Source: an uncultured cyanobacterium (GTDB lineage Bacteria; Cyanobacteriota; Cyanobacteriia; Phormidesmidales; Phormidesmidaceae). Taken from it: a stretch of 64,000 bases of DNA. The position numbers were made by a program, and so were the translations under genes. The notes beneath the pieces were generated by a model. The model did not search any database and had not been told where the DNA came from. It was given only the letters and a program-made list of their open reading frames with translations. Below are positions 1 to 64,000 of the stretch, in pieces. The stretch is from contig CAWBZI010000002.1 in the NCBI GenBank assembly GCA_963793265.1, forward strand, positions 809,743 through 873,742, written 5' to 3'. Positions within the stretch are counted from its first letter, which is position 1. Each line of letters begins with the position of its first letter.

Positions 1-1181
1 TAAGTGACTGCCGCAGCTTCCGCTGGCAGATCGCTGACAACAGACTCAGGTGATGATGGAACTGAGTCAGACAGGGGCGTTGCTGGAGCACTTATCACTG
101 GAGCACTTATCACTGGAGCGGGCATATCCTGTATGGGTATCTGCTGATAGCTGTTTTTGGCAGTGCTATCAGCAACAACGGTGTCAATAGGAGGCGCAGA
201 AGATAACCGTTGGAGATTGTTCAAGATGGTCGTGCCGATCGACACATTCTGAGCAGGCATATCAGTAGGAGAAGCTGACACACTAGAAACTAGCTGTGGC
301 AAACCATCTTCAAATCTGACAGGCGCAGCCATATCGTCAGCAGCCATATCGTCAGCCGCGCTGATATTAGCTGACGAGGCATTAGCTGATGAGGCAGATG
401 ATATATCAGACGAGTCGCGGCTAGTTATTGAATCGTTACCCGCTACAGACTCGAAGGTTGAGGCAACCGATGCAGGTGCGGTTAGTCCGTCTAGTGAAAC
501 CTCTGCCGATAGGTTTGGGGTAGCAAAATCTGGGATAGGGAGTAGCGTTTCAGGGCTGCTGGCAATCTCGCTGTTCGGCAAAGACTCCGTAAAGCCGAGT
601 GCAGAGGGCTCTAGAACAGATGGGAGATTGGTAGTTGAGCCGGTAGGTGAAGAGGAGAGTGAACTAGAGGCGGCGTACTGGTTGGGAATGGGCAAAGAAG
701 AGAGATACACCTGGGAGGCGTAAGGCGTGCGATTAGTCAGCGCGCTAGGACTGCCGCTTGAACGAAGATAGGCTCTTACCTGGGCTACGGGGTCAGGCCG
801 AGTTGAGGGTGAGGTACTGGCTAATCCACTGGCTAATCCATTGGCCAGCCCGTAGGTTTCGCCAGTTAGGCCACTCACTTCTTTGCTGCTAGGTCTGCCT
901 ACAGTAGAGAGCTTCGCGCCTGGTATAGCGTCGGCTTCGGGCTGCTCGAAGGCAGGGCCCATCATACGCCCGCCTGCGCTTGAGCCTACAGTTGAGGACG
1001 AATCTTTTTCGAGCGATGAGGCCACTAGCTCGGCAGAAGCTAACGTGCCTTCGGTTGCATCGGCGCTAGCTACACCTTCTTCAGTAGGAACATCAAAGCT
1101 CCATTGAGTACTGGGAATGCTGCTTTGGCTGCAGCCTGTCAGGGCGGTAAGAATAACCGCTGAGGCAGTAACTTTACGCAT
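1..1181 (-). CDS. Putative lipoprotein, Ser/Pro/Ala-rich low-complexity protein (3' end runs off the window)
   Basis: ATG at 1181 reads MRKVTASAVILTALTGCSQSS, with lipobox LTG-C. The frame is still open at position 1, which explains its absence from the ORF track. It contains short in-frame tandem duplications. Confidence 0.7.
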   Translation of the reverse strand, partial: MRKVTASAVILTALTGCSQSSIPSTQWSFDVPTEEGVASADATEGTLASAELVASSLEKDSSSTVGSSAGGRMMGPAFEQPEADAIPGAKLSTVGRPSSKEVSGLTGETYGLANGLASGLASTSPSTRPDPVAQVRAYLRSSGSPSALTNRTPYASQVYLSSLPIPNQYAASSSLSSSPTGSTTNLPSVLEPSALGFTESLPNSEIASSPETLLPIPDFATPNLSAEVSLDGLTAPASVASTFESVAGNDSITSRDSSDISSASSANASSANISAADDMAADDMAAPVRFEDGLPQLVSSVSASPTDMPAQNVSIGTTILNNLQRLSSAPPIDTVVADSTAKNSYQQIPIQDMPAPVISAPVISAPATPLSDSVPSSPESVVSDLPAEAAAVT

Positions 1182-1555
1182 GAACTCTCAACTCTCCACT
1201 TTTAGCGTCTGAATAACTGTTTGGACGGTTTCTCTATGTTTTTAAGGCATACAACGGTATAGAAACTCGCTGATTATCCCTGTGCTATCTATTGCAGTCA
1301 TTGCCTACGTAGATGCAATAGACAGTGCAATTAGGCAAAGAGCGCCCTTGGAACGTCTACGTAAACAAACTTATCATCTCTGTATTTTTTAATAGATGCT
1401 TTTGCCAGTATTTACACTGAAAACGCATCCAATCTTCAAATACCTTTCATAAACTGCTTTTTAGGCGCGTTTTAAATGACTGTGATCACACGTAGAATAC
1501 GCCGAACATGCTTAGTACATGCTTAGTTACTTGACGGACACAGATCGTAAAAGTT

Positions 1556-2899
1556 TCAGGTTGTATATTCTGCGTTGATTTTGACGTAATCGTAGCTGAG
1601 ATCGCAGCCCCAAGCCTGTCCTTTCCCAGGGCCAGAGCCTACGCTGATGCTAACTTTCACAGGATGGTTGAGTGTCTCTATCTCTAGCTGCTGACGCTCG
1701 AAGGGCTGCTGCGTCTCGGTTACTAGCAGCGCATTACTTTGCTGAGCGCTGGTGAGCAGAATTTGAGACATCGCCAGTACACTACGCTCTGACTGCTCAG
1801 TGAGGTAGGCGCTAGCAGCTTTGCGATCGAAAGCCTGAGGCGTGCCATCTATCATGAGTGCAAAATCGCCTAGCCTAATTGTTAGTTCACCTTGCTCGAA
1901 AGGAATACCAGCGCGTCCGGCAGCCCCAGCAATGCGGCCCCAGTTAGGATCGCGGCCAAAAATAGCAGACTTTACTAAAGAAGAGCCTGCCACAGTGCGC
2001 GCGATTTGGTTGGCAGCGCGATCGCTCATCGCCCCGGCCACCGAAATTTCTATCAGGCATGTAGCCCCCTCGCCATCGCGAGCAATCGATTTTGCCAGGT
2101 GAACGCACACCTCCGTCAACATTGCTTCTAGCTTGTCGGCATCAGGGCCTGCTTCAGTAATCGCAGGCGTACGCGACTCGCCATTAGCCAACGCCAGCAG
2201 ACAGTCATTCGTGCTGGTATCGCCATCGACCGTGATTTGATTGAAGCTTTTTTCGGTGGCGCGGCGCAGCATGTCTTGCCAAAGCTGAGGAGATACTGCC
2301 GCATCGCAGGTAACAAAAGCCAGCATGGTTGCCATGTTGGGATGAATCATCCCAGAGCCTTTGGAGATGCCGCCAATGCGCACGGGGCGATCGCCTATTT
2401 GCGTCTCTAGCGCAATTGATTTAGTCACTAAATCTGTAGTGACAATCGCTCGAGCAGCCCGATCAGATCCCTCGTGAGAAAGATCGGCAACCAGATTGGG
2501 AATGCCTGCTTTGAGCGCGTCTATTTTAAGCCGCTGTCCAATGACGCCGGTAGAGGCAGTGAGCACCTGATTGGGCGAAAGCATTAGCGCCGAGGCGGTT
2601 GCCGCTGCGCTCTCTAGAGCATCTTGAACACCCTGATCACCTGTGCAGGCATTGGCCTGGCCCGCATTGCAGAGAATGGCGCGAGCCGCTGGTTTTTCTT
2701 CGAGCAAATTCTGGCAGTAGTCAACGCAGGCTGCGCGCACCTGGCTAGTGGTGAAAACGCCCGCAGCGATCGCATCACAGTCCGACACAATCAGCGCCAA
2801 ATCTGGTGCTCCTGAAGGCTTGAGCCCTGCCGTTACACCGGCTGCTCGAAAGCCTTTGGGCGCGGTCACACCGCCTTCCACCACCTGCCAATCTGCCAT
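1556..2899 (-). CDS. argJ: Bifunctional ornithine acetyltransferase/N-acetylglutamate synthase
   Basis: Motifs KGSGMIHPNMATML, DGDTSTND, ARDGEGAT and WGCDLSYDYVKINAEYTT. Confidence 0.97.
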   Translation of the reverse strand: MADWQVVEGGVTAPKGFRAAGVTAGLKPSGAPDLALIVSDCDAIAAGVFTTSQVRAACVDYCQNLLEEKPAARAILCNAGQANACTGDQGVQDALESAAATASALMLSPNQVLTASTGVIGQRLKIDALKAGIPNLVADLSHEGSDRAARAIVTTDLVTKSIALETQIGDRPVRIGGISKGSGMIHPNMATMLAFVTCDAAVSPQLWQDMLRRATEKSFNQITVDGDTSTNDCLLALANGESRTPAITEAGPDADKLEAMLTEVCVHLAKSIARDGEGATCLIEISVAGAMSDRAANQIARTVAGSSLVKSAIFGRDPNWGRIAGAAGRAGIPFEQGELTIRLGDFALMIDGTPQAFDRKAASAYLTEQSERSVLAMSQILLTSAQQSNALLVTETQQPFERQQLEIETLNHPVKVSISVGSGPGKGQAWGCDLSYDYVKINAEYTT

Positions 2900-2991
2900 C
2901 GCTATTCCGCTTTTGCTAATAAAGAGTGGATTATACCAAGCTGTTAAGCGCCTATGATCTCTTTAGAGCCAAACGGCCTGACTGACGTTTT

Positions 2992-4604
2992 TTGCTGAAG
3001 CTGAATTTGAACTTTCTTAAGCGTTTTACAAATAAAAAGACATTGCTAATAATGTCTGGGCCTTGGGCGCTGCTACTCGGCGGAACGCTTATGGGCCTTG
3101 CGCCTGTAAACGCTTGGCCGCTGGCCTGGATAGCAATGGTGCCGCTGTGGACGCTCTCGGTTCAGCCGTCGCAATCTCTGCGAAAAACGCTCTCCTACGC
3201 CGCTATTTGGGGCGCGGCCTATCACGGCATAGCGCTCTCTTGGGTAAGGGGCCTGCATCCGATGATGTGGATGGGCGTGCCCTGGCTAGGCAGCATTGCG
3301 GTAACCCTATTCTCATGGGCCTTCATTACGCTATGGGGCGTGGCGATTGGTGTGATTTGGACGGGGCTGATGGTGGCTTTGAGCAGGCGGGTTAGCCAAA
3401 GCGGCAGATCGCTCACTGGTCTGTCACGGGTTTTAATCGGGACAGCGCTGTGGTGCACAATTGAATGGATTTGGAGCAAAGGGCCGCTGTATTGGTCGCC
3501 CGTTAACTACACCCAAAGTCCTTATAATCTGATGGCTTTGCAGCTTGGGCAGCTATCGGGGCCGTTGACTATCAGCGCCGCGATTTTGGCCGTTAATGGA
3601 CTGTTGGCTGAGGCTTGGATAAGTGCTTGGACACATAAGGCGCGTTCTGCTCTTTTGTATGCGATCGCCCTATTTACAGCCATCCACCTACTTGGCTTTG
3701 GCCTCTACAGCCGCCCCTTAGCTAGCGGCCCAGATAATGCAATAACAGTGGGCCTGATTCAGGGCAACATCCCCAGCAGCCAAAAGCTAACGGCGCAGGG
3801 CGTCAAAGCATCTCGACAGGTCTATTTAAAAGGATACGAGTCTTTAGCAGCTAAAGGCGCGGACTTAGTGATCACGCCTGAAGGGGCGATACCGCAGGAA
3901 TGGAACGCCTTTTTACAAGATCAGAATGTGTTTCAAAGAGCCGTTATTAAAGCGGGCGTACCGCTGCTTTTAGGAACGTTTGTTCATCAGCAGATTGACG
4001 AACCGCTAACGCCGCTAACGCAAAGTCTACTGATGCTAACGTCCGGTGACGATTCTGACGGTGAGATTGCCGGACGCTACAACAAAATAAAGCTGGTGCC
4101 TTTAGGAGAATATATTCCGTTTGAGCCGGTGATTGGCGCGATTGTTAACCGGCTATCGCCCTTTGGCGAAAGTATGATTGCCGGGCGCGCCGATCAGCAG
4201 CTAGAAACGCCTTTTGGCCCGATAGTCGCTGGAATTTGCTATGAGTCGGTGTATCCAGAGCTGTTTCGAGCGCAGGCAAAAGCAGGTGGACAGGCTATTT
4301 TTACAGCGTCTAATAACGATCCTTATCCGCCGCGCATGATGATGCAGCACCACGGACAAGATGTGATGCGCGCTGTGGAAACCGATCGGTGGGCGGTGCG
4401 CGTGACAAATACGGGATTTCGGGCGTCGTTGATCCTCGGGGGCGATCGCGCTGGCTTTCTACACCCAACGAATATGCTACTCACCTTGCCACAATTCACC
4501 TGAGACAAACGCAGACGCTCTACGTACGCTGGGGAAACTGGCTGACACCTGTGTTGCTCTTAGGAAGTGTGATCGCGCTTTTCAACTACCGTCGCACGCC
4601 TTAG
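2992..4604 (+). CDS. lnt: Apolipoprotein N-acyltransferase (one frameshift near 4416)
   Basis: TM N-terminus and nitrilase motifs QGNIP, PEGA, KLVPLGEYIP, ICYES. The C-terminus (ISGVVDPRG...TLYVRWGNW) continues in the 4389-4604 frame. Confidence 0.92.
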
Positions 4605-6256
4605 GCCGATAAATTCAGCGGCAACTGCACGACAAACGTCGCCCCCTGACCAGGCACCGACTGACAAAACAGCCGCCCATGATGCTTTTCGGTAATGATG
4701 CTATAGCTAATCGAAAGGCCCATGCCCGTCCCTTTACCGACTGGTTTGGTCGTAAAAAATGCATCGAAAATGCGAGCCTGTACCGCTTCAGGAATGCCGA
4801 GGCCAGTGTCCGCGATCGCTACCTCAGCCCAACTATCGCCGCCTAGCGTTTTAAGACTTGTGCGTAACGTAAGCTTTCCGCGATCGCTTTTTTCCTGGCA
4901 CGCTTCTCGGCGCTCACGTTCACGCTCGTTCCTTGCCCACGCCTCGTCAATCGCATCAATCGCGTTAGAAATAATATTCATCAACACCTGATTGAGCTGA
5001 CCTGGATAGCAAGCCACCTGAGGCAGCGGGCCATAATTGCGCACGACCTCAACGGCTGGCACCTCAGCAGACGCCTTCAGCCGATGCTGCAAAATCAGCA
5101 GCGTACTCTCTATACCCTGATGAATATCAACAGACTTCAGCCCGGTTTCATCCGACCTTGAAAAATTGCGTAGCGACAGCACAATCTGCCGAATGCGCCG
5201 TGTACCGACTTCCATAGAGCTTAAGATCTTAGGCAAATCGGCGCGCACAAACGCCAGATCCGCCGCTTCGATCTCATCTTGAATCTCAGCAACAGGCGTA
5301 GGATAGTGCGTTTGATAGCTGTCCATTAAGTTGAGTAAATCCGTAGCATATTCGCGAATTGGATCTAGATTGGCATGAATGAAATTAACCGGGTTATTAA
5401 TCTCATGAGCAACCCCAGCTACGAGCTGACCTAAGCTCGACATTTTTTCACTCTGCACCATCTGCACCTGCGCCTGCCTGAGTTCAGCAAGCGTGTATTC
5501 AAGATCTTTAGCCTTCTGCTGAAGCGTTGCCTCTGATAGCTGAAGCTCTTGATGGCTAGTTTCGAGCTGCTGCTTAGCCTGGCGCAAACTATCTTCAGCC
5601 GCCCGGCGACGGAGAATATATTGATTAATTAAATAGAGCAGCACTACCCAGGCAATCAGCAAAATCCAAAAGCTGACCATGCTAAAAACGCTGGAGAGAA
5701 ATAAACCTTCACCGTAATTTTTGAGATTGGTATTCACTTCAGCGCTGAGTATGTCTGACCAAGCTCGCATACCGCTAGCTGAGATTTCTTTTTGGGCCTG
5801 ATAAGTATCGCTAAACAAAAGCGCTAGCGCCTGCTGCGGCTTCTCAATCCGTACTAGCCTAAAGGCCGCATTTTCTATCTCAATCAGCCTGGAGCTGGCT
5901 TTTGTAATCGGCTCTACTTCTAAGTTGTAGGCATCGGCATTAAGATCCACAACCTGATCGATAGACTCAATCAGTCTGGGCTCAAAGGCTCTGTAGCGTG
6001 CTTCCCACGATAAATCTCCTGTGGCTGCCGCTAAGCGAGCTGACATTGTGAGCACTTCGTTGTAGTAGCTAATTTCGTCGCTAAGACGCTGAAGCTGAAA
6101 GTCGGTAGTGATGCCACGCTTGAACCCCTGAGAGATCTTGGCCGTATTAAAGCTGCCAATCGCAACCAGCATCAGACTAATGACGACCGCTATTGTAAGG
6201 ACGGGCATTAGGAAGTCATTAGATAGCCGACTAGGCCGATGCAAAGCGAGTTTCAT
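4601..6256 (-). CDS. Membrane sensor histidine kinase
   Basis: Two TM segments, coiled coil, H-box AHEINNPVNF, N-box NIISNAIDA, G boxes DTGLGI and GKGTGMGLS. Confidence 0.92.
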   Translation of the reverse strand: MKLALHRPSRLSNDFLMPVLTIAVVISLMLVAIGSFNTAKISQGFKRGITTDFQLQRLSDEISYYNEVLTMSARLAAATGDLSWEARYRAFEPRLIESIDQVVDLNADAYNLEVEPITKASSRLIEIENAAFRLVRIEKPQQALALLFSDTYQAQKEISASGMRAWSDILSAEVNTNLKNYGEGLFLSSVFSMVSFWILLIAWVVLLYLINQYILRRRAAEDSLRQAKQQLETSHQELQLSEATLQQKAKDLEYTLAELRQAQVQMVQSEKMSSLGQLVAGVAHEINNPVNFIHANLDPIREYATDLLNLMDSYQTHYPTPVAEIQDEIEAADLAFVRADLPKILSSMEVGTRRIRQIVLSLRNFSRSDETGLKSVDIHQGIESTLLILQHRLKASAEVPAVEVVRNYGPLPQVACYPGQLNQVLMNIISNAIDAIDEAWARNERERERREACQEKSDRGKLTLRTSLKTLGGDSWAEVAIADTGLGIPEAVQARIFDAFFTTKPVGKGTGMGLSISYSIITEKHHGRLFCQSVPGQGATFVVQLPLNLSA

Positions 6257-6339
6257 GAGCGCCGAAGACGGGAGGTTTTGCTATCGCAGCATTCCCGAAT
6301 CCAACTTAAATTGATAGAAGCTTGATAGAGCGATGGAGC

Positions 6340-8373
6340 TTACTTGCATAGCAGCTTGCTGATTTCAGTAGCCTGTAGCGGACTGCTCAGTAAAAATCCC
6401 TGCCCGTGCGGACAGTCCAAACTCACTAGAGCATCTAACTGCTGCTGAGTTTCAATGCCTTCGGCAATGACGCTCATATTGGCACTCCGACCGAGATCAA
6501 TAATCGTCTTAATAATTTCTGTACCCCCGATACTGTCTATACCCTCAACGAAAGTGCGGTCAATCTTTAGCGCGCCCACGTTGAGCTGATGCAGACGGCT
6601 CAGCGAAGAATGACCCAGGCCGAAGTCATCAACACAAAGCCCCAAACCCAAAGCATGAAGCTGCTGCAAAGCGACCATAACAGCCGGGTCGCTGCTGAGT
6701 AGCACCTGCTCTTCTATTTCTAATAAGAAAGCAGAGGGCGGGAGCTGATAGTCCGCTAGCATGTCGCGCCAATAGTCGATTAACTGCGGGCAGCAAATTT
6801 GGACTAAAGACAAATTGAGGTGTATCTGTAGGTTGTTTTCAGGCAGGCAGTCGCGCCACGCTTTAAGCTGACAGCAGGCGGTCTGAATAATTTGATGGCA
6901 CAGATCGACGAGAAGACCGATGTCGTTAGCGATCGCAATAAACTCACTCGCCTCTAAACAGCCATGCTGCGGGTGATGCCAGCGCAAAAGTGCCTCAAAC
7001 CCAGCTATTCGCGCATTCTCCAGACCAAAAATAGGCTGATAATACAGATGAAACTCACTTTTTTCTAATCCTTGACGCAGCTCACTTTCTAGCATCAGTC
7101 GGGTTTGGCCGCTACCTTTAGTCGCCGCGTCAAATACGACGAATCGCTGCGCATCATCAATCGAGTTGTCTTGAATGAGAATAGGCGATGTAGATGTCTC
7201 AAGCGCGTTTTTAGATGACTTCAGGGTGCGCTGATGCTGCTCAAGCTGGGCTTGAATTTTAGCTTTGGCCTGCTGCTTGGAACGCGCCTTAGCCCGATAC
7301 ATAGCGACATCGGCATCTCTGATTGCGGCTTCAGGATGCTTGTAGCCTTGATTGCTAAAGGTAATGCCCACGCTAGCGCCGATTGAAATTTGGCGATCGC
7401 CGACTAAAAACGGCAGACTAAGCTGCTCTTGAAGCCGCTGCACCACTACAAAAACATGCTCCTCGTTTGGAATATCGTCTAGCAGTACGGCGAACTCGTC
7501 GCCACCTAAGCGGGCCACCAAGTCACTCTTGCGCAGCAGCAGCTTGATTTGCTCAGCGACATACTGAAGTAGCTGGTCGCCAACATCATGACCGAGCGCA
7601 TCATTCACCTGCTTAAACTCGTCAAGATCAAGAAAGAGAACGGCGTATAAATGGTTAGGTTGACGATTTGCAAGCTGAATAGCCTGATCGAGCCTTTGTG
7701 AAAAATAGCTGCGGTTAGGGAGCCCGGTTAGCGGATCGTGAAGTGCACTGTGCCTTAAAGCCGCTTCTCTTTTGAGTAGCTTTGTTTGAGCCTTAAGCAG
7801 TCGATGCAGTGCTGAAGTCAGCCCGGCAGTGCGCTCATTAACGCGGTGCTCCAAATTATCGTTAGCAGACTTAAGCAGATTCGCCCGATAGATTAGCTCA
7901 AGCTGAGCCACGACCTGCCTGCTCAAAACCAATAGCCCATGTTGTTGGGGCGCTGTAAGCTGGCGAGGTTGGTAGTCGATCACGCACAGAGAACCCAAAG
8001 CGTGACCATCAGGTGTTATTAGCGGAGCCCCTGCATAGAATCGAATATGGGGCTCACCTGTCACCAGCGAATTAGCTTTGAAACGATCGTCTTCTTGAGC
8101 ATTCTCGACGACCAAAAGACCTGACTGCTGAATTGTTTGATTGCAAAAAGCAATATTACGGGGCGTTTCGTTCACCGTCATGCCAATTTTTGACTTGAAC
8201 CACTGGCGGTCGGCGTCTATCAGGCTGATAAGAGCCGTTGGCGTTTGGCAGATGTGAGCAGCCAACGAAGTAATATCGTCATAAACTGGCTCAGGAAGCG
8301 TATCTAAGACGTTATAGCCTTGGAGCTTCGCTAGGCGAAGGGTTTCTTTCGCTGGCCCAAAATCTGCTGTCAT
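6340..8373 (-). CDS. GAF-GGDEF-EAL diguanylate cyclase/phosphodiesterase
   Basis: GAF (IRFYAGAPL), ARLGGDEF, FEALLRW, DDFGLG, KIDRTFV, EGIET. Confidence 0.93.
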   Translation of the reverse strand: MTADFGPAKETLRLAKLQGYNVLDTLPEPVYDDITSLAAHICQTPTALISLIDADRQWFKSKIGMTVNETPRNIAFCNQTIQQSGLLVVENAQEDDRFKANSLVTGEPHIRFYAGAPLITPDGHALGSLCVIDYQPRQLTAPQQHGLLVLSRQVVAQLELIYRANLLKSANDNLEHRVNERTAGLTSALHRLLKAQTKLLKREAALRHSALHDPLTGLPNRSYFSQRLDQAIQLANRQPNHLYAVLFLDLDEFKQVNDALGHDVGDQLLQYVAEQIKLLLRKSDLVARLGGDEFAVLLDDIPNEEHVFVVVQRLQEQLSLPFLVGDRQISIGASVGITFSNQGYKHPEAAIRDADVAMYRAKARSKQQAKAKIQAQLEQHQRTLKSSKNALETSTSPILIQDNSIDDAQRFVVFDAATKGSGQTRLMLESELRQGLEKSEFHLYYQPIFGLENARIAGFEALLRWHHPQHGCLEASEFIAIANDIGLLVDLCHQIIQTACCQLKAWRDCLPENNLQIHLNLSLVQICCPQLIDYWRDMLADYQLPPSAFLLEIEEQVLLSSDPAVMVALQQLHALGLGLCVDDFGLGHSSLSRLHQLNVGALKIDRTFVEGIDSIGGTEIIKTIIDLGRSANMSVIAEGIETQQQLDALVSLDCPHGQGFLLSSPLQATEISKLLCK

Positions 8374-8684
8374 AGGTTGGTGATTAGCGCGAAACGATTG
8401 GCTCTAAGTGACTTGAGCGAATCTATATAGGTGAATTGACTAGAGAGGAATGCTGAATCGATAGATCGCACAAGAAAAGCCGATTTGTGGCTAAGTATTT
8501 TAAGTATAGGATTAGAACATTGATTTAAATAAAAACCGTCTGCCTCAGTTAAAATACTTAGATGGTTATAGCACAGCGACAAGAATAGACTAGATCCAGC
8601 TTGCTTTAGTAGCAAAAGCTACTTAGTCAGAGGACTTCAATACATAAGCAAATAAGTATTAAAGTTCTTAAAAGGTGCAGTGTC

Positions 8685-9743
8685 TTATCTGGTTGTAGCC
8701 GCATCGCACCAGTTTAAAACTCGATTCCAGGCCCACCAGCGGTCAGGATCTTTGATCTGCTGCTGACAAGCCCGGCTACTGATATAGCCCACATGGCCAC
8801 CTTCTGAAGTCAGAATCAGATCTATGCACTCATTTTCCGCACAAGTCGCCTCAATTTCTTTAACTAGCGCCGGTTCAAATAGTGGATCATCCGCAGCATA
8901 GAGAATCAGCGTGGGCTTTTTGAGTTCGGGCAAAACATATAAGCCGCTGGTGATGGTGTAGTACTCTTCTACAGAACTAATCCCCAACCGGGAAATAACA
9001 ATTTCGTGATCAAAGCTCCATATGCTGTGCACGCGCTCAACGGCTTGCGGATCGAACGCGGCAGGGTGATCTTGCTGAAGCTGGTAAAGGAGCTGTTTGA
9101 GCTTGCGAGTAATGGCCTTTTCTAAGTATTTACCCGTAGGATGATTCACTAAGTACTGAAGACTTCGCAACGACTCTAGCGCCGGGCAAATCACCGCACA
9201 GCCGCCGATATCATCTAGCGTCAAGTCTAAATCTGTTCCCCATTTGTCAATTGACTGCGCCGACTTTACGCCCCAAAGTGCCAGCAGCCCTCCTAAGGAA
9301 AATGCTGTAAACCAGAAGGGAGCAGGCGCGCCCATTGCCTTTACTGCTGCTGCAATTCGCACAAAATCTTCGCCTTCGTATAGGCCATCTGACGTCATCG
9401 CGGGTGAAAGCTTTGCCGTTTTGCCGTGCGCGCGCCAGTCAAACACAACCACTGCGTAGCCGCGGGCGTAGGCTTTGCGGGCCATAATTTGCAGGAACCA
9501 CTGATCGTCTAAGTCGCCTGTGATGCCGTAGGTGCCAATGATGGTTTTGGTCGCGCCTGGCGGAATGGCAACTCGCCCAAAGATAGGGACGCCGTTTGCA
9601 CCGATGAATATCTTTTCTTGAAATACTGGCTCAGGTTCGCTTAGCGTGTTTTGCCAGTTGTGGCTCGCTCGCAGTCCTGTATAAAGGGTCATCAGCAGAC
9701 CGCTGTTGAGTGGCCAGGGCGCGCAGTAGGGAGGCGGATTCAT
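8685..9743 (-). CDS. YheT-like alpha/beta hydrolase
   Basis: Motifs FDWRAHG, AFSLGG nucleophile elbow, AADDP and GGHVGY. Confidence 0.85.
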   Translation of the reverse strand: MNPPPYCAPWPLNSGLLMTLYTGLRASHNWQNTLSEPEPVFQEKIFIGANGVPIFGRVAIPPGATKTIIGTYGITGDLDDQWFLQIMARKAYARGYAVVVFDWRAHGKTAKLSPAMTSDGLYEGEDFVRIAAAVKAMGAPAPFWFTAFSLGGLLALWGVKSAQSIDKWGTDLDLTLDDIGGCAVICPALESLRSLQYLVNHPTGKYLEKAITRKLKQLLYQLQQDHPAAFDPQAVERVHSIWSFDHEIVISRLGISSVEEYYTITSGLYVLPELKKPTLILYAADDPLFEPALVKEIEATCAENECIDLILTSEGGHVGYISSRACQQQIKDPDRWWAWNRVLNWCDAATTR

Positions 9744-9880
9744 GTATGTAGACGCGACGATCTTTCTAGGATACAGATCATCTTACGACCTACGCTTACA
9801 TGTGGCCTCTAGTAAAAGGCTAGGAACCGACTACATTGCCTGACTTCGATACTGGATAATGTCTCGTTTGCATCCGCTCT

Positions 9881-10129
9881 TTATGTAACGGTGACACATC
9901 CTGCTTCTTTAAGAATCCGCTTTGTGGCAGCCGGGTATCTATGTAGCGATATTAGCGGACGAACGGGGCGACTTTCCAGATGGCCGCCGCAGTTTGGGCA
10001 GGTGCCGTTGAGCATTTCGTCGGCGCAGTCTTGGCAGAATGTGCAGTCAAAGGTGCAGATCATCGCTTCTGATGAGTCGGATAGCAAATCTTTGTTGCAG
10101 CATTCGCAGTTGGGTCGAATTCCTAGCAT
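9881..10129 (-). CDS. DUF1272-type small Cys-rich protein
   Basis: RPNCECC...ICTFDCTFCxDC...CPNCGG...RPVRP pattern. Confidence 0.85.
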   Translation of the reverse strand: MLGIRPNCECCNKDLLSDSSEAMICTFDCTFCQDCADEMLNGTCPNCGGHLESRPVRPLISLHRYPAATKRILKEAGCVTVT

Positions 10130-10302
10130 GTTGGAAGTTATTAAAAACCGCTAGCTTTATTTGTATCTGAGAATCTCAAATGTGGAGCGTTTTTGACTCA
10201 ATAATTCATGAGCTGAAAGCATGGAGCGGTGCTTTATTTTCTCATGGTAGAGGGGCTGAGAATGCTGTCAGAATTGAGAGTGTTGAGGTGTGAAAGGCAG
10301 AT

Positions 10303-10965
10303 ATGACTAAAAAGCTGATTGATTTGAGCCATACCGTGGAAGATGGCATGGTTACCTATAAGGGCATTCCGGCTCCTTTGATCTGTGATTTTCTGACCCG
10401 TGAGGCTTCTAAGGCTCACTATGCTGAGGGGACGACTTTTCATATTGGCAAGATTGAAATGGCGGCGAATACGGGTACTTATCTAGATTCGCCGTTTCAT
10501 CGGTATGCGGATGGGAAGGATTTGTCTGAGCTGAAGCTGGAGGCGATCGCGGATCTCGATGGCATTCTCTTTCATGCCAAACCCGATCAAACCACTATCG
10601 GGCCTGAGCTATTTGCTGACGCTGATGTTCGCGGTAAGGCGGTCTTAGTTCATACGGGCTGGGATCGGCACTGGCGAACGGATCAGTATTTTGAAAACCA
10701 CCCGCATTTGAGTGAGGCTGCTGCTGCGTTGCTAAGAGAGTCGGGCGCTACGCTGGTTGGGATTGATTCTTATAATATTGACGGGACGAAGGATGGTAGG
10801 CGGCCTGCGCATTCGATTTTGCTGGGCGCGGATGTTCCTATTGTTGAGCATATGTGCAATTTGCAGAACTTGCCTGATGGTGGCTTTAAGTTCAATGCGG
10901 TGCCGGTAAAGGTGAAGAAGTTTGGGACGTTTCCGGTTAGGGCTTATGCGGTTGTTGGTGCATAG
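10303..10965 (+). CDS. Cyclase family (kynurenine formamidase-like) metal-dependent hydrolase
   Basis: Motifs IDLSH, TGTYLDSPFH, VHTGWD, VGIDSYNID and PVRAYA. Confidence 0.85.
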   Translation: MTKKLIDLSHTVEDGMVTYKGIPAPLICDFLTREASKAHYAEGTTFHIGKIEMAANTGTYLDSPFHRYADGKDLSELKLEAIADLDGILFHAKPDQTTIGPELFADADVRGKAVLVHTGWDRHWRTDQYFENHPHLSEAAAALLRESGATLVGIDSYNIDGTKDGRRPAHSILLGADVPIVEHMCNLQNLPDGGFKFNAVPVKVKKFGTFPVRAYAVVGA

Positions 10966-11104
10966 ACTGCATAATTTTAATCACCTCAGGCTGAGACGGT
11001 TGTATATATGCTAGAGTGAGGGTGTATTAGCTGATTGAGCGTTGACTAACTGAGCAACATCAATTGATTCGCACAGGTTGTTCAAATAAGGTTTATTCAC
11101 CATC

Positions 11105-11872
11105 ATGCGATCGCAAACAAAATGGCTAGTCTCGACGGCGCTGACTTTCTCTGCACTTGGGCTTGATGCACAAATTGCTAGCGCTCAAACAGCGGTAAAC
11201 GAGTTTGAAATTGTCTACGATACGCTCTTTGTCCTAGCGCCGATTGAAGGCCAAGAAGGGTTCTTTACGGCTAATATTTCCGGTATATCTCAAAATAGCG
11301 ATGCGGCGTTTGGTCTTACTCAATTTGAGAGTAATGCGTTTGGTAGGTTAGTCTCACAAGAGTTTGCAACAGATGAAAGCGGTAATACCGTTCCTGTTCA
11401 GCAGCGACTTGAGTTCAATGCAAATCCTGATGTGATTGGCCTAGCAGATAGACCCGGCTCGGTAATAGAACGGCGAGCGGCTTTGGGTATTCCGAATCCT
11501 GAGTCGAACTCTGATATCTATTTTGGCGAGGGCGATAACCAGCTATTTGGTCAGGCAGCCGATCGCGCTGAAATTAATTTCTCTCCGCCAGGCTCTCCTG
11601 ACTTTCCTGGCACTATCAACGGCGGCGGGCTCATCACTATCACAGATGGCACGGGCATTTTTGAGAATGCGAGCGGCCAGATTACGTTTGAGCAGAGCGA
11701 TCGCTTGCCAGCAGATCAGAGCGCACCCGCACCAGGCGTTGCAACTTTGTTGTTTACCGTGACGCAAAGTCAGGAAAAACAGGACGTTCCTGAACCTACA
11801 GGCGCTTTAGGTCTAATAGCAATAGGTGCGGCAGTCATGACTGGTAGCCAGCGCAAGCGTCAGGTCAGCTAG
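11105..11872 (+). CDS. PEP-CTERM sorting-domain exported protein
   Basis: Signal peptide ending ASAQ; C-terminal VPEP plus TM helix and basic tail (QRKR). Confidence 0.85.
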   Translation: MRSQTKWLVSTALTFSALGLDAQIASAQTAVNEFEIVYDTLFVLAPIEGQEGFFTANISGISQNSDAAFGLTQFESNAFGRLVSQEFATDESGNTVPVQQRLEFNANPDVIGLADRPGSVIERRAALGIPNPESNSDIYFGEGDNQLFGQAADRAEINFSPPGSPDFPGTINGGGLITITDGTGIFENASGQITFEQSDRLPADQSAPAPGVATLLFTVTQSQEKQDVPEPTGALGLIAIGAAVMTGSQRKRQVS

Positions 11873-11876
11873 ACGT

Positions 11877-13343
11877 TCACTTGTCCACCGGATTTTGAAT
11901 TTTTGCTAGCAAATCGTAGAAAGGTTGCCAGTTGTCTTCTTCGGTAATAGGTGCCCAAACAGCTTCGATTTGAGGGCGTAGGAGTACTGTTTTAGGATTG
12001 GTGGCGTGCAGGCACTTTTGGACTTCAGACATTTTGTCGGTGGGTAGGTGGCTGAGCGCTTTTTGGTAGTGCGATCGCCATCCTTTCAATAGCTCAGCCG
12101 CCACTGGATCAGACTTCTCAACCGCATTTGTCAAAATCAGCGCATCATCAGTCTGCCACTCGGGCACGAACTGCTGAGTAAGGGCAGCGAAAAAATCGTG
12201 GTAGCCAACGCGAGTTTCTTCAAGCAGAGGTGATGGTTTCAGCAAGCAGGTCGCGTTTGAGATCGGCAGGTAGGGTGGTGGCAAGAGTAGAGGAGATGCC
12301 GAGCTTTTGGAGGGTGTGATCGCAAAACACCTCAGCATACTTAGGCTGATACTGCGCGAGTCCCGATTCCAGACCGTTAGCATCCACAATCCCAGCTAAC
12401 GCAACGGCTAATTTCTCCAAATTCCAGTAGCAGGCTCCCGGCTGATTGCCATAGCAATAGAGGCCCGAGTAGTCAAAATAAGCGGCTGTGAACTTAGGAT
12501 CGTATTCGTCCATAAAGGCGAACGGCCCGTAGTCAAAGCTTTCGCCGGTAATCGACATGTTGTCGGTGTTAAGTACCGCATGACAAAAGCCTACGCTCAT
12601 CCACTGGGCAACTAAGGCAGCGAGTCGTTCGGCAAGCTCTGCAAACCAAAGCGCATATCGTTCCTGCTCGTCTTCGACACTAAGCAAGTGCGGATAGTAA
12701 GTTTCAATGACGTGAGTCAGTAGCTTGCGAATAAGCTCGGGCTGCTTGAGGTAGCTCAATCGCTCAAAGGTGCCAAAGCGAATGTGCGAATGGCTAAAGC
12801 GCACCATGACCGATGATCGCGTGGGTGACGGTTCATCGCCTCGGTGCAAATCTTCGCCGGTTTCGATCAGGCTAAGGGTGCGAGAGGTATTTACGCCAAG
12901 TGCATGAAGGGCTTCGGAGGCCAAAATCTCCCGTACGCCCCCTTTGAGCGTGAGGCGACCGTCGCCGCCACGTGAGTAAGGCGTAGGGCCGGAGCCTTTG
13001 GTACCCAAGTCATAGAGTTTGCCATCGGTGCCGCGAACTTGGCCGTATAAAAAGCCGCGACCGTCGCCTAAAAATGGGTTGTAGCTGCGGAACTGGTAGC
13101 CGTGATAGCGGAGGGCTAGGAACTGATCGCGACCCGTTTTTTTGGGGAGAACTCACCGAAGGCTTGGGTGAAATCGCGATCGCTCACCTCATCCGCACTC
13201 AGCCCCATCTGCTGCAACACATCATCATTCCGAAACCGCAGCACATGCTTTGGAAACGTCGCAGGCGTCACCGCATCGTAGTAGTCATCGCCCAAATCAG
13301 CCAAAGCAGACTCATAAGGCAGACTCAAAAAAAGATTCGTCAT
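11877..13343 (-). CDS. selO: Protein adenylyltransferase SelO/YdiU, split by two frameshifts (~13140 and ~12235)
   Basis: Fragments read [11 protein letters not shown]...[50 protein letters not shown] and NPKTVLLRP. Confidence 0.88.
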
Positions 13344-13344
13344 C

Positions 13345-15600
13345 TTATCCAACCGCCGTGATCCGTCTGAGATTGAGCACATCAGACATCTTCCGAATTT
13401 GAGCAAAGGTTTTATTCAAATGCTCGCAGTCTTGAATGTCGATACCCAAATCAATCTCAGCAATTTGGTCAGGGTGCGTCGTCACCCCGGCCTTATGCAC
13501 ATTGATCTTCAAATCCGAAAGCCGGGTCAAAATATCCTTCAACACACCCACTCGGTCAATCACCTCAACCTTGATCTGCACCGGATACGTATCGGGCTGT
13601 CCTTTCGCCTCATCCATCTGATTCCATCGCAGCGGAATCAGACGCTCACCTGGAATATTTTCCACATTAGGACAGTCTTGCCGGTGTACCGCAATGCCTC
13701 TACCACCCGTAGAAACGATGCCCAAAATACTTTCACCCGGCAAAGGATGACAGCAGCCTGCAATGTAGTGTAGCAAGCCTTCTAATCCAGCAATCGGCGC
13801 ATTATCATAGCCAGTATTACGGTTAGCAGGCGCTTTTACCGCCGGAATCTCGTCTTCTAAAGTCGTCGTTCGGCCACTCGTATCCGGTTGAATCGGCTGC
13901 GATTCCTTAACAGCCTCTTGCAGTCTATTTACAACCGCATTCAGCGTGACCTCGCCATAGCCCAACCCCGCCAGCAAATCATTCGCTGAACTATAGTTAC
14001 AGCGCGCTGCTGTCACCTGCGCAGGCTCAGACTTCAGCAGCGCGTCCAAGCCGCTTTTGCCCATCACCTTTTCGAGCATGTCATGACCGCGCGCCAGGTT
14101 CTCGTCGTAGTGAGACTTTTTGTACCACTGCCGAATGCGGTTGCGCGCCCCTGTGCTGACAACAAAGTTCAGCCAGTCAAGACTAGGATGAGAGTTCTTT
14201 TGCGTAATAATTTCAACAATGTCACCGTTTTGCAGCTCAGTGTCGAGCGTAACAATCCGCCCGCTTACCTTTGCCCCAGCGCAGTGATTGCCGACTTCTG
14301 TATGAATGCGATAGGCAAAATCGACTGGCGTCGCGCCCCGGCTGAGTGGAATCACATCGCCGCCGGGGGTAAAGACATAGACATCTTCTTCAAACAGATT
14401 ATTTTTTACGCCCGAAAGGTATTCCTGAGCATCTTTAAGTTCGTTCTGCCAGTCTAAGAGCTGACGCAGCCAGGTGAACTTTTCATCGTCGGCATTTGCT
14501 GTTGCGTTGCTATTACCTGACTCTTTGTACTTCCAATGAGCCGCAATTCCGTACTCGGCAATGTGGTGCATCTCGACGGTACGAATTTGCACTTCAATCG
14601 GGCGACCGTGAGGCCCAATTACAACCGTGTGTAGCGACTGATAGCGGTTGGGCTTAGGTAGGCCAATATAGTCTTTAAAGCGGCCTGGAATCGGGCGAAA
14701 TAAGTTGTGGGCCACCGCCAAGGCTCGGTAGCATTCCTCGGTAGTGCTGACGATAAGACGAACGGCGGCGATGTCGTAAATCTCGGTAAACTGCTTTTGC
14801 TGCCGCTCCATTTTGCGGTAGATGCTGTAGAGGTGTTTAGGACGACCGCTGACATCTTCGCAGTGAATGCCCAGGCTCGTAATGCTCTCTCTAAGACTTT
14901 GACTGACTTGATTAAGGCGCGCTTCGCGGTCGGCGCGCTTCTCAACGATGAGCTGCTTGAGTTCGTTGTAGGCGTCGGGCTCAAGGTATTTGAAGCAAAG
15001 ATCTTCGAGTTCCCACTTGAATCGCCCGATCCCTAAGCGGTTTGCTAGGGGTGCGAATATCTCTAGCGTTTCACGGGCAATCCGAATTTGTTTGTCGGGG
15101 CGCAAGTGCTCCAGGGTTCGCATGTTGTGCAGGCGATCGGCTAGCTTGACGACGATGACGCGAATATCTTGAGCCATTGCCAAGAACATACGGCGAAAGT
15201 TCTCGGCCTGCTGCTCGGTTTTACTTTCAAAGTTAAACTTAGAGAGCTTTGTAACCCCTTCGACTAGGTGACGAACTTCTGCGCCAAACAGTCCTTCAAT
15301 CTCATCGGCGGTAACGTCAGTATCTTCAACAACATCGTGCAAAAAGCCAGCGGCAATCATGGCGCTATCGCCACCTAAGCTTCGGAGCAACCCGGCGACT
15401 GCAACCGGATGAGCAATGTATGGATCCCCAGACGCTCGCATTTGCCCCTTATGGAGCTGATAGGCAAATTCAAAAGCGCGGCAGACGAGCTGGTTGCCAT
15501 CGACGACATCAGCGTTCTCTTCATGCTTAACCAAACAGGAGGAGAGCCAGGCGGGCAACGGACAATCTTCTTGAGAAACGGCAAGGGCGGTTGCAGTCAT
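13345..15600 (-). CDS. relA: Bifunctional (p)ppGpp synthetase/hydrolase (RelA/SpoT)
   Basis: HD domain (LHDVVEDT), synthetase (RFKDYIGLPKPNRYQSLHT), TGS and ACT domains. Confidence 0.97.
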   Translation of the reverse strand: MTATALAVSQEDCPLPAWLSSCLVKHEENADVVDGNQLVCRAFEFAYQLHKGQMRASGDPYIAHPVAVAGLLRSLGGDSAMIAAGFLHDVVEDTDVTADEIEGLFGAEVRHLVEGVTKLSKFNFESKTEQQAENFRRMFLAMAQDIRVIVVKLADRLHNMRTLEHLRPDKQIRIARETLEIFAPLANRLGIGRFKWELEDLCFKYLEPDAYNELKQLIVEKRADREARLNQVSQSLRESITSLGIHCEDVSGRPKHLYSIYRKMERQQKQFTEIYDIAAVRLIVSTTEECYRALAVAHNLFRPIPGRFKDYIGLPKPNRYQSLHTVVIGPHGRPIEVQIRTVEMHHIAEYGIAAHWKYKESGNSNATANADDEKFTWLRQLLDWQNELKDAQEYLSGVKNNLFEEDVYVFTPGGDVIPLSRGATPVDFAYRIHTEVGNHCAGAKVSGRIVTLDTELQNGDIVEIITQKNSHPSLDWLNFVVSTGARNRIRQWYKKSHYDENLARGHDMLEKVMGKSGLDALLKSEPAQVTAARCNYSSANDLLAGLGYGEVTLNAVVNRLQEAVKESQPIQPDTSGRTTTLEDEIPAVKAPANRNTGYDNAPIAGLEGLLHYIAGCCHPLPGESILGIVSTGGRGIAVHRQDCPNVENIPGERLIPLRWNQMDEAKGQPDTYPVQIKVEVIDRVGVLKDILTRLSDLKINVHKAGVTTHPDQIAEIDLGIDIQDCEHLNKTFAQIRKMSDVLNLRRITAVG

Positions 15601-15706
15601 AGCTGAAAGTGTCTCTTATGAAATGACGATTGATATGGCGACCGATATGGCGGTTAGGACGGCAGCCGCTTAATAACCTGGCTGATAGTCCAAAAAGAGC
15701 GGTAGA

Positions 15707-15749
15707 ACGATAGAAGTTGAGTAACGTTAGTTAAAGTAGAATTAACTAC
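15707..15749 (-). promoter_or_regulatory. Putative NtcA-activated promoter of relA: GTA-N8-TAC box, N23, TAN3T
   Basis: GTAgaattaacTAC at 15736-15749 lies within the palindrome AAAGTAG-N6-CTACTTT. TATCGT on the minus strand at 15712-15707 is 23 nt downstream. Confidence 0.6.
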
Positions 15750-16226
15750 TTTGAGATAAAAATCAGAACTTATGAAAGTATCTTCTTTTCGAGGCTTTCT
15801 TTTTATGAGAGAGGCATCACAAAAGGAAACAAACTACAAGGAGTAACCGTAAATTATGTCTTCAGGCATGATTCGTTGAGCCCTGGAAAGCAATTATCGT
15901 GATTTGGCTATCTTTTAAATCGTAGATATCTGATAAATGAAAGATGCTCTACGGATAAAAAAATAGACCTTGATAGGTCTGACGCAAATCAAGTGTGTTT
16001 TGTTCAAGCGCATTTTGTTGTACGCAAGCTTGGTCAACTGCTTTGTGCAAGGTAAATTTACTTAGAGAATGAAGGGTGTCAGACTCTTTTTGATACTGAG
16101 CTTCCGTGAGCTGTTTTTGTGGGCTTTTGATTTGGCTAAAGGCAGAGCTGGTATAAATTTGTTGATTAGACAATGATAAACAAAACTGTCACGATTGAGA
16201 GAAGAGATTAGAAAAAAAGGAATTGG

Positions 16227-16598
16227 ATGGCCCATTCAGCGCATGAATTATGTAGCCTTGTTCAGTCTTTTTTGACGAATATTAACGAGTTGGCTGTCAT
16301 ACCCGACGATTGGACTGCTACTTTTGTAGAGCAGCTAACGGAGCTACAACAGCAGTTTCAACAAATAATAGAGGCATTTGAAGCAACACGCATCGATCCT
16401 CAGGCAGAGCAGCGATTAAGACCTTTTTTGACAGAAGGCCACAGGCGGTTACGATTAGCAGGCGTTGAAGCGATGCGGCTGCGGGCAGCAAAACAGCCTG
16501 CCACGATAGAAAAGCAGCGATCGCACATTCAAGCCCATCTCGATCAGCTGCAAAAGTTCGCCCAAGCGATCGCTGATGAGGTGTGCCCCGACTCGTAG
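16227..16598 (+). CDS. patD: PatD-family protein
   Basis: Helical 123 aa protein with TExHRRLRL...MRLRAAKQPAT motif, divergent from relA as recalled for other cyanobacteria. Confidence 0.7.
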   Translation: MAHSAHELCSLVQSFLTNINELAVIPDDWTATFVEQLTELQQQFQQIIEAFEATRIDPQAEQRLRPFLTEGHRRLRLAGVEAMRLRAAKQPATIEKQRSHIQAHLDQLQKFAQAIADEVCPDS

Positions 16599-16610
16599 GA
16601 AACCACTGCC

Positions 16611-17177
16611 GTGCACTGCCCCAAAGAAACCGCGATCGCGCTAACCCCCAATCAGCGCACCAAAGATCTGCCGACTCACGGCTGCGCTAGCTGCGAAGGC
16701 CACTGGATTCCGGCTAAAAACTACCAGAGGTGGCAGGCGCTCAATGCTGGCTTAGATGCGATTCCTGAAAAAGTGCTGCCGCTATCGCTAGAAACAGATT
16801 TTAAGCCTGCGCCGCTAGATGGGCGGGCGGGGCTATGCCCGGAGTGTGGGACATATTTGAAGCGATCGCGGATTAATCTGCGCAGAGGCTCCTTTTATAT
16901 AGAGCGGTGTCCTTTGTGCGATGGGCTGTGGTGCGATCGCGGTGAATGGCAGATATTTGAGGCGCTAGGCTTACACGTTCAAATACCAATCGTCTTTCAG
17001 CCTGAGTGGCAGTCGCAGGTAAAGGCAATGGAGCAGGTTGAGCGGCAGCGAATGGCGGTGGTGGAAAAGCTGGGGGATGATATTGCCAATCGTGTGTTTG
17101 AGCTATCTGATTTACTTAAGAACCATCCCCACGGCGATTTTGGGGTGGGCTATTTGATGCGGAAGTTGAACGAGTAG
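16611..17177 (+). CDS. zf-TFIIB-like zinc-ribbon protein
   Basis: Repeated CP/CxxC pairs: CASCEGHW, CPECG, CPLCDGLWCDRGEW. Confidence 0.8.
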   Translation: MHCPKETAIALTPNQRTKDLPTHGCASCEGHWIPAKNYQRWQALNAGLDAIPEKVLPLSLETDFKPAPLDGRAGLCPECGTYLKRSRINLRRGSFYIERCPLCDGLWCDRGEWQIFEALGLHVQIPIVFQPEWQSQVKAMEQVERQRMAVVEKLGDDIANRVFELSDLLKNHPHGDFGVGYLMRKLNE

Positions 17178-17350
17178 AAGCCCTCAGACTTGGCGACGCA
17201 GGATGTACGCGAGTTCGCAGAATTTGCGCTGCAGGTGTATGAAATGTCAGGGAAGCTGTTATGCGATCACGCCCAAAGCGACAACAACAAACAACTTTGC
17301 ACTTGGGAAAAGAACAGCTCGCCAATCTAAATTCTCGATAAACTTATGCT

Positions 17351-17484
17351 TACGGCCTGAAGTAAATCCTCTGTGGAGGGGCGCAGGGGTGGGTTTCGGT
17401 TTGTTGCGTAGGTTGCCGAACCCATCCCATCGCTCCTAATGCCTCTTGGGCCACCCTTCCAGAAGGGATTTACTTCGGGCTGTG
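17351..17484. repeat. Nested imperfect inverted repeat (REP/MITE-like stem-loop)
   Basis: Outer arms 17351-17381 and 17452-17484 (core GAAGTAAATCC/GGATTTACTTC). Inner arms GGGGTGGGTTTCGGT/GCCGAACCCATCCC. Confidence 0.7.
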
Positions 17485-17534
17485 AAGTTAAACAGCGCTG
17501 ATAGAAGTGCCCTATAGACAATTGCTTGCCCGAA

Positions 17535-17705
17535 CTAGCATCGATTTAGCTGCAAAAGTTCGGGCACCATCACTCTTAACTTTTGTGCCAGTAATTCTAA
17601 CGTTTCAGCCTCAGTTGCTAAGCCAGGAACATCATCACTCGTCGCCACCCACACTTCAGCCTCATCATCCCAAAAAGCATCAATCTTGCAGGTTGTCTGA
17701 CTCAT
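17535..17705 (-). CDS. DUF1902 / HicB-like small protein
   Basis: Reads MSQTTCKIDAFWDDEAEVWVATSDDVPGLATEAETLELL...MVPELL, with a GAGGGAG RBS upstream. Confidence 0.8.
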   Translation of the reverse strand: MSQTTCKIDAFWDDEAEVWVATSDDVPGLATEAETLELLAQKLRVMVPELLQLNRC

Positions 17706-17778
17706 ACTGACATCTCCCTCATTCTTTGAGCCTACCTGAATAGTTCTCGCAATTGCCAAGGTTTCCTGTCAAAAGATG

Positions 17779-17806
17779 TTGACACCCGTAAAAATACTGA
17801 TACGCT
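17779..17806 (+). promoter_or_regulatory. Sigma70-type promoter of cassette A
   Basis: TTGACA-N16-TACGCT; the TACTGATACGCT core is shared with cassette B. An 8-bp inverted repeat CCGTAAAA/TTTTACGG flanks the -10. Confidence 0.6.
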
Positions 17807-17861
17807 AGTTTTACGGCTGTTGCCCTGTCTTAAACCCACTCGGCAATCGCTCTAACCGCTC

Positions 17862-18006
17862 AAAAATTTAGCAAGCCGCCCGTGTTAACTGCTACGAACA
17901 GCCAACACAGGCTCGCCCCTTAACTGCTCTCGGCAGTCAAGAGGTTATGGAATATGATATTCCATAGCCGCCCTGACTCATGACAAGTTGGGGCGGCTAA
18001 ATTTTT
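17862..18006 (+). ncRNA. Structured leader / putative sense-antisense attenuator element, copy A
   Basis: Four hairpins framed by AAAAATTTAGC...GCTAAATTTTT. Same architecture, with compensatory changes, as 49909-50046. Confidence 0.6.
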
Positions 18007-18036
18007 GCGCTTTCTTCAAACTCATCTCGGAGAAAC

Positions 18037-18387
18037 GTGAAAATGACCATTCGCCTCATGAGACTGCCTGGCCTCGCGCTCAGGTTGCAAACCCATTCGA
18101 CTACTTTTCCTGGATCCCTAACCTCAGACGCTATAGATCAAGACTTCCTGAATCCTTTAAGTGGGCCTACTCGTAAGCAAAATAAGGGCGATCGCACCTG
18201 CCAAAAAGAAGAACTGCGCCACATTCTACTCGGCTCGCCCGGCGCAATTCAGCAGGCCATCCATCAGCTACACGTATTGAACTACGCAGAAACAGTACTG
18301 TGGAGCCCGACTACGGCGGTGGACGATCGCATCATCATCACGCCAGAGCAGGGAGAAGCCATGAGCTTATTGAGGCGATCGGTATAG
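18037..18387 (+). CDS. Uncharacterised small protein, paralog of 49550-49861
   Basis: C-terminal 56 aa (RHILLGSP...IHQLHVLNYAE..LWS...GEAMSLLR) share 29/56 identities with the paralog. Confidence 0.75.
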   Translation: MKMTIRLMRLPGLALRLQTHSTTFPGSLTSDAIDQDFLNPLSGPTRKQNKGDRTCQKEELRHILLGSPGAIQQAIHQLHVLNYAETVLWSPTTAVDDRIIITPEQGEAMSLLRRSV

Positions 18388-18504
18388 TTTGACACCGGTT
18401 CAGGATAAGCGTTTCATGCTTACCGGCAGATCCTTGTATCTTAGGAGCAAGGCATCTGCGGGTGCCAGCCAAATGACTCTTAATGCGTAAACAATAAAAA
18501 GCCC

Positions 18505-20205
18505 ATGGCCGCTCTTCCCACTCCGCCCGGCGTTTCCAATCCCGTAGATACTGTAAACGTGGCATCAAATCCACCACTATTCGCCGTCGAGAACTTTCGG
18601 GTGTCTTATACGGGCCAGTCGGTATGGGCGATTGACGATGTGAGCCTTTCCTTACGGGCAGGCGAACGGCTTGGCCTCGTAGGCGAATCGGGCTGCGGCA
18701 AAAGTACGCTCGGGCGAGCAGCGATGCGACTTATGCCGCCAGCCACCCGCATTGAAGGCAAAGCCACCTTTCAAGGCGACTCCATTCTAGATTTCTCGCC
18801 CGTAGAGCTGCGAAAGTTCCGGGGAGAAGCCGTCTCACTCGTCTTTCAAGATCCGATGACGCGGCTCGATCCTCTAATGACGATTGGTGACCACTGCACA
18901 GAAACGCTGATGGCCCACCGGCCTGAGCTGAGCAAAAAGCAGGCCAAAGAAATTGCGGTAGCCACGCTCGAAACCGTCAAAATTCCTGCTGAGCGTTGGG
19001 CGCAATATCCCCACGAGTTTAGCGGCGGTATGCGGCAAAGAGTCGCGATCGCGCTAGCCCTCGTGCTCAATCCCAAACTCATCGTTGCCGACGAACCTAC
19101 CACCAGCTTAGATGTCACCGTATCAGCGCAAATTTTAGAGCAGCTTACAGAGCTGTGTGCTGAGCGCAATATGGGTCTGATTTTGATTTCTCATGATTTG
19201 GCTTTAGTGGGGGAGTATTGCGATCGCATCGCTGTGATGTACCAAGGCAAACTCGTCGAAATCGGCCCCACCCAAGAAGTCTTTTACAACCCACAGCATC
19301 CCTACACCCAGTCGCTCCTCAAAGCCGCCAATCAGCTTCAGTCCGCCGGAGCCCAAAACTCAGCGGGCGAGGCAATTAACGAAAACATCCCGATCCTTAG
19401 CCTGCAAAATCTCACCAAGCACTACACCTTAGAGCAAGGCATTCTCAGCAAGCTGCTCAGGCAAGATCCGCCCGAGGCGATCAAAGCCGTCGATGGTGTC
19501 TCACTCGATCTTTACCCCGGCGAAATTCTCGGCCTCGTAGGCGAATCCGGCTGCGGCAAAAGCACCCTCTCTCGCACCCTGCTGCGCATCGTCGAACCCA
19601 CCTCCGGCAAAATCATATTCCAGGGCACCGACTTCACCGACCTATCGCGCACAGACTTACAGGCCAAGCGTCGCGACATTCAAATGATCTTCCAAGATCC
19701 ACACGCCTGCCTAAACCCAATGATGACTATCGGCAGGGGCATTGCCGATCCACTGTTAATTCACGGGCTTGCCAGCCACGCCGAAGCTGAGAAAAAAGTG
19801 AACGCGATGCTAGAGCGCGTCGGCCTTACGCCCGTAGAAGACTACTATCATCGCTATCCCGGCGATATTTCGGGCGGACAGCAGCAAAGAGTTGCGATCG
19901 CCCGCGCCCTCATCACCCGGCCCAAGCTCGTAATCTGCGATGAGCCCGTCAGTATGCTAGACGCCAGCGTTCAGGCACAGGTGCTAGAGCTAATGCTCGA
20001 TCTTAAAGATGAGCTGGAGCTGACGTATTTGTTTATTACGCATGATCTGTGGGTGGCGAAATATTTGTGCGATCGCATTGCTGTGATGAACGGCGGCAAA
20101 CTCGTCGAAATCGGCTCCACCGAACAAATCTTCAGCGCCCCCGCCCACCCCTATACAAAGACACTGCTTCAAGCAGCTCCCCTGCTTGCAAAGGCCAACG
20201 GTTAA
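18505..20205 (+). CDS. Dipeptide/oligopeptide ABC transporter, fused double ATPase
   Basis: Two GESGCGKST Walker A motifs, SGGMRQR and SGGQQQR signatures, HPYT motifs. Confidence 0.93.
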
Positions 20206-20247
20206 GCAAGAGATAGGAGAAATGACTAACAAAAAGTAGGAGAGAAA

Positions 20248-21168
20248 ATGACTGCATTGATTGTTCATGGGGGCTGTGGGATTTGGCTTGATTATGCTGA
20301 GGAAGAGGCAATAGCTGGCTGTAGAGAAGCGGTTGTAGCAGGGCGGCAGGTTTTAGCAGCAGGTGGCACGGCTTTGGCAGGGGCGATCGCAGCCTGCACT
20401 GCCTTAGAAAACAACCCCCTCTACAACGCCGGTACCGGCAGCGTTCTCAACTACGATGGCAACGCCCAAATGGACGCAAGCCTAATGGAAGGGCATACGC
20501 TACGCTTCGGCGGGGTCGGTGCTATTGAGCGCGTCAAAAATCCTGTTCTCGTAGCCCAACAAGTCATCGAACAAACCGACCACAATCTTTTAGTCGGGCC
20601 AGGTGCCACTGAATTCGCCCGCAAGGTTGGCTTTCCAGACTACGATCCGCGCACAAACCAAAGAATCGCAGAACACCAGATGCTCAAGGCCAAAGTTCCC
20701 AAAGGCGAGCTTAAAACCAGCCGTTTCTCAACCGGCCATCCTGAACACGCCCACAGCTCAACTACTGGCACCGTTGGCGCAGTCGCTCTGGACTCGTACG
20801 GCAACTTAGCCGCCGTCACCACAACCGGCGGTATTTTGCTCAAACTCCCCGGACGAGTAGGCGATACAGCGCTACCCGGCGGCGGCACCTATGCTACAGA
20901 CTACGGCGCGGCTTCTTCAACCGGCACAGGCGAATATGTCATGCGAATTCTTGGCACCCGGCAGGTGTGTGACCTGATCGCAGCAGGGCATTCCGCTCAA
21001 GTGGCAATAGACAAAACGTTAATGGAGATTAATACGCGCTTCAGCGCACAAACCGGGCTCATCGGCATTGATCGCGAAGGCAATGTTGGCCTGGCACATC
21101 TTACGCCTGAGATGCCTCACGCATTCTTTTCAGGCAGCGATGAGATCACGGCTCGGATTCGCGTTTAA
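20248..21168 (+). CDS. iaaA: Isoaspartyl peptidase/L-asparaginase (Ntn hydrolase)
   Basis: Motifs IVHGG, NAGTGS, G|TVGAVALD autoprocessing site and GRVGDT. Confidence 0.88.
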   Translation: MTALIVHGGCGIWLDYAEEEAIAGCREAVVAGRQVLAAGGTALAGAIAACTALENNPLYNAGTGSVLNYDGNAQMDASLMEGHTLRFGGVGAIERVKNPVLVAQQVIEQTDHNLLVGPGATEFARKVGFPDYDPRTNQRIAEHQMLKAKVPKGELKTSRFSTGHPEHAHSSTTGTVGAVALDSYGNLAAVTTTGGILLKLPGRVGDTALPGGGTYATDYGAASSTGTGEYVMRILGTRQVCDLIAAGHSAQVAIDKTLMEINTRFSAQTGLIGIDREGNVGLAHLTPEMPHAFFSGSDEITARIRV

Positions 21169-21808
21169 GATCTTGTGCCCAACGTCTGACCGTCTTCGCC
21201 CAGCTATTTTCGCCCATACTCTGAGACTTTTCGAGTAATGCTAAAACTGAATCTGGCTGCGCCAATGGCAGCACTAAAGACTGTTCGATCTTTTGATACG
21301 CTTCATCTACGAGCGAAAGGAACATCAGTTCCGAGCCGTCAAAGCGCCAAACTTCAGGTACACATAAAGCCGCATAAATAGACAACCGAGGAATAGACAA
21401 GCTTGTCATATCCACCTCAATTGCCAAATCTGGCGGCGGATCGACCGCTAAGTTGATATCCATTCTGCCTCGGACAACTGGCTCATTTTGAATGTAGTAG
21501 CATTCGTCCGGCTCTAGGCCTTTCACCAAATCCTCTCGGTTCCAGGTGCAAAAGCCTAAGCCACAAATTTCAATATCCCAACCCTCTGTAAGGGATTCGA
21601 CTAAGCGAGCCAGAAGCTTTTTGTATCTTTCGTGAGGCGGGCTAGGCATCCAAATTTCTAAGTTCCCTTGGTCATACGTCAATCGCCTACTGGGCTGCGA
21701 TTCTAAATCGTCAATTAGCGCCTGAAATGTTTTCCACGAAATATTCCGCAAAAGAACACTGTCCGACGCTAATGGCTGAGCTGATTGCGGCTTAAAAGTA
21801 GTAACCAT
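21146..21808 (-). CDS. Uma2-family putative endonuclease
   Basis: Motifs ISWKTF, MPSPPHE, EPDECYY, PPDLAIEVD and VPEVWRFDG. Confidence 0.9.
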   Translation of the reverse strand: MVTTFKPQSAQPLASDSVLLRNISWKTFQALIDDLESQPSRRLTYDQGNLEIWMPSPPHERYKKLLARLVESLTEGWDIEICGLGFCTWNREDLVKGLEPDECYYIQNEPVVRGRMDINLAVDPPPDLAIEVDMTSLSIPRLSIYAALCVPEVWRFDGSELMFLSLVDEAYQKIEQSLVLPLAQPDSVLALLEKSQSMGENSWAKTVRRWAQDLKRESEP

Positions 21809-21901
21809 CCTCTATCCTCGCGAAAAGGCCGTGGTAAAAAGCCTTGAAAATCTTAGATGCTTTCTTAGGGTAAGCCATTACCAGTAAAATGAAAGGATGT
21901 A

Positions 21902-23149
21902 TTGGCGAGCGGTGGCATGACAGATGTATTAGTAATTGGGTCGGGGCCAGCCGGGCTGTCTTTGGCGACAGCGTTAGAGCAGCGCGGGCTAAAGGTAGAA
22001 GGACTGAGTGCTACCGATCCGACAAAGCCCTGGCCTAACACCTACGGCATTTGGGCCGATGAGCTAGAAGCGCTCGGCATGAGCAAATACCTGTGGCAAA
22101 GCTGGAAAAATACGGTGGTGCACATGGGTAAGCAAACGATTCCTTTACAGCGTGAATATGGCCTGATTGATCGCGAAACGCTTCAGGGCGACTGGCTAAA
22201 GCAGAGTCATCAGCACGGCATTAAGTGGCACGAAGGCAAAGCCGCAAGTGTAAAGCACGGTGCGAAACGATCTGAGGTCACAGATGAGCGAGGCAACACC
22301 TACAGCGCCCGGTTGGTAGTAGATACGAGCGGTCATAATCCGGCTTTAGTGAGGCGAATGCCGCAGACGAAGCCGGTTGCCTATCAGGCGGCTTATGGCA
22401 TTGTGGGCCGGTTTTCTGGGCCGCCGATTGAGCCGCAGCAGATGGTGCTGATGGACTATCGCGACGACTATTTGCCTACGCCTGAAAGGCGACTGCCGCC
22501 GACTTTTTTGTACGCGATGGACTTGGGAGAAGGCATTTACTTTATCGAAGAAACGTCTTTAGCGCATACGCCCGCCATTCGGTTCGACACGCTAGAGCGC
22601 AGGCTACATCAGCGATTGGCTCATCGCGGCGTCAAGGTAACAGAGACGCATCACGTTGAAAAGTGTTTGTTTCCGATGAATATATCGCTGCCTGATTTAT
22701 CGCAGTCGGTGGTGGGCTTTGGGGGATCTGCGAGTATGGTGCATCCAGCGACGGGCTATATGGTGGGGGCTCTGTTGCGCAGGGGGCCGGACTTGGCGCG
22801 GGCGATCGCACAATCCCTCCAAGCCACCAGCACCTCTCCCAACCAGGTTGCCAAAGAAGCCTGGCAAGCCCTCTGGCCCGAAGAGCGCCTACGCAAGCAC
22901 TACCTCTACACCTTTGGCCTAGAAAATCTGATGGCGTTCAAAACGCACGATTTACAACAGTTTTTCACCACCTTTTTTGAACTAGAACAATCTCAGTGGG
23001 CAGGCTTTTTGGCCGATACCTCCACGCTGCCCGAGATTGTGCAGGCAATGCTAGTCCTCTTTGGTCGCACCTCTAACCCGGTACGCTGGGGGCTGATGAG
23101 TTCTGTATTTAGCCATGGCAATTTGCTCAGACGGACGCTAACCACATAA
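21902..23149 (+). CDS. crtL: Lycopene cyclase (CrtL type)
   Basis: DVLVIGSGPAG FAD motif, NTYGIW, PPTFLYAM, FIEETSL, MVHPATGY. The start may be ATG 21917. Confidence 0.88.
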   Translation: MASGGMTDVLVIGSGPAGLSLATALEQRGLKVEGLSATDPTKPWPNTYGIWADELEALGMSKYLWQSWKNTVVHMGKQTIPLQREYGLIDRETLQGDWLKQSHQHGIKWHEGKAASVKHGAKRSEVTDERGNTYSARLVVDTSGHNPALVRRMPQTKPVAYQAAYGIVGRFSGPPIEPQQMVLMDYRDDYLPTPERRLPPTFLYAMDLGEGIYFIEETSLAHTPAIRFDTLERRLHQRLAHRGVKVTETHHVEKCLFPMNISLPDLSQSVVGFGGSASMVHPATGYMVGALLRRGPDLARAIAQSLQATSTSPNQVAKEAWQALWPEERLRKHYLYTFGLENLMAFKTHDLQQFFTTFFELEQSQWAGFLADTSTLPEIVQAMLVLFGRTSNPVRWGLMSSVFSHGNLLRRTLTT

Positions 23150-23829
23150 TGAACACTCTACTTGCCAATGAAGTTCGCCTGTTTGAGCAGCGCCTACAAC
23201 TGCTGGACGACAAAGCGCTGTATCTGCCGGAGGTAGGGGCTTTGCTCGTGTCTGATGTTCACTTGGGAAAGGCAGAAACGTTTCAAGCGTTAGGAATCCC
23301 GATTTCTAGTCAGGTGAACAAGGAGAACTTGGAGAGATTGCGATCGCTCATCCACCAAACTAAACCCCAAAGACTCTTCATTTTAGGCGATCTGTTCCAT
23401 TCTAAAAAGTCTCTTGTCCCTGAAGTTTTAGTAAGCTGGGATAATTTCTTAAAGGCGATCGCCATAGACACTTGCCTCATCGTCGGCAACCACGACCGCA
23501 AGCTGACCTCAGCGCTGCCCCCCTTGGCAATGGACACCCAAGTAGAGGCGGTAAGCGTCGGGCCTTTTTTACTGAGCCACGAGCCAGAAGTACGACATAC
23601 GGCGGCGCTAAACGTGTGCGGGCACATTCATCCGGTCGTGAAATTGCGATCGCGTACCGACAGCCTCCGCCTCCCCTGCTTTTTTGTAGAACGCGACCAA
23701 CGGCGACTCACGCTCCCTTCCTTTGGCGAATTTACCGGCGGCTACGAAGTAGATTTAGCTGAAAATACCTGCGCTTACGTGGCTTGTGAAGGTGAGATCA
23801 TTCCTTTTAAGAGTAAAAGAATCACCTAA
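23149..23829 (+). CDS. pdeM: PdeM-like metallophosphoesterase (ligase-associated DNA damage response family)
   Basis: Motifs SDVHLGK, LGDLFH, GNHD, HEP, GHIHP and LPSFGEFTGG. Confidence 0.85.
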   Translation: MNTLLANEVRLFEQRLQLLDDKALYLPEVGALLVSDVHLGKAETFQALGIPISSQVNKENLERLRSLIHQTKPQRLFILGDLFHSKKSLVPEVLVSWDNFLKAIAIDTCLIVGNHDRKLTSALPPLAMDTQVEAVSVGPFLLSHEPEVRHTAALNVCGHIHPVVKLRSRTDSLRLPCFFVERDQRRLTLPSFGEFTGGYEVDLAENTCAYVACEGEIIPFKSKRIT

Positions 23830-24788
23830 TCGCCATAGCGAATACGCGGATCGAGAACGCCATAAAGCACATCTGCAATTAAGTTAAAAACCACAATTAA
23901 GATGGCGTAAATGAACGTAATCGACATTACAACAGGCGTGTCGCTGCGAGTAATAGAGCTAATAAGCAAAGCGCCAATGCCCGGTATGCGAAAGACTTGT
24001 TCGGTCACCAGCGCGCCCGTAAAAACAGTCGGAATATCTAAAGCAATTAGCGTCACTACCGGAATTAGCGCATTGCGAAGCACATGCCGCATAATCACCT
24101 GCCAGCTACTTAAGCCCTTCGCATAGGCCGTGCGAACGTAGTCCATATTCAACTGTTCAATCACAGCAGCGCGAATATAGCGCATCAGAACAGCCGTTTG
24201 AAAGAGCGTCAGCACGGCAACCGGCATAATCGACTGTTTGATCTGGGCAATCAGGCTAGCAGCATCGTTAACCACTAGCGTGCTGTCGTAAATAAATGGG
24301 AGCCAGCCGAGCTGTACGCTAAAAATAATGATGAAAAGTAGGCCGGTGAAAAAAGGCGGAATAGAGAATCCTGCAAACGCGACTGTCGTCGTGATTTGGT
24401 CTAGCCAGCTATAGCGCTTAAGGGCCGAAAGAATGCCTAAAGGGAAGGCGATAATTACAGAGATTAGGTAGGCCAAGCCAACCACCCACAGCGTTGTGGG
24501 CAATCGCTGTAGGATGAGTTCGTTTACGGGTGAGGGCGTGACAAAGGAGTATCCCATGTTGCCAGTGAAAAAGGCGATCGCCCACTTTCCATAGCGCACG
24601 GGAATCGGCTGATCTAACCCTAGCGATCGCCGAATATTCTCTCTAATTTCTGGGGTAATCGAAGGGCTGTTCGCCAGCTCACCCAGCGGATCGCCCGGTG
24701 CTAAAGAAAGTACGAGATAAATCACCATACTGATCGCAATCAGCGTCGGAATTGCGATCAGCAGCCGTTTGAGCAGATATTTTCCCAC
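23826..24788 (-). CDS. Peptide ABC transporter permease (OppB/DppB type)
   Basis: Motifs YLLKRLL, GLDQPI, YVRTAYAKGL (EAA loop) and LDPRIRY. Confidence 0.92.
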   Translation of the reverse strand: MGKYLLKRLLIAIPTLIAISMVIYLVLSLAPGDPLGELANSPSITPEIRENIRRSLGLDQPIPVRYGKWAIAFFTGNMGYSFVTPSPVNELILQRLPTTLWVVGLAYLISVIIAFPLGILSALKRYSWLDQITTTVAFAGFSIPPFFTGLLFIIIFSVQLGWLPFIYDSTLVVNDAASLIAQIKQSIMPVAVLTLFQTAVLMRYIRAAVIEQLNMDYVRTAYAKGLSSWQVIMRHVLRNALIPVVTLIALDIPTVFTGALVTEQVFRIPGIGALLISSITRSDTPVVMSITFIYAILIVVFNLIADVLYGVLDPRIRYGD

Positions 24789-26498
24789 TTATTCTCGACC
24801 CCAGCTATTGAGCTTCCAGGTGCTTGCGGCCCAGGGCGTGAATTCTAGATTGGTGAGTGAGTTAGTGATCGCATAGGCATCACTCCGACGCACCAACGGA
24901 ATCAAGGCCACATCCTCAATCAACAAATCGTTCATCTCTACAAACAGCTCTACGCGCCTGTCTGCATCTGTTGTTTGCTTCAGCTCACTTAGCAGCGCGT
25001 CATACTCAGGATTGCAGTAGCGAGAAGAGTTTTCCTCCGACCACTGATTCTCCTTTTGAGAAATGCGATCGCACGAGTACAGCTCCATATAAGAATCAGG
25101 CTCAGGCGTTTCACTATCAAAGGCAAAAAGCTGCAGATCTGACTTAAACCGATAGACCGAATCAGGATTAGCCGGATCGCCAAAATAAACGCCCGGCTCC
25201 ACGCTTTCTAGCTCCACCGACATCCCAATCGACTCCAAATTCTGCTTAATAATCTCCTGCGTCTTCTGCCTCACCGGATTCACCGAGCTGCTAAAGAGAA
25301 TATTCAACGCCACACCATTTTTATCTCTTACCCCATCCCCATTCGTATCTTCCCAGCCCGCCTCATCCAGCAAGCTCGCCGCCTTCGCCAAGTCAAACTC
25401 ATAGCTCGTATTGCTAGAAGCATACTTATCAGGAGCCACCAAAAAATTAGTCGCCACCTCGCCTGCTTCACCATAAAGCTGCTCGGTAATCGTCTCTCTA
25501 TCAATCGCTAAGCTAATCGCCTCTCGCACAGGCTTCTCCGAGAGAAAAGGATGCGGCGTATCCTTCTGCGAAGTCTCTCCATTCACCTCTTTATTAGGAT
25601 CAGAGAAGTTAATATAAATTCGCTCCATCAGCGGCTTAAAAACATACGACATACTGCCGTTGCCACCCGCTTCTAACCCTTCAATCACCGCTGGTTCAGC
25701 CTGCACGTTCCAAGCATAGTCAGCCTCACTCGTTTGCAAAACCGCGCGAGCCGCCGAGGTCGCATCGCCACCCCCTTTAAGTTCTACAGTCGTAAACGGC
25801 GACGCCTCACCCCGAAAATTAGGATTAGGCTCATAGACAATCGTATCGTCAGGCCGAAACTCTCTTACCTGAAAAGCATTGGTACCCACCGGAGCCGTAT
25901 TCCCCGGAGCCGTCCGCGCCGCTGCCCCAATAAAATCGCCAAAAACATGCTCAGGCAGAATCATGCCGCTCCCGCCCACAAACGGAGAAAGCGGTGCCGC
26001 CGTTGGCTGCTTAAAAGTGATTTGCACCGTAAGATCGTCAACCGCCTCAACCGCCTCAACTTCACCATAAAACTCGCCAGAAGTCGCTCCCGTCGCCGGA
26101 TCGGTAATAAATTCATAGGTAAAAACAACGTCTTCAGCCGTAAACGCCTCACCGTCTGACCACTGCACATCAGGCTTTAGCTTCCAGGTCACCGTCGTGC
26201 TGTCTTCACTGATGCCGCCATTGGCTTTCGTTGGAATTTCAGCGGCCAGGATAGGCTCGAGTTCTTCAGATTCGTTGTAGGCGGCAAGCGGTTCGTATAC
26301 GATGCTGGCGGCTTCAGAATCTTTGGTGCCGTTGGAGAGGTGGGGGTTTAGGGTGGTAGGGGCTTGCCAGTAAAGGAGCTTCAGGTCAGTGCTGCTAGCT
26401 GCCGAGTCAGAATCTGTAGCGGTTTCTGTCTCAGGGTTGCAGGCAGCAAGCAGTAGACCTGCGGTAAGTAGCACCAGTCCTTGTTTTAGTAAGCGCAT
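24789..26498 (-). CDS. Peptide ABC transporter substrate-binding lipoprotein
   Basis: MRLLKQ...LLLAAC lipobox; SBP family 5 motifs WSDGEAFTAEDVVFT and VREAISLAIDR. Confidence 0.92.
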   Translation of the reverse strand: MRLLKQGLVLLTAGLLLAACNPETETATDSDSAASSTDLKLLYWQAPTTLNPHLSNGTKDSEAASIVYEPLAAYNESEELEPILAAEIPTKANGGISEDSTTVTWKLKPDVQWSDGEAFTAEDVVFTYEFITDPATGATSGEFYGEVEAVEAVDDLTVQITFKQPTAAPLSPFVGGSGMILPEHVFGDFIGAAARTAPGNTAPVGTNAFQVREFRPDDTIVYEPNPNFRGEASPFTTVELKGGGDATSAARAVLQTSEADYAWNVQAEPAVIEGLEAGGNGSMSYVFKPLMERIYINFSDPNKEVNGETSQKDTPHPFLSEKPVREAISLAIDRETITEQLYGEAGEVATNFLVAPDKYASSNTSYEFDLAKAASLLDEAGWEDTNGDGVRDKNGVALNILFSSSVNPVRQKTQEIIKQNLESIGMSVELESVEPGVYFGDPANPDSVYRFKSDLQLFAFDSETPEPDSYMELYSCDRISQKENQWSEENSSRYCNPEYDALLSELKQTTDADRRVELFVEMNDLLIEDVALIPLVRRSDAYAITNSLTNLEFTPWAASTWKLNSWGRE

Positions 26499-26574
26499 GT
26501 GGTAAGTTTCCCCTTTGCCGACGGCATTTGCGATTGGAGAAACTATAGCGCGATCTGTGAATTTAGCCTTAGCG

Positions 26575-27186
26575 CTAGCTTTGTTTGCCACCGACGAAGG
26601 GTGTATTCCAAAAGCGCCAGTTTTGTTTATTGAAGGGCGATCGCCATCGATAAATCAGGTCAGACTCTAGCTTTTGCCGAAGCTGTCGCTCAGCCGGGGC
26701 ATGGGGCCAAAAGGCAATTCCTAGCTCACTCTCTAGCCCATTTTCAAAATGCGACTGTCGGTAGTTCGTTAAATAGCGCTTGCAGTCATGAACGCCTTTC
26801 CAGCGCTGATTGGACTTTACCGTTTCGCCAATGTAGAGCAGCAGTGGCGTATTCTCTAGGCCGTAGTCGATCACAAAGTACATAGCTGCAACGCCTACGT
26901 CATCGAACTGCCAGCGCCAGAATTCGGTATTTTGACGACGCAGGCTAAAGGGATCGATGCTGTCTGCTGAGGGAGGAGAGGCGATCGCACCTTCATCAAA
27001 CAAACTCCCCTGCTGAGCCGGTTGACTCGCCTGCAACTTAGTCTGAAAACGAATAATACGCTGCTTCCAAACTTGCAGCTCGGTTGGGCCAATCGAGAGC
27101 TGCGGCTGAAAATTTTCGTAGGTAGAATAGCTCGCAGCCTGCATAGCCGAGTCAGAGAGCAAAAAAGATTGGGTGTCTTTCGGCAC
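26575..27186 (-). CDS. GIY-YIG nuclease family protein (cyanobacterial type)
   Basis: AMYFVID...LLYIGET...RWKGVHDCKRY...LE..LIYRWRSPFNK. Confidence 0.75.
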   Translation of the reverse strand: MPKDTQSFLLSDSAMQAASYSTYENFQPQLSIGPTELQVWKQRIIRFQTKLQASQPAQQGSLFDEGAIASPPSADSIDPFSLRRQNTEFWRWQFDDVGVAAMYFVIDYGLENTPLLLYIGETVKSNQRWKGVHDCKRYLTNYRQSHFENGLESELGIAFWPHAPAERQLRQKLESDLIYRWRSPFNKQNWRFWNTPFVGGKQS

Positions 27187-27317
27187 AGCACGCGGCTCCA
27201 GATATAGCGCTAATCATCAATTATTTTTGTAATGTAGCGCTATATGTTGTTATTTACAAACTATAAGGAAGTGTCAGTTTCCCGCATAGACAGACCGCTG
27301 TTTATTGAAGGTTATCA

Positions 27318-28202
27318 CTATTGCTGTGCCATATAAGCTCGGACATTGCGGACAGCTCGAATCGCGTAAACGTCGTTAGGACGCTCAGTGATCGCCCGTT
27401 CAAAAAATCCCAGCGCCCGCTCGTAGTTCCCATTTTGCGTAGCGTCATAGCCTAACCGCATATACCGATCATAGTCAGCTTCAGGCACTTCACTATTCGC
27501 ACCGAATTCACCATCTCGCACACCATCTACCGCATTCCAGTAGGCAATCGTCGCCTGCCGATCGTTAGATCGCTCGTACAGGGCGCTACGGAAGTAGGTT
27601 TGAGCAGCGGCGAAGTCCTGACGCTGAGCTGCCGCATAGCCGAGTCGCATGTAGCGATCGTAGGGCGTTTCGCCTGCGTAGACGTTGTAGGTGAGGGGCA
27701 CGTCGCCGGGAGAGTCTGCACCGACGCCTCGGTTGAGATAGGTGTAGACGTTGCGAATGGCCTGGGCCGCATAGTAGTCGCGGGGGCGCAGCTCAAGAGC
27801 TGCTTCAAAGTGACCGAGCGCGGTTTCGTAGTCGCCTGCGTCGGTAGCGTCGTAGCCTTGCTCCATGCTGGCTTCGTACTGTAGGGCGCGATCGCTCAGT
27901 TCAGGTGAGGTCAGTTCGCCGCGCGCATTCCAATAGGCAACGGTGGCTTCGCGATCGCGTGGCACCGCATAGAGCGCCGCCCTAAAGAAATTAGCCGCCT
28001 CAGCAAAATCACCTTCCTGAGAAGCCGCATAGCCCAGACGCATATATTCGCTATATTCCTGCTGAGGTGTGTAAGTTTCTGTCGTTTGGGTCGTTGTTGG
28101 AGACGTAGAGTCGGGCGGCATTTGCGCTAGCGCTGACTGGCTAGCAAACGTGAGAGAGAGGGCGGCTAAGCCCAAAGCAGCTAGCTTTTTAGGGGTATTC
28201 AT
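27318..28202 (-). CDS. Secreted TPR-repeat protein
   Basis: Signal peptide ALAQ and four YMRLGY/MEQGY helical TPR-like repeats. Confidence 0.8.
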   Translation of the reverse strand: MNTPKKLAALGLAALSLTFASQSALAQMPPDSTSPTTTQTTETYTPQQEYSEYMRLGYAASQEGDFAEAANFFRAALYAVPRDREATVAYWNARGELTSPELSDRALQYEASMEQGYDATDAGDYETALGHFEAALELRPRDYYAAQAIRNVYTYLNRGVGADSPGDVPLTYNVYAGETPYDRYMRLGYAAAQRQDFAAAQTYFRSALYERSNDRQATIAYWNAVDGVRDGEFGANSEVPEADYDRYMRLGYDATQNGNYERALGFFERAITERPNDVYAIRAVRNVRAYMAQQ

Positions 28203-28857
28203 GACAAATTTTCAGTATGTGTTTGTAGCATTGTTCTTTGTTTGAACGTACGCGATCGCCCAAGCGAATTCTCTCTAGCCACAGAAGGAGCCTACAAAAC
28301 CTTCGTGCTCTTTCTTTTGATAGAGCATTTAAGCTAGAGCCAAACAGCGAGAAACACAGTACTGCTCACAGAAAGGTGAGTAAATGCACTGAGATGTGAG
28401 AGACTTATTAATGCATCCAAGATCCCATGAAAACATAGGTGTTTGCGGACTTATCCTCAATAGAAGCTATTTTTTCCTAATCGTGTAGCTTGTGTTCTAG
28501 CTCACAACCTACGCGCAAGGTATATCCGGGATTTTGTCAACAACTTTGGCTAAAAAAAATAAATCAAGCAGATTTGATATGAGTTCTGAAAAGTAGTGAT
28601 TTAAAGCTGCAAGTAAACGAACTCATCACGATAAGGTGTGCCCATGAAAAGATAGCCCTCCTTGCGATTTCGTGCGCGTCTTATGAGGAGGCAACTAACG
28701 TCTTTGATTTGAATTCCTGAAAATCAGTAAAGATCTACGCCTTGCTAGCGTACTCAGGTGCAACTTTGCATTCATCAAAGGCTCTACCATAGAGCTTTCG
28801 TAAAGGCAAAAAGCGCAATGGGAACGATAAGCGAGGCTAAAGATCGCCGTCATTTGT

Positions 28858-29898
28858 TTGAGCGATTTTGCCATGTCTAGCCGCCATCACAGCTCTACTA
28901 CTATTAGCAACGCCCGCTTTAGAGCCGCCGTCTTAGAGTCAATGGGTACGATTCAACTTACTAAATCGTTTACCGTCGTCGAGGCTGTCGCGTTTAAGCA
29001 GAGCTGTCAGGAAGCGTTTGCCCGTCATCCTGAACTCGAAGAAATCGTTCTTGACTTTCTAGAAACAACTTTTATAGACAGCAGTGGCCTCGGGGCGCTG
29101 GTGATTTGCCATAAGCTGTGTGAGTCAAAAGGGGCGAAGCTGCGGCTGGTGAATGTGCCCTCGCAGGTGATGATGGCGCTTTCGCTCACCGAGCTAGACA
29201 AAATTTTTCATATTGAGCAAGCGCCCGTTAGAACGCCCGCGAATAAGCCTGGTAATTTGCAATCGGCCCTAGAGAACCTGCCCGAAACGCATCCATCCGT
29301 ACGCTCAAAGGCCAAGCGAGCGATGGATATTGTCGGCGGGCTGGTGGGCCTGGCGCTGACGCTGGTGGTGTTTGTAGGGGTTGCGATCGCCATCAAACTC
29401 GAAGACGGCGGCCCTATTTTCTTTGCTCAAACCCGCTGCTCCTGGCTCGGCAAGCCCTTCAAAATCTGGAAATTTCGCTCGATGGTGACAGACGCCGAAG
29501 CCCGCAAGCGCGAAGTGGCTAATAAAATAGAAGGGCCTCTGTTTAAAAACGACAACGACCCGCGCATCACCAAAATTGGCCACTTTTTAAGACGCACGAG
29601 CTTGGACGAATTTCCTCAGTTTTGGAACGTGCTCAAAGGCGACATGAGCCTGGTGGGCACCCGTCCGCCCACTCCAGATGAAATCGCTCAGTACGAGGTT
29701 TCGCAGTGGCAGCGGCTCAACGTAAAGCCTGGCATGACCGGCGAATGGCAGGTCAACGGTCGCTCTACGGTGACCTCTTTTGAGCAGGTAATTCAACTCG
29801 ATTTGCAGTACCAGCGCAAATGGAGTCTGATGTATGACATTCAGCTCATTTTTAAGACAGTGACGGTGCTCTTTAGCAAGAAGTCGGGCGCAATGTAA
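28858..29898 (+). CDS. STAS (anti-sigma antagonist) domain fused to a priming sugar-phosphate transferase
   Basis: FIDSSGLGAL STAS motif; KRAMDI, KFRSM, DPRITKIG, SLDEFPQFWNVLKGDMSLVGTRP. Confidence 0.9.
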   Translation: MSDFAMSSRHHSSTTISNARFRAAVLESMGTIQLTKSFTVVEAVAFKQSCQEAFARHPELEEIVLDFLETTFIDSSGLGALVICHKLCESKGAKLRLVNVPSQVMMALSLTELDKIFHIEQAPVRTPANKPGNLQSALENLPETHPSVRSKAKRAMDIVGGLVGLALTLVVFVGVAIAIKLEDGGPIFFAQTRCSWLGKPFKIWKFRSMVTDAEARKREVANKIEGPLFKNDNDPRITKIGHFLRRTSLDEFPQFWNVLKGDMSLVGTRPPTPDEIAQYEVSQWQRLNVKPGMTGEWQVNGRSTVTSFEQVIQLDLQYQRKWSLMYDIQLIFKTVTVLFSKKSGAM

Positions 29899-29992
29899 GC
29901 GTGAAATAAGCGCAAAATGACCGTCATCCGACACAATAGATAGGGCAATCGTACTTAAAGAATTGCCTTATCCGCTCGTCAACGGTCAGTGA

Positions 29993-31336
29993 ATGCTCGC
30001 CCTCAACACTCTACTCGCCGATACGCTATCTATACTGATTGGCGCAGGTAGCCTTGCTTTTTATATTGCTGCCTTCTTTTATCCCGAAGTGCGCCGCCAG
30101 TCGGATACGTGGTGGAGCGGAATCGGTGTGTTTTATGCCCTCGTTCTGTGGTTTAGCGCTGGGCAAATGACTGCTGCAATTTTGTTAGCGCAAATTGCCG
30201 CTGTGGCCCTGGTTTTTGGCTTAGGCTGGCAGGTACTCATCGTCCGCCGCCAAAAGACGCCGGTTTATCAGCAGACGCCGGTTGTCGTAACGCCTGAAGT
30301 GGTGGGCAATTGGACTAAAAACAAGCTCAATCAGCTTAGGATTGCGCCCGCCGAACCCGTGCCGCTTCAGCTAGAAAAACGCAGCCTGAGCGAATTTTCG
30401 ACAGAAGGGCTAGGGGTACGCTCCGACCCACGCCGCCGTCCGGTGTACGACTATGAATTTGTCGAAGACGGCATTGCTGATGAGGTCAGCAAACTAGAGG
30501 CAGCGCCCGATCCTCAGCTTGCGCTGGATTTGGCTTTGGAAAGTGAAAGTGAAGTAGACTACGCTGCGCCACCTTCGGCTGAAGCGGAAGTAATTTCGGT
30601 TGAGGTGCCAGAGCCAGTCGAAGTGCCAGAGCCAGTTGAAGTGCCAAAGCCAGTTGAAGTGCCAAAGCCAGTTGAAGTGCCCAAATCAGTTGCAGAGTTA
30701 GAGCTGGTAGAGGTTCCTGAAGCAGAGGAGGCGATCGCCCTCGATGAATCTACCGCTGAACCCACTGCTGAAGTCAACCAATCACCAGAAAGTGACGAGC
30801 CAAAAGAACCTGAGTCAGCAGACCTAGAGCTAGCTGATATAGAGCAGACTGCGGAAGTCGCAGCAGATGAAATCGGTGAAGTTGAGGCCGTTATTGAAAG
30901 CTTAAATGAAGGTAGTACTGAAGCAGTCAATACCGATAGCAGCGATGAGGCAGACGATTGGGACGACGATATTTTTGAAGAAAGCCCAAAGGCTACAGTC
31001 ACTTCTACAGTCACTCAAGCCACTGACACTCAAGCCACTGAGAATCGAGACATCGAAGATCAGGGCATCGAAGATCGGGGCATCGAAGACAGAGACGATC
31101 CTAAACCCCTTCTACAGCCAAAGAAAAAACCTGGCCCGCTCGAAATACCCGTTATCTTAGTCGGCTGGATCAAAGACGTTATAACATCCTTTACAAAGCC
31201 CAAACCCTCAAAGCCCGTCATTGATATTCCGCGACGAGAGCCCTCTATTCAGCCTAATAAAGGATCTCAACCGCCAGAAACCAGACATCCAGAGCCCGAT
31301 ACTGACAACTGGGAAGAAAGCAACTGGGATGATTAG
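29993..31336 (+). CDS. Ycf66-like N-terminal membrane domain with long acidic low-complexity tail
   Basis: AFFYPEVRRQSDTWWSGIGVFYALVLW...LGWQ...RR followed by an E/P-rich tail. Confidence 0.75.
   Translation: MLALNTLLADTLSILIGAGSLAFYIAAFFYPEVRRQSDTWWSGIGVFYALVLWFSAGQMTAAILLAQIAAVALVFGLGWQVLIVRRQKTPVYQQTPVVVTPEVVGNWTKNKLNQLRIAPAEPVPLQLEKRSLSEFSTEGLGVRSDPRRRPVYDYEFVEDGIADEVSKLEAAPDPQLALDLALESESEVDYAAPPSAEAEVISVEVPEPVEVPEPVEVPKPVEVPKPVEVPKSVAELELVEVPEAEEAIALDESTAEPTAEVNQSPESDEPKEPESADLELADIEQTAEVAADEIGEVEAVIESLNEGSTEAVNTDSSDEADDWDDDIFEESPKATVTSTVTQATDTQATENRDIEDQGIEDRGIEDRDDPKPLLQPKKKPGPLEIPVILVGWIKDVITSFTKPKPSKPVIDIPRREPSIQPNKGSQPPETRHPEPDTDNWEESNWDD
30599..30688 (+). repeat. 18-bp tandem repeat x5 encoding VEVP(E/K)P
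   Basis: Consecutive GTYGARGTGCCARAGCCA-like units. Confidence 0.85.
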
Positions 31337-31418
31337 CTTGAAGCGATCGCATCCTTCAAGGCAGAATGACCTAATTGCCGCAACGCTGCTAGCCCTAAAC
31401 CCTAACGCCATAACAACC

Positions 31419-34322
31419 GTGAGTGAATCCAAAAGCTACAAAGAAACCGTTCTACTGCCTCAAACCGACTTTAGTATGCGGGCTAATGCGGTAAAGCGTG
31501 AGCCTGAGCTGCAAGCCTACTGGCAAGAGAAAAAGATTTACGAAAAGCTCGCTGAGAGTAATCCTGGCGAGCCCTTTATCCTTCACGACGGCCCGCCCTA
31601 TGCAAACGGCGATTTGCACATGGGCCACGCGCTCAACAAAATTCTCAAAGACATCATCAATAAATATCAGATGTTGCAGGGGCGTAAGGTGCGCTATGTG
31701 CCCGGCTGGGACTGTCACGGCCTGCCAATTGAGCTAAAGGTGCTGCAAAAGCTGAAGTCTTCAGTGCGTCGGGAGCTAACGCCGCTTTCTCTCCGGCAAA
31801 AGGCAAAAGGATTTGCGCTAGAAACGGTCGAAAAGCAAAGTGCAGGCTTTCAGCGCTACGGCGTGTGGGGCGATTGGGATCATCCTTATCTAACGCTTCA
31901 GCCCGAGTACGAAGCAGCGCAGCTTGGCGTGTTTGGCAAAATGGTTGAAAACGGCCATATTTACCGGGGTCTTAGAACCGTTCACTGGAGCCCATCGTCA
32001 CAAACGGCCCTGGCTGAAGCTGAGCTGGAGTACCCCGAAGAGCACATTTCACCCAGTATCTACATCGCCTTTCCGATGGTAGAAGCGGCGGAGAGTGCTA
32101 GAGAAACGCTCGCGCCTTATCTAGATAATTTGGGCGTAGCGATTTGGACAACGACGCCCTGGACAATTCCTGGGAACGTGGCCGTGTCGGTGAATGCTGA
32201 GCTGGACTATGCGGTGGTAGAAAGCGCCTCGGGCGAGCCGTTCAAGTACTTGATCGTGGCGAAAGAGCTGGCTGGAAAGCTTTCGGAGACGTTTGGCAGT
32301 GGATTGAGCGTGGTCGCTGAGCTGAAAGGATCGGCTTTGGCAGGCTCTACCTACCAGCATCCGCTGGCCAAGAAGGACGATGTATTCGATCGGGTAAGTC
32401 CGATTGTGGTGGGCGGCGATTATGTCACCACTGAGTCGGGTACGGGGCTGGTGCATACGGCTCCGGGGCACGGGCAGGAAGACTTTGCGGTGGGCCAAAG
32501 AGAAGCGCTGCCGATTTTGGTGCCGGTAGATGAGCGCGGGAATTTTACGGCGGAGGCAGGCTCGTTTGAAGGGCTCAATGTGCTAAAGACGGCGAATGAC
32601 GCGATTATTGAGGCGCTGGGTGAGCAAAAGGTGCTGCTAAAGCATGAGCCTTACGCGCACAAGTATCCGTACGACTGGCGGACGAAAAAGCCGGTGATTT
32701 ATCGGGCCACAGAGCAGTGGTTTGCGTCGGTGAAGGGGTTTGTAGGAGAGGCGATCGCGGCTGTTGAAGCGGTCACCTGGATTCCGGCGCAGGGCCAGAA
32801 CCGCATTACGGCGATGGTGTCTGAGCGCTCGGACTGGTGCATTTCACGGCAAAGAAGCTGGGGCGTCCCGATTCCTGTGTTCTATGACGAAGCCACGGGC
32901 GAGCCGCTGATGACCTCAGAGACGATTGCGCATGTGCAGGCGATCGTGGCCGAAAAAGGATCCGACGCCTGGTGGGAAATGAGCGTAGAGGAGCTGCTGC
33001 CTGACGCCTATCGTAATGATGGTAAAACCTACGTTAAAGGCACCGACACCATGGACGTATGGTTTGACTCGGGCTCGTCCTGGGCGGCGGTATGCAAGCA
33101 GCGCGAAGGCTTAGAGTATCCCGCCGAAATTTATCTAGAAGGCTCTGACCAGCATCGCGGCTGGTTCCAGTCGAGCCTGCTCACAAGCGTAGCGAGCAAT
33201 GGCCATGCGCCCTACCGGCAGGTGCTCACTCACGGCTACGTGCTCGACGAAAACGGGCGCAAAATGAGTAAATCACTCGGCAACGGCGTTGATCCACGCG
33301 TGATTATTGAAGGTGGCAATAATAAAAAGCAGGAGCCGCCTTACGGGGCTGACGTGCTCAGGCTGTGGGTGTCTTCAGTAGACTACTCTGGCGATATGCG
33401 CTTAGGAATGCGCAACGTCAAGCAGATGTCGGACGTGTATCGCAAGATTCGCAACACCGCTCGCTTTTTGCTGGGCAATTTGCACGATTTTGACCCGGCT
33501 AAAGACGCGGTGCCCTATGACCAAATGCCCGAACTCGATCGGTACATGCTGCATCGGATGACCGAGGTGTTTGCAGAAGTAAAAGAGGCGTTTGAAACCT
33601 ATCAGTTCTTCCAGTTTTTCCAGACGGTGCAGAATTTCTGTGTGGTGGATCTGTCGAACTTCTATTTAGATATCGCTAAGGATCGTTTGTACATTAGCGC
33701 GGCGGACTCTGTGCGCAGGCGGAGCTGTCAGACGGTACTGGCGGTGGCGATTGAGAATTTGGCGAAGGCGATCGCCCCCGTCCTCGTACACATGGCCGAA
33801 GACATCTGGCAGTCACTTCCGTATGAAACGCCCACTGAATCGGTGTTTGAATCAGGCTGGGTGACCCTAGAAGATCAGTGGCAGCGGCCTGAGCTAGTTG
33901 AAAAATGGAGTCAGCTCCGGCAGCTCCGCGATGAGGCCAACACCGTTTTAGAGCGGGCGCGAGCTGACAAAGCGATCGGCTCTTCTTTAGAGGCCAAGAT
34001 CAAGCTATTTATTGAAGACTCGGCGCTCCGTGATGAGGTGGCGAAAATGAACCCGGCGCAAAGCGTTGAGTCTGAGGCTAATCACGTGGATGAGCTGCGC
34101 TATTTATTTTTAGTCTCTCAAGTAGAGATGGTGAAAAGCGTGGATGATATGCAGGGACTCCCATATATCGGTAGCGGCGGGAACGGGATGACGGTGGCCG
34201 TGATGGACGCAGAGGGGGAGAAGTGCGATCGCTGCTGGAACTATTCAACGCAGGTAGGCAAATCGGCAGAGCATCCGACTATTTGCGATCGCTGCGTGGC
34301 CGCGCTTGACGGAAAGTTCTAA
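31419..34322 (+). CDS. ileS: Isoleucine--tRNA ligase
   Basis: HDGPPYANGDLHMGH, WDCHGLPIE, WTTTPWT, KMSKS and C-terminal zinc finger. Likely start is GTG 31419. Confidence 0.97.
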   Translation: MSESKSYKETVLLPQTDFSMRANAVKREPELQAYWQEKKIYEKLAESNPGEPFILHDGPPYANGDLHMGHALNKILKDIINKYQMLQGRKVRYVPGWDCHGLPIELKVLQKLKSSVRRELTPLSLRQKAKGFALETVEKQSAGFQRYGVWGDWDHPYLTLQPEYEAAQLGVFGKMVENGHIYRGLRTVHWSPSSQTALAEAELEYPEEHISPSIYIAFPMVEAAESARETLAPYLDNLGVAIWTTTPWTIPGNVAVSVNAELDYAVVESASGEPFKYLIVAKELAGKLSETFGSGLSVVAELKGSALAGSTYQHPLAKKDDVFDRVSPIVVGGDYVTTESGTGLVHTAPGHGQEDFAVGQREALPILVPVDERGNFTAEAGSFEGLNVLKTANDAIIEALGEQKVLLKHEPYAHKYPYDWRTKKPVIYRATEQWFASVKGFVGEAIAAVEAVTWIPAQGQNRITAMVSERSDWCISRQRSWGVPIPVFYDEATGEPLMTSETIAHVQAIVAEKGSDAWWEMSVEELLPDAYRNDGKTYVKGTDTMDVWFDSGSSWAAVCKQREGLEYPAEIYLEGSDQHRGWFQSSLLTSVASNGHAPYRQVLTHGYVLDENGRKMSKSLGNGVDPRVIIEGGNNKKQEPPYGADVLRLWVSSVDYSGDMRLGMRNVKQMSDVYRKIRNTARFLLGNLHDFDPAKDAVPYDQMPELDRYMLHRMTEVFAEVKEAFETYQFFQFFQTVQNFCVVDLSNFYLDIAKDRLYISAADSVRRRSCQTVLAVAIENLAKAIAPVLVHMAEDIWQSLPYETPTESVFESGWVTLEDQWQRPELVEKWSQLRQLRDEANTVLERARADKAIGSSLEAKIKLFIEDSALRDEVAKMNPAQSVESEANHVDELRYLFLVSQVEMVKSVDDMQGLPYIGSGGNGMTVAVMDAEGEKCDRCWNYSTQVGKSAEHPTICDRCVAALDGKF

Positions 34323-34618
34323 AGGAGAAAGTTGAGTAAAGGAAGGGTTTAGCTTTTGCGTGGTAAATGTGACAAATAGATACCACGGTTCCGGCAGTCT
34401 ACGGATTGCCAAATGCCTCTCTTTATTAACATTTGGTGAGCGCCTAATTAGCTTCACAAAAGCTTTCCAAAAGAGTGCTTTCCTTATAAGCCGTCAGTAA
34501 AGCGAGTCGGTAAAATGCCCGCTCACTTTACGAGTTTGCTATGCTTAGCTGGTAATTCTACCTACCGGCGGGTTAGTTACGTAGCTATTTGCCCGCCGAT
34601 AAAATCTACTAGGGCAAC

Positions 34619-35684
34619 ATGAGCCACTCAAGCTTACCTTCAGCGCCGACGCCGAATCTCTCAGTGGTCATCCCGGTATACAACGGTGGCGAAGCCTTTC
34701 AAGCGATGCCTGGTGGCACTAGCACGCTGGTCAACGCCGTCTATGGAGGTGATTGTCGTCTCAGATGGCGACTCGGACGGAAGCTGGCGAGTGGCTGAAA
34801 CCTTTGGCGCACAGGTGATCCGCTTGAGCGAATCTAAAGGCCCGGCGCGCGCGCGAAACGTAGGCGCTAAGGCTGCTAAGGGCGACATTGTTTTCTTTGT
34901 CGATGCTGATGTCGAAATCCTGCCGGGCACGCTGGGCCGCGTCATCGAAAGCTTTCGCGCGAATCCTCAGCTAACGGCGCTCATTGGCTCCTACGACGAC
35001 GCGCCCGGTGCGCCCAACTTTCTCTCTCAATACAAAAATCTCTTTCACCACTACACGCACCAAACCGCCTGCTTAGATGCCTCTACCTTTTGGGGAGCCT
35101 GCGGCGCGATTCGTCGGCCTATTTTCCAGGCAGTCGGCGGCTTCGATGAACACTACCGCAGGCCCTGCATCGAAGATATTGAGCTGGGCTACCGGCTAAA
35201 GCGGGCAGGCCACCTCATTCATCTGCGCAAAGATATTCAGGTCAAGCATTTGAAGCGGTGGACGCCCGTTTCGCTACTGCGCGCCGATGTGTTTTACCGA
35301 GCCCTGCCGTGGACGGCCCTATTATTACAGGTTCGCCAGCACCATCCTGCACAGTACGAGCGATTTACGAGTGATCTAAATCTTAAGTGGAATAGCCGAA
35401 TTAGTGTGATGCTGGTCTATGGTTTGCTGCTGTCGGTTGCGATCGCGCCCTGGCAAAATAGCACCCTGCTCGTAGCCGTCTTATTCGGTGTGGCCTTAAT
35501 CCTGATCAACCTTCCGGTCTATCAGTTCTTCAGTCGAAAACGCGGCTGGTTATTTGCACTTCAAACCGTACCCTGGCACTGGCTGTACTTTTTCTACAGC
35601 GGACTCGCCTACGCGATCACCCTGGTGCGCCATCAGCTCCGTCAACACCTACCCACCCACACGATTCGTCAGCAGCCCAACTAA
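34619..35684 (+). CDS. GT2 glycosyltransferase with C-terminal TMs (frameshift near 34700)
   Basis: ATG 34619 gives LSVVIPVYNGGE; the rest (GPARARN, FVDAD, GGFDE, EDIELG) is in the 34686 frame. Confidence 0.88.
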
Positions 35685-35743
35685 CCGTTCAGCCGTTAGT
35701 ATCAACCGTCTTACACTCACACTTTTTCAGGGGTTTTCCACAA

Positions 35744-37225
35744 ATGGTTTCCAGCACTGTTGTTATCGGCGCAGGCCCAGCGGGTTTGGTCACCGCTTAC
35801 GAACTGGTCAAGAACGGCGAGCAGGCAACCGTATTAGAGCAGTCTGATAAAGTTGGCGGCATCTCTCGCACTGAGACATACAAAGGCTACCGCTTCGACA
35901 TTGGCGGGCATCGTTTTTTTACCAAGGTAGGCGAAGTTCAAGAACTGTGGAAAGAGATTTTGGGCGACGACTTTATTCAAGTGCCGCGCATGTCTCGGAT
36001 TTACTATCGCAACCGTTTTTTTGACTATCCTCTATCAATCACCAACACCCTCAAGAACTTAGGCCCAATCGATAGCTCGCTCATTGTCTTGAGCTACTTA
36101 AAGGCCCGCGCCCAGGCCAAGCTCAACCCCGATGTAGAAGCTGATAACTTTGAAGAGTGGGTCACAGAGCGCTTTGGCTCTCGTCTGTATCGCACCTTTT
36201 TCAAGTCATACACCGAGAAAGTATGGGGCATTCCCTGCGACAAAATTCAGGCAGAATGGGCAGCGCAGCGGATCAAAGGGCTTTCGCTTTCTAAAGCGGT
36301 AATCAATGCGATGTTTGGCAGCAACGATACCAAAACGCTGATTAAAGAGTTTGACTATCCGGTGCTAGGCCCCGGCATGATGTGGGAGAAGTGTCAGTCT
36401 CTCATTGAAGAAACCGGTTCTGTTGTGGCAATGAATACGCGCGCTTTAAAAGTAGAACGCACGGGGATGAAGATCGACCGGGTGATTGCGCAAAAGAATA
36501 CCGCAGCCGGTAGCGAGACTTTTGAAGTCACAGGCGATAATTTTGTCTCTAGTATGCCGGTGAGTGCTTTGGTAAAGCGGCTCGATCCACCAGCACCGCC
36601 TGAAGTGCTAGAAGCGGCAAATGGGCTCAAGTATCGGGACTTTTTGATTGTGCCGATTGTAGTGGATATTAAATCTTTGTTTCCTGACAACTGGATTTAT
36701 ATTCACAGCCCAGAGTTTAGAGTGGGCCGCATTCAGAACTTTAAGAACTGGAGCGAGGCGATGGTGCCAGACTTAAGCAAAACCTGCTTGGGGATGGAGT
36801 ACTTTTGTAGCGAAGGCGACGATATTTGGGAGAGAGACGACGCAGCGCTAATCCAGCTTGCGAGTGAAGAGATTGTTGGATTAGGACTGGTGCCTGATAT
36901 CAGTATGGTAGAAGATGGCACGGTGATTCGGCAGAAGAAGGCTTATCCGGTTTATGACGGTGAGTATCGCAAGCATTTAGCCGTCTTGCAAGACTATATG
37001 GAAGGCTTTGAGAACTTGCAGACGGTGGGTCGTAATGGGATGCATCGGTATAATAATCAGGATCATTCGATGCTGACGGGGCTATTGGCTGCGAAGAATA
37101 TTTTGGGTGAGGAGCATGATCTGTGGGGGATTAATACGGAGCGCTCTTATCATGAAGACTTTACGAAAGAGCAGTGGGCGAAGCTAAAAGAAGAGAAGGA
37201 GAGAGAGTTGAGTGCTGCGAGGTAG
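35744..37225 (+). CDS. FAD-dependent oxidoreductase (amine oxidase/PPO/sugar mutase superfamily)
   Basis: Motifs IGAGPAG, GGISRT, FDIGGHRFFTK, YTEKVWG and GRNGMHRYNNQDHSM. Confidence 0.85.
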   Translation: MVSSTVVIGAGPAGLVTAYELVKNGEQATVLEQSDKVGGISRTETYKGYRFDIGGHRFFTKVGEVQELWKEILGDDFIQVPRMSRIYYRNRFFDYPLSITNTLKNLGPIDSSLIVLSYLKARAQAKLNPDVEADNFEEWVTERFGSRLYRTFFKSYTEKVWGIPCDKIQAEWAAQRIKGLSLSKAVINAMFGSNDTKTLIKEFDYPVLGPGMMWEKCQSLIEETGSVVAMNTRALKVERTGMKIDRVIAQKNTAAGSETFEVTGDNFVSSMPVSALVKRLDPPAPPEVLEAANGLKYRDFLIVPIVVDIKSLFPDNWIYIHSPEFRVGRIQNFKNWSEAMVPDLSKTCLGMEYFCSEGDDIWERDDAALIQLASEEIVGLGLVPDISMVEDGTVIRQKKAYPVYDGEYRKHLAVLQDYMEGFENLQTVGRNGMHRYNNQDHSMLTGLLAAKNILGEEHDLWGINTERSYHEDFTKEQWAKLKEEKERELSAAR

Positions 37226-37371
37226 GAGAGGAGGGCACGGTGGTGTCTGTTCTAGCGTTATACGTCGGAAACCCACCAACGCTAAACACAGACAGTCAAT
37301 AAATCCAGACAAACACAAACACAACAAAGCAAAGAAGTGTTCTAACCCCTACATATCGCCCTCAAAACACC

Positions 37372-38442
37372 ATGCTCCCTACTCAATCAGCAGCAGCAAC
37401 AAACTTACAAACCTCGATTAAAAGCCCTCTCAGCTTTTCAATCATTATCGAAACCGAGAATCTGGCCAGCGCAGACCTCCCCGGACTCTTTCGCAGCCTG
37501 GACGCTTTAAAGAACCAAACCCTCTCCCCCCTCCAGGCCAAAGAAGTCCTGCTAGTCGAAACAGGCGATGTGCCGCCCGAACTGCTCAATCAAATTCGCC
37601 AGCAGTATCCCTGGGTCACCCCTCGGCGCATTGACCCCAGACTGGAATACTATCAGGCCAAGATGCGCGGCGTGGAACTCACCACCGGAGAGGCCGTGGT
37701 TCTGTTTGACTCAGACTGCGTGTACAACCCCGGCTGGCTGGCTGCGATGCTGACGCCGTTTGCACGAGACGAGGTGCAGATGGTCGCTGGCGAAACGTCG
37801 ATGAATATTACCGGGCCGTATGAGATGGCGATGGCGATCGCATACATCTTCCCCCGCTACAGCGAGCCCGCCGCCAACAGCCAGAATAACAGCCAGCTAA
37901 AGCCCACAGGCGGCTACTTCTGCAACAATGTAGTGTTCAAGCGATCGCTCCTCACCCAGCTCCCTATCCCCGGCAAACTTCCTGCCTACCGGGGCAACTG
38001 CGTCATCCACGCTCACCAGCTCGCGGCCAATCAGCACACCATCTGGCAGCAGCCGCAGGCCCAGGCCCTCCACGCACCGCCCAACGGCCTAGCCCACTTC
38101 ACCTCGCGCTTTCTCATGCTCGGCTACGACGCACTGTGCGTCTCCCGCTTTGCCGCCGACCCGATGGCCGAAATAGATCCCGATCGCCCCGGCACCTTTC
38201 GCCCGCTGCGAGACTTAGCCGTTGCCGTCATGATTTTGATAGGCCAGCTCAAAACCTATGCGCAGCGGATTGTTCTTATTCTGCGTGAAGATATTCGCTA
38301 TGCTCTGTACCTACCGCTAGCGCTACCCATTAGTGCAACAGCTCTGGCACTTTATACTGTCGGCCTAGTCATCGCCTACGTCAGACCGGCCTTTTGGCTG
38401 AACAACAAAGCCGCCTTAGAAACCCTGCTCGAACACTCATGA
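37372..38442 (+). CDS. GT2 glycosyltransferase
   Basis: FSIIIET, FDSDCVY (DxD) and C-terminal TM helices. Confidence 0.8.
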   Translation: MLPTQSAAATNLQTSIKSPLSFSIIIETENLASADLPGLFRSLDALKNQTLSPLQAKEVLLVETGDVPPELLNQIRQQYPWVTPRRIDPRLEYYQAKMRGVELTTGEAVVLFDSDCVYNPGWLAAMLTPFARDEVQMVAGETSMNITGPYEMAMAIAYIFPRYSEPAANSQNNSQLKPTGGYFCNNVVFKRSLLTQLPIPGKLPAYRGNCVIHAHQLAANQHTIWQQPQAQALHAPPNGLAHFTSRFLMLGYDALCVSRFAADPMAEIDPDRPGTFRPLRDLAVAVMILIGQLKTYAQRIVLILREDIRYALYLPLALPISATALALYTVGLVIAYVRPAFWLNNKAALETLLEHS

Positions 38443-39917
38443 GTAAGGACGCTGGCCGTAGCTTTGGCCGTAATTTTATCGGCGGCACCTTTTGGGTGTT
38501 CTTAGCTGAGGCGCTGATTTTTCCGACCGGGCTGGTGACAGCAGGCATCTTAACGCGGCGGCTGGGGACGGATGGCTATGGCGTGCTGACGCTGGTGGCG
38601 GTGCTGGTGAGCTGGATAGAGTGGACGATTACGTCTATTTTTTCACGGACGGCGATTAAGTTTGTCAGCGATGCTGAAGACTGGCGACCCGTGGGCACGG
38701 TGATTGCGCAGCTTCACTTTGGGCTGGGGGCTGTGGCGACGGTGGCGCTGTGGGTGTTTGCCCAGCCGATTGCAAGGCTGTTGGATATTCCAACGTTTGC
38801 GCCCTATCTGCGGCTGTTTGCCCTCGATATTCCGATTTTTTGTTTGGCCTATGCGCACCGGCAGCTATTGGTGGGGCGAGGGTTGTTTCGAGTGCGGGCG
38901 ATCGCTTCTGCCGGGCGGTGGACGATGCGACTGGTTCTGATTGCGCTGCTTGTAGGTTACGCAGACTGGTCAATCGAAGGGGCCATCATCGGCAGCTTAG
39001 GCGCATCGGTCGTGGAGCTGATGGTAGCTCGCTGGTTTATTCGGCCTCCTTTATTGCAGCAGTCAAGCTATCCGCCACAGCGATTGTTTGGCTATGCCCT
39101 GCCGCTGTTTTTGTTTGCGACCAGCCTGCGTCTGTTCGACAAGCTCGATCTGTTCATGCTGAAGATTCTAGGCGGCACAGTCGCAGAGGCAGGCGTGTAT
39201 GGAGCCGCTCAGAACCTGGCTTTTGTGCCAGGAATCTTTGCACTTTCGTTTTCACCGCTGCTGCTCTCTACGCTCAATAGCACGCTCAGATCGGGAGACT
39301 TAGTGCAGGCTAAGCAACTGGGCTTAAATTCAGTGCGAACGGTGATTGCGTTACTGCCGTTTGCAGCGCTGGCAGCGGCGGCTTCGGTGTCGATTGTCAG
39401 CGTTGTTTATGGTAAAGACTTTGCGGTGGCTGGGCCAGTGCTGGCGGTGCTGATTTTTGCGGCGATGGCGCTGGTGATGATTTCGGTGGTGACGGCGATT
39501 TTGACGGCGGCGGGCAGACCTTATTTAACGGCGATTTTGGTTGCGCCGATGCTGCCGCTCTCAGCGGTGGGGTATGGGCTATTTGTGCCAAGCTACGGGG
39601 CGATGGGAGCCTGCTGGGTGAATTTAGGCGCGGCGGCTACGGGTGCGGTGGCGGCAATGGGGGCGCTGTACCAGATTTGGCGGATTTCGGTGCCGGTGAC
39701 GACGTGCGCTAGGAGTGCGATCGCCTGCGTTTTGATTCATGCGATCGCGATTCGTTGGATCACTCCCGATCCCTCTTTTGTCCTCAAGATTCTGTTGCTT
39801 TCTGGCATGATTCCAGTAGTCCTGTTCTGCCTGGGCGAACTCAATAAATCTGAGCGCCAGCTTATCGGCGGTTGGATTATGCAGCAGCGCTGGATTAAGC
39901 GGCTCAGGATGAAGTAA
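38439..39917 (+). CDS. Wzx-type oligosaccharide flippase
   Basis: Many TM segments with LTRRLGTDGYG, DKLDLFML, AGVYGAA and YGAMGA. Confidence 0.85.
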   Translation: MSKDAGRSFGRNFIGGTFWVFLAEALIFPTGLVTAGILTRRLGTDGYGVLTLVAVLVSWIEWTITSIFSRTAIKFVSDAEDWRPVGTVIAQLHFGLGAVATVALWVFAQPIARLLDIPTFAPYLRLFALDIPIFCLAYAHRQLLVGRGLFRVRAIASAGRWTMRLVLIALLVGYADWSIEGAIIGSLGASVVELMVARWFIRPPLLQQSSYPPQRLFGYALPLFLFATSLRLFDKLDLFMLKILGGTVAEAGVYGAAQNLAFVPGIFALSFSPLLLSTLNSTLRSGDLVQAKQLGLNSVRTVIALLPFAALAAAASVSIVSVVYGKDFAVAGPVLAVLIFAAMALVMISVVTAILTAAGRPYLTAILVAPMLPLSAVGYGLFVPSYGAMGACWVNLGAAATGAVAAMGALYQIWRISVPVTTCARSAIACVLIHAIAIRWITPDPSFVLKILLLSGMIPVVLFCLGELNKSERQLIGGWIMQQRWIKRLRMK

Positions 39918-40826
39918 GTGAATAAGATGACTTCACTGGTTTCTGTCATTATCCCGGTATACAACGACGCCGAGCGCCTCAAGCTTTGCCTGGCTCGCCT
40001 CGCTGAGCAAACGTACGCATCGTATGAGGTGATCGTGGTTGATAATGGTTCGGCAGATCTCACCGCAGTAAAAGCCGTGGTGGATACCTACGAATTTGCG
40101 AGCCTGACGACAGAGGAAAGGCCGGGTTCTTATGCCGCGCGGAATCGGGGGATTGCGATCGCCCAAGGTCAGATTCTTGCTTTTACCGATGCCGACTGCA
40201 TCCCGGCAGTAGATTGGATTGAGCAGGGCGTAAGCCAGTTACAGGCGCATCCTGACTGTGGATTTGTGGCTGGGGCTATCAACATTTTCATGCGCAATCC
40301 TGATCATCCCGTAGAGCTATTTGAAAGCGTGATGGGGCTTTCTCAGCAAACGTTTGTAGCGTGCGATCATTTTGGAGCCACTGCTAATCTTTTCACCCGC
40401 CCTGATGTTTTTGAGCGCGTCGGTGTCTTTAATGCGGCGCTGAAGTCTAGCGGCGATCGCGAATGGGGACAACGTGTATTTGCCGCCGGGCTACCGCAAA
40501 TTTACGCCAAAACCGTCTGTATCGATCACCCGGCCCGTCCTTCTTTTGCCGAGCTATCGCGCCAGGCAAGCCGTCATGCAGGTGGCTTTTACGACCTCCG
40601 CTGCCGCCAAAATCCGTCTTTCATCAGCCGCAACCTCACCTATCTCAAGCTTTTAGGCTTCCATCTCATGCCACCGGTTATGTTTGCGATTTACACCGCT
40701 CGCCACCCTCAGCTCAAAACATGGCAGCAGCGGGCCAAGGTCGTCTTCACGCTGGCTTTTGTGAGGCTGATCACCATAAAGGCACTGCTATTGCTAAAGT
40801 TTGGCGGAATTGCAACGCGAGAGTAG
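39918..40826 (+). CDS. GT2 glycosyltransferase
   Basis: Motifs VSVIIPVYN, VVDNGS, AARNRG and FTDADC. Confidence 0.92.
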   Translation: MNKMTSLVSVIIPVYNDAERLKLCLARLAEQTYASYEVIVVDNGSADLTAVKAVVDTYEFASLTTEERPGSYAARNRGIAIAQGQILAFTDADCIPAVDWIEQGVSQLQAHPDCGFVAGAINIFMRNPDHPVELFESVMGLSQQTFVACDHFGATANLFTRPDVFERVGVFNAALKSSGDREWGQRVFAAGLPQIYAKTVCIDHPARPSFAELSRQASRHAGGFYDLRCRQNPSFISRNLTYLKLLGFHLMPPVMFAIYTARHPQLKTWQQRAKVVFTLAFVRLITIKALLLLKFGGIATRE

Positions 40827-40870
40827 TGAACTTCTTTTATGCTGTGGTTAAAGGTAAGAGAGAGATAAGA

Positions 40871-42490
40871 GTGACCGTACGTTCGCAGCAGGTGGAGAAG
40901 GGAAATTGGATGGGGCGCGATCGCCAGATAGCAGGTGTGATTGAAACTGCGCTCATTGTCACGTTCATCGTTTTAGGCATTGTCGGCATTTTGCACCATG
41001 AGCTGTGGCGCGACGAAACCCAGGCATGGCTGCTCGCACGCGACAGTTCTTCACCGCTCAATTTGTTGCGCAACTCAAAGTACGAAGGCCATCCGCTGCT
41101 GTGGCACTACTGCCTGTATGGGCTCAGCCGTATTAGCCATAGCCTGGTCATGATGCAGGGATTTAACCTGCTGCTAGCGGTGGGATCGGTGGTGCTAATC
41201 GTAAAGAGATCACCCTTTACGCTCCTGCAAAAAGGGCTGATAGTATTCGGCTATTTCACCCTGTACGAATATTCCATGCTTGCCCGCAGCTATGGGCTGA
41301 GTATGTTTTTGGTCTTTCTGTTTTGCGCGCTCTACTGTCAGCGGCGACCTCTCTTTTGGGGGCTAACGGTGGCGCTGGCACTGCTGGCAAATACGAGTAT
41401 CTTAGGCTTAAGCATGAGTTTAGCGCTGGCGATCGCCCTCTACTACCGCCTCACCTTATCACCTGAACGCAAGGCGCTTGGAGCCCATTTGTTTGTCGTG
41501 ATGGCTGCGTGGCTGGCCTCAGCCTTTCAGATTGGGCGATCGCTCCTACAGCCAATGGGCATAGAAGGCTTTGACGCCGATGCTAGAGCCGCCGCGGCTG
41601 GCCTGCCTACTGCGCAAGGGGCCGTACAGCACACCGCCGAATCTACGCTGATTGCAGGCAAGCTCGAAAACCTCGACAAGGTTCTACAAATTTTCCTCAA
41701 AGGCTTTTTACCCCTGCCCACCTTCAACTTTCACTTTTGGAACGAGCACCCGCTAGAGAACACGATGCTGCGAACCAGCGCTGGCCTATGGCTACTGCTG
41801 CTGAGCGCGCTATTAGTGGGCCTACTACTTCTCATCGTCTTTCAACTACTGCAAAAAACGCCGCTTTTTCTCTCTATTTATGGGCTGGGTAGCTTGGCTA
41901 TGCTCGGCCTGTTTATATTCGTACATCGGGGCACTACTCGCCACCACGGCCACCTGTTCATTCTGCTACTGGCCTGCCTGTGGCTTGCCCAGTGGTCGCG
42001 CCGCCACTTCGCCACAGAACGCACCAAAATATTCTCTCTCCTATTCACCGGGCTCCTTTTCGTCCAGGCATTCTCAGGCATCTATGCCTACACCGCCGAC
42101 ATTCTCTATCCATTTTCAGCCAGCTACCAAACCGCCCAAATCATCAAAACCAGCGACCTCAACGATCTGCCCATCATTGGCATCAATCAGCGTCCTGTTT
42201 CTCCTCTATCAGCCTACTTAGATCGTCCTATCTATTACCCTGAGGCCCGGCAGTTTGGCAGCTTTTGGGACATCTCGTATCCTGAATATAAAGAAGAGAG
42301 TTTGGTCGTGGAGGCAATTGAAGACTTTGCTGAAGACCATTCGAGCTTTTTGGCGGTGCTGACGGCTCCGGTGGATGTGGAGGATTTTGGTGCGATCACC
42401 CGCGCCAGCTACCTTACCTATGTGGGGCCGAGCATTGTCGAAGACGAAGCTTTCTACCTCTATCGAATAGATTCGATTAAGGCAGAATAA
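40871..42490 (+). CDS. Polytopic membrane protein, GT-C-like
   Basis: HELWRDETQ acidic motif after TM1, YEGHPLLW, ARSYGL and many TMs. The start is uncertain (GTG 40871 or ATG 40910). Confidence 0.65.
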   Translation: MTVRSQQVEKGNWMGRDRQIAGVIETALIVTFIVLGIVGILHHELWRDETQAWLLARDSSSPLNLLRNSKYEGHPLLWHYCLYGLSRISHSLVMMQGFNLLLAVGSVVLIVKRSPFTLLQKGLIVFGYFTLYEYSMLARSYGLSMFLVFLFCALYCQRRPLFWGLTVALALLANTSILGLSMSLALAIALYYRLTLSPERKALGAHLFVVMAAWLASAFQIGRSLLQPMGIEGFDADARAAAAGLPTAQGAVQHTAESTLIAGKLENLDKVLQIFLKGFLPLPTFNFHFWNEHPLENTMLRTSAGLWLLLLSALLVGLLLLIVFQLLQKTPLFLSIYGLGSLAMLGLFIFVHRGTTRHHGHLFILLLACLWLAQWSRRHFATERTKIFSLLFTGLLFVQAFSGIYAYTADILYPFSASYQTAQIIKTSDLNDLPIIGINQRPVSPLSAYLDRPIYYPEARQFGSFWDISYPEYKEESLVVEAIEDFAEDHSSFLAVLTAPVDVEDFGAITRASYLTYVGPSIVEDEAFYLYRIDSIKAE

Positions 42491-42499
42491 TCTTCTAAT

Positions 42500-43249
42500 T
42501 TATAGAGACTGAGCCCAGGTAAAGTCCTCAGTAGAAAGCGGTGGCTGAGGTTGGGTAGTATAGTCAATCCCAATATCTATGCCCGTTTCCTGACAGACGG
42601 TGTTGAGAGCACGGTGAAGATCGATAGTGGGTTCGGCGTCGCCTTTTGCTAGGGGCAGCGAAAATTGCGGCATGGTTTCACGGAGGTTGAAGGCATATCT
42701 TTCGGCGGTGGGGCGATCGCCTGCACGGCTTACAATAATCTGATAGTCGGCCTGCTGTCCGCCCTCAACGGGCATGGGTTTGCCTTTGCGAAGTAAGTCA
42801 ATCTCGATAAAGTGAGTAGCGCTGCTTAAAACCGCCTGCCGTTTTTCAAGATACTTCTTACGACCTTCACCGCCGCGTTTGTTTGCAGGTGACAAGACCT
42901 CAATGACGGTGAGTACGCGCTTAGTGGCGACTTCTCTTATTTCCAGGTAGCGTTCGCTCACTTCCCAGGGCATTGGGAGGATAACTCGCTCTGGCTTTGT
43001 GGTGACGGCTACGGATGTTTGAGTTTTGTTTGGAGTGCGATCGCCTTGGGCATACACAGAAGCATCTGGAATGCCAACAGGCGTCGAGTCTATATATACT
43101 CTCGTTTCTACAGCAGCTCTATACTTCGGAAGAATCTGCGGATTAAGTGACCTGGCTAGCTCCACCATGAGCCAGGTATGAATCTCTGGCCATCGATAAG
43201 GACTTTCAAGATAAGGATTCATGCCTGGAAAAGGAGGAACGGTACTCAT
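42500..43249 (-). CDS. DUF4058 family protein (PD-(D/E)XK-like)
   Basis: Motifs PFPGMNPYLE, IPD, TVIEVLSPANK and EIDLLR. Confidence 0.88.
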   Translation of the reverse strand: MSTVPPFPGMNPYLESPYRWPEIHTWLMVELARSLNPQILPKYRAAVETRVYIDSTPVGIPDASVYAQGDRTPNKTQTSVAVTTKPERVILPMPWEVSERYLEIREVATKRVLTVIEVLSPANKRGGEGRKKYLEKRQAVLSSATHFIEIDLLRKGKPMPVEGGQQADYQIIVSRAGDRPTAERYAFNLRETMPQFSLPLAKGDAEPTIDLHRALNTVCQETGIDIGIDYTTQPQPPLSTEDFTWAQSL

Positions 43250-43923
43250 AATCCTAGAATCTCCTTGGCTGATATCTCCCATTTCGGGAAAGCCATCGAC
43301 GCTACCGGATCTTCGCCTCGCAGCCGAGTGACTTCATATTCTCCCTCTATTAGCTTACACACCGTCAGGGTCGGCTGCTTTGGCTTACCAATATGACGAA
43401 ACCCACCCAGCCCCGCATAGTCTACAATCCAATACTCAGCGATCCCTACCGCTTCGTAGGCGGCTAGCTTCACCTCATAGTCGTCCTGCCAGTTGCCAGA
43501 AACCACTTCAACTACTAGCTTTACAGATGTTCCCTGCTCTACCGTAGAAGCCTTCTGCCATAAAGGTTCTTTCGCTAGCGCTTCTCTATCTAGCACTATC
43601 ACATCTGGTTCATAGCCAGTGTCATCCTCCAGCTTGACGATGCATTCGCGGGGAATGAAATAGGGATAATTAGCACGCCGAATCTCTATCGCAAACTCAT
43701 CATGAATGAATCCAGCCAGCTCGGAATGTTTTCCTTTGGGTTTTGGCACCTGATAAATAACTCCATGACGTAGCTCGTAGCGGTACTCCGAATCGTCAGG
43801 ATACCAGTCGATGAACTGCTCAAAACTCACTGGCTTTGGCAGCGGTGCTATGGGCACTACCTTTTGTTCTATTGGCCGTTCAAATGCAGCAGTCATAAAA
43901 ACCTGTCGCGCCGACTCATTCAC
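43246..43923 (-). CDS. Uma2-family putative endonuclease
   Basis: Motifs RYELRHG, YEPDVIV, LVVEVVS and GIAEYWIVD. Confidence 0.9.
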   Translation of the reverse strand: MNESARQVFMTAAFERPIEQKVVPIAPLPKPVSFEQFIDWYPDDSEYRYELRHGVIYQVPKPKGKHSELAGFIHDEFAIEIRRANYPYFIPRECIVKLEDDTGYEPDVIVLDREALAKEPLWQKASTVEQGTSVKLVVEVVSGNWQDDYEVKLAAYEAVGIAEYWIVDYAGLGGFRHIGKPKQPTLTVCKLIEGEYEVTRLRGEDPVASMAFPKWEISAKEILGL

Positions 43924-44065
43924 ATTAGCATCGGTATGCCCTAGCGCGATCTTATACGGCGTGTGTGAAGAAGAGCCTTACTTGCTGGCGATGTAGCGTC
44001 CTAACTTATAGACGCTATAAAGCTGTAGTGCGTTATTGCGGACATAGAGTCATTTCTATGAACAC

Positions 44066-44998
44066 GTGAAAGAAATGTCTTTATGCCTGTTTTCCACTAT
44101 TCTCTCTTCTTTTATGTCTGATTTTATGTCGGTATTGCAACCTTATCTAAAAGAGACTGAGTGCGTTGAGCTAAACGAACAAGGGCTGCCCTCTCAGTCT
44201 ATTTTGAGCTATTCGGCGGGGATGAGAGCGAATATTGAGTTTTTAGAGAATCCTGAGTGGCGACAGTATTATTTTGAATCACATCATCGGGCTGAGGTGT
44301 TTCGAGATCGGTGGATGGCGGTGACGGGGAGCTGGGATGGCAAGGTGGTGGTAGACATAGGCTGCGGGCCGGGGAACGTGTATGCGACGATGGGGGGCGA
44401 GCCGGGGGTGATAATCGGCGTGGATATTTCACCGGGGGCGTTGCAGATGGCGACTGGGGTAGGCTATGTGCCTTTGCTGGCGGACGCGCATAATTTGCCG
44501 CTGGTGAGTGGGTTTGCAGATGTGGTGGTGATGAATGCGACGCTGCACCATTGTGATGATATGGCGAGGGTGCTAGCAGAGGGTGCGCGGCTGGTGAAGC
44601 CTGGAGGCGTGCTGTTGACGGATCAAGATCCGCAGCGGTCGGCGTGGGAATTTAAGGGGATGGGGCTATGGATAAGGCAGGTTCGCTTTCCGCTGTATTG
44701 GCTGATGCGGAGCCCGCACTATTTGCCTGGTGTACATCGAACGGCGCGATATAGAACAGAAATTCATAATCAAAAGGCAGGGGATGGGCTGAGCCGAGAG
44801 ATTTATGAACAGGTTTTAGAGAGAATGGGGTTTGAGTGGGCGCTGTATCCGCATAATCATGATTTGGGGCGTGAGGTGCTGGCGGGAGCGTATGGCAGAG
44901 GATCGTGGCGCTACCGGCTGAGTCAACGGCTGTCGGGGATTGATGAGCGATCGGCGGCGGCGGCGCAGTCGTTTATGTGTGTGGCACGGGTTCGATAG
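44066..44998 (+). CDS. Class I SAM-dependent methyltransferase
   Basis: Motifs VVDIGCGPG, GVDIS, ADAHNLP, LHH and KPGG. The start is uncertain. Confidence 0.85.
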   Translation: MKEMSLCLFSTILSSFMSDFMSVLQPYLKETECVELNEQGLPSQSILSYSAGMRANIEFLENPEWRQYYFESHHRAEVFRDRWMAVTGSWDGKVVVDIGCGPGNVYATMGGEPGVIIGVDISPGALQMATGVGYVPLLADAHNLPLVSGFADVVVMNATLHHCDDMARVLAEGARLVKPGGVLLTDQDPQRSAWEFKGMGLWIRQVRFPLYWLMRSPHYLPGVHRTARYRTEIHNQKAGDGLSREIYEQVLERMGFEWALYPHNHDLGREVLAGAYGRGSWRYRLSQRLSGIDERSAAAAQSFMCVARVR

Positions 44999-45031
44999 AA
45001 TGTAGCTGTTCACTACGCAGGTTTTTAAGCG

Positions 45032-45931
45032 ATGTCTGAGACTGACCTGAGTTTATCGGTGAGGCAACCTGAGGCAGAGGTAAGCGTGCTGGATCGCAGT
45101 GCACTGCCTACAATGTTTGATTTGCCGAGCGAGTATCCTGAGGAACCGGGTTTGCCAGATGAGTTTCATGATATTCAGCCGCAGCTCCTAAGCCGCACAC
45201 TAAGGTTGACTGACTACAGCCGCCAGAACTACTTTACGGCTTCTGATCTCAACATCTATTACGACGTTGAGCATCCGCAGTGGCACAAGCGGTCGGATTG
45301 GTTTTTGGCGGTGGGGGTGCCTCGGATGTATGAGGGGCATATGTTGCGTAGCAGCTATGTTACATGGCAGGAGGAGGCTGCGCCCTATGTGGTGGTGGAG
45401 TTTTTGTCGGCAGGGACAACTCGTGATGATTTGGGGCGCTTTTATGAGCCTGGCGGCTTGAAAAAAGCTGACTTGGGCAGGGACAAGCCGCCGGGGAAGC
45501 TGACGGTGTATGAACAGTATTTACGGGTGCCGCACTATATTGTGTATAGCCATCACAGCCAGCGGCTGCGGTATTTTCGGCTGGTGGACGGTTGCTATGA
45601 GGAGCAGAGGCTAGAGACAGGCAACTGTCGAATTTGGCTGGCAGATTTGAAGATTGGGCTGGGGCTGTGGGAAGGCGAGTTTGAAGAGGCTTATGGGCAT
45701 TGGCTGCGGTGGTGCGATCGGGAAGGTGAATGGTATTTGACGGATACTGAGCGGGCGCAGCGGGCTGAGGAGCAGGAGAGGCTGGCTAAGGAACAGGAAA
45801 GGCTGGCTAAGGAACAGGCGCAGGTTCAGCTTTTGGCGGCGGCTCAAAATCTGTTGGCGACTGGGATGGATTTGGCGGCAGTGGTGGAACTGCTGGGGTT
45901 GTCGGCGGAGCAGCGGCAGCAGTTGGAGTAG
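45032..45931 (+). CDS. Uma2-family putative endonuclease with EQERLAK repeat tail
   Basis: LPTMFDLPSE, DLNIYY, VVVEFLS, WLRW; 21-bp repeats near 45770-45830. Confidence 0.88.
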   Translation: MSETDLSLSVRQPEAEVSVLDRSALPTMFDLPSEYPEEPGLPDEFHDIQPQLLSRTLRLTDYSRQNYFTASDLNIYYDVEHPQWHKRSDWFLAVGVPRMYEGHMLRSSYVTWQEEAAPYVVVEFLSAGTTRDDLGRFYEPGGLKKADLGRDKPPGKLTVYEQYLRVPHYIVYSHHSQRLRYFRLVDGCYEEQRLETGNCRIWLADLKIGLGLWEGEFEEAYGHWLRWCDREGEWYLTDTERAQRAEEQERLAKEQERLAKEQAQVQLLAAAQNLLATGMDLAAVVELLGLSAEQRQQLE

Positions 45932-46004
45932 GGGGGATGAGTAGCGGGTGCTGGAGGGCGATCGCACGGCTCCAAAGTACGATCTCGCTTCGTCGTCTTT
46001 GTGC

Positions 46005-47553
46005 TTACTTTTGTGCCAACCAGCTCTCTAAGTCGTCAATAGATGAAAAGTTGAGCAGGGCGATCGCTAAAGACTCAATCTTCTCCGGGCTAAGTGCCTC
46101 AACAGCGCCACTCAGGGGCTCTGGCAACGTGCCAAATTTTCCGACTAGCAAGCGCTGAAGGAGTACTCTTCCGCCTTCTTTCAGGCCACGCTCAAATCCA
46201 ATTCGCTCAACGCTAGTTATATAGGGCACTCTTCGCGTCTCCTCGTAAGTTTTTAGCTCTGTCCAAAATGAACGGTCTAGACCTTTTGGCAACACCATTA
46301 TCCAGTCTATAAACCGGAAAAGGTTTACGATGTCTGCTCTATTATATCCTTGCTCGTAAAGCCGCCGAATCAGCCTGAGCTTCCATTCTTTGCGGCTTTG
46401 CTTGTCTTTTTTGGTTTCTTGGGCTTTGAGATGCGTCATCACCACAACAGCAAACGGGTTGTCGCTGGCTTCTAACGCTGACCAGCGATCACGATAGTCT
46501 AGCAGCTTCACCATGCCGAAGCGGAAGGACAATGATGTGTCAGGGTAGTCGAAACCGTAGTGCTCGGGTCGCCAGCTTGCGTTGGCATCGCACAATATGG
46601 CCAGGCTGGTGGCTGGGCGACGAAAGATGTCGAAGATGCGCAGGTTATATAAGAACATTCGCTCGGGAAATTTTGTTTCGCGAGCGGCTTGAACTTCAAC
46701 GTGGACTAGAAGCCATAGTTCTTTACCTTGTTTGCGCTGCACCTTTACGAGCTGGTCGGCGAAGCGTCTGCCGGTTTCGGTATCGGGTGCAATTTGCTGG
46801 AATTGTAACTACTCAGGCTTAAATCTTTAAGTTGATTATAAGCGCTACGAAGGCAGAGCCGATAAGGTGTTAAGCGTCTTCATCAGTCAGACTTGAGTTG
46901 AGCAAGCGAGCGTCAAAAATCAATATCAGTGAAGCAGAGGTCAGAGCAGTCTACCGCCAAGGCGAGGCCGCGGTTGTCGAGCTAGTGAGCGCACTGGTGG
47001 AGCGGCTAGCAGATGTAGAGGCGCGGTTAGAGAAGCTAGAGAATAACCAGAAGAAGACTAGTCGCAACAGCAGCAAGCCACCGTCAGGCGATGGCTTTGG
47101 CAAACGGACGAAGAGTCTGAGAAAAAAGAGTGAGCGTTCCAGCGGTGGGCAAAAAGGTCATCCGGGCAGCACGCTCGAATGGTGCGAACAGGTCGATGCG
47201 GTGGTCACTCATGAGGTAAACGAATGTTTTGAGTGCGGCACATCACTATCCTCGGTGAGCGCGGTAGAGCACAACCGGCGTCAGGTTCATGAGTTGCCCC
47301 GGTTGCGTTTGCAGGTTATCGAACACCAGGTGGAAGTAAAGTGCTGTCCGGCCTGTGCGGCGGTGAGCCGAGGCGCGTTCCCAGCTGATGTCACCGTTCG
47401 GGTGCAGTATGGCAGTGGCTTGCGAGGGCAATTCGGGGGGTTTGCGCCAGTCGATGAGGTGGCGGTGTGGGGGAAGAAGAAGGATATTGCTTCTTTGAAG
47501 TAGGTGCGGAGGATGAGCTTCCAGGGGCCATCTTGCGGGTCGTAAGCAGCCAT
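46005..47553 (-). pseudogene. Rpn/YhgA-like nuclease with DUF4351-like tail, interrupted by an IS66 fragment
   Basis: The 5' part (47430-47553) and 3' part (46005-46804) are both nearly identical to the intact paralog 48488-49471. Confidence 0.88.
46805..47429 (+). mobile_element. Truncated IS66-family element (ISBst12-like left end and transposase N-terminus)
   Basis: Begins GTAACTACTCAG. ORF from 46898 has SRNSSKPPSGD, GGQKGHPG, CxxCG, RQVHELP and CPAC, and ends abruptly after VQYG. Confidence 0.85.
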
Positions 47554-47674
47554 CGTAGTCCTGGGGAGTGCGGCGGATAAGCAAGTGTACTATTAAACGG
47601 CTATGGCTTCGGGAAGCTTGAGGGCGCAGCGCTATGCTGGGTGACCTGGCAAACTGTGCTGGACAAATGCTTGC

Positions 47675-47893
47675 TCAGCAACTCGTGAGATTCATCTGCG
47701 CGAGAAAAGTGTGTCTATCAATGTGAAGCCGAATGATTTTAGGACGATTGGCTTCTTCAAAATGACATTGCACAGCGTCTAATATCATGGGTCTAAGCTC
47801 ATTCAAGGTATCTGCCTGAGTGAAAATGATTCACCAAGCCCTTGCGGTATAACCTTCTTCAGGATCTATCAACTAAAAATACCACTCACTCAT
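47675..47893 (-). pseudogene. HicB-like antitoxin remnant
   Basis: Frameshifted pieces read DPEEGYTARA / ESxFTQADTLNELRPMILDAVQCHFEEANRPKIIRLHI. Confidence 0.6.
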
Positions 47894-47981
47894 ATTAGTC
47901 ACCTTGATTTAGGCATTTCTTCTACTCTGACCAACCGTCTAAATCATTAAAATTGTAGAACAGGTTTGTCGCGGTTGAGTG

Positions 47982-48055
47982 TCGGCTTTGCTGGTGTTTG
48001 TTTCTTGGGCTTTGAGGGTCATCACCACGACGGCGAAGGGGTTGTCGCTGGCTTC
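47982..48055 (-). pseudogene. Degenerate internal fragment of a third Rpn copy
   Basis: GGGTCATCACCACGACGGCGAAGGGGTTGTCGCTGGCTTC matches the intact Rpn near 48964-49003. Confidence 0.7.
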
Positions 48056-48262
48056 ATAAGCAACCATTGTAGGGCTGGGGAGTACAGTCATGATTCGGAG
48101 TGTACTATTGAAGTAACTTATCCTGCGCTAATTGATTATGAAGGCTAATGGGATAGCAAATCTTGCGAGGGCCTGAACATTTGTTAATTTGCAGACCTTG
48201 CTGCCGTTTAGGATATTTGTGACGACGTGTTTTTGGATTACACCTGTTTTCCATTAAGTAGG

Positions 48263-48472
48263 CTAGTACGTCTGCCCCTTCATTGGAATGAAGAGGGTGT
48301 TTTCGTAGGCTTGGATGACGATGCCTAGCGTGTCTAGCAATGAATAGAGTGGGTGCGCTTCGTTGGTGCCTACTTCGTCTAGCAGATCGTTTAGCCGGAT
48401 GACGGCCTGGTCGTATTCGGTTTCGTTGCGGATAGTGAGGATGGGAGCCGCGTTTGGATATCTAGTGAGCAT
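48263..48472 (-). pseudogene. HigA-like antitoxin N-terminal fragment
   Basis: IRNETEYDQAV.RLN.LLDEVG.NEAHPL.SLLDTLG..I.AYE, with no C-terminal HTH. Confidence 0.65.
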
Positions 48473-48487
48473 CGGTAATCCCCTGAG

Positions 48488-49471
48488 TTATCTAGCGTCT
48501 TTTTGTTGCGCTAGCCAGGTTTCTAAGTCTTCAATCGATGAAAAGTTGAGGAGGGCGATCGCCAACGATTCTATGGCCTCCAGGCTAAGTGCTTCGACTG
48601 CGGTACTCAAATGCTCGGGCAATTCGCCGAACTTTCCAACTAGCTGACGCTGAAGCAGCGATCTACCTTCTGCTTGGCGACCTTCTTGTCGGCCTTCTTG
48701 TCGGCCTTCCTGCAAACCTCGCTCAAATCCGATGCGCTCAACGCTGGTGATGTAGGGCACTTTTCGCGTCTCCTCGTAAGTTTTTAGCTCTGTCCAAAAT
48801 GAACGCTCTAGATGCTTGGGTAGCACCATTACCCAGTCTATGAACCGGAATAGGTTTACGATGTCTGCCCGATTATATCCCTTTTCGTAGAGTCGCCGAA
48901 TGAGCGTGAGCTTCCATTCTTTGCGGCTTTGCTTGTCTTGTTTGGTTTCCTGGGCTTTGAGGTGGGTCATCACCACGACGGCGAAGGGGTTGTCGCTGGC
49001 TTCTAGTGCTGACCAGCGATTTTTGTAATCTAGCAGCTTCACCATACCGAAGCGAAAGGACAGTGACGTGTCAGGATAGTCGAAGCCATAGTGCTCGGGT
49101 CGCCAGCTTGCGTTGGTGTCGCACAGTATGGCCAGGCTTGTAGCTGGACGGCGGAAGATGTCGAAGATGCGCAGGTTGTATAGAAACATTCGCTCGGGAA
49201 ATTTTGTTTCGCGAGCGGCTTGAACTTCGACGTGGACTAGAAGCCATAGTTCTTTGCCTTGTTTGCGCTGCACCTTTACGAGCTGGTCGGCGAAGCGTCT
49301 GCCGGTTTCGGTGTCGGGTGCGATTTGTTGAAATTCTTTGTCTAGAAATTCGGGGGGTTTGCGCCAGTCGATGAGGTTGGCGGTGTGGGGGAAGAAGAAG
49401 GATATTGCTTCTTTGAAGTAGGTGCGGAGGATGAGCTTCCAGGGGCCATCTTGCGGGTCGTAAGCAACCAT
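48488..49471 (-). CDS. Rpn/YhgA-like PD-(D/E)XK nuclease with DUF4351-like C-terminus
   Basis: DGPWK, FLDKEFQQI, ADQLVKV, HVEVQ, FPERMF, SDNPFA, PYITSVERIG, EGRQ repeats and LLNFSSIEDLETWL. Confidence 0.9.
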   Translation of the reverse strand: MVAYDPQDGPWKLILRTYFKEAISFFFPHTANLIDWRKPPEFLDKEFQQIAPDTETGRRFADQLVKVQRKQGKELWLLVHVEVQAARETKFPERMFLYNLRIFDIFRRPATSLAILCDTNASWRPEHYGFDYPDTSLSFRFGMVKLLDYKNRWSALEASDNPFAVVVMTHLKAQETKQDKQSRKEWKLTLIRRLYEKGYNRADIVNLFRFIDWVMVLPKHLERSFWTELKTYEETRKVPYITSVERIGFERGLQEGRQEGRQEGRQAEGRSLLQRQLVGKFGELPEHLSTAVEALSLEAIESLAIALLNFSSIEDLETWLAQQKDAR

Positions 49472-49549
49472 TGTAGTCCTGGGGATTGCGGCATAATTCA
49501 AGCTGTACTAGTTAAACGGATATGGCTCTGGGAAGCGTTGGAGGCGGCG

Positions 49550-49861
49550 CTATACCTGTTTGCGTAGCAGGCTGATGACTTCTCCTGGTGTGGGAGGGAG
49601 CACTAGCGGGTCAGCGAGGGTGATTGCTCGGCTCCAAAGCAAGGTATCGGCGTAGCGTAGGGTGTGTAGCAGGTGGATGGTTTGGCGGACGGCTTCGGGG
49701 TGGCCTAGCAGGATGTGGCGGACGTACAGTTTGCCGTGGTCGGGGGCTGACGGTTCTATTTGAAAGGGGTCGGGCGCTGTGGGCGGGGTTGTGTGGCGAA
49801 ATGAAAGGCGATCGCGAGACGGGGCAGAGAGCAGATTGGCAGGCGTGAGGGTCGTTTTCAT
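49550..49861 (-). CDS. Uncharacterised small protein, paralog of 18037-18387
   Basis: ATG 49861 gives 103 aa containing RHILLGHPEAVRQTIHLLHTLRYADTLLWS...GEVISLLRK. Confidence 0.75.
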   Translation of the reverse strand: MKTTLTPANLLSAPSRDRLSFRHTTPPTAPDPFQIEPSAPDHGKLYVRHILLGHPEAVRQTIHLLHTLRYADTLLWSRAITLADPLVLPPTPGEVISLLRKQV

Positions 49862-49908
49862 GGCTTCTTCTGAGGGGTTCGGGGTGTCCGTGTAGCGAGG
49901 AAGCCCAG

Positions 49909-50046
49909 AAAAAATTAGCCACCCCAACTTGCCAAGAGTTAGGGTGGCTATGCAATGATATGCATAACCTCCTATCTGCCTGTAACAGACTGGGGGCGAG
50001 TTGTCGGTATTGGCTGCGAACCAATGCCGACAACGGCTAATTTTTT
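49909..50046 (-). ncRNA. Structured leader / putative sense-antisense attenuator element, copy B
   Basis: Four hairpins framed by AAAAAATTAGCC...GGCTAATTTTTT, homologous to 17862-18006. Confidence 0.6.
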
Positions 50047-50089
50047 CGAGGCGGGTTGGCAACTACGCCTGTGCGTAGCCCTAAGCATC

Positions 50090-50119
50090 AGCGTATCAGT
50101 ACTCTTTTGATTGTGTCAA
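50090..50119 (-). promoter_or_regulatory. Sigma70-type promoter of cassette B
   Basis: Minus-strand TTGACA-N18-TACGCT, sharing TACTGATACGCT with cassette A. Confidence 0.6.
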
Positions 50120-50500
50120 TTAATTCATCGGGAATTAAGTGCGTTTCCTGACAAGGCACTAGGTCTGACTAAGGGTATGAGGTACAAGGCTCGTATAGCT
50201 TTCCATACTTTTGTTTTTATAAAATTCTGATAAATCCTCCGGGTATCCCTAAAACAAACGTTTACTACGACAGTGTTAATCAAATAAGTTATCGAAAGAC
50301 TGTAGCTTTTGATTGTTTGACAAAAGCTGTGAACGAGTCGGTAAAGAGTGATTTTTGCTAAGCAAATATAGCATTGAGACTATACAGAATTTTTACCTGA
50401 CTCCTACGAACTAGGCACACAGCTTTGTTTGTAGCTTTGCTTCTGTTCAAGCATTTTGGAGGAGCCTGATTAATTTTATAAAACGCTCTATGTAATTAAT

Positions 50501-52490
50501 ATGATCAACGTTAGATATGAAAGCTCAGTTCAAACATCTCTGCCTAAGGAAAAATTAGTAGATCGTCCACGATTTAGACCTGATATTGAAGGATTGCGCG
50601 CGATTCTTATCTGTTAGTTATTGCTTATCACGCGGGCATTCCTGGCTTTGAGAGGCGGCTATATCGGCGTCGATATGTTCTTTTGTTCTTATCTGTGATA
50701 TCTCATTACCTGGCGACTGGTGCATGAAATCGAAAAGACTGGCACCATAGACCTCTTCCGATTTTACTCTCTAGACGTGCAAGGCGGCTGCTGCCAGCAC
50801 TGGTACTGATGCTCTTGGTTACGGTTGCCACCAGCGCTGTGATTTACGCACCCTTTGAGCAACGCGAGTTTGCTAAAACAGCATTCGCTACGGCCACCTA
50901 TCTCAGCAATGCTTATCTTCGCTAAAGCCGCCGTCAACTATCTTGGAACCGCTGCTGAAGCTAATCCCCTTTTGCATACCTGGTCTTTGAGCGTAGAAGA
51001 ACAGTTTTATTTTATTTGGCCAGTATTGGTGATGGTTGCAGCCGGTGTATGGCGTCAGCAATCAGCCGCGCAAACTCCTTTGGATGACAGCATATAACAG
51101 CTATCTCTTTTACTTTATCTATATACCTCACCGAGATTCGTCAGCCTTGGGCTTTTTTTCTATCACCTGCTAGAGCTTGGGAATTTTCAATTGGTGCGCT
51201 AGGTATCTTGGTACCCATCGAAACCGTCACTGGTAGCGTAATTATGGGGTGGTTAGGTATGAGTGGCATCCTTACATCCGTAGTGCTCTTTGACGGAACG
51301 ACGAAGTTTCCTGGATTTGCTGCCCTGCTACCGGCTGTATCTACTGTATTGTTACTTCGTGCCTGCGGGGCTCAATCTACAACCTTAGTAGCTCGATTCT
51401 TAAAATTACGTGGGTTTCAAGAGATTGGACGGCTTTCTTATTCTTGGTATCTATGGCACTGGCCTGTCTTGGTATTTGCTGGTGCCATCCATGAGTCGCT
51501 TCCGCTGATAGTTCGGCTCGGGTTAGTGCTGTTTTCACTTGTGCTTGCAGAAGGCTCTTATCGCTGGTTAGAGAATCCTGTTCGTCATAGCAATTTCCTA
51601 TCTCAAAAACCCTCACGCTCAATCGTAATGGGCGTCATGATCACGGTCTTCAGCATTAGCCTCTCATTAGGATGGATACAAATAGCTACAAGCTGGGCTC
51701 AACAACCAGGACAGCTAAGGTATACACAGGTCAGAGACGATATTCCGCTGATATATGACAATGGTTGCCATGCAGATATTTTCTCGACAGCACCTAAGCT
51801 GGCAGGCTGCGAAGTAGGCGTGAGCAATAGAAATGCATCCGTCGTATTATTCGGGGATAGTCATGCTGCTCAGTGGTACACTCCTCTTGCAAAAACGGCA
51901 CTAGCTCAAGGGTGGCAGTTTATCTCAATGACAAAGACATCATGTCCCTACGTTGACACACCTATATTTTCGAAGGCACTGGGTCGGGAATATACGGAAT
52001 GCGGTAGGTGGCGTCAAAATGTATTAGAGGAGATTAGAAAGATGCATCCTGATCTAGTAATTGTAACCTCTTTTGCTAATAAGAAACTCGTAAATGCCGA
52101 CTGGAATAAAGGCTCAGACCGTACTATTAAACTGCTAAGCTCGATAAGCCGAAACGTAGCTATTATTCGAGACACACCTTCTCCAGAATTTGACGTACCG
52201 TCGTGTCTTGCTCGTCGCACTTGGAGAGTCCATACCATACTTAGAAGTTCATGCGAGATTTTAGGGGGAGAAAGAAGCCGCGCAAAGGGCTTATCTTTCT
52301 CAGAAGGTAGCGTCCAAGCAGTATAAAAATGTCTCAGTGGTCGATATGCATCCATACATTTGTAATAATCAATCCTGTGAGCCAGAAAAGGGCGATACCG
52401 TGATCTACAGAGATAGCCATCATATAACTGATAGTTTTGCTTCACAGCTAACTCAAAGTTTATATGACCAGATAAATGTTTTGCTTTAAT
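50501..52490 (+). CDS. OafA-type O-acyltransferase (acyltransferase_3 + SGNH), multiply frameshifted
   Basis: RFRPDIEGLRA, HTWSLSVEEQFY, SYSWYLWHWP and FGDSHA occur across several frames. The end is approximate. Confidence 0.8.
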
Positions 52491-52681
52491 AAGTCGATTC
52501 ATGGATAGGAAACAGTCCCTAGAGGATGGGCTCTGCCAACGCACTTCACTGGTCTTCCAGAGAATTTACGATGACGCTCGTCTTTTGGTATAGGCGGTTT
52601 AAGCTCCTGATGATTGAATGGTTTCGTGTATGTATGTTTGGACAAAACTATTTGAACCACACATATATTTACTGATTATCT

Positions 52682-54462
52682 ATGACATTTCATAAGAGTC
52701 CGACTTATTACAAGGTCGGGTTGCCTGCGGATGACTTGCTGAGTCCTCACTGTCAGCTATTAAAAGAACTCGATCGACAATACGACTCAAGAGTGAAGCT
52801 GCTGCGAGGTTCGTTTGTTCCTAGATATGCTCATCCTGTTGTTAAGGGGGTTTTTCAGCTTTGCGGGGTGCATCCTACGCGACAGTCTTTGAACTATGCT
52901 GTAGCGCTTTTGCAAACTAAGGAGCCGACGTTGGTGGCTCGGGCGAGCGATATTATTAGTAAGGTGCTGTCGCTGCAAGATACTCGGCGCGGTAGTGCGA
53001 GGCGGGGCCACTGGCCGAAGTATTGGGAGGAGGCTATTTCTGGAATCTCTAGGCCATTTAAATTGGGCGGATTTTTTGGGAACGTATTTGCTACAAATTG
53101 CGCTGGAGCATAGAGAGGTGCTTGCCGAAGATTTGATGGCCCGGCTTGATTTGGCGGTGGTGTCGGCGGCGCGGGCGATTCAGCGGCGCGATGTGAGCTG
53201 GGAGTATAGCAATATTGCTTTGCGGGGGGCCTATGTGACGCTGGTGACTGCGGAGATTTATCAGGTGCCTGATTTGCGGGCGTATGCGCTGCGTAAGCTG
53301 GGGGATTTGCACCGGCATACGATGCAACATCGGTGTTTTGAGGAATACAATACACCGACTTATTATGTGTCGATGCTGTTTGTGCTGAGGCGGTTTCAGA
53401 TACATGCAAAGGACGCGCAGGTAAGGGGGTGGGTGGATGAACTGTATCGGTTTGTGTGGGAGGAGATTGCCGGGCATTTTCATGTGGCGACTCGGCAGTG
53501 GGCGGGGCCGCATAGTCGGAGCTATTCGACGCTGCTGGAGCCGGAGATTTTGGCGATGATTGAGCGATCGACGACGGATCAGGTGGATTTTGGGATTAGA
53601 GAGCGGTATGTAGCATTAGAGGAGGCATATTTGGCACTGGCATGTCCTTTAGATTTGGAGAGTGCTTTTGTGGAGGTGCGGAAGCCTTTCACAACGGTGA
53701 AAAAGGTATTTCAGGAGAAGTCGCCTCGGGTGTTGACGACTTATATTGCGCCTGAGTTTACGCTAGGGACGGTGAGCTGTAGCGATATGTGGCATCAGCG
53801 GCAGGTGATGCTGGCCTATTGGGGAACGCCGCAGCGGCCTCATTATTTGAGGTTGAGATTTTTGCTGGATGGGGATGACTATGCGCCAGCGCATTTTGTG
53901 AGCGTTCAGCAGGCAGGAAGTGTGATGGGAGGGATTGCTTTTGCGACAGATGTTGATTGTCGGAACCCTTATGCTGAGCGGCAGCGGAGGAGGGCGGTGG
54001 TGGTCAGAGATTTGCGGTTGAGGTTTGAGCTTGGAGGATGTGTTAAACGTGCTGTGGTAGAGGTTTCATCAGATGAAAAGCTAGCGCGGGTTTATGTTGA
54101 TGGTGTTTGGGTGCAGGTTGATATGGTTTTGGCTCAGTTTGGTAAGTGGAAGGGAAAGTGGAGCTTTAGTACAACAGGATAATGAGGCTTTTTTGGATTG
54201 GGTTTTTGTTTCAGGGCGGCGGCGCAAGATTAACCTGAAAAATATAAAGATGGCTGGTCTAGGGTTTGCGATGCAAGTAGGGGACAGACCTCCGTTAAGG
54301 CTAGAAGTTAATAGTGTGACGGGCAGTACAGGACTAGAGATGAGGTCGTCATCTTTATGGTTGAGATCTAAGACTTGTCCTATGCCGAAGCATGATTTAC
54401 AAAAAGCTTTAGTGGAACAGAACGAAGCTGAGGTTTCTAGCGTTCAAGGCCTTTCTGTGTGA
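52682..54462 (+). CDS. Hypothetical protein, frameshifted into three ORFs; possibly glycan-modifying
   Basis: Three overlapping same-strand ORFs (52682, 52995, 54094) with NWADF, EEYNTPTY and AGPHSRSY. Confidence 0.55.
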
Positions 54463-54763
54463 CAGCGGCTATTTGCGACGTTCGTTTTTATTTGTACATA
54501 AAGTTCTGGCAAAGCCTCCGGAAAGGTACGTAGTAAGGTGGAATCTTTTGCCAGTATTAAGCAAATGTGGCGAGTGGTGAGTTACATCTCATGAATTGCG
54601 TCTTGTTTGGCATCTGCAAATGATAACCGATATAGTTTTAAGACTTTCCAGCTTTGTCTGAGACAATGAGTAATTCGATCGAACAAGCAAATATAAGAAG
54701 TATTTGTATTTAAACTTAGTAGGAGTGCCGACCCATCTATACCATGCTCTATCAGTCGTGCTT

Positions 54764-56590
54764 ATGAAAAAGAACTCTGCACAAAATAAAGACGGTTCTT
54801 TGTGGAAAGATATCTGGCAACTTTTGAGATATGTAAGTCTCCGCCGTCGGAGACAGTTGGGAATGCTTTTGCTTTTGATGATAGTAGCTTCTTTTAGCGA
54901 GATGCTTAGCTTAGGAGCGCTATTTCCTTTTTTAGGAGCGCTAGGTAATCCAGAAGAGTTGTTAACGAGCCCTAGATGGCGGCTTATACTGTCTTTGTTT
55001 GGAGTTGAATCTTCATCTCAGTTAGTAACTTTGTTAGCCATAGGCTTTATTATTTCTGCGATCGCAGCAAACGGCTTACGGTTTTTGACAATGAATGCTC
55101 AAATCCGCCTGTCAGCCGCTATTGGAGGAGATTTGAGCTGCAAAATTTATCAGAAGACATTACAGCAGCCTTATTGTTTCCATGTTGAGCGGAACAGCAG
55201 CGACTTAATGCAAACAGTTACGGGGGATACTGCTCGTCTTACCTCGTCTGTTCTAAAACCAATGCTAGCTTTGATAACGAACGCTTTTTTAGTATTGGCT
55301 ATAGCGGTAGCCTTGCTGCTGATTGATGGGCGCATTGCAATTCTAGCGGCGGTTACGGTAGGAACAATTTACGCTATCACCTATCGAGTCCGAAGGAATC
55401 TGCTGAATCGAAATAGCAAGATTATTGCACTGGCAAGTGAACAAAGAATTAAGGCAGTACAAGAAGGAGTAGGCGGTATTCGCGATGTGTTGATTTCTAA
55501 TACTCAAGCGTTTTTTCAAGAAACTTATGCAGAGGCAGAACGCTCTCTAAAGCAGGCTAGTGCTAAAAATAGCGTGGTTGCACAGTCTCCCAAATATATA
55601 GTAGAAACTGTGGCGATGTCTGCTATTGCATTGCTCGCTTTGACTCTAGGCCGCGATGGGGATTTTAGTCAGGCGGTGCCAGTATTAGGTAGCTTAACTT
55701 TAGGCGCTAAAAGACTATTGCCGACTTTACAAGAGATGTTTTCTGCTATCGCAGGAATGCAGGGGTCGCGAGCGTCTTTGTCGCGAGCTTTAGCAACGCT
55801 TCAGCGGCCTATAGTATCCATTTTTATTATTGCCTACGCCTACAAAGGCTTTGCCACTAGAAAAAAAGCTGCAACTAGAGAATGTTTGGTTTCGCTACAG
55901 CGATGAGACTAGCTGGGTCATTAAAGACTTGAGTTTGAGTATCGGTGCAAAAACTACGGTAGGGTTTGTAGGCAGTACAGGTAGCGGAAAAAGCACGACA
56001 GCAGATCTGATACTGGGTTTGTTACATCCCAGAAAGGCATAATTCGAGTAGATGGAAAGATATTAGAAGGAGAGCGATTGAGACAGTGGCAGAAAGGAAT
56101 TGCTAACGTGCCTCAAAATATCTTCCTGACCGATGCAACTATTACCGAAAATATTGCTTTCGGTGTGTCGAAGCAGCAAATCGATTTCGAGCAAGTAATT
56201 AAGGCAGCTAAGCTAGCTCAGATTGATGATCATATTCGACAGCTCCCTGCTGGATATGACACTTATGTTGGGGAGAGAGGGATTCGATTGAGTGGAGGAC
56301 AGCGACAGCGAATTGCGATCGCTCGGGCACTGTACAGAAGAGCATCCGTAATTGTGTTTGATGAGGCAACTAGCGCTTTAGACAATGCAACCGAAAAAGA
56401 AGTGATGGCAGCAATTAATAGTCTCAGCAATCAGTTTACGGTCATCTTGATTGCACATCGGCTAAGCACTGTAGAGCGGTGCGATATGATTTTTGAGCTT
56501 GACAAAGGGAAATTGTCTGCAAAAGGCAACTACAGAGATTTGATAGAACATAGCTCTAGCTTTCACTCTATGGTGAGCGGTCTTTCGTAG
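54764..56590 (+). CDS. ABC exporter, fused permease/ATPase, frameshifted twice
   Basis: TM domain followed by GSTGSGKST, LSGGQRQRIAIARALY and DEATSALD. Confidence 0.88.
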
Positions 56591-57117
56591 CTACACAAAC
56601 CACAATATTATGAGCTTTTCTTCTCTTCTTATCTACATGATTGCTGCGTTTATGAATTTGTTTCCAAGCTCAATGATAAAGCGATAATCGAGGAGATAGT
56701 ACGAAGGCGTTTCAGAAATTCGTCGAAGAGTCCATCATCTATAAGCAAGCTATGGACATTATAAAAGATACGGAGGAAATCATGACCTGTTCCTTAGAGT
56801 GTTTAGAGGCATGAGTGAGGCAATCTCAAAAGGAGATAATCTATGCAGGTTTTACATCACTATAAAGTAAAAGTGAGAACCAACCGCAAAAGCAGTAAGG
56901 CAAGAAGGAAGCTTAGACTAATTCATTGGAGGTATCTTTAACATCGACAGCTTTTGGTTTCTAAACTTTTACACGAACTTCTCTATTGCTAAAAACGCGT
57001 AAAAAAATCGATTGTGCATTAGTAAAAGACGGGATAGGTCAATAACTCATGTTAGGTCTAAGCCGTTGTCAATTATATCAATTTAGATAGTTACGTTTAT
57101 AGGTTTTGTACCGAGTC

Positions 57118-58403
57118 ATGCTGAAAGTATACTTCCTGATTTTTTCAAGCTCTGTATCCTCAAAGAAATTTTCGCTTTATGATAGTAACCCAGGGGTTGG
57201 AGGTTCACAGTTCACGACTATCAGAACAGCTATATCTATTGCTGAGACTTGTTCGAGTTGGGAAGTGATTTTAGTCAATCAGGTTGATTTTTTAATTAAA
57301 AACGCGCCTAAAAATTTAGTGATAAATCAGTTTGAGAATGCTGAAATTTTCGCGAAGTTTATAGCTATCCAGCCTTCAAGCTTTGCGTACGTGATTGTAG
57401 CTAACGCGTCAATTTTAAATAGAGTAGATAGCAAAACTTTACAAAAGATAGAAAAAAAAGTTATTTGCTGGAGTAGACATCCGTTTGATTTAGTTACTCG
57501 AGAAATAGCAAAGACGGCAAATATTTAAGCGGGATTGTCTGCGTCGGAAATTACCAGTTTCACTCAAATCTCGGAAATACTTCTAATACGTATCATATAC
57601 AAAATATTTTTCTCCTACCTAAAGACCATAGTACAAAGTCAAGTAAGTATCCTAGAAATAGAAAAATAGAAATTGTGTTTTTGGGAGCGTTAGTGCCAGG
57701 AAAGGGGTTTGTAGAGATTGTAAAATCCTGGCGCTCTATCAAAGAAAAAGAAGTTTTCAGCTCGTGCACGTAATTGGCTCATGCTCTACGTACGGAGACG
57801 AACCAGAATCTACTCTGATTCCAACAGCATTAAGCTATGCAGATGAAATTTTGAGCTATATTTCTGAAGAAGATATAAGCAACGGAAGCGTCATTTTTCA
57901 TGGGAACTTAGGTGAGGAAAAATTCGATATCATTCGTCAATGCAACTTTGCTATTCTGAATCCTACGGGAAAGACAGAAGCCTTTCCTGCTTCTCCTCTC
58001 GAATGCATGTCTTTTGGTTTACCAGTCATCGCCTCTGATGACTACGGTATGTCGGATGCAATGAGATTTTTTCCGGAGCTAGTCATAAAAAAGCCGTCAG
58101 AAATCTTAGAACGAATCGAGTGGCTTGTTGCCGATGAGATGAGATACAAAGAGATGCAGCAACGTTCCATAGCTGTTGCCAAATGGTTTGACTCTCAGTT
58201 TGACCAAATTAACACCAGATGGGTTAGGCTTATCGAAGCTGTATTTGATGGAAATTATAAAAATCTTTGCTTATTCCTACAATGCCTTTTTATAAAATAC
58301 CCGAAAGAAGCTGGTGATTCGGCGAGATGTTCGGCCTCTACTTTCTCAAGCTAAGCGTACACTGTTGCATTTTGTTCCTGTCTCTTTAAAGCGAGATTTC
58401 TAA
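57118..58403 (+). CDS. GT4 glycosyltransferase, frameshifted
   Basis: NPGVGGSQF, FLGALVPGKG and EAFPASPLECMSFGLPVIASD. The end is approximate. Confidence 0.75.
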
Positions 58404-58581
58404 AAATCCTCCTGTATGTATACGAGCCTATGTAGCTGCTATCGTACTCAACCGAACACACACAGCCTTACATGAACATACGGTAAAGATAAATCCGTAT
58501 TCGGCATACTCGTCCCGGACTAAACTTGATTCAAAAGAATTATGTTAGAAAGAGCCCTACTTAATCCTTACTATTACTGAC

Positions 58582-59523
58582 ATGCTTCAGTCATTAAGTT
58601 CTCTGTGTTACCAAACTTTCTCGTCATTTAGCTGATGACATTAGAAAATATTACGACGCTAATGGCTACGTTGTAATAGAGAACCTTATTTGAATCGTCG
58701 AGTCAATCGGTTAGTTCAAGTCTTAAATCAGAAGAAAACATCCAAACTTTTTGTTTTCAATAGTCAAGACTTACACATTCCTATGCGCCCGAACGTGACA
58801 CCCTTCGGGTTCATAGAAAACTCAATGCTCTACCCGGCCAACCTCAAACTTTCCCCGTTTTTCTCAAAGCGTAGAAGCCTGTCTACTTCGTGTCCGTATC
58901 CGATATGCTCAGCCTACTATCTGGAGCTTCAAAGCATACTATGATGCAAAACATGCTGTTTGATTGCTCAACCGGCACTATTGAGCACCAGGATCATTAT
59001 TATCTCGATGCAAACCCGCCCGGTAAAATGATCGCCGCCTGGTACGCCTTAGAAGATATCCCATCCAGATTCCGGCTGCTTTTTCGTTTTACCAGGAAGC
59101 CATAAGGTAGAACCTGTCGAAGAGGACAAATATCTGATTTTTCAGACCATGAGGACTATCGGAAAAAAAATCTCAACCTCATCGAGGGAAGTGAGTATAG
59201 AGCATCAACCATTTTCTCTGAAAAAAGGGGATGTGTTTTTCTGGCACCCCTGCACCATTCATGGAGCCTATCAAAACACTGACTCGCGCTACAGTCGCAA
59301 GTCGTTAACGGCACATTTTTATCCTAGTCATCTATCTCCGCTGTACACAAAGAAAGTACCTATAGAAAGACCGGCCCAAAACCCTAACATCTCAGCAAGT
59401 GGCGGTCGCCTCAGTCCTTACGTCAGCAGTGCTGCAACTTACATCAAGTTTCTCAGAAATAAGATAAAAGGGGAGAGCCCTAGCATGGTTATGCGCAGAG
59501 AGAAATACTCCGACAAAGAGTAG
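58582..59523 (+). CDS. PhyH-family 2OG/Fe(II) dioxygenase, frameshifted
   Basis: YYDANGYVVIENL, HQD, AWYALED and KGDVFFWH...HG form the HxD...H triad. The start is approximate. Confidence 0.75.
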
Positions 59524-59565
59524 AATTAATAGAAACAGAATTAGAACAAACCTATATTATTTAAA

Positions 59566-60350
59566 ATGAACAAAAAGCAACTTCTAACTCAAGTTTATTA
59601 TCTGAATATATCGGGGAAGCATCTGTTCTCTAGTATCCCCAAAACTGCATCGATCTGTCTCAAAGCATGTTTTTAATCTTGTTTACAGTAGTAGCGGAAA
59701 TATATGGGATGAATATCCTATAGCGACGAGTACTAATGGGCAAGATATTCTACTCATCCCATATTCCAAAGTGTGCTGGTACATCTATAGCGAATACGTT
59801 TGGGAAAGTCCATCTTTCTCATTATCCAGCCTCGCTGTTCTATTTAGTAGCCTGATCGAATGAAGAACTGCTACTCCTTTGCGGTAATCAGAGATCCGAT
59901 AGATAGAATTGTTTCTTTGTTAGCACACTACACTAAGTCGCAGTTTTCTACTGAAAGAGAACACAAAGTAGCGAAAGAGCTGAACATATGGAAGAAAACC
60001 TCGAAGAATGTGTCTTAAAGTTTATAAGTGATCATATTTTTAGAAGAAAACTATTTGGTTTGACTAAACCTGGACGAGATGGTTTTTCTGTGAATCAGAT
60101 AGAGTATATCGCTTATAGAAAAGCTCGTAGTGAATAATCTGTTTTCTTTTAACCACCTAGATGTTTTGCAGGGTTGGCTGTAGAAAACAGGAAGATCAAT
60201 AATATTTCCTCACTCAAACTCATCTTCTCGAAAATCTAAAATCACCTTTAGCAAAGAGATTAGGCGGGCAGGCGAAGAGTTTTACAAAAAAGAAACTTAC
60301 ATTCATAGAATTCTTGCTGAATCGGAGTTGCTGCAAAAAACTCGAAAGAG
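59566..60350 (+). CDS. Sulfotransferase family 2-like protein, heavily frameshifted
   Basis: IPKTAS (5'-PSB-like) and YSFAVIRDPIDRIVS (3'-PB-like) are read in different frames. The end is approximate. Confidence 0.55.
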
Positions 60351-60392
60351 ATAAAAGAAATCGAAAAAATCGTATCGTTATAATTTTTCTCT

Positions 60393-61335
60393 ATGAAAAA
60401 TCCTTTGGTCAGTATCAAGTCATTAATAACTACAACTACGGCAATTATGTTTCAGAACTCAATCGTAGCGCTTTGAATCAGACATATGAAAATTTTGAGA
60501 TTATTGTTGTCATGATGGTTCTACTGACCACTCTAGAGATGTCGATCTGCAAATACGAGCGGGAAATCATAGCAGTATATAAAGAAAACGGTGGGCAAGC
60601 TTCGGCGTTGAACAAGGAGTTCGGTTAAGTATCAAGGAGGGAGAGATTATATGCTTTTTGGACTCAGATGATGTTTTTTTGAATCATAAAGTATTATCCA
60701 TCGTTAATGCTTACTTGAAAGACTCAACTGTTGATTGGTTTTTCCATCCATTAAAGCTAGACAATGCCGAAAGCCTAAATGCAACGAAACAAGAATTTAA
60801 AAATGATAGGCGAAAGGACTATTCATATATAGACTTTAGGAAGGAAATAAGGGATGGGAAGTTACCAAGCTTTGTACCGGCAACATCAGGACTTTGCTTT
60901 TCTAGAAAAGCGCTAAACCAGATATTTCCACTACCGGAGACAGAAGGCGTCTCAATAAGCAATCTATACGTAAAATACTGGCTATTGCTTTATTCAAAGG
61001 CTGCCTCTTGCATGAATATTTAGCCGTACAAGGATTACACGGTAATAACACTTACACGAAGAACCAAAAACGGGAAGGTGTCCGTTTTTTTATTCTCCAA
61101 AATACACGTGTATACTGCTTTTTATATGAAGGATAAGTTTCCTGCTTTTATGCCCTTGTCGAACGCTCTATTAGCTAAGGGTATGGCAACATATATTTGT
61201 GTTGAAGGAGTAGATAATAGAGCTGACAAATTCATCAAAAAGTATTTTTCAACTACCACCCTATTAGATAATTTTACGATCAGAGCATCGATTATTTTTT
61301 ACCGTTTAAAGCTATTAAAACAGGAACTTGTATAA
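60393..61335 (+). CDS. GT2 glycosyltransferase, frameshifted
   Basis: MKNPLVSI / INNYNYG, KENGGQASALN and LDSDD. Confidence 0.78.
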
Positions 61336-61547
61336 TGATTTCATTAACGACCTGTTCAATTTATGACTTAATCAAAGTTGCTTGGCTCTTACCCGCTGCC
61401 TGATTCTAATGGCAGCAGATAAGCCAAGCAGATCCAAAAGTTTTCAGTTTCGTACCTACTATTCATTCTCCTGATCAGCTTCTTCAGCAGATGAAGTTAT
61501 TACTAGCCTATCGCTAATCTGCCGCCAACGCTATCTGACAGCAACGC

Positions 61548-62480
61548 ATGAAGACCTCTGTCGCTTTTATTATTTTTAACCGTCCCAACGCTACTCAGCG
61601 AGTATTTAATGCTATTCGACAAGCGCGCCCGCCAAAACTATTAGTCATCGCTGACGGGCACCGAGCCCACAAGCCAAACGAACTAGAAAAGTGTGCTGCC
61701 GCTCGGGCCGTCGTGGATACGGTAGACTGGCCGTGCGAAGTACTAACTAACTACTCAGACACTAACCTTGGCTGTAGATACCGAATTGCGAGCGGCCTCA
61801 ATTGGGTTTTTGACACGGTAGAAGAAGCGATCATTCTCGAAGACGACTGCCTTCCTCATCCTAGTTTTTTCCCCTACTGCGAAATGCTGTTAGATCACTA
61901 TCGTGACGATGAGCGCATCGTGAGCATACTGTCGGACAAAACATCCAGTTCGGGCGCAATAAGCCGAAACATAGCTATTACTACTCGAAGTACTTTCAGT
62001 CTTGGGGATGGGCTAGCTGGCGACGCGCATGGCATCGTTTTGATGAAGACATTGCAACGTGGCCAGAGGTCAAAAATAGCAACTTGCTATCTGATGTGCT
62101 TCAGCAAGATTTTAGGGCAGTAAGGCATTGGTCTAGCATTTTTAGCTCTATATAGAAGAAAGTTCGACACCTGTTGGGATCATCAATGGATCTATGCTGG
62201 CTGGCTGCACGAAGGCTTGCAAATTCTGCCTAAAGTTAATTTAATCTCTAATATCGGGTTTGGCGCTGATGCAACTCATACAACAGCCGACAGCACAGAC
62301 AGCTTGTATGCAAATATGGCTGTAGATGCTATGGAGTTTCCGCTAGCGCATCCATCAGCACTCACTCCAAACAAAAAAGCCGACCGATTCGCCCCAAAAT
62401 CGTTTTTCAATCCAAATTTCTCTAATCGGGCCAAAGCCAAGATAATTCGGGAAATTAGAAAGGCATTGGCTTTTGCTTAA
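61548..62480 (+). CDS. GT-A fold glycosyltransferase-like protein, frameshifted
   Basis: Motifs FIIFNRP, ADG, NLGC, IILEDDCLP and NLISNIGFG. Confidence 0.78.
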
Positions 62481-62532
62481 AAAATAGAATCCGCATAGCC
62501 AGAACATACTTCGTAGAGTAGTCGCGACCGAC

Positions 62533-63836
62533 ATGAGTTTTGTTGAGCCAAAAAATAGACCAACAGCTAATTTCAGGGTTCAAGATAGTTTGCAGTCCTC
62601 AACTCAGCTAGTCCTCTTTGATCTTTCTATTTACGGGCATCATCCCGTTTATATTCAGCATTTAATTAATTACTGGCAGCAAAACCAACCGCAGGGAAAG
62701 CTTGCTATTGTCGTCCTCCCTCAGTTCTTAAAAGTCCATGCTGACGTAGTAGATCTGGCATTCGGTATCGATACCATAGAATTTATATCCATCACGGTAG
62801 CTGAAGCGAGTAAACTCAAGCCAAGAAGTTCCGGCCTTAGTCGCAACTATCGCAACTTCCAAGAATGGAGCATGTTCAAACGTTACGCCACAAATCTACA
62901 GGCAAACCACTGCCTCATGCTCTATTTATTGATACTTGCCTAATGCCGCTCATTTGGAACCATTCATTCCCTTGCCAGTTTCAGGTATCTACTTTCGCCC
63001 GGCCTTTCACTTAACGTTCCGACTAACAGGCCAACCTGCACCAGCCCCTAAAAAGCCTAAGCTACAGCAGTGGCGCGAAAAGTTGGCTCCTAAAGAGAGC
63101 CCTGAGTAGTCCAAACCTTCACACGCTATTTTCTCTAGACGCATTCTCCATAAATCCCATCCAACAGCTCAAAGCACCCGGCTCCACAGCTTCCGTTATT
63201 CACTGGCCTGATCCAGTCTCCATAAATAATCACGAGGTTCCACCGATAGCGCTTCGACGAATCTCTGAACATTGACAGCCACCGTCAGGTATTTCTCGTC
63301 TTCGGAGCCCTGACCGACGCAAAGGCATTTTTCAGCTATTAGAAGCCGTTTCTCTCTCACAAAAGAGGCTGGCCATCAGATATGTATTTTGTTTATAGGA
63401 GAGGCTAGCCCCCAAGTTCAAACCAGGCTGAGAGCCCAAATCGAAACCATCACCAAATCCCATCCGATACAAATCATTCATAAATTTGACTATATTCCAG
63501 AATCAGAAGTTTCAAGCTACTTCAAGCTAGCCGGATGCTCTGTTGACACGCTTTATCAACAGCATGTAGGCATGAGCGGCATCCTTATCCAAGCAGCCGC
63601 AGCCCGCAAACCCGTGCTGAGTTCTGACTACGGGCTCATGGGCGAAGTTGTCGGCGAATTCCTTCGGCATCACCGTTGATTCTACCCAGCCAGCCGATAT
63701 AGCCCTCGGATTGAAACAGTTTATAGAAACCCCGTATAACCAGCTTCATCGCTAAGCTATCTACGAGTTTTCTGCGCAAAGCAACTCCTCAAAAAACTTT
63801 GCCCGTACTATTTGGAACTCTCTTTTATCTGCCTAA
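62533..63836 (+). CDS. GT4-like glycosyltransferase, frameshifted
   Basis: FDLSIYGHHPVY N-terminus and YQQHVGMSGILIQAAAARKPVLSSDYG. The end is approximate. Confidence 0.72.
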
Positions 63837-63858
63837 GTCAATTCTTTAGAGCCCCGTT

Positions 63859-64000
63859 ATGACCTCACTTTCTGACCATATTCGAGTTGCGTGGCTGCTG
63901 CCAACCGCCTGGTTTTACTGGCAGCCAAGCCTGAGCGCGCTAACCAAAAATTATCACTAACCAAAGTTTTTACAGGGCTATGGCCAGGATTTGCAAAAGG
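63859..64000 (+). CDS. Start of a further probable glycosyltransferase (partial)
   Basis: MTSLSDHIRVAWLLPTAWFYWQP at the window edge, in the same cluster; an early stop suggests another frameshift. Confidence 0.45.

Follow-up and report, generated by a model that had tools for sequence, protein, structure and literature searches.

A recurrent leader cassette in cyanobacterial chromosomes, most likely a switch in which an opposite-strand small RNA keeps a short gene off

Most known cases of attenuation by antisense RNA come from single plasmid replicons, and type I toxin-antitoxin systems such as Hok/Sok and Ldr/Rdl occur in several chromosomal copies. In the plasmid pairs RNAI/repC of pT181 and RNAIII/repR of pIP501, as described in PMC5703833, a counter-transcript (87 nt for pT181 RNAI) is made over the leader, and before it binds, a pre-emptor pairing prevents a terminator-like stem from forming near the start codon. 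In the RNAI/rep pair of pSK41, an RNA of about 83 nt, made up of two stem-loops and a short spacer, binds about 100 nt upstream and induces a stem that hides the ribosome site (PMC5703833). The Gram-negative bacterium Shigella uses the cis-antisense RNA RnaG to bring about premature termination of icsA (PMC2879508). In the immI region of phage P1 (C4 RNA/icd/ant), a leader RNA acts as repressor of small genes, including one that inhibits division, according to PMC8198154. A type I-like pair with a 36-aa membrane peptide is described for Synechocystis (bioRxiv 10.64898/2025.12.20.695498); the main text of T1TAdb contains 0 occurrences of the word 'cyanobacteri'. NsrR1/all1871 of Nostoc PCC 7120 was considered as a relative and rejected, being a trans-acting sRNA that pairs imperfectly at the ribosome site, with different 5' UTR sequences (PMC7281752).

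The locus compared with these systems here, cassette A (17779-18387, + strand), lies within a 64,000-nt stretch of cyanobacterial DNA, referred to as the window, and comprises the following features.

17779-17784 and 17801-17806, + strand: sense sigma70-type promoter (TTGACA, 16-nt spacer, TG-n-TACGCT), found by motif check
17862-17872, + strand: anchor segment a, whose partner is 17996-18006 (terminator base and U-run)
17878-17912, - strand: hairpin 1, fitted to the antisense strand, with a loop unique to each copy
17916-17944, - strand: hairpin 2, fitted to the antisense strand, with a loop unique to each copy
17946-17966: palindrome, found by motif check
17943-17969, + strand: hairpin 3, putative second antiterminator (arm b 17943-17947, arm c 17965-17969)
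17954-17986, - strand: predicted antisense promoter (-10 TATCAT 17959-17954, -35 TTGTCA 17986-17981)
17858-17947, - strand: predicted antisense RNA with two stem-loops, about 85-90 nt, with inferred ends
17965-18006, + strand: hairpin 4, intrinsic-terminator-like, 14 pairs (stem 17965-17999, 5-U tract 18002-18006)
18011-18035, + strand: hairpin 5, sequestering a GGAG ribosome site
18037-18387, + strand: ORF of 116 aa, with a variable disordered N-terminus and a conserved beta-alpha-beta-beta domain of ~60 aa

The cassette would resemble pT181 and pIP501 in its predicted counter-transcript over the leader (80-94 nt across the leaders, close to the 87 nt of pT181 RNAI and the 83 nt of pSK41 RNAI), and its terminator and an upstream pairing exclude each other as in those plasmids, in silico and only in one of its two subfamilies (subfamily 1). 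It differs from them in being chromosomal and cyanobacterial, in its 23 copies per genome, in its small non-Rep protein, in its two competing antiterminator pairings, and in the lack of Rfam or sequence likeness. A replication-initiator target was not found: the ORF belongs to no Pfam or NCBIfam family, and the 23 copies lie on large contigs. The pSK41 mechanism may fit subfamily 2, except that the target here is no replication initiator and that subfamily 1 adds a U-tract terminator. Hok/Sok and Ldr/Rdl share with the cassette the occurrence in several chromosomal copies, a sequestered ribosome site, long-range pairing and an antisense RNA, predicted in our case, inside the mRNA and 5' of the ORF; the protein here, in contrast, is about 80-120 aa long, soluble and a predicted dimer, and no hydrophobic membrane peptide. 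The likeness to P1 C4 is that the leader is reused before different genes, whereas c4 lies in the operon of its targets (PMC8198154) and the RNA predicted here has its own opposite-strand promoter; there is also no phage match for protein or leader. RnaG/icsA is a single locus, unrelated in sequence and target. Having no Rep target, no hydrophobic peptide and no Rfam match, the cassette is a member of none of these groups; we regard it as a variant of pT181/pSK41 or Hok/Sok-type antisense control.

All motifs of cassette A named in the initial annotation were recovered in place by the motif check; hairpin 5 was absent from it. Segment c doubles as the 5' base of terminator hairpin 4, and the sense start site would lie near 17813. 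The sense leader folds with a z score of -6.59 (0/200 shuffles as good) and the antisense strand of 17855-17960 with a z score of -4.72 against shuffles. The sense promoter fails a strict consensus scan, its -10 matching at 3/6 positions, and a TTG-N16-19-TAnnnT arrangement is present in 20/23 leaders of the same genome. On the other strand, the -10 of copy A lies in the hairpin 3 loop. The -35 TTGTCA is indeed located in the hairpin 4 loop, as first described, but 21 nt from the family -10 and with no TG extension; most paralogues have 19 nt, the longer spacer of copy A arising from a small insertion in hairpin 3, and an alternative hexamer at 17962-17957 gives 18 nt. The consensus scan of copy A reported neither an antisense promoter nor an antisense terminator. 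It did report a sense promoter-like site at 17930-17958, because the hexamer core of subfamily 1 is palindromic. Both T-runs of the original description exist, with qualifications: the antisense run lies 11 nt beyond hairpin 1, and the one behind the intrinsic-terminator-like hairpin 4 has only 5 T and begins 2 nt past the stem. The putative antisense promoter and terminator of copy A are non-canonical, the promoter being of the weakest type. A DUF1902 gene at 17535-17759 (- strand) is divergent from cassette A and starts 20 nt from its -35.

The layout had been reported to recur once, which was correct for a second copy (copy B) but understated its frequency. According to an iterated HMM, the genome encodes the C-terminal domain of the ORF in 24 paralogues, split evenly between subfamily 1 (12; the long-loop form, to which copies A and B both belong) and subfamily 2 (12). 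The leader core covariance model gave exactly 23 full-length matches, in agreement with nhmmer (12 + 11), and one subfamily 2 gene has lost its leader. By eye, this single leaderless paralogue (G000:C4:698544-698756, L019) appears fused to the end of a PIN-like ORF belonging to a toxin-antitoxin pair. The features of copy B and of a related remnant are these.

49550-50119, - strand: copy B cassette (promoter 50119-50090, anchor 50047-50035, hairpins 1-4)
49861-49550, - strand: copy B ORF, 103 aa
49929-49934 and 49954-49959, + strand: predicted antisense promoter of copy B (-35 and -10, respectively)
45923-45980, - strand: leaderless remnant like the C-terminal part of the copy B ORF, seen by eye and below the HMM threshold

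Beyond this genome, the protein is present in 37/301 genomes of the phylum, with 742 representatives at 50% identity, and its closest named relatives are from Phormidesmis and Leptolyngbya. The leader was found in 43/151 genomes of the class, spread over nine families, and in 9/101 genomes of a phylum-wide draw (0/15 in family f7); another genome holds up to 37 leader matches, some of them partial. Rfam 15 gave 0 matches in the window at the gathering threshold and only two chance-level matches at 17700-18100 (E 1 and 2.1). The viral collections contained no protein relative and no exact leader pattern. We used three alignments, A4 (35/36 strong subfamily 1 matches, one partial match omitted), A5 (43 hand-picked near-full subfamily 2 matches) and A2 (22/24 paralogues), and an independent set of 59 leaders from other genomes (61 minus 2 duplicates). 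These sequences are related, so the counts given below are of non-independent events and are all inflated by kinship.

Leaders of both subfamilies have the same order of elements: promoter, variable 5' part, anchor a, hairpin 1, a conserved linker (1.3-1.7 bits), hairpin 2, hairpin 3 (arms b and c), hairpin 4 (bases c on the 5' side and d on the 3' side), an anchor-complementary segment, hairpin 5 over the ribosome site, and the start codon. The covariation check on homologous leaders proposed in the initial annotation revealed two-sided changes in 24/30 pairs of the four hairpins, a level reached by 0/500 shuffles, and slid controls fell to 28-43% paired. The annotation's pairing of the anchor with the 3' side of the terminator was likewise borne out by covariation: in subfamily 1, 95.4% of cells are paired, with 27 two-sided changes, and again 0/500 shuffles reach this. 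Anchor pairing is also present in subfamily 2 with a wholly different sequence, and further different versions were seen by eye in genomes G141, G017 and G277. In subfamily 2, the segment that pairs with the anchor shares sequence with the 5' arm of hairpin 5. Subfamily 1 has weak sense U-tracts (4-5 T in 9 nt in 22/35), and most subfamily 2 leaders have none, a run of at least 4 T following hairpin 4 in 16/43. Loops 3-4 are conserved (1.2-1.5 bits), whereas loops 1-2 are not (about 0.5 bits): in the source genome, the 23 hairpin 1 loops are all distinct, as are the 23 hairpin 2 loops. The longest run common to two copies has a median of 8 nt and is at least 20 nt long in 9/253 pairs. Such distinct loops are what insulated RNA-target pairs would be expected to look like. 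Because the loops are private to each copy, every copy probably answers to an RNA of its own.

Signs of a counter-transcript were found in the wobble pairs, which we counted with a strand-neutral stem finder that scores G-T and A-C alike. An A-C mismatch on the sense strand is a G-U pair on the antisense strand. Sense-strand G-T:A-C counts in the 35 leaders of subfamily 1 were 3:78 for hairpin 1 and 2:36 for hairpin 2, as against 38:3 for hairpin 3, 56:9 for hairpin 4, 37:5 for the long-range pairing and 29:13 for hairpin 5. The 43 leaders of subfamily 2 gave 9:82 and 6:55 for hairpins 1 and 2, then 16:6, 38:15, 99:20 and 63:8 for the other elements in the same order. The asymmetry noted originally for copy A alone, with G-U on the sense strand in hairpin 4 and antisense-type wobbles in hairpins 1-2, is thus present in this copy and in its relatives. 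In the independent 59 leaders, the antisense-type bias repeats for hairpin 1 (8:97) and hairpin 2 (2:58), while the sense bias is lost for hairpin 3 (29:44) and weak for hairpin 4 (45:31). Taken over 137 leaders, these counts argue that selection on hairpins 1-2 acts on the antisense strand.

The putative antisense promoter is conserved in its key positions. Anchored on the -7T column, -11A is invariant (35/35 and 43/43), the middle positions vary, and -12 is T in 38/43 of subfamily 2 and C in 24/35 of subfamily 1. The pattern TAnnnT occurs at the hairpin 3 loop of the independent set in 53/59 leaders on the antisense strand and 21/59 on the sense strand; at hairpins 1 and 2 it occurs in 1/59 and 3/59. 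In the independent set and in subfamily 2 the hexamer has a direction; its core is palindromic in subfamily 1. A purine stands 7-8 nt past the hexamer in 35/35 and 43/43 leaders, at the edge of segment b, where the antisense start would be expected. Together, these features lend good support to a cis-antisense RNA over hairpins 1-2 that would shut off the ORF; that this RNA exists, where it ends and that transcription terminates are inferences from the DNA.

We next consider how such an RNA could alter the fold of the leader, using equilibrium, not kinetic, calculations. In subfamily 1, the terminator base c:d with its U-run free had a probability below 0.3 in 32/35 unmasked leaders and above 0.6 in 33/35 when the footprint of the predicted RNA was masked; in copy A it rose from 0.10 to 0.97. 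The mean was 0.69 with a masked alone, 0.55 with b alone and 0.83 with both. Nascent RNA of subfamily 1 showed a modest shift (mean 0.57 to 0.82; a rise of more than 0.1 in 22/35). For nascent copy A, masking b was sufficient for the full effect (0.60 to 0.95), whereas with a masked by itself the value stayed at 0.61. If the RNA began further upstream, covering hairpins 1-2 and leaving b free, the effect in copy A would be the reverse (0.08). The effect of masking b alone suggests that hairpin 3 is the kinetically relevant antiterminator and that the anchor stabilises the read-through fold afterwards. The ribosome site closed upon footprint masking in 16/43 leaders of subfamily 2, opening in 1/43, and closed in 3/35 of subfamily 1. 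Two earlier proposals stand in amended form. For the antisense RNA that blocks an antiterminator, arm b of hairpin 3 competes for the terminator base and is what counts in the nascent RNA of copy A; and attenuation of the ORF agrees with the subfamily 1 folds in silico but extends poorly to subfamily 2, which mostly lacks a U-tract.

Our best explanation, which we hold with reasonable confidence, is that the cassette is a self-contained, portable switch under antisense control, most likely an uncatalogued one in which an opposite-strand small RNA keeps a short gene off. The sigma70-type promoter would give rise to an mRNA with a leader of ~220 nt, and a second promoter within hairpins 3-4 would fire in the opposite direction to make an antisense RNA of ~85 nt carrying hairpins 2 and 1 as stem-loops. 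When this RNA is absent, b:c would form hairpin 3, the anchor would pair with the terminator base, the U-run and the approach to the ribosome-site hairpin, and the gene would be expressible. Binding of the RNA through the variable loops would cover both b and the anchor, allowing hairpin 4 to be completed. In subfamily 1, including copy A, the completed hairpin would act as a terminator; elsewhere in the family, as in subfamily 2, the 3' segment thereby released would join hairpin 5 and hide the ribosome site. Since subfamily 2 mostly has no U-tract, the family-wide output is more likely ribosome-site sequestration, as in pSK41, with termination as an extra layer in subfamily 1; the half of the family without a U-tract probably acts on the ribosome site.

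The antisense RNA could also be real and yet act mainly via transcriptional interference or duplex-triggered mRNA decay, with the alternative folds being secondary. The evidence for the antisense promoter and from hairpins 1-2 fits this equally well, the U-tracts are weak and the ribosome-site effect is partial, and RnaG/icsA, as described in PMC2879508, joins interference with attenuation. We nevertheless consider it unlikely, as it leaves unexplained the covarying anchor pairing with its sense-strand wobbles, a start site placed in phase with segment b, and the copy-specific loops. More improbable is a switch acting only in cis, or actuaton, with no counter-transcript: its main product would be a sense sRNA that stops at hairpin 4, and a ligand, a protein or temperature would determine read-through. 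Actuatons have been described in cyanobacteria (PMC6596454), and the sense terminator at 17965-18006, the conserved linker between hairpins 1 and 2 as a possible binding site and the palindromic hexamer of subfamily 1 would suit such a device; the antisense-strand selection of hairpins 1-2, the directional hexamer of the other leaders and the variability of loops 1-2, which is unlike an aptamer, do not. Least probable of all is a non-autonomous mobile repeat whose hairpins are features of DNA or single-strand copying and whose promoter signals are incidental: the 23 scattered copies adjoin variable genes and the domain is fused to integrase fragments in two database proteins, but identity between copies is only ~62% in the RNA region, purifying selection acts on the ORF, the alignments showed no terminal repeats, and the wobble bias switches strand inside the element, as a DNA cruciform would not need.

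Returning to the antisense-controlled switch, its portability is seen in the genes that follow the leader. Behind the 59 leaders, a set partly chosen through the protein, are 43 genes of the ORF family, eight of family Y (three of them assigned by a short motif), five of family Z and three others, and in three cases a weak HTH_36 gene comes next. Conversely, plasmid copies of the gene, known from 12-13 records that are nearly all from Nostocales, adjoin rep and primase, an integrase or a helix-turn-helix gene, and those inspected have no four-hairpin leader. Because the leader precedes unrelated genes and the gene occurs without the leader, the two appear to be separable modules, with the gene seemingly often under negative control, a pattern that suggests a harmful or switch-like product.

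Family Y proteins are 115-212 aa long and family Z proteins ~72 aa; both are unrelated to the ORF and have no Pfam or PHROG match (G002 and G329 for Y, G313 for Z). The loci are L194:1763-2398, L203:1120-1464 (followed by a weak HTH_36 gene), L225:940-1323, L229 and L233 for family Y, and L214:635-850, L231, L234:905-1117, L238 and L241 for family Z. Neither family has a plasmid match or a member in the source genome. By eye, leaderless chromosomal homologues (L079, L106, L109-L117, L120, L129, L134, L180, L185) have an XRE-type repressor-like neighbour, divergent or just upstream. Nostocales plasmid homologues (L103:1200-1920, L104:3620-4180, L135, L139) carry a single HIP1-flanked hairpin instead of the leader and have a helix-turn-helix or ParG neighbour. 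An origin in Rep control, raised by one plasmid copy upstream of rep, was dropped, that copy being without the four-hairpin leader.

The neighbours of the cassettes are variable and often belong to toxin-antitoxin or Uma2 families. Raw counts over 76 flanking ORFs at 22 loci of the source genome include six Uma2 genes, and HigB, HTH, PIN, Fic, DUF433, DUF5615 and DUF4258 genes were also found. The mix is similar in relatives, together with many housekeeping genes.

Leaving aside one paralogue with an altered C-terminus, pN of the ORF was lower than pS in 55/55 and 66/66 paralogue pairs (0.21 vs 0.75 and 0.29 vs 0.72 in the two sets), indicating purifying selection. The protein is not hydrophobic: the top 19-residue Kyte-Doolittle mean is 0.86 for the whole of copy A and never exceeds 1.18 in the domain of any of the 24 copies. 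Structure modelling gave a disordered N-terminus and a beta-alpha-beta-beta domain, and a homodimer score of 0.65 (best of three controls, 0.00), with contacts agreeing at 98% or more between runs and pLDDT of at least 79; the mark applied was reached by 20/30 solved pairs and 1/23 single chains. The protein is therefore predicted to be a soluble, intertwined homodimer, and a natural tandem fusion of the domain exists (P0121).

Pfam and NCBIfam hold no family for the ORF, and NCBIfam and PHROGs gave only single-member weak matches (E 0.02 or worse). Sequence matches in the PDB were discarded as kelch-like repeat artefacts, and ESM Atlas matches reached at most 0.84, in unnamed cyanobacterial clusters. 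Fold searches with the monomer and with the tandem fusion P0121 returned no significant match; the tandem form gave a best Z of 5.1 (rmsd 3.0, 87 aligned), and comparison with MinE and ferredoxin-like folds gave a best Foldseek E of 0.37 (MinE) and a best Z of 4.3, which makes MinE a weak lead only. P0278 and P0289 carry the domain fused to parts of a truncated integrase (PF00589, PF13495); these fusions are probably deletion products of adjacent genes.

A broader reading, which we offer tentatively as possible rather than probable, is that the cassettes form a large cyanobacterial family resembling type I toxin-antitoxin systems, with a soluble dimeric effector of unrecognised fold and 20-40 mutually insulated copies per genome, each with its own antisense loops, and that the portable switch has, by swapping, come to control three or more unrelated protein families and has taken the place of repressor control. 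Our literature search, which reached few subscription journals, found no description of the element. Part of the motif could have been captured, as sequence flanking a neighbouring gene, in a CMfinder screen that covered 202 genomes and took 931 KEGG groups as anchors (PMC12873609). A chromosomal family spread over nine cyanobacterial families would represent a large class of regulatory RNA that has gone unrecognised. It would provide a natural series in which to follow one switch between control of termination and control of translation, and orthogonal RNA switches ready for use in the engineering of cyanobacteria. Should the protein prove inhibitory, a type I toxin-antitoxin family with a soluble effector would be added.

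Copy B is followed by DUF4351 sequence. On the - strand, 46005-49501 contains two DUF4351 genes, 87% alike over 300 nt, and fragments of a third, along with an IS66-type fragment (46898-47503) and a cassette ORF remnant; this region behind copy B is a decayed tandem duplication. Elsewhere in the window, at 30599-30724, an 18-nt tandem repeat occurs six-fold and encodes a VEVPEP-type linker.
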